A stretch of 32,000 nucleotides of DNA from positions 1,170,001-1,202,000 of the forward strand of contig NC_008818.1 in the NCBI RefSeq assembly GCF_000015145.1, given 5' to 3'. The notes under the pieces were generated by a model, which saw only the letters and a list, made by a program, of their open reading frames with translations, searched no databases and had not been told where the DNA came from. Within the stretch, counting starts at the first letter, position 1. Each line of letters starts with the position of its first letter. This document shows, in pieces, positions 1-32,000 of the stretch. A program made the translations under genes and the position numbers. The DNA comes from Hyperthermus butylicus DSM 5456 (GTDB lineage Archaea; Thermoproteota; Thermoprotei_A; Sulfolobales; Pyrodictiaceae).

Positions 1-2
1 CG

Positions 3-533
3 CCCGACCCCAGGCTCCCCACAGCTGTTGGGGGCTACCTCGCAGGGCTCCTCGAGGAGTTCCTATGCGGCGCCGTACACCTCACCGTCAAATGGCCAAA
101 CGACGTCTACGCGGGCGGGAGGAAGCTCGCCGGCATCCTGGTCGAGCACCGTGCGGGAATGCTACGGGTGGGCGTGGGGGTGAACGTCTACAACGAGCCG
201 CCGCCGGGCGCGACGTCGCTAGCCCAGCTGGGCTACGGGGGTCCGCTAGCGCTGGTCTACGCCGCCATCATAGAGGCTGTTATGAGGGCTGCGGAGGACC
301 CCGCAGGCGGCGTCGCGGAGGCTGCCGCCAGGGACATGCTCTGGGGCTGCAGGGTAGCCATAGAATCCCCCGAGGGGCTCGTCGAGGGAGTAGCCAGAGG
401 CATCACTAGCAGTGGAGCCCTACTCGTCGAGACGGGTGAGGGGACCGTGGAGCTGGCGTGCTGCCACGTAAAAGCCTGGAGCTGCAGTAACACCAGGCCA
501 GCCACCAAGTCAAGCCCGGCGGGAGGAGACTAG
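3..533 (+). CDS. birA: biotin--protein ligase (BirA family), 5' end cut by window edge
   Basis: Frame 3 is open from nt 3. The translation contains KWPNDVYAGGRKLAGILVEHRAGMLRVGVGVNV, the biotin-protein-ligase catalytic core signature, followed by a short C-terminal domain and stop TAG 531-533. The listed ORF 159..533 is only the part after an internal Met. Confidence 0.8.
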   Translation, partial: PDPRLPTAVGGYLAGLLEEFLCGAVHLTVKWPNDVYAGGRKLAGILVEHRAGMLRVGVGVNVYNEPPPGATSLAQLGYGGPLALVYAAIIEAVMRAAEDPAGGVAEAAARDMLWGCRVAIESPEGLVEGVARGITSSGALLVETGEGTVELACCHVKAWSCSNTRPATKSSPAGGD

Positions 534-551
534 CCCCGGGATGGCCCGGCC

Positions 552-1082
552 TTGATACTCTCAGACCGCGACATAGCATGGTACATCGAGAAGGGCCTCC
601 TCCGGATAGACCCACTACTAGACGACACGATAAGGGAGAACGGCGTGGACCTGCGCCTGGATAGCGAGTTCTGCCGCTTCAACCCAGACGCCCCCGAGCT
701 AGACACGAGAAAACCATTCAACAGGGAAATCTACTACAACTGCGTGAAGGTAGACCCCGAGCAGGGCTTCACAGTAAAACCCTACGAGCACGTACTAGCC
801 ACCACAATGGAGACAGTCTGCCTACCCGACGACCTCGTAGGCCTAGTAAACGTGAGAAGCACCTTCGCCAGATACGGCATATTCGTCCCCCCAACCGTAA
901 TAGACGCCGGGTTCTGCGGACAGATAACAATCGAGATCATAGGCTCCGCCTACCCCGTAAGACTATACCCGGGCCAACGCTTCCTCCACGTAGTCTTCGT
1001 CCGCACAACAAGCCCAGTAGCAAACCCCTACCACGGCAAATACCAGGGACAAAGAGGCGTAACACCACCACGACCAGACTAG
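552..1082 (+). CDS. dcd: dCTP deaminase / dUTPase-fold enzyme
   Basis: 176 aa with a TTG start. The N-terminus MILSDRDIAWYIEKGLLRIDP...ENGVDLRL and the later GFCGQITIEI are typical of the Dcd family. Size fits. Confidence 0.85.
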   Translation: MILSDRDIAWYIEKGLLRIDPLLDDTIRENGVDLRLDSEFCRFNPDAPELDTRKPFNREIYYNCVKVDPEQGFTVKPYEHVLATTMETVCLPDDLVGLVNVRSTFARYGIFVPPTVIDAGFCGQITIEIIGSAYPVRLYPGQRFLHVVFVRTTSPVANPYHGKYQGQRGVTPPRPD

Positions 1083-1411
1083 ACAAAGCGAAGCTTCGAA
1101 ACAATCCCATACATAATGCCTAGCTGATTTCCCGCAATTACACTCAGTTTTGCAAATCGCAGGCACAAACATGATCAAATATGCTAAGCTCATCGAAAGA
1201 ATTATACTAGCTACTCACCCTGCTAGCTTGCCTAGTAACAACCCTAACTCTCCCCTAGCTAGCTATACACAGTCTCGCCTGCTCGTGAATCTGCACTGAA
1301 GCACTCACAGTCCCACCTAGACACTAACGACGCGACAGAGGACCTCGCACCAACACTGCAACCCAAATAACCCCCACCCAAACACGATACAACAATACAA
1401 CACGGCCAGAC

Positions 1412-1523
1412 GGGGCCGTCGTCTAGCCTGGCAGGATGCCAGCCTGGGGACGCACCCCGCCGCCCGAAAGGGCGGGCGCCAGAGCGCTGGTGGTCCCGGG
1501 TTCAAATCCCGGCGGCCCCACCA
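1412..1523 (+). tRNA. tRNA-Pro (anticodon GGG) with a ~35 nt intron (about 1450-1484) after position 37, CCA encoded
   Basis: Hand fold: acceptor GGGGCCG/CGGCCCC, D stem GTCT/GGAT, anticodon stem CCAGC/GCTGG, loop CT-GGG-G then intron, T arm CCGGG-TTCAAAT-CCCGG, discriminator A plus CCA. The intron contains a CGCCC-GAAA-GGGCG hairpin. Confidence 0.8.
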
Positions 1524-1818
1524 TTACTTCTCCCTAATCGCGTCCTGGCTGGCCATTGCTGCTCCCATTTTGGATGCTGAGCGTGTCTCTGCTTCTGGGT
1601 TGTGGCACGAGGGTGCTTGGCGGGTGTAGGAAGCGTGATGGTATTGCTTTGAGCCCTTGTTTGCACGGGGCTGTTTCCATGTCCTCGTCGGGGATTTCGA
1701 CTATGTCTAACTTGCTGCGCCTACGCGATTGGTGCTGGCGGGCATAGGGGTTTCGGAACTCTTTTTCGAACAGGGAAACAGCTACTACGTAGAAGTCTTT
1801 TTAAACAAGTGTTAAGTA

Positions 1819-2226
1819 TTGGTAGGGTATGGTGAGGGGTTCTTGGCTGTCAAGCCTTTCGGGGAGATCATATATTCTCAGGAGAGGGCTAGCGGCGAGG
1901 CCATAAGCAAGGTTGAGACTCATACCCCGAGGATTGAAGCGCCTGACACTGTGAAGGCTGGTGAGCCTTTCCAGGTTCGGATAAGGGTTGGCCCGCATCC
2001 CAGCAAGGTTGAGCACTCTATAAGGTGGATAGAGGTCTACTTCTACGAGGAGGGTAGGCCGTACAACCCGATACACCTGGCGAGGATAGACCTGGCACCG
2101 GAGTATGCCGAGCCCGACGTGACGCTGACGCTCCGGCTGAAGAGGGGTGGCGTAATCTACGTACTGGAGTACTGCAACCTCCACGGCGTGTGGGAGGCCC
2201 GGAAGGAGGTTAAGGTGGAGAGCTAA
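1819..2226 (+). CDS. sor: superoxide reductase (neelaredoxin / 1Fe-SOR type)
   Basis: Iron-ligand pattern ETHTPRIE ... GPHPSKVEHSIRWIEVYF ... EYCNLHGVWE aligns by eye with the Pyrococcus furiosus SOR layout (KHVP, HP..EHxIxxIE, CNxHGxW). The true start may be TTG 1843, because a TTTTTAAA TATA-like box sits at about 1796-1806. Confidence 0.8.
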   Translation: MVGYGEGFLAVKPFGEIIYSQERASGEAISKVETHTPRIEAPDTVKAGEPFQVRIRVGPHPSKVEHSIRWIEVYFYEEGRPYNPIHLARIDLAPEYAEPDVTLTLRLKRGGVIYVLEYCNLHGVWEARKEVKVES

Positions 2227-2439
2227 CCCCCACGGCTCAGCTGCGGCATAAGCGTCCGCCTCCGCCCCTGCTTCTTTTCCCCCCTCGGGGGCTCGAGTGA
2301 AGCGTTAGGGTTTCTCCCTGGCATGGTTTCTCTGGGTATTCGCTTCGCTGTTATCGGTCCTGTAGTGGGCCTGGTCGCCTGTAGAGTTAGGCTTAACCGT
2401 TACGATGCCTTCGCGTTTCTTGATGGTGCGTAGCAAGGG

Positions 2440-3615
2440 ATGGCTACAAGGGTTATAAGGATGAATGTGGCTGCGCTAAGCCTGTACTCGCTGTTCCGTG
2501 GATTTAGTGTTAGTGGCTACCAGGTATTGTTCTCCGCCTACATGAGGTCTCTAGGCTACAGCATGACGAGTATCGGTGGAGCAGTCACGGTATCCTCTCT
2601 CGCTGGCGCACTGCTGGCGCCTGGTTTCGGCGCAGTAATAGAATGCTACGGCGCGAGGCTTACGACAACCCTTACGGGCCTCATGCTGGTGGTTTCACTC
2701 CTACTACTCTCCATACCCGAGCCGGGCTACGCAGCCTTCGTAGCCTCCTACGTGCTATACATGCTCGCCTTCAGCCTAGGGCAGCCGGCTCGCTCAACAC
2801 TCCTAGCGAAGAGTGTACCCGGGGAACTACACGGCTACTACACCGGCGTAACCATGGCTGTATTCGCCACTGCACGCATAGTCGGACCCCTCACCGCCGG
2901 CTGGCTAGCAGCTCGAGCCGGCTACCCTCAAGCCTTCACTGTGCTCACCCTCTCAGCCGCAGTCGGGGTCACAGTGTTCCACATCCTCTCCATGGAGCCT
3001 AGCGAGCCAGCCTGCAAGAACACGCTTCAGAAGCTCCGGAGCGCCTACACCAGCGCCCTCAAGCCGCACAAGGAGCTGCGTAGGCTCTACCCCCTACTAG
3101 TCGTGGACCGGAGCGGCTGGAGCCTCTGGTTCCCCCTGCTAAGCGCCCAGCTTAAAGCAGTAGGTTACACCGAGGACCAGATAGGCGCCCTCTACACGGC
3201 CTCAAGCCTCCTACAAGCCACAACAAGCATGGTATGGGGAAGGCTTACAGACCGACTAGGCCCTGCCAAGACCGTAGCATCATCAGAACTCCTCGGCGCT
3301 GCAGCACTGCCGCTTCTCGCAAACCCCCACCCATGGATAAACGCCGCAGCAGGAATGGCCCTCATCGGCCTATCAATAGCAGCATGGGTACCCGCATACA
3401 ACAAGCTGGTAGCCCAGCTGGCAAGAGGAAACCTAGGCGAAGCATACGCAAACGCAAACGCGGTGAGAAGCCTCGCAGGAACACCCACACCCACCATAGG
3501 CGGCATAATCTACGAAACACTGGGCCCCGCAGCACTATATACGCTATCAGCCACACTGCTAACCACATCAGCGGCATACGCCCTCAAAACACTAGACACC
3601 AAGACAACAAAATAA
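2440..3615 (+). CDS. MFS-type transporter
   Basis: 391 aa with about 12 hydrophobic segments arranged as two halves separated by a charged loop (KNTLQKLRSAYTSALKPHKELRR). Typical MFS architecture; substrate unknown. Confidence 0.7.
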   Translation: MATRVIRMNVAALSLYSLFRGFSVSGYQVLFSAYMRSLGYSMTSIGGAVTVSSLAGALLAPGFGAVIECYGARLTTTLTGLMLVVSLLLLSIPEPGYAAFVASYVLYMLAFSLGQPARSTLLAKSVPGELHGYYTGVTMAVFATARIVGPLTAGWLAARAGYPQAFTVLTLSAAVGVTVFHILSMEPSEPACKNTLQKLRSAYTSALKPHKELRRLYPLLVVDRSGWSLWFPLLSAQLKAVGYTEDQIGALYTASSLLQATTSMVWGRLTDRLGPAKTVASSELLGAAALPLLANPHPWINAAAGMALIGLSIAAWVPAYNKLVAQLARGNLGEAYANANAVRSLAGTPTPTIGGIIYETLGPAALYTLSATLLTTSAAYALKTLDTKTTK

Positions 3616-3682
3616 TACCCACCTAAACACACCAACACCCAGCACGGCGGGCCCCGGCCACCCCAAAAACCTGGACTAGGAT

Positions 3683-3760
3683 GGGCCCGTAGCTCAGCCA
3701 GGACAGAGCGCCGGCCTCCGGAGCCGGAGGTCCCGGGTTCAAATCCCGGCGGGCCCGCCA
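3683..3760 (+). tRNA. tRNA-Arg (anticodon CCG), CCA encoded
   Basis: Hand fold: GGGCCCG TA GCTC AGCCAGGAC AGAGC G CCGGC CT-CCG-GA GCCGG AGGTC CCGGG TTCAAAT CCCGG CGGGCCC G CCA. All stems are perfect. Confidence 0.9.
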
Positions 3761-3902
3761 CAAGCACATCTAAACCTTCACTAAATCACGCTGGGAATAT
3801 GTCGGTTTCCGAATGTTGCATCCCCACGTCGCCACCATGCAACATATATCCGCTAATCACTCCTGATACACTCCCGGGGATCCCCGAGCTTGAGCCCCCC
3901 GA

Positions 3903-5192
3903 ATGATGGGCAGGCAATCCCGGCCGGGGAGCCTTGGTGAAGCCTTGTAGACCCCTCCAAGCTGGACCAGGAGCTTAGGAGGAGGCTCCTCGAGAGGCTT
4001 GTCAAAAAGCTCGGAGTCAAGGGAGCCTCCGAACTGCTGGGCGTGGACCGGACGCTCATATACCGCATGAGGAAGGGCAAGGTAGCCGTGGGAGACCACC
4101 ACGTCCCCAGGATCCTCAGCGGGCTAAGCCAGGAGGAGTTCGAGGAGGAATTAACCCTTGGAGAGAAGCTCGAGTCCCTAGGGATAATAAGCGAGGACAA
4201 GGTGAACTACACCCTACTCCTCCAGATCCTAGCCGTTGCGATGAGGGATCCCTACGCCCGGAGCCTGGTCCTACGGTACGTTACCTAGCACTACCGCGAG
4301 GACCTAAGGAGGATGCTAGAGACGGAGCTGGAGCTGAAACGACTAGAATGGACCCGCGGCTTCGAGGAGTACCTTCGCAGCCCGCCTAAGGGCAGGCCTA
4401 TAGCGAGGGAGGACACCATAGCATACTACCGTAACCTCTTCAAGCGACACCTAGAGGGCAGGAAGCTATCGAGGCAGCTTGTCGAGGAGGTGTCAGAGTC
4501 AAGCAACCAATGGCTGCGGGTCGTGTTCAAGGCACTACGCCAACTACCTCTATACTCGGGGCGAGATTAGCCACCAAACCCTCCACTGGATCCAAGCAAG
4601 AGTCCCGGGAAGGCGTACCCCCAAGACTCCCAGGAACCCAGCGGTAGACCTAGAGGAGCTACGCTCAACGCTAGCCTACCTAGCAGGGAACCATGAGAGG
4701 TACTATCTCCTCTACAGGCTAATGCTAGAATCCGGCCTGAGGTTCGAGCATGCCCTGCGCCTCCTCGCCTCCCCCATACTGGAGGGTAGCGTGGTCGTAT
4801 ACGACCGTGTCTACCCCAGGCTATACTGTGATGAGGGGAGGGGCTTCTGTAGGCTCTACCTTGGATTCAACCAGGGGGTTAAGAGGGCTGAGTTCGCCTA
4901 CTTCTCCACCAAGACCCGTAGGCTGGTCGAGGACCTCACACCCTGGAGCGTGCACCGCAGGAGCGTCGAGCGCTACGTCTCAAGGCATGGATTGATGAGG
5001 CCTGGGCTCTTGAGGAAGGCCTCTTGGCAGCTGCTTATAGCCTCGGGTGTGCCCCGCGAGGTTGCCCGCTTTATCCATTCTCGCTTCGGCGAGCTCAGGG
5101 TCAGCGAGTCATACTACGAGGGCCTGGTGAGGGAGGCAGACCAGTGGTACCCACGCTACCTCAAGCACCTCAAGAGCCTGAACCTGACCTAG
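3903..5192 (+). pseudogene. tyrosine recombinase / integrase, disrupted
   Basis: Three pieces are present. ATG 3903 (MMGRQSRPGSLGEAL*) shifts into frame 2 (LVDPSKLDQELRRRLLERLVKKLGVKGASELLGVDRTLIYRMRKGK, an HTH). An in-frame TAG lies at 4286-4288 (..LRYVT*HYREDLRRMLETE..). A frameshift near 4530-4536 joins ..WLRVVFKA to HYANYLYTRGEIS... The C-terminal part has YYLLYRLMLESGLRFEHALRL and FIHSRFGELRVSESYY, which resemble the catalytic Arg and the H-x-x-R...Y region. Confidence 0.65.
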
Positions 5193-5235
5193 CCTCACCC
5201 CCGCATATAGAGAGGCTGGGGGACCCATTAGCCCC

Positions 5236-5249
5236 ATACTAATTAGTAT
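5236..5249. repeat. perfect 14-bp palindrome ATACTAATTAGTAT
   Basis: Read directly. It lies between the convergent 3' ends of the integrase and resolvase pseudogenes and is flanked by G/C-rich runs. Confidence 0.9.
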
Positions 5250-5452
5250 TAGGAGGGATTGGGGCTCCCAATACCTTGAGAATACACGACGTAATAGAGC
5301 ATCTCCACGAAATTAGGAGCTTCGGGGCTCGAAATCAGAGCTGATAATTAATCTCCCTGAAATGGGGCGCTAGACAGGGCTTCCTCCGCACTCGCCTACA
5401 GGCTAGAGGCATGGTTGATACACTCTATCATGAATCTGCCTCTCCTGCTTGA

Positions 5453-6072
5453 TTATCTCTCATATTCCTCCCTCAGCCTTCTCCGCAGTGTGGAGTAACC
5501 CACTCCCAGCACCCGGGCTACGTCTCTTAGGCTCAGGCCTTTCCCACGGAGCTCCTCGTATTTCTTCCAGTCTATTGGCTTCCTGGGCCTTCCCACACGC
5601 TTACCCTCCAGTTTGGCCCTCCTCATGCCCTCCCTTGTACGCTGCCTTAGCAGCTCTCTTTCCCTTTCAGCCGCCCATGCTAGGACTGCTATGACTAGCT
5701 TCCTGACCTGGGGGTCTAGGCTCTGTAGGAAGGACTCCCTAGGGCTTACTGGGGGGACTGGGGCTCCCATCTCCTCCAGCTCCTCTACTGCCCTGAGGGT
5801 CTCGTAGAAGCTTCTTCCAATCCTTTACAGCTCGTACACAAGGACGGGCAGTGGCTTAACCCTCACCCTCTCAAGGAGCCTCCTATATGCAGGCCTGCCT
5901 CTCGGGGAAACCGCGCCGCTCACGCCATGATCCACGAACCATTCCTCTACGCGGAAACCGTGCTCCCGGGCCCATTCGAGTATTGCTATCTTCTGGTTTC
6001 CCGGATTCTCGTTATCGAGGCTTACCCGGATGTAGGCGTAGGCGCTCCTAGCCCCGGAACCCTTATGACCAT
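5453..6072 (-). pseudogene. serine recombinase (resolvase/invertase family with C-terminal HTH), disrupted
   Basis: Minus-strand translation: ..ARSAYAYIRVSLDNENPGNQKIAILEWAREHGFRVEEWFVDHGVSGAVSPRGRPAYRRLLERV..VLVYEL*RIGRSFYETLRAVEELEEMGAPV...ERERELLRQRTREGMRRAKLEGKRVGRPRK..GLSLRDVARVLGVGYSTLRRRL. An in-frame TAA lies at 5825-5827. The only nearby ATG (6072) is one frame off, so there is also a start-proximal frameshift. Confidence 0.75.
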
Positions 6073-6121
6073 GAGTCGTGATCGGAACCCTCCCATACGG
6101 GCGAATGTCCGTAAGGGACCC

Positions 6122-6756
6122 CTACCGAGCACTCCCATCGAGTTCATCGATAATCTCGTATAGTGCCTGGATTAAGTATGGGCGGAGGGCGGCGTCCGGG
6201 AGGTATCCCTGGACGCCTGGGGTTGTAGCTAGTGTTAGGAGCGCTGAGGAGCACGCTTGAGCAAGTAACTCTATGCTAGACCGAGCCCACTTGTTCACTG
6301 TCGTTACGCCTAGAGGTGTCTTGGCCCCGAATGTCTGGACCTCAGCCTTGACAACGTTCATCTGCCGGTTATAATAAATCTTGACTATCCTTGTGCCGTC
6401 GCCTGTAAGCATTCCCTTGAAGCTGTCAACTCCCCACTTGAGTGGGATGTAGGTTTCGAGCCTCGTCACGCGCCGTGCCCTCTCCATACTGGCCCTGATC
6501 GCTAGATCCCACAGGGTGAGCCCATCCTCGGAGGTGATCACTAGGGGATCCCTTCTATATGCGCTCTCCAGCCTAGCATTCTCCACAAGCAACACCGTGG
6601 AGGGCCCTCTGGGGTCGCCTGGGAGGTTGAGGATGTAGAGGCCTCCCCCGAGCCTTCTAACCAAGCCTCTCCTGCGAAGGCGCTGGAGCGCCTTGACAAC
6701 CTGGTAGTAGGTGAGGTTTACACCGTAGTATTCCTCAGCGTCGCCTATTATATTAT
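6122..6756 (-). pseudogene. element-borne protein with N-terminal winged-helix fragment, 5'-truncated
   Basis: The reading frame is open up to 6756 (..IIGDAEEYYGVNLTYYQVVKALQRLRRRGLVRRLGGG..), but there is no start codon before TTG 6664. The wHTH is cut off exactly where the composition drops to low GC. Function unknown. Confidence 0.5.
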
Positions 6757-6799
6757 GTAATCCTCATTTCGTAACAGGTTTGAACTCATACTTAATTGC

Positions 6800-8527
6800 T
6801 TAGCTTATTAACTTTTTCAATTTGCGATAGAGAACGATTGCTATTATGCTAATTGCGTATCCAAGAAGTCTTGAAGGTAGAAGTAGTATTAATAGTTCAT
6901 CGTAATACCCCAATGTGGTGCTTGATTTGCAGTTATTTACGCCTTCAACCTTGAATATCAGTGAATACTTGAGTTCCGATGATAGTGGTTCTCGCGAGAT
7001 AAGGCCTTTTTCTTCGAGCATCTTTATAACGTTTCTAGGATTTGAGTAAAACCATTTGCTGTCTACAACTATGTACTTAATGCAGTATTTTTTACTCATA
7101 TTATAGACTTTGTAGTAGCTAAGACTGTTCTTCACAAGATTATCGTAAACTATATAGTCCTTGTAGATACATCCCTCCATAAAACAGCTAAGCGCGTGCC
7201 ATGTCTTAGGGCTAAAAACGTTTATCCATTGGTTTCCATGAAATGTATCACCGTCCATCAGGTACGCTCGAAAGCCTTCACCAGTATTCTCCTTAAGGAA
7301 CTGAGCGACAAGGTATTCATCGCTATACACATAGGTATGGTCTGTGTGAAAGCTGTTCCAGTAGACTCCGACGTAGGCTGGCGTGTAGGCTGCAATGAAC
7401 GCTACTAGAGCAAGGTGCGCGAATAGAGTAATGCTATGTCTTCCTCGTGAATTCTTAGCTGCTCTGGATAGTGAGTCTAGGAAGCCTAGAACCATTAACA
7501 GCCCTAGGGTGGGTATGAGTCTGAGTCCTTGCCCGTAAACCGCCACAAGGATTGTAAACGCAAGAATGTAATATAATGGCAGTTTTTCAGCTCTCCTCGC
7601 AATCGTAACATACGCGATGACGGCGATAAGCCCCATAACAATTATCGGGAGTTGCACAGCAGGCTCATAGAGAGGCGGGTACGGGCTAGAGCTATGGGCG
7701 AGTATTGATAGCTTGAAGCTTAAAGGTGTTTTCACCCGTAGATAATGCTGCAACCCGAAGGGTAGTAGTGCTGGTATAAGCCACCATGCAGTATAAGCAG
7801 CTGAGAGTAGTACTCCTACCGCTACTAGGATTATTAGGTATGTTATAGCCCTAAAGCTTGCCCCTCTCCTATAATGCGTGAGGATCTTAGCAACGAAAGT
7901 TGTAAGAGCCAGGATTGCGAGTTCGAGTGAGGCTATAAGGTGGGTTAGTAGCGTTAGGGCGGAGAATATGCTGAAACGCTTAACCTCATCGGAATCACCA
8001 GAATCTAGGAGCTTAACGAGGCTTGCTAGGGATAGGAAGGCGAAGGCTTCGCCTAGTATCCTAGTATACTCCCAATAAACTGCAATAGTTGATACGTATC
8101 CTGATATCAACGGCGCGGCTAGGGCTAGGAGTAGGGATGCCCTGCTTGAACCACTTACGCTGTAGGCGAAGGAGTATATAGCCCTAAGGAAAGCGTATAT
8201 GGCTATGAAGTACGCTAGATAGGCTCCATATATAAAGCTGCCAGCTAATAGTCCAAGAGCGAATATGAGTAGAAGGCCTAGAGGAGGGTAGAACCGAAGT
8301 AGGTCGAAACCCCCACACCACGCTGGCGTGTACAGACCGTAGGAGTGTAGCTCCTTAGCCCACGAGATGTAGTATGCTATGGTTGCACTGTGGAAGTAGC
8401 CTCTCTCAAAGCTAGGAAGCCCCTCAGCTGTAAGGAGAGGATGTGCTAGTATGAGCGCCCATAACACTATTGCTATAGATGCAACAGTCTCGAATGGTAA
8501 TGATCTTGCAAACCTCATCAAGGCCAC
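6800..8527 (-). CDS. large polytopic membrane protein, GT-C-like (putative glycosyltransferase/polymerase) with C-terminal extracytoplasmic domain and terminal TM anchor
   Basis: 575 aa with more than 12 hydrophobic helices. The N-terminal loop YTPAWCGGFDLLRFYPPLGLLL resembles, from memory, the loop of archaeal COG5617/YfhO-like GT-C membrane proteins. A ~170 aa Tyr/Lys-rich soluble domain follows, then a final TM plus RKLKK. The likely start is ATG 8518, which overlaps the upstream stop as TGATG. Confidence 0.6.
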   Translation of the reverse strand: MALMRFARSLPFETVASIAIVLWALILAHPLLTAEGLPSFERGYFHSATIAYYISWAKELHSYGLYTPAWCGGFDLLRFYPPLGLLLIFALGLLAGSFIYGAYLAYFIAIYAFLRAIYSFAYSVSGSSRASLLLALAAPLISGYVSTIAVYWEYTRILGEAFAFLSLASLVKLLDSGDSDEVKRFSIFSALTLLTHLIASLELAILALTTFVAKILTHYRRGASFRAITYLIILVAVGVLLSAAYTAWWLIPALLPFGLQHYLRVKTPLSFKLSILAHSSSPYPPLYEPAVQLPIIVMGLIAVIAYVTIARRAEKLPLYYILAFTILVAVYGQGLRLIPTLGLLMVLGFLDSLSRAAKNSRGRHSITLFAHLALVAFIAAYTPAYVGVYWNSFHTDHTYVYSDEYLVAQFLKENTGEGFRAYLMDGDTFHGNQWINVFSPKTWHALSCFMEGCIYKDYIVYDNLVKNSLSYYKVYNMSKKYCIKYIVVDSKWFYSNPRNVIKMLEEKGLISREPLSSELKYSLIFKVEGVNNCKSSTTLGYYDELLILLLPSRLLGYAISIIAIVLYRKLKKLIS

Positions 8528-9075
8528 CCTGCATATCTACTAGTTCTATAGATCCAGTCAACCCACAGTGTTGCAACCAGTAGTATCATGAAAGCGCCGC
8601 CAAGCACGTCGTGGAAGAAACGGAACGCTGCATAGCCCTGCACAACGCCAGCAACTCCGGACACAAACATGCGGACTATGTTAGCGAAGAAGAGGATTGT
8701 CGATCCCACAATGCCTGCCTTCACTTTCTGCCACTTACTAATCCTCGGGGTAAAAACTACGAGTAGGATGTAGACAATTAGAGAGTATATGCCAACGCAG
8801 GAAGGAGTGAGCACTATTGTGACAACATTCCCCCCTCCCCAGATCATGAGTGCATTATGGGCTACATCAATCACATTAATGCCCAGCGCTTTATAGGAGA
8901 GGATCATCACCCTCTTCTCAATCAACACTACTGGCTTGTAGAGAGACGTAAATATAATGACGTAGAGTATTACCGTTATCACTGCTATGGAGACTAATAA
9001 GCTATAGAAGCTATTGGTGCGAGCTTTTCTAATCACTGTAGAACCTCTCGTACTTACCCCTCTTGCTCGTAACAT
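8518..9075 (-). CDS. exosortase/archaeosortase-family protein (small, ~5 TM)
   Basis: The sequence LTPSCVGIYSL ... FFANIVRMF ... FFHDVLGG gives a Cys, an Arg 42 residues later and a His 20 residues after that, all at membrane-helix ends. This is the Cys/Arg/His layout of the EpsH/archaeosortase family. An alternative start at GTG 9036 would overlap the GT2 stop by 8 nt. Confidence 0.6.
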   Translation of the reverse strand: MLRARGVSTRGSTVIRKARTNSFYSLLVSIAVITVILYVIIFTSLYKPVVLIEKRVMILSYKALGINVIDVAHNALMIWGGGNVVTIVLTPSCVGIYSLIVYILLVVFTPRISKWQKVKAGIVGSTILFFANIVRMFVSGVAGVVQGYAAFRFFHDVLGGAFMILLVATLWVDWIYRTSRYAGWP

Positions 9076-10372
9076 GCCATACCGCCCTCCTCGTAATCAA
9101 GTATTTTAAGGTCCCTATAGCATGGATTAAGGCAGTATAATATATCATCAAGATCATGTACCCTGCAACCACTACACTATTCATATAACCGCATTTCTCA
9201 AGTATGCACCCGGCAACTACGAGAGTTTCAATGCCAATCAGCCATAAATAGACTCCTATAGGCCATACAAGCTCCAGCCGCCCATAGCCTGCTAAAGCTA
9301 GGATCAAAGGCACAATTGTATTCACGTAAACCCATAACCCATTTGTGAAGAAGAGCCCTTGCAGTATATACCCGATCTTCTCGGTAAATGTGAGGTTTTC
9401 ACTGCTAACAGCATCAACGAACGTTTTGAAGAACTCGTCAAGTGTTCCTACGGACCATCTTATCTGCTGCCTCCAGAAGGCGCGTTGAGTCCTAGGCACG
9501 GAGCCGTTAGCGTATGCTTCATGAGAAGCTATAACCTTCAGGTTTGGAATGCTTAATGCCGCGTCAATCGTGAGCCTGAAGTCCTCTGATAAACTGCCCT
9601 CCCTAAACCTCACAGCCTCCAATACACGTCTACTTATCAGGCCGCATGAACCTGTGAAGAAGGGGAATAACCTCAGCCAGTATCTTCCAACAATGTTGAT
9701 TATCGCGCCCGCCATGGATGCACGATAGAGAAGGCCGAATAAAGTGTTAGAGCCCTTCACATGCCTCTGGTAGCCCTGTACAATATCGGCCTCCTCGTCA
9801 AAGGCGAGCTCGACAAGCTTTAAAACCATGTCGGAGGGAGGCTCGAAGTCGGCGTCCAGGATAAGTATGTAGTCAACGTTATACATTTCGAGAAGGATCT
9901 CTATAGCCTCATTTAAAGCACCAGCTTTAAGGCCTTTCCTCCCCTCTCTTTTAAGGTGGAGTATTCTACCATTACTTCTCACCGAGATATTGGAAATTTC
10001 ATGCGATAAGCTTGAGTCGGTTGAATCGTCAACCACTATCGTTATTACGTACGGGTAGTCTATCCTCATAATAGCCTCAAGAGAGGAGAGCACCTCGTAA
10101 TCGTTATAGACGGGCACTATTATACCTACCCTCGGCCATCCATAGGGCGACATCTTCCTAATGTAGCCTCTAGGCCTCGGAGAACCGTTCATTAAGAATT
10201 CAATGAAAGACGATATGTAGAAGACAGCATATACTCCAAGAACTGCGCTGGAGATAACGTAGAGAATGAAGAGTATATCTATGGCGGTTTCTCTAAGGAC
10301 TATAGGCCACCAGTATAGCTCCTTAAAGAAATACTCTATAACCGCATCTTCAAAGAAGCCCATAGCTCTCAC
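9029..10372 (-). CDS. family-2 glycosyltransferase, processive beta-glycan synthase type (cellulose/chitin-synthase-like)
   Basis: There are two N-terminal TM helices. GT-A core motifs are VGIIVPVYND, VVDDSTD, KAGALNEAIE, ILDADFEP (DxD), SLSEDFRL (ED) and RQQIRWSVG (QxxRW), followed by four C-terminal TM helices. The likely start is ATG 10363, preceded by GGTGA with a 5-nt spacer. Confidence 0.85.
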   Translation of the reverse strand: MRAMGFFEDAVIEYFFKELYWWPIVLRETAIDILFILYVISSAVLGVYAVFYISSFIEFLMNGSPRPRGYIRKMSPYGWPRVGIIVPVYNDYEVLSSLEAIMRIDYPYVITIVVDDSTDSSLSHEISNISVRSNGRILHLKREGRKGLKAGALNEAIEILLEMYNVDYILILDADFEPPSDMVLKLVELAFDEEADIVQGYQRHVKGSNTLFGLLYRASMAGAIINIVGRYWLRLFPFFTGSCGLISRRVLEAVRFREGSLSEDFRLTIDAALSIPNLKVIASHEAYANGSVPRTQRAFWRQQIRWSVGTLDEFFKTFVDAVSSENLTFTEKIGYILQGLFFTNGLWVYVNTIVPLILALAGYGRLELVWPIGVYLWLIGIETLVVAGCILEKCGYMNSVVVAGYMILMIYYTALIHAIGTLKYLITRRAVWHVTSKRGKYERFYSD

Positions 10373-10375
10373 CCG

Positions 10376-11569
10376 CTATTTTCTCGCACATATCTCAAGA
10401 AGGACATCTCTCCAGCCCCTATCCCGGAGAAGACTTGTCAAGTCCTCGAGGCCCACTAGGCTAATCTTGTAACGTTTTGCAACAGCCTCGACTTCAACAC
10501 CTTCATTAAGCTCTCTTACAACCCTGCAAAAATCGTCATCTCTTCTAGCTAAGCCCTCTATAAGCCTCCGTAACCCTTGTTCCCCCCTCAAATAGTAGTA
10601 CTTGTATTTCTTCCACTTGAAGGATGATATTATGCCCCGTGACTCGAGAACATAGATATGCCAAGAGAGAACAGCTTTACCTAGGCCTGTAAGTCTAACC
10701 AGCTCGTTTAGATGGGCAAACCCTTTCTCGCTAAGTATTGATACTAAATATTTCCTAGTACTATGCCTAAGTGCTTTTTCTGGATTAATGCGCCAGTATA
10801 GTATGATTACATACCGTATCTTACGCTGTATTCTCTCCAAATACCTGCTATTAGCCTGTGATGCCTCTAGAAGCCCCATAGCGCCAAGTATTATAAGGGC
10901 ACCTAAGCCCCTCCTATACCACGTAGAGGAAGGTGTCTCGACATTCATGCTTTCAAGAGCTTCTAGTAAAAGCTCCAGGTAGACGTTGTCCCTAGTATCA
11001 TAGTAGGCCCAGACGATGTTAAATGGTATAACTACTAGTAAACCTTCCCCTACTCTTACCCTGTAAAAAGACCCATGCTCATGGACTTGATCTCCTAGAA
11101 TCCCTACTACACGATATTTGCTCACGTTGTAGCCTCTAGGCATATTGATAGGTCCACCAACCAAGTTATCAATGATCCTTACAGGCAGGTCGTATTGGGA
11201 TAGAGCGGGCTTTAGCATCATGACACCATTGTAGGTAGTGACCACGATGCCACTGCCTAACATGAATGTCACGAGCTTCCTGGAGATCATTAAAATTTCC
11301 CGCTCTTCTTCGGGCTTCCAGTTAGGGTCTAGAAGCACTACAACATCCTCAGAAGGGTTGAGCCTCACCTTCCCAAGCTCGCGCAGGCCTACAACACTAT
11401 AGTTTACAGTCACACCGCTAGCCCTGCTGAAATTGAGGAAACTCCTTAAGTAGAAGAAATCATAATCGTCGGTAACCACATACAATATGCTTCTCGAAGA
11501 CGAATCATGCGTAGAAGCAATAGTGAGACTAGCCACCCATACCGGCGACACTAGCACTAGGATAACCAA
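10376..11569 (-). CDS. membrane-tethered winged-helix protein with an extracytoplasmic domain (DUF4350-like, from memory)
   Basis: The layout is an N-terminal hydrophobic segment, a ~215 aa domain (VVVLLDPNWKPEEEREIL...GSGIVVT), a TM helix (GLGALIILGAMGLL), then a cytoplasmic wHTH (RKYLVSILSEKGFAHLNELVRLTGLGKAVLSWHIYVLESRGIISSF). The N-terminus is unresolved; see the T8 tract at 11583-11590. Confidence 0.65.
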   Translation of the reverse strand: MVILVLVSPVWVASLTIASTHDSSSRSILYVVTDDYDFFYLRSFLNFSRASGVTVNYSVVGLRELGKVRLNPSEDVVVLLDPNWKPEEEREILMISRKLVTFMLGSGIVVTTYNGVMMLKPALSQYDLPVRIIDNLVGGPINMPRGYNVSKYRVVGILGDQVHEHGSFYRVRVGEGLLVVIPFNIVWAYYDTRDNVYLELLLEALESMNVETPSSTWYRRGLGALIILGAMGLLEASQANSRYLERIQRKIRYVIILYWRINPEKALRHSTRKYLVSILSEKGFAHLNELVRLTGLGKAVLSWHIYVLESRGIISSFKWKKYKYYYLRGEQGLRRLIEGLARRDDDFCRVVRELNEGVEVEAVAKRYKISLVGLEDLTSLLRDRGWRDVLLEICARK

Positions 11570-11582
11570 TGCCCACAGGAGG

Positions 11583-11590
11583 AAAAAAAA
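11583..11590 (-). other. A8 (+) / T8 (-) homopolymer forming a U_UUU_UUU slippery heptamer between ATG 11604 and the long ORF
   Basis: Minus strand reads ATGAGGTCTCCACGTTTTTTTTCCTCCTGTGGGCATTGGTT. The ATG frame stops at 11557-11559. Shifting -1 within the T run enters the long ORF frame. Confidence 0.7.
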
Positions 11591-11600
11591 CGTGGAGACC

Positions 11601-12350
11601 TCATAAACCCTCCACCACCCTATCCCTCGCCTTCACCGCTCTCCCTACCACAGCCAGCAGCGACGCTGCTAGAGCTAGCCCTACAAGGCTTAAAGGCGAC
11701 CCTAGCTCAGGAACCTCAGCACCATTAATGTACGCTGTTGCCGCGGCGCCTATAGCATACTCCGATGATGAAAGGTCTATATTAAGTGGCGTTGATGTGG
11801 TAGGCCTTACCCCCACGACCCTTATTTCGCTATCGTCATTACCATTTATAATAGTTGTTCCGTTAAAGGTGAACTGCGTCCACCCGCTAGGTGATCGAAG
11901 CACCCTGATCTCAACAGTAGAGTGGATCGAGCTTACATCGACCTTAAAGTTGGCTTTCTCTATCTGCGTATTCTCTGCAACTAGGACGCCATTAATATAG
12001 ATTGATTCGACGCTCACCTTTCTCCAATCAAGCCATCCATCACTACCTATCCAGATGTGCGCCTTACCAGGAGCCTCATCACTAATATGTACTTCCACTT
12101 CATCCTCGGGGTTCACATCTATCCAACCTAAACCACTTACTTTCATCCGACCTCCCTGGACAACCCTCATTTGCATCACACCATCAACAATCCATGCACG
12201 CCCATCCGTGTTTAACTCGAACTGCTTATAGTCTCCCCTCGAGCGTGCTGGCTGGGCTAAAGCTGGTACCGCAACCAGCAATGCTAATAGCACGGCAACA
12301 ACTACCATTCTTTTCATTGCCTTCTGCATACGCCTGCTCACCTTCAACAC
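11601..12350 (-). CDS. secreted beta-rich protein with C-terminal PEP-CTERM-like sorting signal (putative archaeosortase substrate)
   Basis: The signal peptide is MQKAMKRMVVVAVLLALLVAVPALA|QPA. The likely start is ATG 12329, with GGTGA 8 nt upstream. The C-terminus reads ..NGAEVPELGSP-LSLVGLALAASLLAVVG-RAVKARDR, which is a motif, a TM helix and a basic cluster. Confidence 0.75.
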   Translation of the reverse strand: MLKVSRRMQKAMKRMVVVAVLLALLVAVPALAQPARSRGDYKQFELNTDGRAWIVDGVMQMRVVQGGRMKVSGLGWIDVNPEDEVEVHISDEAPGKAHIWIGSDGWLDWRKVSVESIYINGVLVAENTQIEKANFKVDVSSIHSTVEIRVLRSPSGWTQFTFNGTTIINGNDDSEIRVVGVRPTTSTPLNIDLSSSEYAIGAAATAYINGAEVPELGSPLSLVGLALAASLLAVVGRAVKARDRVVEGL

Positions 12351-12355
12351 CCTTC

Positions 12356-12366
12356 AAAAATTAAAT
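12356..12366 (-). promoter_or_regulatory. TATA-like box (minus strand ATTTAATTTTT) for the five-gene operon
   Basis: This A/T box is centred about 32 nt upstream of ATG 12329, which implies a very short leader. It also places the TTG at 12350 upstream of the likely transcription start. Confidence 0.3.
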
Positions 12367-12461
12367 CGACATGTACTTAAAGATCTTATAGTCCGATCCG
12401 CACAAGCCATCGCTAACCATTAAACACGATTATTCAGTACACCTGTTTAATAGCTACGTGT

Positions 12462-12548
12462 CTAGGGGTTCAGTGGGCGTAGTCTTTTAAGCGGCTTTTC
12501 CGGCATCAATACGTCGCCCTTATACCTCACCCTAACAATCTTAGACAT
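12462..12548 (-). CDS. 28-aa ORF resembling the N-terminus of DUF104/AF2212-like (VapB-type) antitoxins, probably a remnant
   Basis: MSKIVRVRYKGDVLMPEKPLKRLRPLNP* was compared from memory with the DUF104 pattern M..I.A.Y.nGVlkPl.... It is too short for the family, and no PIN-domain gene follows. Confidence 0.25.
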   Translation of the reverse strand: MSKIVRVRYKGDVLMPEKPLKRLRPLNP

Positions 12549-12607
12549 TTCTTCGCACCCCGTGTTGAATATTACCCCCGCAAGCCAATTAGTCTTCCCA
12601 GCCTAGG

Positions 12608-12690
12608 ATGTTTCCAGATTATCAACAATGATACCCCAAGGGATAACCGTTTGTGAAGAGTGTTTCCAACTGATGGTTTCCTCTGGAAAC
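12608..12690 (+). repeat. four GTTTCC motifs (two TGTTTCCA direct copies plus the hairpin GTTTCC-TCT-GGAAAC)
   Basis: Read directly: aTGTTTCCAg (12609-12616), gTGTTTCCAa (12660-12667) and GGTTTCCTCTGGAAACG (12675-12691). Confidence 0.8.
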
Positions 12691-12705
12691 GTAGTTTTTA
12701 ATAAC

Positions 12706-12764
12706 CCGGGCCTTTGGAGCCCCCGGGGGTCCCCCGGGTCCCTAATCCAGGCGGGCCCCCCACA
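12706..12764 (+). repeat. degenerate direct copy of tRNA-Arg anticodon arm to 3' end (putative decayed att site)
   Basis: ccgggcctttggagcccccgggggtcccccgggtccctaatccaggcgggccccccaca was aligned with tRNA 3711-3762, ccggcctccggagccggaggtcccgggttcaaatcccggcgggcccgccaca. 45 of 52 positions are identical, with four small C/G-run insertions. No 5' half of a tRNA is present. Confidence 0.6.
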
Positions 12765-12971
12765 CTAATGCCCCTATATAAAGCCTGTCCTTTTCTGAAG
12801 AGTAGAATTCTACATGACCAGCCACAAAAGCTCTACCACCAATACCACCAGACGTGCAAGCAGCCACTATCACGAGGAGTGTACGGGTACAACCCACGTG
12901 AAAGAGGAGAACAATGAGCCTTACCACAATAGGTGGCATTGAATGATAGTGTTGTATTGAGGTACATCTTA

Positions 12972-13241
12972 CTAGTTGTACATGACAATCTCTCTGACGA
13001 AGCTGCATAACGGGTTGCTCCTACACGCAGTTTTCGCGGTTTTCTCGTACTCGTTTAATAGCGTCTTTCTTAGCAGTGCCTCGGGGTCTATTCCGGCCTC
13101 TTTGCTTGTCTCCTTGACCAGGTTGTAGATGTGCTGAACTTGTACTTTGATATGCTTCAGCGCTTGTCTCGAAGCTTTCAGCCCTTTAATGGCGTCGTCA
13201 AGACTCTCCAACAACTTCTGAATGCTAGCGTTTTTCGGCAT
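12972..13241 (-). CDS. hypothetical small alpha-helical protein
   Basis: 89-aa ORF with an ATG start and a Lys/Glu-rich, helix-like composition. No motif recognised. Confidence 0.45.
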   Translation of the reverse strand: MPKNASIQKLLESLDDAIKGLKASRQALKHIKVQVQHIYNLVKETSKEAGIDPEALLRKTLLNEYEKTAKTACRSNPLCSFVREIVMYN

Positions 13242-13334
13242 TTGAAGCCATACTAATAGGATGGTTAACCCGTTAAGTGTGGATGCTCTATCACCATAGC
13301 GTTCTGCTACTCTCTGTGCTCTCTCTAAGGTTGT

Positions 13335-13826
13335 CTATAGGTTCGCCCTGCCTAGGAGCTTGTCAAGAGAAACCTTGACCTCAACAACTACCAGTTCGTC
13401 TTCTCGATAGCCTACGAAGTCAACTTCGCCTATATCTCCTCCTATGCGGGACAAGGGCCTATACCTTTTCGCCAACAGAAGCGTTACCGTTACTTGCTCA
13501 AGAAGGACTCCCTGATATTTATCCTCCAACCTCTTAAGATCTTCATAGTAGGTTTTTACCACTGGTAGTGCGAGACTATAGCCTAAACGTACGAGGCTGA
13601 CCAGTGTCCGTATAAGCTGTGTGATTTGGATTCCATGCTCGCTCGCCACGCATACTTTGTTTAGCTGCCCCACGATCTTTTCAAGATTCAGAATACTCTT
13701 TTCCACTGCCCTTTCCCAAGCTTTGCGATCTACATAGCCTAGGAGAAAGCTTAGGGCTGCCTTGCGGGCATAACTTTGCTCCATGCGCTTCTCCAGGGCG
13801 AGGTACAGGAGGCCCGCCAACACCAC
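13335..13826 (-). CDS. hypothetical protein with C-terminal PD-(D/E)xK-like motif (DUF234-like end), possibly 5'-frameshifted
   Basis: The C-terminus IGGDIGEVDFVGYREDELVVVEVK fits the D...E-x-K nuclease-fold pattern. The ORF 13751..14023 in another frame abuts it, which suggests a disrupted longer gene. Confidence 0.4.
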   Translation of the reverse strand: MVLAGLLYLALEKRMEQSYARKAALSFLLGYVDRKAWERAVEKSILNLEKIVGQLNKVCVASEHGIQITQLIRTLVSLVRLGYSLALPVVKTYYEDLKRLEDKYQGVLLEQVTVTLLLAKRYRPLSRIGGDIGEVDFVGYREDELVVVEVKVSLDKLLGRANL

Positions 13827-14211
13827 TCCGAAGAACAGTGTGTTACGCCTATCCCTACATGCCTATGCTGGTTGGTTGGTACCCAGCCAGACTCTATGAA
13901 GAACTTTGTGAACAAGTCGGGCGAGACGCTGCCGAAGAGTAGCCAGATAAGCATCACCCGGCGTGTGAGCACCCCAAGCGCGTAGGGCTCTAGGTCATGC
14001 GAAAACCAACACACCCAAACCACCTTACAGCACAGCCAAATCAGCCAAGAGTATTAAGGTGTTAACTCCTAGCCAGGCATTAGCTGAAACCCTGGACCCC
14101 GCTACCAGTATCGCTTAGACGGTATCAGGGCAGTGCTTTTCTCGGATAAGGCTGGGATGCCGTCTAGCTGTCTAGGTGTAGGGGATTTAGCCGTTAGCGT
14201 TACCGCATTGA

Positions 14212-15129
14212 ATGCCGTGGGGGGCTAGGGACGTGGTGGGGCTTCCAGGGGAGCTGCTTCGGAGTGCCGAGGAGTTTTGCCGGGATGAGTTGTACAGTAG
14301 CATGATTTACCGGGCGCTAGCTGAGATTGAGAAGGATCCACACCGCCGGAAGCTCTTGGAAAAAATCGCGGAACAGGAGTACGAGCACTACCTGTTCTGG
14401 CGCAAGCTCCTCGGACGTGACTGTAGCGTTGGAAGACCCCGGGTTGGCCTCATGGCTGCCGGCTACCGGCTCCTCGGACCAGCATTTACGCTACGACTCC
14501 TAGAGCGGGGCGAAAGAGAAACCATTCGGAAGTACAGGGAGATGCTTCTCCACCTCCCGGGGGCCGAGAGGGCTAAGCTCGAGGAAATCATAAGGGATGA
14601 GAAGGAGCATGAGAGGAGGCTGTTAGAGGAGCTTGAAGATGCCAGGATAAAGTACCTGGGCTACGTGGCCCTAGGCCTCGCAGACGCAATAGTCGAGATA
14701 ACCGGTGTACACACAGGCTTCCTCGGCGCAACCTCGAACACAATCGTGGCCGGCGTGGCCGGCCTCGTCGTAGGCTTCTCAGCCGCAATGTCAATGGCCG
14801 GCGCAGCATACATACAAGCAAAACACAGCAAAGAGGAGAACCCGCCCGTAAGCGCCATAGTAACCGGGATAAGCTACATACTCTCCGTAGTCCTCCTAGC
14901 ACTACCCTACTTCCTCACCAAAAGCATGCTGCTAAGCTTCACAGCAAGCATACTCGTTGGGATCACCTTGACGGGAGCCTTCACCTACTATAGCACGGTA
15001 ATCCAGGAGAAACCATTCACAAGAGAATTAGCCGAGAGCACCGCCCTACTCCTAGGCACAGCAGCCGCAAGCTACGCCTTCGGAGAACTACTAGGAACGA
15101 TACTAGGCATAAAAGGCATAATAGAATAG
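14212..15129 (+). CDS. VIT1/CCC1-family Fe/Mn transporter with N-terminal ferritin-like (rubrerythrin-type) domain
   Basis: The N-terminal domain has paired E..EEYEHY and DEKEHERRL metal-binding motifs. The C-terminal part has the GLADAIVEITGV...GFSAAMSMAGAAYIQ membrane domain typical of VIT1. Confidence 0.85.
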   Translation: MPWGARDVVGLPGELLRSAEEFCRDELYSSMIYRALAEIEKDPHRRKLLEKIAEQEYEHYLFWRKLLGRDCSVGRPRVGLMAAGYRLLGPAFTLRLLERGERETIRKYREMLLHLPGAERAKLEEIIRDEKEHERRLLEELEDARIKYLGYVALGLADAIVEITGVHTGFLGATSNTIVAGVAGLVVGFSAAMSMAGAAYIQAKHSKEENPPVSAIVTGISYILSVVLLALPYFLTKSMLLSFTASILVGITLTGAFTYYSTVIQEKPFTRELAESTALLLGTAAASYAFGELLGTILGIKGIIE

Positions 15130-15984
15130 CTACTACATCAACCTCCTATCTACATCATCTGCACACATTACCACAAGGAACCCAAACAACTCTCCATGAT
15201 AGAGCTTGGGGCCAACACCCATTACTTTTCAGTTACCACTAAAACCCCAGCACTACTACACCAAGCTTCTCAGCTACAACTACTTTAGACGCCAAAGGCT
15301 GAGTCATTAAGTTCTGAGGTATCCACAGAAGCCGCTGCCAGGAGAACCCGTACATTCTGGCGTGGACTGGAAGGATCAAGTTAGAGACGCTGGATCTTGG
15401 TGTTAGTGCGAGTTTGTAACTTAGGACTGTACAGTGTGGTCTACATGTGATTTATGGTACAGCTAAGTGCGTGGATCGTACGTATTGCTAGTTGTTACGC
15501 ATAGAAACATACATGTTCCTGCAAGCTGCTATGGCGCTGCCCGGAAATCGATTTGTATAACAGCGCTTTGGGATTACTATGTTGGACTTGTGGAAAAGTT
15601 ACGGTAGTTCTTGCAGTGTACATTATGAATTTGCCTCATTGTTTGTAACCGTAGGAATTTACTTGGGGCTTGCTACGGGTTTAGCAAGTCCTACGACACT
15701 TTCCATATATAGAAAAAGAGTTGCGTTGCAATGAAGGTAAGGGTATCCTACTGGCTTCATCGTAGAACTATACCTATTCATTGCAGTCGTATCGTTTCTC
15801 GTGCTATTACACTATGAAATTGGTTTAGAGTGCATATCTGGAATCTGCATAACACATGTAATCGAAGTCTCATCATGAGCCATGTTGATAGTTAGTATTG
15901 CCTTAGCAATGTATGTTGCCAAGAACATGAGTGGAAAGGGAAAAGTGTTAAGCGTATGATTCTGCCGACATTTATACAGCCCTC

Positions 15985-16366
15985 CTCTATGTTGGCTGTG
16001 TTGCCAGCCTTGCTGAGACTATAGTCAAAAGGCAGTGAGGGCTCTTGTTTGGCTAAATACAAGCTTCAAGTGGTGGCATAGAATGTGCATACAGCACGTT
16101 TGATAAGAATACCGGTGTTCCATTTCCATCTAAGGGTAGCTCTTCACCCTCAATTACTATCACATTGATTGTACTGCTAGACTACAACTTAGCCTTTAGA
16201 ATCCTCGTCATCCCTAGCTCAGCATCTACCGCATATATTATTAAATATCCAAATATCCTAGCAAGAGGTATGATGAAGTAGCCCGTGCCAGCCCGAAGTC
16301 TACTGCAACCCTACGCTTAGGGATTTCTCTTAACACGGTATCGATTACAAGATCTACAGGCTGCAT
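15985..16366 (-). pseudogene. heavily decayed class I SAM-dependent methyltransferase
   Basis: Minus-strand fragments occur in shifting frames: MQPVDLVIDTVLREIPKRRVAVDFGLARATSSYLLLGYLDI* (motif I region), IIYAVDAELGMTRILKAKL* (the v.gvD.s..ml..ak region) and INVIVIEGEELPLDGNGTPVFLSNVLYAHSMPPLEACI* (the ae.LP..d..fD.v.s..vl.h region). Confidence 0.55.
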
Positions 16367-16511
16367 GATTTTCCTTCAGCTAGACTCGAGAGCCCCGATT
16401 TTAGACGGTGATGCTGTTTACGGGTTCCTCCTGCACTATCATGCATTCAAACCAACCCATTATATTAAAATGGTGTGCTAGTAAAAAGTCTCGCCAGGAG
16501 GCGGTTAACCC

Positions 16512-17123
16512 TTGGCCGCCAACTGTGTATTCAGCCTTGCAAGGAGAAGGCGTAGTATTAGGCGTTACCGTAGGGACCCGGTTAATCTCGAGGATATCCT
16601 ATACGCTATCTCGGCGGCGCTGGAGGCTCCATCGGGCGCTAATCGGCAACCCTGGAGGTTCATAATAGTTGACGACGAGGAGGTAAAGAGGAGGCTTAGA
16701 GAGGAATGTGAGCGGTGGGAGAAGAAGTTCCATGGGAGCGAGTCTCTACCAGGGTGGTTCAAGGAATGGCTTAGAGATAGGGGTATCACTTGGGAGAAGC
16801 CCTTCCTTACCGATGCTCCATACCTCATAGCCGTTGCCGCCTATAAGAAGGCGCCCTACGCACGTGAAAGCACGTGGCTTGCTATAGGCTACCTGCTCCT
16901 TGCACTCGAGGAGAGGGGCTTGGCATCGCTCACTTACACACCCACGAACCCGAGGGCCGCGGCTAGGATCCTCGGGATACCCGAGGACTACACTCTAGAA
17001 GCATTAATCCCCGTGGGCAAGCTCGCGGAAGAGAAGCGCAAGGAACCCAGGATGAGCATTGAGGAAGCCGTACACTATAACGGCTGGGGCCGCAGGCTAC
17101 CAAAACCAGCATCCGAGAGCTAA
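16512..17123 (+). CDS. nitroreductase-family flavoprotein
   Basis: ARRRRSIRRYRRDPVNLEDILYAISAALEAPSGANRQPWRFIIV is the canonical nitroreductase N-terminal signature. 203 aa with a TTG start. Confidence 0.8.
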   Translation: MAANCVFSLARRRRSIRRYRRDPVNLEDILYAISAALEAPSGANRQPWRFIIVDDEEVKRRLREECERWEKKFHGSESLPGWFKEWLRDRGITWEKPFLTDAPYLIAVAAYKKAPYARESTWLAIGYLLLALEERGLASLTYTPTNPRAAARILGIPEDYTLEALIPVGKLAEEKRKEPRMSIEEAVHYNGWGRRLPKPASES

Positions 17124-17196
17124 ACTAGTATGAGATCTAGTACTTCCTTATAGCACCTCATTGATGCCAGAAAACGCAGCACGAGGATGTCTCGAA

Positions 17197-17274
17197 TGGC
17201 GGGCCCGCGGGGATTTGAACCCCGGACCTCCGGCTCCGAAGGCCGGCGCCCTATCCTGGCTAGGCTACGGGCCC
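17197..17274 (-). tRNA. tRNA-Arg (anticodon TCG), CCA encoded
   Basis: The reverse complement folds as GGGCCCG TA GCCT AGCCAGGAT AGGGC G CCGGC CT-TCG-GA GCCGG AGGTC CGGGG TTCAAAT CCCCG CGGGCCC G CCA. Confidence 0.9.
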
Positions 17275-17380
17275 ACAAATCCTGCGCGCTACCGTGTTTG
17301 TTATTTCTCCCGGGGTGGGGTTAGTGTTTATGTTTTTGTCTTGCCGGCTTGCACTATGTTTTCATTTGGGGTAGTGTGTT

Positions 17381-19081
17381 ATGGCTGTAGACTTGTTTTC
17401 TGATGTCCTAAAACTGGTTGATGGTCTTCGTGGGTTTGAGCTTGTTGCTAGTCTTGCCAGGTTTCACCGTGTACAAGGTGGCGACGATATAGTCGTGGCT
17501 GTTGAACATGTTGGCCAGGTGCTTGAGGAGCTTGGCGTCGAGGTTCGGTTGGAGGTGTTTCGTGGGCCTCTGGGGCTTGGGGAGTTTTGGGGTTTTGGTG
17601 AGCCGCGTGGCTGGCGTCTAGGCGGTGGACGTGTTGAGGTTTGGGAGGATGTTGGTGGCTGGAAGACTGTTGCCTCTGTGGAGGATACACCGCTTACGGT
17701 TGTTGTTCATTCTCCTCCGGGTAGTGTTGAGGAGAGGGTCCGCCTGGCTGCTGAGCCTGCTGATGCCGGTGAGGATGATATCGTTGTCTCTCCAGAGTTT
17801 GACGCGTACAAATATTATCGCTTTGCTGAGCGCGGTGTTACCGGCATAATTGGTACACATAGGGGGCCTGGTGTAAGGTATTGGGGGCTCTTCCCAGCAT
17901 TCTTTATTGAAGAGCCTAGGGTGCCTGCAGTCAGCCTGGAGTACAACACTGCCATGAATCTTGTTGGTAAACGTGTCCGCATTACCGTCGAGTCTGAGTA
18001 TCATGGATTCCCCTCTACCCCCATACTTGTTGCGCGTGTTGGGCCTGAGGGTGCTCCCTGCATAGCACTATACGCGCATGCTTGTCATCCACGACCCGGC
18101 GCTCACGATAATGCTAGTGGTGTGGCTGTACTTGTTGAAGCTCTCTATGCGCTGAAGGAGCTTCTTGGCAGAGATAGCTGGTTCTCCGTATGCGGCATTG
18201 TGGTGCCAGAATATACTGGCAGTATGGCTGTCTTTGCGCAGCACATCGTAGACCCGCAAGAGGTTGTTGCAGCTGTTAGCGTGGACATGGTTGCTGCAGA
18301 TCTCGCTGCTACTGGCGGCTCTCTACACCTTGTTGCTTCGCCTCTACCGCTAGCGTCTCCACTCGACCCGCTACTTGACGTGTTCCTAGGCCATGTTGAG
18401 GGCTATGCTGGCTTCGAGTTCTACAGTGTTGGCAGCGACCACGATGTGACCATCTCGCTCGGCATACCAGGCAGCATGGTTAACGAGTGGCCGGACCGCT
18501 ACTACCATACAAGCCTCGATGAGCCCGGCAACCTCTCTGCTGAGAGGCTACGCGCTACTGCCGCCGCAATAGCTGCTGCCGTAGCCGCACTAGCACGGCT
18601 AGGCCCCGAGAAGGCAGCTAAGCTTGCTGGGCTCTGGGCAAGGCACCAAGCTTCAAAACTCTCCGCAAGAGCTTATGCAGGCGAGCCTCTGGACATGACT
18701 GCCGCGGCTGAGCTTGAAAAGCTAGCGGTAGAGCACGCTTCTACACGCATTAAAGCACTGGCTTCTGGCGGACAACCAGAACCGCCTTGGCCATTTGAGT
18801 TTGAACTCTCTCTAAGGGCTCCCATGAGCAAGCTCTACCTCTACGCTCACCGCCACGTAGAAGCCTATAGAGAGCTACTCAAAGCACTCGAGGATGATCG
18901 TGAGAAGGTGCTTCAGCGCTTACTAGTCCTAGGCTCCGGTACTGCATCGCGTAGGGTAGTAGAGCTCTACGCGAGGGGAGTACTAGGGCTCAAGCATGCC
19001 GAGAAAAAGGCCGATCTAGTCGTCAAGGCTCTGACTGCTAAGCCCCAGCAGCGGGCTGCAAGCGGAAAGCATGAGGGCTAG
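17381..19081 (+). CDS. aminopeptidase-like protein (M28-related, COG4310/DUF4910-like)
   Basis: 566 aa. YAHACHPRPGAHDNASGVAVLVEA resembles the CHP..aNDNaSG metal-site motif of this family, and HTSLDEP occurs later. Family assignment is from memory. Confidence 0.6.
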   Translation: MAVDLFSDVLKLVDGLRGFELVASLARFHRVQGGDDIVVAVEHVGQVLEELGVEVRLEVFRGPLGLGEFWGFGEPRGWRLGGGRVEVWEDVGGWKTVASVEDTPLTVVVHSPPGSVEERVRLAAEPADAGEDDIVVSPEFDAYKYYRFAERGVTGIIGTHRGPGVRYWGLFPAFFIEEPRVPAVSLEYNTAMNLVGKRVRITVESEYHGFPSTPILVARVGPEGAPCIALYAHACHPRPGAHDNASGVAVLVEALYALKELLGRDSWFSVCGIVVPEYTGSMAVFAQHIVDPQEVVAAVSVDMVAADLAATGGSLHLVASPLPLASPLDPLLDVFLGHVEGYAGFEFYSVGSDHDVTISLGIPGSMVNEWPDRYYHTSLDEPGNLSAERLRATAAAIAAAVAALARLGPEKAAKLAGLWARHQASKLSARAYAGEPLDMTAAAELEKLAVEHASTRIKALASGGQPEPPWPFEFELSLRAPMSKLYLYAHRHVEAYRELLKALEDDREKVLQRLLVLGSGTASRRVVELYARGVLGLKHAEKKADLVVKALTAKPQQRAASGKHEG

Positions 19082-19084
19082 GCC

Positions 19085-21070
19085 CTACATTCTCTCTATG
19101 GGCTCTATGCCTAGCAGCCGGAGGCCGCTCGCCACTATGTTCTTTACAGTGTATACCATTGCTAGCTTGAACATCTGCTTGCCTTTATCGGGCTCGTTGA
19201 CCACACTATCGCCACTGGCATACCACTTGTTGAACAAATCTGCTAGCTTGTTAAGGAAGGCTACTATTAACTCCGGCTTCAGCTCGTCCGCTGCCTTGGC
19301 GAATATGTAGGGGTAGCTGAGCGCTAGTAGGATGAGACTGCGCCTTAGCTGGTTTTCCTCTGCCGCAGCATATTCTATGGATTCCCAGTCCAGACTGATA
19401 CCGCGCTCCGCCGCCTTGGATAGTATACTCGAGGCGCGCGCATGAGCATACATGATGTATGGTGCGCTGTTGCGCTCAAAGTTTAGCGCCTCCCTCAGAT
19501 CGAACGTCATGGGCTTCAGTGCTGATACCGAGACTAGTGCATACCTCATAGCTGCAACACCGACAGCGCGCGCTATCCGCTCCTTCTCCTCTGCTGACAG
19601 GTGAGGGCTCCTCTTCTCCACCTCCTCCCGCGCCACCCGTATCGCTTGCTCAACAAGCTCGTCGAGGGTTACATAGCGGCCACGCCTACCACTCATCTTC
19701 TGGCCTGGAAGGTTTACCATCTCGTAGGCATAGTGGATCGTGTTTAGACCCTCGCGACGATACCCTAATGCTATGAGTGCAAGTCTTACTTGTAGCTGTT
19801 CCAGCCTCTGTTCGGCTGCTATCACATTGTACACTTTGTCTGCATTAAATTCGCGGAACTTCTTTATGCTGTATGCTATGTCGCGTGTCGTGTATAGTGT
19901 TGTGCCATCGCTGCGCTGCAGTATAAGCGGAGGCACATCATAGTCCTCGGGGAGGCCCAATACACTACGCACTATCGGGTCGCGAAGCACTGGTTTTAAG
20001 TTTAGGGCGAAGGCTCCCTTGTAGGTTGTTGCATAGGGGCTCTTACGCGCCTCTTCGAGTATCTTTGAGACCATGCCGCTCCAGGCTAGGTCGCTCTCCC
20101 AGTCCCACACATCAAACTCTATGCCGAGTTTACTTAGGGTTTCACGGAACCCCTCAAGGCAGAGTTCGACGACTCTCCTAACCTTACGGACTATCTCCTC
20201 GTTCTCGCGGTACTCGTAGACCCTCATTAGCCTTGATATCTCTGCTCCAACATCCCTCCCCCTAACAGCCTCCGAGATCTTGTCGAAGATATCGGGGTAC
20301 TGTTCGCGGAGCCGTGCAGCATCTGCTACAAGACTGTCTAGCTTCCGTAGAAGCTCCCGGTACCGTTCATCATCACCACTAGCCTTGGCCTCCTCTACCT
20401 GCCTCTTAACCTCCTCTATATCGGCCAACGTATGCGTTATAGCGTATATCGCGCCTATCCAATGGTCAGGCTTAATACCGGGCGGGGGCTCCTCGAAGCC
20501 ACCAGCAATGTAGCCATAGGCCATTACTGCTACCTGGCGACCGAGATCGTTTATGTAGAACCTTGTTTGCACCACGTGGCCTCTTGCACGCAACATTCTC
20601 GCAAGAGTATCTCCGAGGCTTGCATTTCTTGCATGCCCTATGTGTAGTGGATGTACAGGATTAGCACTCGTGTGCTCTATGACTATGCGCATAGGCTTAT
20701 CGGTCTTGATAATACCGTAGCTCTCCCCGTCAAGCCTAGCAGCGTTGAAGATAAGCTTTGCAGCCTCCGCTGCATTCAGTTTGATGTTGAGGTATCCACG
20801 CACAAATAATACATCCTTTACGATGGTGCTTCCTGCGAGTACCTGCTTAACTTTCTCTACAAGCTCCCCGATACCCACACGGTATTTCTTCGCGAACCTC
20901 GCCAGTGGTACACCATAGTCTCCAAGCTCCGGGTTGGGAGACTCATATACTATGTACTCTACCTCCCTACCATCAATCTCTACGTCGAATGATGAGAGTG
21001 CTTCTCTAATAGCTCTAGCAAGCAGCTTGTGCGGAGTATTAGCGTAAACCTCCAGCGACGCCTTTGTCAA
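19085..21070 (-). CDS. argS: arginyl-tRNA synthetase
   Basis: 661 aa. Contains the class I HIGH motif (SANPVHPLHIGHARN), typical ArgRS regions (DLGRQV, ILQRSDGTTLYTTRDIAY) and a C-terminal anticodon-binding domain. Confidence 0.95.
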   Translation of the reverse strand: MTKASLEVYANTPHKLLARAIREALSSFDVEIDGREVEYIVYESPNPELGDYGVPLARFAKKYRVGIGELVEKVKQVLAGSTIVKDVLFVRGYLNIKLNAAEAAKLIFNAARLDGESYGIIKTDKPMRIVIEHTSANPVHPLHIGHARNASLGDTLARMLRARGHVVQTRFYINDLGRQVAVMAYGYIAGGFEEPPPGIKPDHWIGAIYAITHTLADIEEVKRQVEEAKASGDDERYRELLRKLDSLVADAARLREQYPDIFDKISEAVRGRDVGAEISRLMRVYEYRENEEIVRKVRRVVELCLEGFRETLSKLGIEFDVWDWESDLAWSGMVSKILEEARKSPYATTYKGAFALNLKPVLRDPIVRSVLGLPEDYDVPPLILQRSDGTTLYTTRDIAYSIKKFREFNADKVYNVIAAEQRLEQLQVRLALIALGYRREGLNTIHYAYEMVNLPGQKMSGRRGRYVTLDELVEQAIRVAREEVEKRSPHLSAEEKERIARAVGVAAMRYALVSVSALKPMTFDLREALNFERNSAPYIMYAHARASSILSKAAERGISLDWESIEYAAAEENQLRRSLILLALSYPYIFAKAADELKPELIVAFLNKLADLFNKWYASGDSVVNEPDKGKQMFKLAMVYTVKNIVASGLRLLGIEPIERM

Positions 21071-21128
21071 GGGAACCGCCTACCCCGCAACACGTGGTAA
21101 AGGTACAAGGCTAGGGGGATCTCATGGT

Positions 21129-21455
21129 CTAGCTCCTAGCCTCGGACTCTCTTAGGGCTTCAACTATCTTCTCGAAGACTTGATTCCAGGTAACGTTCTT
21201 TATCCTAACCCTCTTAGTTTTCTCTCGCGTACCGTATACTATGTCTATCATTGAGGGCGAAACCCCTAGGAGCCTCGAGAAGAACATTACTATGCTTGCA
21301 TTAACCCTTCCCTCTACGTCTAACTCCTCAGTGTAGAATACCAGCTCGCCAAGCTCCATGCGCAGCCCGGTAAATGATGCCTCGGGCTTAACATAGAGGG
21401 TTACGTCTACGTAACCGTCTCCCTCCGTAATGTGTTTCCTGAGTGCCTCCTCCAC
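21129..21455 (-). CDS. DUF167 / YggU-family protein
   Basis: 108 aa. The pattern V.V.PEAS...EGRVNASIVMFFSRLLGVSPSMIDIVYGTREKTKRVRI matches the YggU signature (dGkAN..l..fla..l.v....v.i..G..s..K.v.i). Confidence 0.6.
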   Translation of the reverse strand: MEEALRKHITEGDGYVDVTLYVKPEASFTGLRMELGELVFYTEELDVEGRVNASIVMFFSRLLGVSPSMIDIVYGTREKTKRVRIKNVTWNQVFEKIVEALRESEARS

Positions 21456-21536
21456 CGCTACTACACCCCAAACCCGGAAGACGACGTAGGCTTCTCATAA
21501 AAGCATACTAGTGGCTAACTGTATACAGCCTAACGG

Positions 21537-22322
21537 GTGTTGTTGCTGCAGGGACCCCGTTTCTACGAGATTGTTGAGCCTCATATGCCTATTACGAAGC
21601 TGGTTAAGCTCCTAGCCGTAAAGTCCATAGAGCACGCTATCGTCATTGATGACGGCATAATTATTGGCGTCGTCTCTGTAAAGGATGTTGCAAGACACAT
21701 TGTCAGAGCTTTTGAAGCTGCAGGCTCTGTCGAAGCACTCAACCTGAATGCCATACTTGGGGATGTTGTAGCCAGTATTATGAGCAGGCCCCCCTACGTG
21801 GTATCCGGCCCGCTTGACTACTGCAGAGCTGCTAGCATAATGCTGAGCAAGGGAATAGGCATCTTACCAATTGTAGATTCTTCAGGCTCTTTCCTGGGAG
21901 CCATAACCGAGCTGGACTACGCATTGCAGAGCCTCAAGCTTGACGCGCAAGCTAGCCGTTATGCTACCGGTAAGGTGATTCTCGGTGACCCCGACGAACC
22001 CATTATAGAGGCACTGGGTAGGATGTACGAGCATGGTTTTAGGAGGCTACCCCTACGCGTAGGTGAGGACTACTACATGGCTACAATGCAGTCCCTACTC
22101 CTTGCTATAGCCAGGAGACCTCACATGGAAACACTCTTAGAGAAGGCATATAGGTACTCGACACCAGCAACAATACTTGATGCCGACACGGCTAGTATAG
22201 CCAATGCTGCAGAAACAATACTCTCCATACCCGAGCGCGCCATATTGCTTAGAAGCGCTGACAAGATTAGCATACTAACCGAGCGCGACCTAGTGAGAGC
22301 CTACAGGGATGAACACTGCTAG
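21537..22322 (+). CDS. CBS-domain protein (about four CBS repeats)
   Basis: Repeated (h)xV(V/I)D..G.hhGhhT..Dh elements are present: AIVIDDGIIIGVVSVKDVARHI, LPIVDSSGSFLGAITELDY and AILLRSADKISILTERDLVRA. Confidence 0.7.
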   Translation: MLLLQGPRFYEIVEPHMPITKLVKLLAVKSIEHAIVIDDGIIIGVVSVKDVARHIVRAFEAAGSVEALNLNAILGDVVASIMSRPPYVVSGPLDYCRAASIMLSKGIGILPIVDSSGSFLGAITELDYALQSLKLDAQASRYATGKVILGDPDEPIIEALGRMYEHGFRRLPLRVGEDYYMATMQSLLLAIARRPHMETLLEKAYRYSTPATILDADTASIANAAETILSIPERAILLRSADKISILTERDLVRAYRDEHC

Positions 22323-22418
22323 AAGGAGAAGGGCGTCACATTATGCCGGTCTACCCTCTAGCTCCGATCGTGGTCTTAGCCACCGCGTTAATATACTTCC
22401 TAACTGCGAGGCTCTTGT

Positions 22419-22670
22419 GTGGTGCAAAGCATGGAGAAAGGCCTAGCAGAGAGAAGACCTAAGCAATACTATGTGGAGGACATTGAAAGACTCTGGATAG
22501 AGTATGATAGGCAAACCGATACTCTCTACATATACTTCGCCGATAAGAACGAGGAGCCCGAGGAGGCTCTACTAGTAGGGGAAGACATCATCGTAGGAGT
22601 TAAGGGGGATAAACTGCTAAGCATAACGGTTAACGAGTTTTCGAGGAGAATAGGGCTGGAGAAATACTAG
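22419..22670 (+). CDS. DUF2283-family small protein
   Basis: IEYDRQTDTLYIYFADKNE...GEDIIVGVKGDKLLSITV matches the YD...D.LYI... pattern of DUF2283. The likely start is ATG 22431. Confidence 0.5.
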   Translation: MVQSMEKGLAERRPKQYYVEDIERLWIEYDRQTDTLYIYFADKNEEPEEALLVGEDIIVGVKGDKLLSITVNEFSRRIGLEKY

Positions 22671-22804
22671 TTGTCAGCTAAGGACGCTATCCTCCGTGCC
22701 CAGCTACCTACCATGGTTCCAAGATGCTAGCCGATGAAGAGCCGTGTTTCAACGAGCCTTAGCGCGATGAAGAAGCCGCGGCCGTCTCTGAGGCTTAGGG
22801 TTCT

Positions 22805-23233
22805 TTAACGTTTTTCGCTCTCCGTGTAGCCTGGTATGCTGCTCCTATCTGCGTAGTGTACTATGTAGTAGCGCGGCTTTAGCTTCAATACTATGTAGTT
22901 GAACGCTTTCCAGGGATCACTGTTTGCACCACAAGTGTACACGTCCACAGTAGCATAGCCATAGTCGGGCCATGTGTGAATTGATATGTGGCTCTCAAGC
23001 ACCAGGGCGATGACAGAGACACCGCCATGGAACCCAGTAAACTTCCACGTCTTAATGTCCACTAGGTTCATGTTTGCAACTCTAGCAGCTTCTACTACGA
23101 TGTCCTTTAACAACTCCTCATCCCAGAGCTTCTCCTCGTCAACACCATAGAGGTTCCCATAGACATGCTTACCGACGATAAGGTCTCCGCCCGCCTCCCT
23201 ACCACCCTTCTTTACGTTTTGTTGCACAGCCAT
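22805..23233 (-). CDS. speH: pyruvoyl-dependent decarboxylase of the SpeH family (AdoMet decarboxylase or the crenarchaeal arginine decarboxylase paralogue)
   Basis: 142 aa. [25 protein letters not shown] contains the E-S self-cleavage site and the conserved HTWPE/D...D.F/YTCG core. Confidence 0.85.
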
Positions 23234-23347
23234 TGCTCATCACTACCTTTTCGCTTGTTAAATTTGTGCCGCCGAGTGTAGGAAACCCCGCCATAAGAGA
23301 GTTTTTCACCTTTACGCAGCCAGCATATAAACCCCAGCTCGCAACAA

Positions 23348-23557
23348 CTAGCACTTAAACCCCTCAACAATGAGGTTTAGACGCTCAGCGAGCCGACAAA
23401 CTTCGTCCACAGGTACCACCGCAACAGCACCATCTTCGCCATAGAGTATTGCTATGCCGCTTACAACCTTTGCCTTAAACCTCACAGGCTTCGATGGCCT
23501 TGCTAGTTCCAGTATTTCTGGCAGCCGTACAGTCTTCTTCTGCTTCCGAGCAGGCAT
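23348..23557 (-). CDS. hypothetical 69-aa protein
   Basis: ATG start with GGTGA 5 nt upstream and a TTATAT box further upstream. No recognised domain. Confidence 0.45.
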   Translation of the reverse strand: MPARKQKKTVRLPEILELARPSKPVRFKAKVVSGIAILYGEDGAVAVVPVDEVCRLAERLNLIVEGFKC

Positions 23558-23614
23558 AGCTTCACCATGTAGAGGATTATAACATGCTTAACCGCGCGAT
23601 ATAAGCTGCTGGCC

Positions 23615-23659
23615 AAAAGATAAGATGTGCAGTCTAGGAAAGTAAAAAATTAAGATGTG
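23615..23659. repeat. direct repeat AAAA(GA/AT)TAAGATGTG x2, spaced 30 nt
   Basis: TAAGATGTG occurs at 23621-23629 and 23651-23659, each preceded by an A-run. The repeats lie upstream of the TATA box of the 69-aa gene. Confidence 0.8.
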
Positions 23660-23695
23660 GGAGGCTCTAACGCTTTCTCCAGTCTTCTACTATCT

Positions 23696-24124
23696 TTAGA
23701 CAGTCGTTGTATATGCTAGCCTCCTCCTTGACGAGCCATACATGCTCCACTCTAGGCTTAGCGCTTCTCTCAGCATGCGCTTTCTCCTACGCTCCTCTAG
23801 CTCCTCCATGACGCCCGGCATGTCTGGCGTTGCGTAGCGGCCTCCACGTAGCTCTACGATATCGCCACGCTGCCTCAGTTTTGACAGCGCCTTCCTCAGC
23901 CTATCCTCGCCAGCTATCCCGCTGAATGCTTCCCTTAGCTCCTTCCACGTTACAGGCCGACCCTTGTTTCGTATGAACTTGTATACTAGCTCTATCAACT
24001 CCTCGTCGGTTGGAGCCTTCATTACGACTAGTTCTTCGTCCTCGTATAGGACGTTTAGCTCTATGCTCATACGTTTCCACCCATTAACTAGAGTTGACGA
24101 AGCGTTTCTGATAAATATTACCAT
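23696..24124 (-). CDS. hypothetical winged-helix protein
   Basis: ELIELVYKFIRNKGRPVTWKELREAFSGIAGEDRLRKALSKLRQRGDIVELRGGRYATP looks like a wHTH, followed by a basic tail. An alternative start is ATG 24070. Confidence 0.5.
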   Translation of the reverse strand: MVIFIRNASSTLVNGWKRMSIELNVLYEDEELVVMKAPTDEELIELVYKFIRNKGRPVTWKELREAFSGIAGEDRLRKALSKLRQRGDIVELRGGRYATPDMPGVMEELEERRRKRMLREALSLEWSMYGSSRRRLAYTTTV

Positions 24125-24197
24125 TCACCGTGTTAACTTTAATTAGCAACATTTCTAGGGAGAAACAAGACTAAAGAATAAGCTTGTGGGACTACTG

Positions 24198-24758
24198 TTA
24201 CCCCACCGGCTCTTCGAGAAACCTCTTTACAACATCGTATACCTGCACACTCACCCTTGCAAGCTGTGCCAGAACCACAGTAGAGAGACCACTTACGTAG
24301 AGGTGTATGGGTATATAGATTGGCGCTAGAGATGGCTCTTCAACATAGACGTCTATGAAGCCTAGCGTACTAGCAAAAACCGTTACGAGACTTGCAACTA
24401 CATCGTTCTCCGACGCCACGCCCTCAACAACATTGTAGGCTAGCGAGCGTAGGCTCTCCAGAAACTCTTGTAGCGCAGCTGCCAAATCCTCACCTACATC
24501 GGTGAGTTTACAGTACTCATTACACTCAACAACACCATAAAATGAGAGCATATCTACTATCTCGTCTAGCCTACCGCATCTGAAACCATAGGACTCGATA
24601 TATGCTCGCAGATCCTCTCTTGCCGCTTTACCGGTCGTCTGTAGTATTCGTAGTATGAGTATCATACATCGTGCACGCTGTGATAGGCTACGGAGGACAC
24701 GCCTATCCGCCCGTAGGAGTATCTCTTCTACACTAGCATCTATACCAGCTTCCCTCAA
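24198..24758 (-). CDS. hypothetical protein (N-terminal wHTH-like region)
   Basis: 186-aa ORF with coding-like composition. RILQTTGKAAREDLRAYIESYGF resembles an HTH. No family recognised. Confidence 0.5.
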   Translation of the reverse strand: MREAGIDASVEEILLRADRRVLRSLSQRARCMILILRILQTTGKAAREDLRAYIESYGFRCGRLDEIVDMLSFYGVVECNEYCKLTDVGEDLAAALQEFLESLRSLAYNVVEGVASENDVVASLVTVFASTLGFIDVYVEEPSLAPIYIPIHLYVSGLSTVVLAQLARVSVQVYDVVKRFLEEPVG

Positions 24759-24777
24759 CTTCCTACACTCCCCAAGC

Positions 24778-25062
24778 CTACCGTGTAGGTGGTAGTGCTA
24801 CATGTCTAGCTAGCAAGTAGGGAAGGAGCATTAACAGTACTGCAAGTGCCATTAACACTATGCCGCCTATAACAGCTATCTTAACCATATCACTGTTCGA
24901 CCCAAAGATTATCGGTATAGGGCCTATAAATACTATGCCACCATACTCCGTCTTGCCGCCAGCTCTGAACGCTGAGAGGAAGATGCCAAGAAACACTAGT
25001 AGGACGCCTATGAAGATTAAGGCTATGCCTACGGGCACTAACTTGGCCGGCGTAAACTCCAA
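24778..25062 (-). CDS. small membrane protein, DUF131-like
   Basis: 94 aa with three hydrophobic segments and the central GGIVFIGPIPIIFGS motif recalled from the archaeal DUF131/TIGR00304 family. Confidence 0.55.
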   Translation of the reverse strand: MEFTPAKLVPVGIALIFIGVLLVFLGIFLSAFRAGGKTEYGGIVFIGPIPIIFGSNSDMVKIAVIGGIVLMALAVLLMLLPYLLARHVALPPTR

Positions 25063-25138
25063 GGCTTCTCCAGCCCCTTGAAAGCCAGCCTATATACCCC
25101 TATCCAACTAGACTTCCTGCCGTGCGTGCATAAAGTTA

Positions 25139-25810
25139 TTGGTTTACCGGATATATGGAGCTAGTCGGGAGTGGTGGGGGGCTTCCTTGACGCTATTTGG
25201 CTTCAACTACGATTACCAACCATCTGTGCCGTGGGTTCCGACACGCAACGAGGTTATAGAGTACCTCGTAACAGTGCTTCGGCCAAAACCTGGCGACGTC
25301 GTATATGATATCGGCTGCGGGGATGGCAGGGTAGCAGTGACGATAGCATCAAAGTTTCCCCACGTGAGGGTTAGGTGCGTAGAGCTACGTCGCGACCTTG
25401 TGGAGAGGGCTAGGAAGCTTGCCGAGGAGCAGGGCGTTAGGGGGCTAGTTGATATTGTTGAGGCTGACTTCTTCAAGGTAGACCTAAGGGATGCAAACAT
25501 AGTATACATGTATCTTTTGACTAGTGTTAATCAGAAGTTGAGGCCAAAGCTCGAACACGAGCTTAGGATTGGCACTCTTTTAGTATCGCTAGACTTTCCG
25601 ATACCTGGCTGGAACCCAGTTGCAACCATTGAACTTGAGAGGTCTTGGCAAAGGGTATTCTACATCTATGTGCGCGGAGTCTCGGATATAGGCACAGCCA
25701 GTGAAGCTATGGAAGAGGCCCTGAGGAGCGCACTTAGGAGACTCGACCTTGAAGCCGCTAGGAGAAAGGGGGCAAATATAGTTATTAGCCTTCCTCAAAT
25801 CTCCAAGTAG
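25139..25810 (+). CDS. class I SAM-dependent methyltransferase
   Basis: Motif I is [14 protein letters not shown], an acidic post-I residue occurs in VRCVELR, and motif II-like is VEADFF. The 3' end overlaps the cysS 3' end by 26 nt (convergent genes). Confidence 0.7.
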
Positions 25811-27257
25811 TTTTGCCTCCAGGATAATCATAGAGCTTTATGCCTAGCTCTCCGAGTTCTGCCCGAATGTTGTCTGCCAGCTCGTACATCTTTCTCGCCC
25901 TAAGCTCGGCTCTGACCTTAACTATGAGGTCTACGAGCTTACCGACCAGCTTTTGGGCTTGTTGAGCTACACCATATACAATGTCGTCGAGCACTGCGAA
26001 TACCTCGTTGAACTCTAGTAGTGTCCTGTAGGCTAGGATGGCTGCTGTATAGTTTTCTGCTGGCAGAATTTCGGCGTTAACAGTCTTTACGAGCTTTAGC
26101 GCTGCTGCTAGCGCGCGGGAAGTATTGAAGTCATTGCTCATGGCCTCGTGGAACTCCTTGTAGAGCGTCAGCACTGTGTTGACAAGCTTTGCTTCGCTAT
26201 CACCTAGCCTTGACTGGGGGTCTACCTCCTCGATGATCCTCTGTAGGCCTTGTAGGGCCCCACGCAGCCTTCGGAGGTTTGCTTTTGCCTGCTCTAGCGA
26301 TTCCTCAGAGAAGTCTAACTGTGTTCTATAGTGGGCGCTTAGTATCCAGAGGCGGAGCGTCTCGGGGCTCCACTTCTTCAACGCCTCTCTTAGCGGTATA
26401 ATGTTGCCTAGACTCTTGCTCATTTTTTCGCCGCGTATTGTGAGGTAGCCCGTGTGCAGCCAGTATCTCACCCAGGGCTTCTTGCCAAAGTATGCCTCGC
26501 TCTGGGCTCGCTCGTTCTCGTGGTGCGGGAATATGAGGTCCTGGCCGCCACCATGTATGTCGAATTGGTCTCCAAGATACCTTGATGCCATTACGCTGCA
26601 CTCTATGTGCCAGCCCGGCCTCCCCCGGCCCCAGGGCGCCTCCCAGTATGGCTCGCCCGGCTTCCACGCCTTCCAGAGAGCGAAGTCGTATGGGTTCTTC
26701 TTCTCCTTTAGCACGTCCTCCTCCTGGCGCCACTCCTCGGGGTGGAAGCGACCGCTAAGCCTTCCATAGTCTGGATACTTGTCTACCTCGAAGTATACGC
26801 TGCCGCTTGGCGCTACGTAGGCGTAGCCCTTGTCTATGAGACCTTCTATGAACTCTATTATCTCGCGTATATGGCTAGTGACGCGGGGATGCATGTCTAT
26901 CTTTATGCGGAGCGCGCGGAGCCCCTCAAAGTAGTCCTTAGCGTATGTCTCGACTATCTCGCGCCAGTCCTTACCCTCCTCACGTGCTCGGTTGATAATC
27001 TTGTCATCGATATCTGTTATGTTCTGTACATGGTAGACATTGTAGCCTCTTAACCTCAGATACCTCTTGATGGCATCGAATGCCACGTAGGTTCTAGCAT
27101 GGCCGAGGTGTGTGTAGTCGTAGACTGTTGGGCCGCAGACATACATGCGCACTAAGCCGGGCCTTAGGGGCTTAAACTCCTCAAGTTTACCTCCAAATGT
27201 GTTACGGACCCGTATGGGAGGTAGTTCTATGTAGCTTAGTACGGGGTAGTTCTGCAC
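25785..27257 (-). CDS. cysS: cysteinyl-tRNA synthetase
   Basis: Contains HIGH-type [16 protein letters not shown], and the Zn/Cys-binding region GWHIECS...[15 protein letters not shown]. 490 aa. Confidence 0.95.
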
Positions 27258-27345
27258 AATAGTCTCACGCCCCTAGGCGTGGAGTGGTGGCCCTGGAAAC
27301 CTGCATAAAACTCTAACGCTGAACTCTTCCACGGGTGTAAAAGAG

Positions 27346-28539
27346 GTGAAGCTGCCGGCGAGGCTGGAAGCGCTACAGAAGCTTAAGGCGAGGCTTGCTG
27401 AGACGCTGGAAGCTAAGCTCGAACCTAGAGAACGCGAGACTGCAAGACGGGACCACCATGCATACCGTAGGCCCCGACCATGCGGCATGACTATTCATAC
27501 CGGCGTGGGCTGTAATGTGGGCTGCCTTTACTGCTACGTACCCGACATGGGATTTCCGCTTAAGCCTAGACCATACCCTCTCAACGGCCTACAGTTGGTT
27601 TACGCACTAGTCCTCAATCCATACTTTGTACCCGGCCCCGACGGTACTCTGCTAGCCTTCGGCTCTGTAACCGAGCCACTGCTACCTGAAACCGTAGAGC
27701 AAACCATAGAGTATCTACGGCATACACGCAACTACCTTGGAAACCCACAACAGCTTTCAACAAAACTCGTGGTTCAGGGAGAGCTTTTTGAGAGGTTCAC
27801 CGAAGCACTAGAGCCGAGAGCAAACATACTCATAACCATTACTACGATCTCGAAGGCGCATATCCTCGAGCCTAGAGCACCACCACCTATGGAGAGGTTT
27901 GAGTTTGCACGCATGCTCGTAGAGCGAGGTATTAATGTAACTCTCTTCCTGCGCCCTATAATACCTGGTGTGACTGATAGGGAGCTTGATGCGATACTAT
28001 CGGCTGCAGCCAGGGCAGGAGTACGCACCATTGTTCCAGGCAGTCTCCGTGTAACACCAGGAATCATACGTAGGCTCCGAGCCTCTCGCATCGTCGACAT
28101 GGCTGAGATCGAGAGGAGGCTGCCAAGGAAGCCCCGCAGTAGCCGCGACCAGGTTGCGATACGCGAAACGGACCTGAAGAACCTCGTGGCCCGTAAAGCT
28201 AGGGCTTACGGGCTAAGGGTTCTGCCCAGTAGCTGCTCAGCAAACATAAGGTCCCATGGCCTTGCATGCCATGCATGCATCTGGGGCCCTTGTGGTAATC
28301 CGAAATTACTCCCGCGACTCGTGGAGGAGGAGGTTGCTGAGGCTGCAGAGCTTCTGGGCTGCAGAAAGCCCCGTGTGAGGATCTCTGGATTCCGGGTGCT
28401 AGTCCGGTGCGGCTCAAGGCTTGAGGCAAAGACGAGGAATATAATCCAGTCGTGGCTTGAAACTCTGACAAAGAGGACTGTAACTGTTATAGCTCCCGGC
28501 CTACGTGGCAAGGGGTATGAGGCGTATGAGGAGGACTAG
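27346..28539 (+). CDS. radical SAM protein (SplB/COG1533-like 'DNA repair photolyase' family)
   Basis: The CX3CX2C cluster is in HTGVGCNVGCLYCYV, and the size and layout resemble COG1533. GTG start. Function not assignable from sequence. Confidence 0.7.
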   Translation: MKLPARLEALQKLKARLAETLEAKLEPRERETARRDHHAYRRPRPCGMTIHTGVGCNVGCLYCYVPDMGFPLKPRPYPLNGLQLVYALVLNPYFVPGPDGTLLAFGSVTEPLLPETVEQTIEYLRHTRNYLGNPQQLSTKLVVQGELFERFTEALEPRANILITITTISKAHILEPRAPPPMERFEFARMLVERGINVTLFLRPIIPGVTDRELDAILSAAARAGVRTIVPGSLRVTPGIIRRLRASRIVDMAEIERRLPRKPRSSRDQVAIRETDLKNLVARKARAYGLRVLPSSCSANIRSHGLACHACIWGPCGNPKLLPRLVEEEVAEAAELLGCRKPRVRISGFRVLVRCGSRLEAKTRNIIQSWLETLTKRTVTVIAPGLRGKGYEAYEED

Positions 28540-28542
28540 GCT

Positions 28543-29124
28543 GTGACAGGCGAGCAGGCTGGACGGTACCGTCTATTCAACCTAGTCATAGCCTATGAGC
28601 CTGGCACACATCGGGAGGATGATGCTATACGGCTTCTCCGGAGCATCATACCGGGCTTCCGGGTATTTGACGTAGCACAGTTCCTCATACTCGGGAAGGT
28701 CTATGGAAACCCTTACCAGGCTGTACAAGCTGCTGCAGAAAAGCTTTCAGAGGATGACCCCATACTCCGCATGATACCTGTTGATTACAACACGCCACCC
28801 TACGTGGAGTCTGTCGCTCCTCTCATCGCAGAACTCATCCGGGAGAGAGCTAAGCCTGGCGACACGTTTGCAGTGAGGCTTGAGGGCTATCTCTACAGCA
28901 GGGAGACTGAGAGAAAGCTCCACAAGAGGGAAGCCATAGAAGCGATAGCAGAGAACATAGATCTACCCGTAGACCTGGACAATCCGAGGATACTCGTGCT
29001 TGTAAAGGTTGTAAGGCTAACCCGCTCACTAAGCTATGCAGCTGTAACAGTTGCGCCACCCTGCACCATCTACTCGAGGCACCATGGCGGAGGCGTCTGT
29101 AGGGTAGAGTGGCCCCCAGCCTAG
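28543..29124 (+). CDS. stand-alone THUMP-domain protein
   Basis: An N-terminal ferredoxin-like part is followed by GDTFAVRLEGY...REAIEAIAENIDLPVDLDNPRILVLVKVV, the tFaVr...vdL.nPd..v.vei THUMP pattern. The gene starts 3 nt after the radical SAM stop. Confidence 0.6.
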   Translation: MTGEQAGRYRLFNLVIAYEPGTHREDDAIRLLRSIIPGFRVFDVAQFLILGKVYGNPYQAVQAAAEKLSEDDPILRMIPVDYNTPPYVESVAPLIAELIRERAKPGDTFAVRLEGYLYSRETERKLHKREAIEAIAENIDLPVDLDNPRILVLVKVVRLTRSLSYAAVTVAPPCTIYSRHHGGGVCRVEWPPA

Positions 29125-29201
29125 AGGGCTAGGAGCCCTAAACCCTAGTAGGGTCCTATGAAGGGTAGTCCATGTATTAGCTTCTATGGGGAGGACAGTT
29201 A

Positions 29202-30713
29202 TTGAGCCGCCAGCAGCCAGGAGAGGTGGTCGGCTTCACCATTGATAATGCTACACCAAGTATTGTCCGCTTCGTTTCGACGAATCCACCCCCAATTGGA
29301 GACTATGTTGTTGTCGAGTCTCCCGAAGGCTATGTACTAGGTCTCGTAGAACGCGTTGGAACGAAGAGTATGACACTTGCATTCATGTCTACAGCTTTCG
29401 ACCCACGACTCATTGAGAGACTCGGCGATGAACTGAGAGGCGACGTTTACTTTGAATGCATCGCAAGACTGCTAGGCAGACTTGAGGATTTGAAATTACC
29501 GCGGCTACCACCGCTTCCAGGTGCACGTGTGTATAAAGCGCCAAGAGCAGTTCTTGAGAAGGTGTTTGGGGGCAAGGAGCCCTACTACATTAGGCTCGGT
29601 GTTCTCGCCTCCAGACCCGACGTACAAGTTAACGTGAATGTAAACATGCTTGTTACTAGGCATACCGCCATACTAGCCATAACTGGTGCTGGCAAGAGTA
29701 ACACAGTAGCAGTTATTGTTGACAGGCTTGTAAGGATAGGCGGAACAGTAGTAATCCTAGACTTTCACGGCGAGTACCTAGCCTCAAACCTTGGAGGGGG
29801 AAGGGTAAATATTATCGAGCCACGGCTTAACCCACGCCACTTATCCATAGCTGAGCTTATGACGCTACTGGGCATAGAGCACAGGTTCTATAACCAGGAG
29901 CGTGTTCTCCGCAAGGCTCTGCGCAGGCTCGAACAGCGCAGCGTACACACCAAGGGCTTCCTTGACGAGCTTGCTGAGGAGCTGGAGAAGCTCGGTACTA
30001 GCCGAAGAGAGGAGGTCACGGCCATAAACGCAGTCATAAACAAGATTGAGAGCGTAAAGGACCGCTATAGCGACATACTTGACGACGAGGCTGCGGACAT
30101 AGTTGCAAGGATTAGACCAGGTTATGCAAACGTTGTTGACCTGAGTAGGCTTGACCGGGACGCCATAGACGTTACCGCGAGCCATTTACTGCGAAAGGTG
30201 CTATGGGAGAGAAAGCTACACAAACTCGGCGTGAAGAGTAGATTACCATACCCTATCCTCATAGTAGTTGAGGAGGCGCACATACTAGCGCCAAAGGATG
30301 AAGACACCTTGTCGAAGTACTGGCTGGCAAGGATAGCTAGGGAAGGGAGGAAATTCGGAGTAGGCCTCATGCTTGTAAGCCAGCGCCCCAAAACACTTGA
30401 CCCGGATATTCTTAGCCAGGCGAATAACCTTATAGTGCTTCGGATTGTCGAACCAAGCGACCAGCGCTACATACAAGCCGCAAGCGAATCCCTTACCGAT
30501 GACCTTGTTGAACAGCTTCCAGCGCTAAACACGGGCGAGGCAATAGTAATAGGGCCCCTCATCCGCGTCCCGGCGCTGGTTAAGATAGACAAGTACCCAG
30601 GTCCTCTCGGCGGCAGCGATATAGACGTTGTGGCCGAGTGGCAGAACCATATGAGCCAGGAATCCGAGGCCGAAGAGTCCACAATAGAAGATGTACTATC
30701 AAACCTCATGTAG
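29202..30713 (+). CDS. herA: HerA DNA helicase/translocase (FtsK-HerA superfamily)
   Basis: Walker A is AITGAGKSNTV and Walker B is ILIVVEEAH. There is an N-terminal HAS barrel (YVVVESPEGYVLGLVERV), a conserved REGRKFGVGLMLVSQRP, and an adjacent mre11. Confidence 0.9.
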   Translation: MSRQQPGEVVGFTIDNATPSIVRFVSTNPPPIGDYVVVESPEGYVLGLVERVGTKSMTLAFMSTAFDPRLIERLGDELRGDVYFECIARLLGRLEDLKLPRLPPLPGARVYKAPRAVLEKVFGGKEPYYIRLGVLASRPDVQVNVNVNMLVTRHTAILAITGAGKSNTVAVIVDRLVRIGGTVVILDFHGEYLASNLGGGRVNIIEPRLNPRHLSIAELMTLLGIEHRFYNQERVLRKALRRLEQRSVHTKGFLDELAEELEKLGTSRREEVTAINAVINKIESVKDRYSDILDDEAADIVARIRPGYANVVDLSRLDRDAIDVTASHLLRKVLWERKLHKLGVKSRLPYPILIVVEEAHILAPKDEDTLSKYWLARIAREGRKFGVGLMLVSQRPKTLDPDILSQANNLIVLRIVEPSDQRYIQAASESLTDDLVEQLPALNTGEAIVIGPLIRVPALVKIDKYPGPLGGSDIDVVAEWQNHMSQESEAEESTIEDVLSNLM

Positions 30714-30733
30714 TAACACCCCTAGGAGGGGAT

Positions 30734-31957
30734 ATGACGGAGGCTGACTATAGCGTGGAGCATCTACACTTGCTTCACGTGTCTGATACTCATCTTGGCT
30801 ACCGACAGTACGGCATTATAGAGCGAGAAATGGACTTCTACCAGGTGTTCGAGGAGGTAATCGATATAGCAATCCGCGAACATGTAGATGCAGTCATACA
30901 TACTGGCGACCTATTTGACTCTACAAGGCCACCAGCACAAGCCATAAGGGCTGCAATAAGAGCGCTTAAGAAACTAAGAGGACATGGTATACCCTTCATA
31001 GTTCTCGCGGGTGACCACGACACTCCTAAGCGTGCAAACCTCTCACCCCTCACCGAGCTCGATGAGGTCGGGCTGGCATACACTATAGGAGCCATCGGAG
31101 ATAAGCCGACAACCATACAAATTGATACAAGACATGGTCGCTTACTTGTTAGCGGTATAAGGAGCCAGAAGGGACTCCATGCCAGGAAACATTTGCTTGA
31201 TGCGTTTAAACAGCTTGTCCCCCGCGATAGGAGCACTGTGAACATACTCTTGCTCCACCAGGCTCTCCGCGAGGTCGCCCCCAACTACGAGGTTGAACTG
31301 GGCGAACTTCCCAAGGGATTCTCATACTACGCGCTAGGACACATACATCTCTACCGCGAGTTTAGGCTAGGAGATGCTGCAGTGGTATACCCTGGCTCGC
31401 CCGAAGTCCTAAGGATTGATGAGGCTCGCGAACAGCCTCAGCGCTATGTTGTACTCGTAGAGGTAGACCAACGTTCAACAAAATCACTTGAAAGAATAAG
31501 GCTGGAGATGCCAAGGCCCATAGTTTACAAGGAGATCATCTATCAAGGCCTTGCCGAGTTTAAGAGCTTGCTCGTGGAGCTTCGGGAGAAGCTTGCAAAG
31601 ATGGCAGCTAAGGGAGTGAAGAAGCCTCTACTATACATGTACGTGAAGCGGTTACCAAGGGGCTCGAAGACAGATATCTACACACTCGTCGAGAGGATTC
31701 TGGGAAGCTACATCCTAGACTACAAGCTTAACATTGAGACAGTGATAGAGAATGTGCCGAAGACTGTGCAGAGTGCAGCCGCCACTATAAACATTGAGAA
31801 TATACTCCGGGAGCTTCTCGGAAACGACGAGCTAGCACAGCTAGCAGTAAAACTCATTGAAATCCTTGGAGGCGAGTCCGAGAAGCATGCGCTCAAGGAG
31901 GCCTACAGTATTGTTGCGCAAGAGTTTGGCCTTGATAGGGAGGCTGGTCTACTATGA
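30734..31957 (+). CDS. mre11: Mre11 nuclease
   Basis: Phosphoesterase motifs are HVSDTHLG, HTGDLFD, AGDHD and GHIH. ATG 30734 is preceded by GGAGGGG. The ORF-track start 30638 lies inside herA. Confidence 0.9.
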   Translation: MTEADYSVEHLHLLHVSDTHLGYRQYGIIEREMDFYQVFEEVIDIAIREHVDAVIHTGDLFDSTRPPAQAIRAAIRALKKLRGHGIPFIVLAGDHDTPKRANLSPLTELDEVGLAYTIGAIGDKPTTIQIDTRHGRLLVSGIRSQKGLHARKHLLDAFKQLVPRDRSTVNILLLHQALREVAPNYEVELGELPKGFSYYALGHIHLYREFRLGDAAVVYPGSPEVLRIDEAREQPQRYVVLVEVDQRSTKSLERIRLEMPRPIVYKEIIYQGLAEFKSLLVELREKLAKMAAKGVKKPLLYMYVKRLPRGSKTDIYTLVERILGSYILDYKLNIETVIENVPKTVQSAAATINIENILRELLGNDELAQLAVKLIEILGGESEKHALKEAYSIVAQEFGLDREAGLL

Positions 31958-32000
31958 TCATAGAGGCTGTTGAGCTGGAGAACTTCCTCAGCCATCGCTA
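31954..32000 (+). CDS. rad50: Rad50 ATPase, first 15 codons only
   Basis: MIIEAVELENFLSHR matches the Rad50 N-terminal pattern (I..l.l.NF.sh). Its ATG overlaps the mre11 stop as ATGA. Confidence 0.7.
   Translation, partial: MIIEAVELENFLSHR

What the first reader, a model, noticed from the sequence alone, without database searches (positions are those of the whole stretch)
6800..12350. Self-contained archaeosortase, substrate and processive glycan-synthase operon on a low-GC island
Five co-directional minus-strand genes are packed with coupling-type junctions. These are ATGA at 11601-11604, a 3-nt gap plus GGTGA before ATG 10363, an 8- or 47-nt overlap at 9029-9075, and TGATG at 8516-8520. 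In transcription order the genes encode: (1) a signal-peptide protein ending in VPELG, a TM helix and a basic cluster; (2) a membrane-tethered wHTH protein; (3) a GT2 with DxD/ED/QxxRW and flanking TM helices, which is the processive beta-glycan synthase architecture; (4) a small exosortase/archaeosortase-like protein; and (5) a 575-aa GT-C-like membrane protein. In bacteria, exosortase/PEP-CTERM systems are known to sit in exopolysaccharide loci. The characterised archaeal case (ArtA/PGF-CTERM in Haloferax) is not organised this way. A compact module that couples a dedicated sortase substrate, a polysaccharide synthase and its own membrane regulator, carried on mobile DNA in a crenarchaeote, is not something I can match to a described system. 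It could specify a lipid- or glycan-anchored surface protein together with a secreted matrix polymer (biofilm or cell-cell matrix).
Basis: partly seen in the sequence, partly recalled or inferred. Interest (0 to 1): 0.8.

Follow-up and report, generated by a model that had tools for sequence, protein, structure and literature searches.

The report
Dedicated archaeosortase–glycosyltransferase surface-protein cassette
A heat-loving archaeon (Hyperthermus butylicus) carries, on an old virus-like insertion, a conserved five-gene kit that seems to make one small surface protein, cut off its membrane tail with a sortase-like enzyme, and build sugars with two membrane enzymes. It is an archaeal cousin of the little-studied bacterial XrtG system, and no paper in the searched library describes it.

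Summary
Five co-directional minus-strand genes at 6800-12350 encode:
- a signal-peptide beta-sandwich protein ending in EVPELG, a TM helix and a basic tail;
- a membrane-tethered ArsR-type wHTH protein;
- a BcsA/PgaC-like GT2 with DxD/ED/QxxRW;
- a 172-185 aa exosortase/archaeosortase-family protein with invariant Cys, Arg and His;
- a 575 aa GT-C-fold glycosyltransferase.

One correction: the ATGA at 11601-11604 is out of frame with gene 2.

The organism is Hyperthermus butylicus. The same five families co-occur in about 15 independent Desulfurococcales loci with unrelated flanks. They appear in two gene orders, and in one locus the sortase and the wHTH protein are fused. In H. butylicus the cassette lies between tRNA-Arg plus a virus-type integrase and a decayed copy of the tRNA 3' half, so it sits on an integrated element.

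The sortase reaches no named Xrt/Art subfamily. Its closest known analogue is the bacterial XrtG system (target, small exosortase, QxxRW GT2). It is therefore a new variant of a known kind, not a new category.

Best model: a dedicated, self-regulated sortase system that processes one surface protein together with glycan synthesis. The biochemistry is untested.

The parts
11601..12329 (-). Gene 1 (p1, Hbut_1172): the putative sortase target. It has a Sec signal peptide (MQKAMKR...ALA|Q), an all-beta domain of about 170 aa, and a C-terminal tripartite signal: YINGAEVPELG, a TM helix, then RAVKARDR. The ORF is open up to GTG 12350, but GenBank uses ATG 12329.
   Evidence: ORF. The exact sequence equals ABM81007.1, annotated 'hypothetical protein'. 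The motif, TM helix and basic tail are conserved in 10 homologues. AF2 model: pLDDT 84.9, beta core over residues 35-201, terminal helices. No fold match in PDB or BFVD, with TM-score at most 0.16. Within the held sequences the tail motif occurs only in p1.
12356..12366 (-). AT-rich TATA-like element ATTTAATTTTT, about 32 nt upstream of ATG 12329. It is a candidate promoter for a leaderless or short-leader transcript.
   Evidence: Read directly from the sequence. This is inference only, because the promoter tool covers only sigma-70-type sites.
11584..11591 (-). T8 homopolymer between the gene 1 stop and the gene 2 ORF. It could be an oligo-T terminator or attenuator. It is also the point where the SD-preceded ATG 11604 and the gene 2 frame differ by one base.
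   Evidence: T6-T7 runs follow the p1 stop in L001, L004 and L015.
10376..11569 (-). Gene 2 (p2): a bitopic membrane protein. It has an N-terminal hydrophobic anchor or signal, a conserved extracytoplasmic domain of about 190 aa (invariant TD..D, DPN, NG, N.VWAY.D), a TM helix, a cytoplasmic ArsR-type winged helix, and a C-terminal helical region with an invariant Cys.
   Evidence: HTH hits for the window protein itself fall below cutoffs: NF033788 scores 28.5 bits against 55, and PF01022 scores 16 against 22. Across the family, 9 of 11 members hit HTH_20 or HTH_5, with a best E-value of 1.3e-10. Alignment. A natural fusion to the sortase exists (P0041).
9029..10372 (-). Gene 3 (p3): a membrane GT2 of the processive-synthase type. 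It has N-terminal TM helices, a GT-A domain carrying VDDSTD, LDAD, SED and QQIRW, and C-terminal TM helices. The likely start is ATG 10363, behind GGTGA.
   Evidence: Pfam: PF00535 at 7.9e-16 and PF13632 at 1.2e-15. NCBIfam: best full-length alignment to PgaC_IcaA (residues 55-426 on model positions 20-385 of 407) and CelA, both far below equivalog cutoffs. The closest solved homologue is BcsA (1e-07), with the ED and QxxRW motifs aligned. Motif conservation. TM segments.
8518..9075 (-). Gene 4 (p4): a small 4-5 TM exosortase/archaeosortase-family protein, 185 aa from ATG 9075 or 172 aa from GTG 9036. Cys93, Arg135 and His155 are invariant.
   Evidence: TIGR04178 scores 50.8 bits (cutoff 23) and PF09721 scores 26.7 (cutoff 25.7). 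Every named subfamily falls below its cutoff: XrtG 39 against 102.75, ArtF 31.3 against 150, ArtC 26.6 against 100. Invariant residues. hhalign to a bona fide XrtG gives probability 93.8% and E 1.7e-7, with Cys, Arg and His aligned.
6800..8527 (-). Gene 5 (p5): a GT-C-fold membrane glycosyltransferase. It has about 12-13 TM helices, an invariant Asp75-x-x-Arg78-x-YPP in the first outer loop, an extracytoplasmic alpha/beta domain (about residues 395-530, with a YSDEY motif), and a final TM helix. The NCBI start is ATG 8518.
   Evidence: AF2 model: pLDDT 90.2, pTM 0.91. Foldseek against PDB: STT3 (E 4e-9, TM 0.63), DPY19, AglB, AftA, ArnT, PglB, ALG9 and PMT4. Five of 15 homologues hit PF10131 PTPS_related, which belongs to GT-C clan CL0111 (PMC7801869). 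No NCBIfam hit.
3683..3760 (+). tRNA-Arg (CCG): the putative attL end of the integrated element.
   Evidence: ARAGORN and Rfam.
4479..5192 (+). Archaeal-virus-type tyrosine integrase.
   Evidence: PF16795 at 3.1e-20. It is 33% identical to the integrase of Aeropyrum globular virus 1, E 2e-7.
5453..5770 (-). Serine-recombinase (resolvase) C-terminal fragment with an HTH.
   Evidence: PF00239 matches only model positions 107-144 of 145, at 9.6e-07, plus HTH families.
12709..12764 (+). Decayed direct copy of the 3' ~51 nt of tRNA-Arg (CCG): the putative attR remnant. It lies just beyond the gene 1 promoter region.
   Evidence: The local alignment scores 44. One hundred Markov simulations of the window gave a mean of 23.9, sd 2.4 and maximum 35.

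Best explanation
This is a dedicated (probably one enzyme, one target) archaeosortase system, packaged with its own glycosyltransferases and its own membrane-bound regulator.

Proposed mechanism:
1. p1 is exported through Sec and held in the membrane by its C-terminal helix.
2. The small multi-pass Cys/Arg/His enzyme p4 has its active site at the outer membrane face. It recognises the [N-G-x-E-V-P-E-(L/I/T)-G] motif that abuts that helix, cuts off the helix and basic tail, and transfers the new C-terminus to an acceptor. This step is inferred.
3. p3 is a BcsA/PgaC-like synthase. It polymerises and translocates a beta-linked glycan or oligosaccharide from an NDP-sugar.
4. p5 is a GT-C enzyme. 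It uses a dolichol-phosphate-linked sugar on the outer face to glycosylate either p1 or the p3 product.
5. The glycan or glycolipid made by p3 and p5 is the most likely partner or acceptor of processed p1. The result would be a glycan-associated surface protein, acting as an adhesion or matrix component.
6. p2 has an outside domain and a cytoplasmic wHTH. It works physically with the sortase and probably autoregulates the operon.

Shown: gene identities, folds, conserved residues, strict co-occurrence, and the sortase-p2 fusion.
Inferred: cleavage, the acceptor, the sugar chemistry, regulation, and the biological role.
For: - Sortase family membership and the invariant Cys93, Arg135 and His155.
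- p1 homologues all carry a signal peptide plus a motif, TM helix and basic tail. In the held DNA the motif occurs only in p1.
- All five families are present in every locus long enough to show them. Flanks are unrelated, and there are two gene orders: p1-p2-p3-p4-p5 and p1-p3-p4-p2-p5.
- In L025, p4 and p2 are one polypeptide (P0041). Its sequence suggests membrane topologies consistent with the separate proteins, and p1, GT2 and GT-C are its neighbours.
- Overlapping or SD-linked junctions are conserved. The p3/p4 overlap is 23 nt in four of the seven order-A loci tabulated and 8-14 nt in three others.
- p3 has D, DxD, ED and QxxRW motifs and aligns with BcsA, including the region of the N-terminal TM helices.
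- p5 is a confident GT-C model whose best matches are protein glycosyltransferases.
- The bacterial XrtG locus has the analogous trio, including a target ending in ...NTVPSF, a TM helix and KRRKK.
- 'Dedicated' sortase-type systems, with the enzyme encoded next to its single target, are an established concept (PMC3237569; bioRxiv 10.1101/2023.06.07.544157).
Against: - There is no experimental evidence for any member, and no paper in the searched library mentions these genes.
- The motif is loose in the second clade (L014 ...HLSMVSSEGM, L015 ...DVPVITPEGL).
- p1 lacks the Ser/Thr-rich linker reported for predicted archaeosortase substrates (bioRxiv 10.1101/2023.06.07.544157).
- The acceptor is unknown. 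ArtA attaches a lipid, not a glycan.
- The cassette encodes no Dol-P-sugar synthase or flippase, except for a neighbouring one in L015.
- In H. butylicus itself the p2 5' end is disturbed by the T8 frame problem.
- In Thermogladius sp. 4427co, p2 and p5 are split. The module is therefore dispensable and may be partly inactive in cultured strains.
- Convergence of Cys, Arg and His in 3D could not be measured, because both structure-prediction jobs went to p5 and p1 and so no p4 model was made.
Confidence: 0.6

Rival explanations
1. Dedicated glycoprotein factory with no free polymer. p3 builds an oligosaccharide or a short glycan. p5, acting like an oligosaccharyl- or mannosyl-transferase, puts sugars on p1 itself. 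The sortase then removes the anchor and lipid-anchors or releases the glycoprotein, as ArtA does. The glycan is a decoration, not the acceptor or a matrix.
For: The best structural matches of p5 are protein-modifying GT-C enzymes: STT3, AglB, PglB, DPY19 and PMT. p1 carries a partly conserved N-G-T sequon (FNGT in several homologues). ArtA substrates are lipid-anchored glycoproteins.
Against: p3 has the full processive-synthase architecture (QxxRW, flanking TM helices, BcsA/PgaC-like), not that of a Dol-P-sugar synthase. The sequon is absent in L001 and L006. GT-C enzymes such as ArnT, AftA and EmbC also match and act on lipids or glycans.
Confidence: 0.2
2. Synthase-accessory model. p1 (a beta-sandwich with a C-terminal TM anchor) and the outer domain of p2 are uncleaved accessory subunits that guide the nascent glycan, as BcsB does for BcsA. 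The sortase-like protein is a scaffold, not a protease.
For: From my own knowledge, not tested here: BcsB is an extracytoplasmic beta-sandwich/flavodoxin-like protein with a single C-terminal TM anchor, and BcsA activity needs it. From tools: p1 gives faint lectin/glucanase-like fold hints, which are not significant. The p2 outer domain gives one weak Glyco_hydro_42M hit in one member (E 0.031).
Against: Invariant Cys, Arg and His in p4 across 30-50% identical sequences, aligned with those of XrtG, argue for catalysis. A conserved sequence motif placed exactly at the outer end of the p1 TM helix is the hallmark of sorting signals. p1 and BcsB show no detectable homology, and the PDB profile search found nothing real.
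Confidence: 0.08
3. The module is part of the general N-glycosylation (agl) or S-layer biogenesis machinery of the cell, not a separate system.
For: p5 structurally resembles AglB and STT3. Archaeal surface proteins are commonly glycosylated.
Against: p5 gives no hit to any Pfam or NCBIfam model, STT3 included, at E<=1. The cassette is patchy among Desulfurococcales, lies on an integrated element in H. butylicus, and is pseudogenised in Thermogladius. Housekeeping AglB would not behave this way. p1 is a 242 aa protein, too small to look like an S-layer subunit (my judgement).
Confidence: 0.03
4. In H. butylicus specifically the cassette is decaying cargo of an old integrated element and is no longer functional as a unit.
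For: The SD-preceded ATG 11604 is out of frame with the p2 ORF. The attR-like tRNA copy is about 80% decayed, and the resolvase is a fragment. A sister cassette in Thermogladius is pseudogenised.
Against: All five ORFs are intact and full length relative to their homologues. p2 can still start at TTG 11569 with a hydrophobic N-terminus. The T8/T9 difference could be a homopolymer sequencing error or a slippage site.
Confidence: 0.09

Closest known systems
XrtG / Firmicu-CTERM system of Bacillota (NCBIfam TIGR03110 XrtG and TIGR03111 XrtG-associated GT2)
   Same: Both have a small exosortase-family protein (about 170-195 aa, 4-5 TM) with aligned Cys, Arg and His (hhalign 93.8%, E 1.7e-7). In both it is encoded next to a membrane GT2 of about 440 aa carrying DxD, ED and QxxRW (QRQRW in Aneurinibacillus). 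In both there is a signal-peptide protein of about 216-250 aa that ends in a short V-P-x-hydrophobic motif, a TM helix and a basic cluster. L. plantarum is reported to have the target, XrtG and two associated glycosyltransferases (PMC12854382). Both are uncharacterised biochemically.
   Different: The scores are far below the family cutoffs: XrtG 39 against 102.75, and TIGR03111 23.6 against 363.95. The targets are not homologous (hhalign probability 0.45%). The gene order differs. The archaeal cassette always adds a GT-C enzyme and a membrane-tethered wHTH protein. The Aneurinibacillus locus instead has a small PTPS-like protein. The hosts are hyperthermophilic Thermoproteota.
ArtA / PGF-CTERM archaeosortase system (Haloferax volcanii)
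   Same: It belongs to the same enzyme superfamily, with a proposed Cys/Arg/His catalytic set. It removes a C-terminal TM helix from Sec or Tat substrates that bear a tripartite signal.
   Different: ArtA is larger (model length 271). It serves many substrates scattered around the genome, recognises PGF, attaches a lipid, and is not embedded in a GT operon. TIGR04125 gave no hit at E<=1. The review places archaeosortases in a subset of Euryarchaeota (it lists ArtA-ArtE) and says Sulfolobales lack one.
XrtA / PEP-CTERM exosortase systems in EPS loci of Gram-negative bacteria
   Same: A sorting enzyme is genomically linked to exopolysaccharide glycosyltransferases and to a dedicated regulator set (PrsK/PrsR) (PMC1569441). 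The motif is V-P-E-like.
   Different: XrtA has 8 TM helices and many targets, works in an outer-membrane setting, and is regulated by a two-component system with sigma-54. Here there is a single target, a one-component membrane wHTH, and no outer membrane.
Synthase-dependent beta-glycan systems (BcsA, PgaC/IcaA, NodC)
   Same: p3 shares their domain order, catalytic motifs and flanking TM helices.
   Different: p3 scores 50-56 bits against equivalog cutoffs of 422-699. There are no BcsB, PgaD or PilZ partners. The product is unknown.
GT-C glycosyltransferases (Pfam clan CL0111; PF10131 PTPS_related, STT3/AglB, DPY19, ArnT)
   Same: The fold matches with TM-score 0.5-0.63. Some homologues hit PF10131.
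   Different: The H. butylicus protein itself hits no Pfam or NCBIfam model. It has its own C-terminal domain (YSDEY motif) and an extra C-terminal TM helix.

Membership tests
Exosortase/archaeosortase superfamily (TIGR04178, PF09721) | Signature HMM score above the curated cutoff | tested here: met
   TIGR04178 scores 50.8 bits against 23. PF09721 scores 26.7 against 25.7.
Exosortase/archaeosortase superfamily (TIGR04178, PF09721) | Conserved Cys, Arg and His (putative catalytic set) | tested here: met
   C93, R135 and H155 are invariant in 8 sequences at 32-51% identity. They align with the Cys, Arg and His of a true XrtG. Their spatial clustering was not measured.
Exosortase/archaeosortase superfamily (TIGR04178, PF09721) | Multi-pass membrane protein | tested here: met
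   A hydropathy scan found 4-5 hydrophobic segments. The Cys sits at the start of TM2, after the first inter-helix loop.
Exosortase/archaeosortase superfamily (TIGR04178, PF09721) | Co-occurring proteins with a C-terminal motif, TM helix and basic signal, plus an N-terminal signal peptide | tested here: met
   p1 is adjacent in every locus.
Exosortase/archaeosortase superfamily (TIGR04178, PF09721) | Endoproteolytic removal of the C-terminal helix | not testable with these tools
   This needs mass spectrometry or genetics.
XrtG system (Bacillota) | Sortase scores at least 102.75 bits on TIGR03110 | tested here: not met
   The score is 39.0 bits. The control P0167 scores 124.3.
XrtG system (Bacillota) | Adjacent GT2 is a TIGR03111 member (cutoff 363.95) | tested here: not met
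   The score is 23.6 bits, with a partial alignment. BLASTP against a true member gives E 4e-4 over 98 aa.
XrtG system (Bacillota) | Target carries the Firmicu-CTERM domain | tested here: not met
   p1 has no NCBIfam hit at E<=1. hhalign against the protein encoded next to xrtG in Aneurinibacillus (annotated 'hypothetical protein'; taken here to be the target) gives probability 0.45%, and only the V-P motif lines up.
XrtG system (Bacillota) | Gene neighbourhood of target, small exosortase and QxxRW GT2 | tested here: met
   Compare the window with L027.
Archaeosortase A-E, ArtF, ArtH, pacearchaeosortase | Subfamily HMM score above cutoff | tested here: not met
   ArtF 31.3 against 150, ArtC 26.6 against 100, pacearchaeosortase 20.4 against 80, ArtH 13.3 against 200. 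ArtA, ArtB, ArtD and ArtE gave no hit at E<=1. The 20 nearest cluster representatives also reach no subfamily cutoff.
Processive (synthase-type) GT2, BcsA/PgaC-like | D, DxD, ED and QxxRW motifs in a GT-A domain flanked by TM helices | tested here: met
   VDDSTD, LDAD, SED and QQIRW are conserved. TM segments lie at about residues 24-51 and 368-419. BcsA alignment.
Processive (synthase-type) GT2, BcsA/PgaC-like | Makes and translocates a polymer | not testable with these tools
   Biochemistry is needed. Equivalog cutoffs are not reached: PgaC 55.6 against 422, CelA 49.8 against 699.
GT-C glycosyltransferases (clan CL0111) | GT-C membrane fold | tested here: met
   The model has pLDDT 90.2. Twenty-seven PDB matches have E<=1e-3, and all of them are GT-C enzymes.
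GT-C glycosyltransferases (clan CL0111) | Membership of PF10131 PTPS_related | tested here: inconclusive
   The window protein has no hit at E<=1. Five of 15 homologues hit the model, best E 1.8e-07. UniRef names the H. butylicus protein after this domain.
GT-C glycosyltransferases (clan CL0111) | Acidic residue in the first extracytoplasmic loop | tested here: inconclusive
   Asp75 and Arg78 are invariant between TM1 and TM2. Their equivalence to the catalytic Asp was not checked by superposition.
ArsR/SmtB-type winged-helix regulators | wHTH HMM match | tested here: inconclusive
   The window protein falls below cutoffs: NF033788 scores 28.5 against 55, and PF01022 scores 16 against 22. Nine of 11 family members hit HTH_20 or HTH_5, best E 1.3e-10. 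DNA binding is untested.
tRNA-targeted integrative element | Integrase next to an intact tRNA, plus a direct repeat of the tRNA 3' part at the far end | tested here: met
   tRNA-Arg at 3683-3760, integrase at 4479-5192 (PF16795), and a repeat at 12709-12764 that scores 44 against a simulated maximum of 35. However, low GC continues to about 13500, and the integrase segment is GC-rich, so the element is mosaic or old.

The most novel reading that the evidence does not exclude
The cassette is a new kind of sortase system in which the sorting enzyme is wired to a transmembrane transcription factor; in some genomes the two are literally fused. Processed p1 would be joined to a glycan or glycolipid made by the co-encoded synthase and GT-C enzyme. 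That would make it a protein-polysaccharide conjugate rather than the lipid anchor of ArtA. It would be the first glycan-linked sortase product in archaea, the first sortase-coupled signalling unit, and the first functional archaeosortase system in Thermoproteota. It would also be horizontally mobile on virus-type integrative elements.
Probability: 0.2. Interest if true: 0.8.

Novelty: new variant of a known kind. Interest (0 to 1): 0.6.

Why it matters
- The review consulted places archaeosortases in a subset of Euryarchaeota and says Sulfolobales lack one. This cassette puts a complete, conserved enzyme-plus-target system in hyperthermophilic Desulfurococcales.
- It is compact, with one target, one sortase, two glycosyltransferases and one regulator. 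That makes it an unusually tractable model for a question open since 2006: what exosortase-family enzymes attach their substrates to, and why they are so often linked to polysaccharide genes.
- The sortase-wHTH fusion points to an unexplored regulatory link.
- The parallel with the equally uncharacterised XrtG system of lactobacilli and enterococci means that results in either system would inform the other.

Tried and rejected
1. An exact look-up of the 185 aa sortase failed. NCBI uses the GTG 9036 start.
2. The first genome-contig scan, with a 4-sequence sortase profile, found nothing because its peptide patterns were too narrow. A second scan with the GT-C profile succeeded.
3. Haft et al. 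2012 (PMC3256604), the key paper on archaeosortases, is not held. Statements about ArtF and XrtG therefore rest on NCBIfam scores and secondary papers.
4. I recalled that the XrtG neighbourhood contains a '6-pyruvoyl-tetrahydropterin-synthase-related' membrane protein equivalent to p5. Testing did not bear this out. p5 and its 14 homologues hit no related NCBIfam model, and the one XrtG locus I retrieved has only a small PTPS-like protein, not a GT-C. Whether the second 'XrtG-associated glycosyltransferase' of L. plantarum is a GT-C remains unchecked.
5. tblastn of an XrtG-like representative (P0045) against plasmids found nothing. The Enterococcus GT2 hit (H2) was not in an XrtG locus.
7. The copy of the tRNA 3' end at 1499-1523 is not an att remnant. 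It is the end of an intron-containing tRNA that ARAGORN missed.
8. The sigma-70 promoter and hairpin-terminator scans are uninformative for an archaeon.
9. I looked by eye for a p1-like motif next to the p2 TM helix, which would suggest that p2 is itself a sortase substrate. None is conserved.
The distances between Cys, Arg and His could therefore not be measured.

Full report
**What is in the window**

The window comes from Hyperthermus butylicus. The sortase-like protein is 99% identical to an NCBI protein on a 1,667,163-bp contig, annotated 'exosortase/archaeosortase family protein [Hyperthermus butylicus]'. Gene 1 is exactly Hbut_1172, a 'hypothetical protein'.

Three junctions are as described:
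- TAG, then CGG, then GTG, with GGTGA lying 6 nt before ATG 10363.
- A 47-nt or 8-nt overlap at 9029-9075.
- TGATG at 8520-8516.

The fourth junction, ATGA at 11604-11601, is also there and is preceded by an SD-like GGTGGTGGAGGG. However, ATG 11604 is out of frame with gene 2 and stops after 15 codons. Gene 2 as sequenced begins at TTG 11569, after a T8 run. One more T would give MRSPRFFFLLWALVILV..., a normal signal-anchor of the length seen in homologues.

**What the five proteins are**

p4 (172-185 aa) passes the generic exosortase/archaeosortase signature (TIGR04178, 50.8 bits against 23) and PF09721 (26.7 against 25.7). It reaches no named subfamily. XrtG scores 39 against 102.75, ArtF 31 against 150, ArtC 27 against 100, and ArtA gives no hit. 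Cys93, Arg135 and His155 are invariant across eight homologues at 32-51% identity.

p3 is a GT2 carrying VDDSTD, LDAD, SED and QQIRW, flanked by TM helices. Its best full-length alignments are to PgaC/IcaA and CelA, and its closest solved homologue is BcsA.

p5 had no family hit of its own. A 15-sequence alignment gave an AF2 model with pLDDT 90.2 and pTM 0.91. All 27 of its significant PDB matches are GT-C enzymes, led by STT3, DPY19 and AglB, followed by AftA, ArnT, PglB and ALG9. Five of 15 homologues hit PF10131, a GT-C clan member (PMC7801869).

p2 has an N-terminal hydrophobic segment, a conserved outer domain of about 190 aa, a TM helix followed by a basic stretch, and then an ArsR-type winged helix. 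The winged helix is weak in the window protein but clear across the family, where 9 of 11 members hit it with a best E-value of 1.3e-10.

p1 has a Sec signal peptide and a confidently modelled all-beta domain (pLDDT 84.9). That domain has no fold match in PDB or BFVD. Its C-terminus is a tripartite signal: YINGAEVPELG, a TM helix and a basic cluster.

**Is the association real?**

Yes. Searching with the sortase, and then with the GT-C profile, recovered about 15 independent loci. They come from an Ignisphaera MAG, Desulfurococcales, Acidilobaceae and Pyrodictiaceae MAGs, an uncultured Hyperthermus, Thermogladius sp. 4427co, and unclassified Thermoprotei metagenome contigs.

HMMs built from the five families show that every locus long enough carries all five, and that the flanking genes are unrelated from locus to locus. 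Two gene orders exist:
- p1-p2-p3-p4-p5: the window, L001, L004, L006, L007, L009, L011, L013, L017 and L022.
- p1-p3-p4-p2-p5: L014, L015, L018, L023 and L025.

In L025 the sortase and p2 form one 575 aa polypeptide (P0041). It is 27% identical to p4 (E 3e-21) and 30% identical to p2 over 381 aa (E 5e-29). Its sequence suggests membrane topologies consistent with the separate proteins, and p1, GT2 and GT-C are its neighbours. Survival through rearrangement, together with a gene fusion, is strong evidence that all five act together, the wHTH protein included.

The p1 tail motif is conserved in the main clade as N-[GSA]-x-E-V-P-E-[LIT]-G. It is looser in the second clade. Whole genomes could not be scanned.

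**How rare is it, and is it named?**

An exhaustive HMMER search of 1.84 billion cluster representatives with the sortase profile found 1002 relatives at E<=1e-3, but only 10 at E<=1e-30. The 20 nearest representatives pass only the generic signature, and none reaches any Xrt or Art subfamily cutoff. This is therefore an unnamed subfamily.

All p1 homologues that carry a name are annotated 'hypothetical protein'. No paper in the searched library mentions the H. butylicus genes. The review consulted places archaeosortases in a subset of Euryarchaeota and says Sulfolobales lack one.

**Closest known system**

[quoted passage not shown] It consists of a Firmicu-CTERM protein, XrtG and two XrtG-associated glycosyltransferases (PMC12854382).

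I identified a bona fide XrtG among the distant hits (P0167, 124 bits against a cutoff of 102.75) and retrieved an annotated XrtG locus from an Aneurinibacillus megaplasmid. That locus contains:
- a 216 aa signal-peptide protein ending in ...NTVPSF, a TM helix and KRRKK;
- XrtG (193 aa);
- a 440 aa TIGR03111 GT2 with QRQRW.

The archaeal sortase profile aligns to this XrtG with 93.8% probability (E 1.7e-7), with Cys, Arg and His in register. The GT2s share only generic similarity (E 4e-4). The targets are not homologous beyond the V-P motif.

The archaeal cassette therefore works like an XrtG system and shares its core trio. It fails every membership cutoff, however, and it always carries two extra components: the GT-C enzyme and the membrane wHTH protein.

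**Genomic setting**

The cassette has GC 0.46, against 0.58 on its left and 0.515 on its right. In the other genomes the cassette matches its flanks in GC, which is consistent with import into H. butylicus from a lower-GC relative.

To the left lie tRNA-Arg (CCG) at 3683-3760 and an archaeal-virus-type integrase at 4479-5192. The integrase hits PF16795 and is 33% identical to the Aeropyrum globular virus 1 integrase. A resolvase fragment follows.

Just beyond the gene 1 promoter region, at 12709-12764, lies a decayed direct copy of the last ~51 nt of that tRNA. Its alignment scores 44, against a simulated mean of 23.9 ± 2.4 and a maximum of 35. This pattern is the signature of a tRNA-targeted integrative element of about 9 kb.

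The element is old or mosaic. The integrase segment is GC-rich, and low GC continues to about 13500. In the other genomes no integrase adjoins the cassette, so mobility is a feature of this instance rather than of the family.

**Mechanism**

My best model (confidence 0.6) runs as follows.
1. p1 is exported and held in the membrane by its C-terminal helix.
2. p4 cleaves at the motif on the outer face and transfers p1 to an acceptor.
3. p3 makes and translocates a beta-glycan.
4. p5 uses a dolichol-phosphate sugar to modify either p1 or that glycan.
5. p2 works with the sortase and regulates the operon.

Gene identities, folds, conserved residues, co-occurrence and the fusion are shown. Cleavage, the acceptor, the sugar chemistry and regulation are inferred.

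Rival readings:
- The cassette only makes a glycoprotein, with no free polymer (0.2). The best matches of p5 are protein glycosyltransferases.
- p1 and p2 are BcsB-like accessory subunits, and the sortase-like protein is not a protease (0.08).
- The H. butylicus copy is decaying cargo (0.09).
- The cassette is part of general N-glycosylation (0.03). The patchy distribution, the lack of any STT3 HMM hit and the pseudogenes in Thermogladius argue against this.

**Verdict**

It is not categorically new. It is a new, unnamed, archaeal (Thermoproteota) variant of the dedicated exosortase-plus-glycosyltransferase theme already curated as XrtG. Its new features are a new target family, a new motif, a GT-C partner and a sortase-linked membrane transcription factor.

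Noticed in passing
window 11584-11604 (minus strand): ATG 11604, preceded by an SD-like sequence, overlaps the gene 1 stop but is one base out of frame with gene 2. A T8 run separates them, and T9 would restore a canonical signal-anchor (MRSPRFFFLLWALV...). The cause could be a homopolymer sequencing error, a real frameshift, or a slippage or phase-variation site.
   Followed up: partly
L001 7229-7296; L004 7661-7735; L015 4730-4831; window 11584-11591: Oligo-T runs (T6-T8) sit just after the p1 stop codon in four loci. Archaeal RNA polymerase terminates at oligo-T (my own knowledge). This may attenuate transcription so that p1 is made in excess over the enzymes. In L004 the hydrophobic N-terminus of p2 is in frame upstream of the called start but has no ATG, GTG or TTG.
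   Followed up: partly
window 12709-12764 (+): Decayed direct copy (about 80% identical) of the 3' ~51 nt of tRNA-Arg (CCG), 9 kb downstream of the intact gene. It is probably an attR remnant. Its 'anticodon' positions read TTG rather than CCG.
   Followed up: yes
window 1412-1520 (+): A third tRNA gene, 109 nt long and so presumably containing an intron. Rfam found it (44.2 bits) but ARAGORN missed it. Its 3' end matches that of tRNA-Arg with 2 mismatches in 25 nt.
   Followed up: partly
window 4479-5192 (+) and 5453-5770 (-): An integrase related to that of Aeropyrum globular virus 1 (33% identity), and a truncated serine recombinase of which only the last ~40 residues of the catalytic domain and the HTH remain. 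ORFs 6122-6664, 12972-13241 and 13335-13826 have no Pfam family.
   Followed up: partly
window 15001-16500: A second low-GC patch (0.41-0.47) with no ORF of 100 aa or more. It lies between a VIT1/rubrerythrin gene and a nitroreductase gene, and I did not examine it.
   Followed up: no
L022 3979-5167 and 6962-8730 (Thermogladius sp. 4427co chromosome): In this cultured isolate p2 is split into two ORFs and p5 into three, so the cassette is pseudogenised.
   Followed up: partly
L025 5951-6700 and 8001-9728: This locus carries the sortase::p2 fusion gene. Its p1 homologue ends ...NGQEVCCPRRAWRS*, but the TM helix and basic tail (SPQGLAVLVVLALLGVVLAGFRRL) are encoded in the +1 frame. That suggests an indel, either in the assembly or in the gene.
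   Followed up: partly
L015 2756-3946: A GT2 with GtrA_DPMS_TM and NTP_transf_3 domains lies directly upstream of p1. It is the type that makes polyprenyl-phosphate sugars, so it could be the donor supplier for the GT-C. It is seen only in this locus.
   Followed up: no
p2 family alignment A8 (window 10376-11569): An invariant Cys lies 4-30 residues from the C-terminus of every p2 homologue. A nearly invariant Y-N-V-S-K-Y (an N-x-S sequon) lies in the outer domain. The function of the outer domain (invariant TD..D, DPN, NG, N.VWAY.D) is unknown.
   Followed up: no
L027 5448-6110 (Aneurinibacillus XrtG locus): The '6-carboxytetrahydropterin synthase' next to XrtG ends in KIGIGVATAVTIGIVVASKTYL. 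This resembles the TM tail of the adjacent putative target (VYGIGVATIGAGFILAKRRKK). It may be a second XrtG substrate.
   Followed up: no
L024 7001-8536: A distant p5 relative (28% identity) in a Thermoprotei MAG, with none of the other four families detected on the 15.5 kb fetched. GT-C proteins of this type therefore also occur outside the cassette.
   Followed up: no
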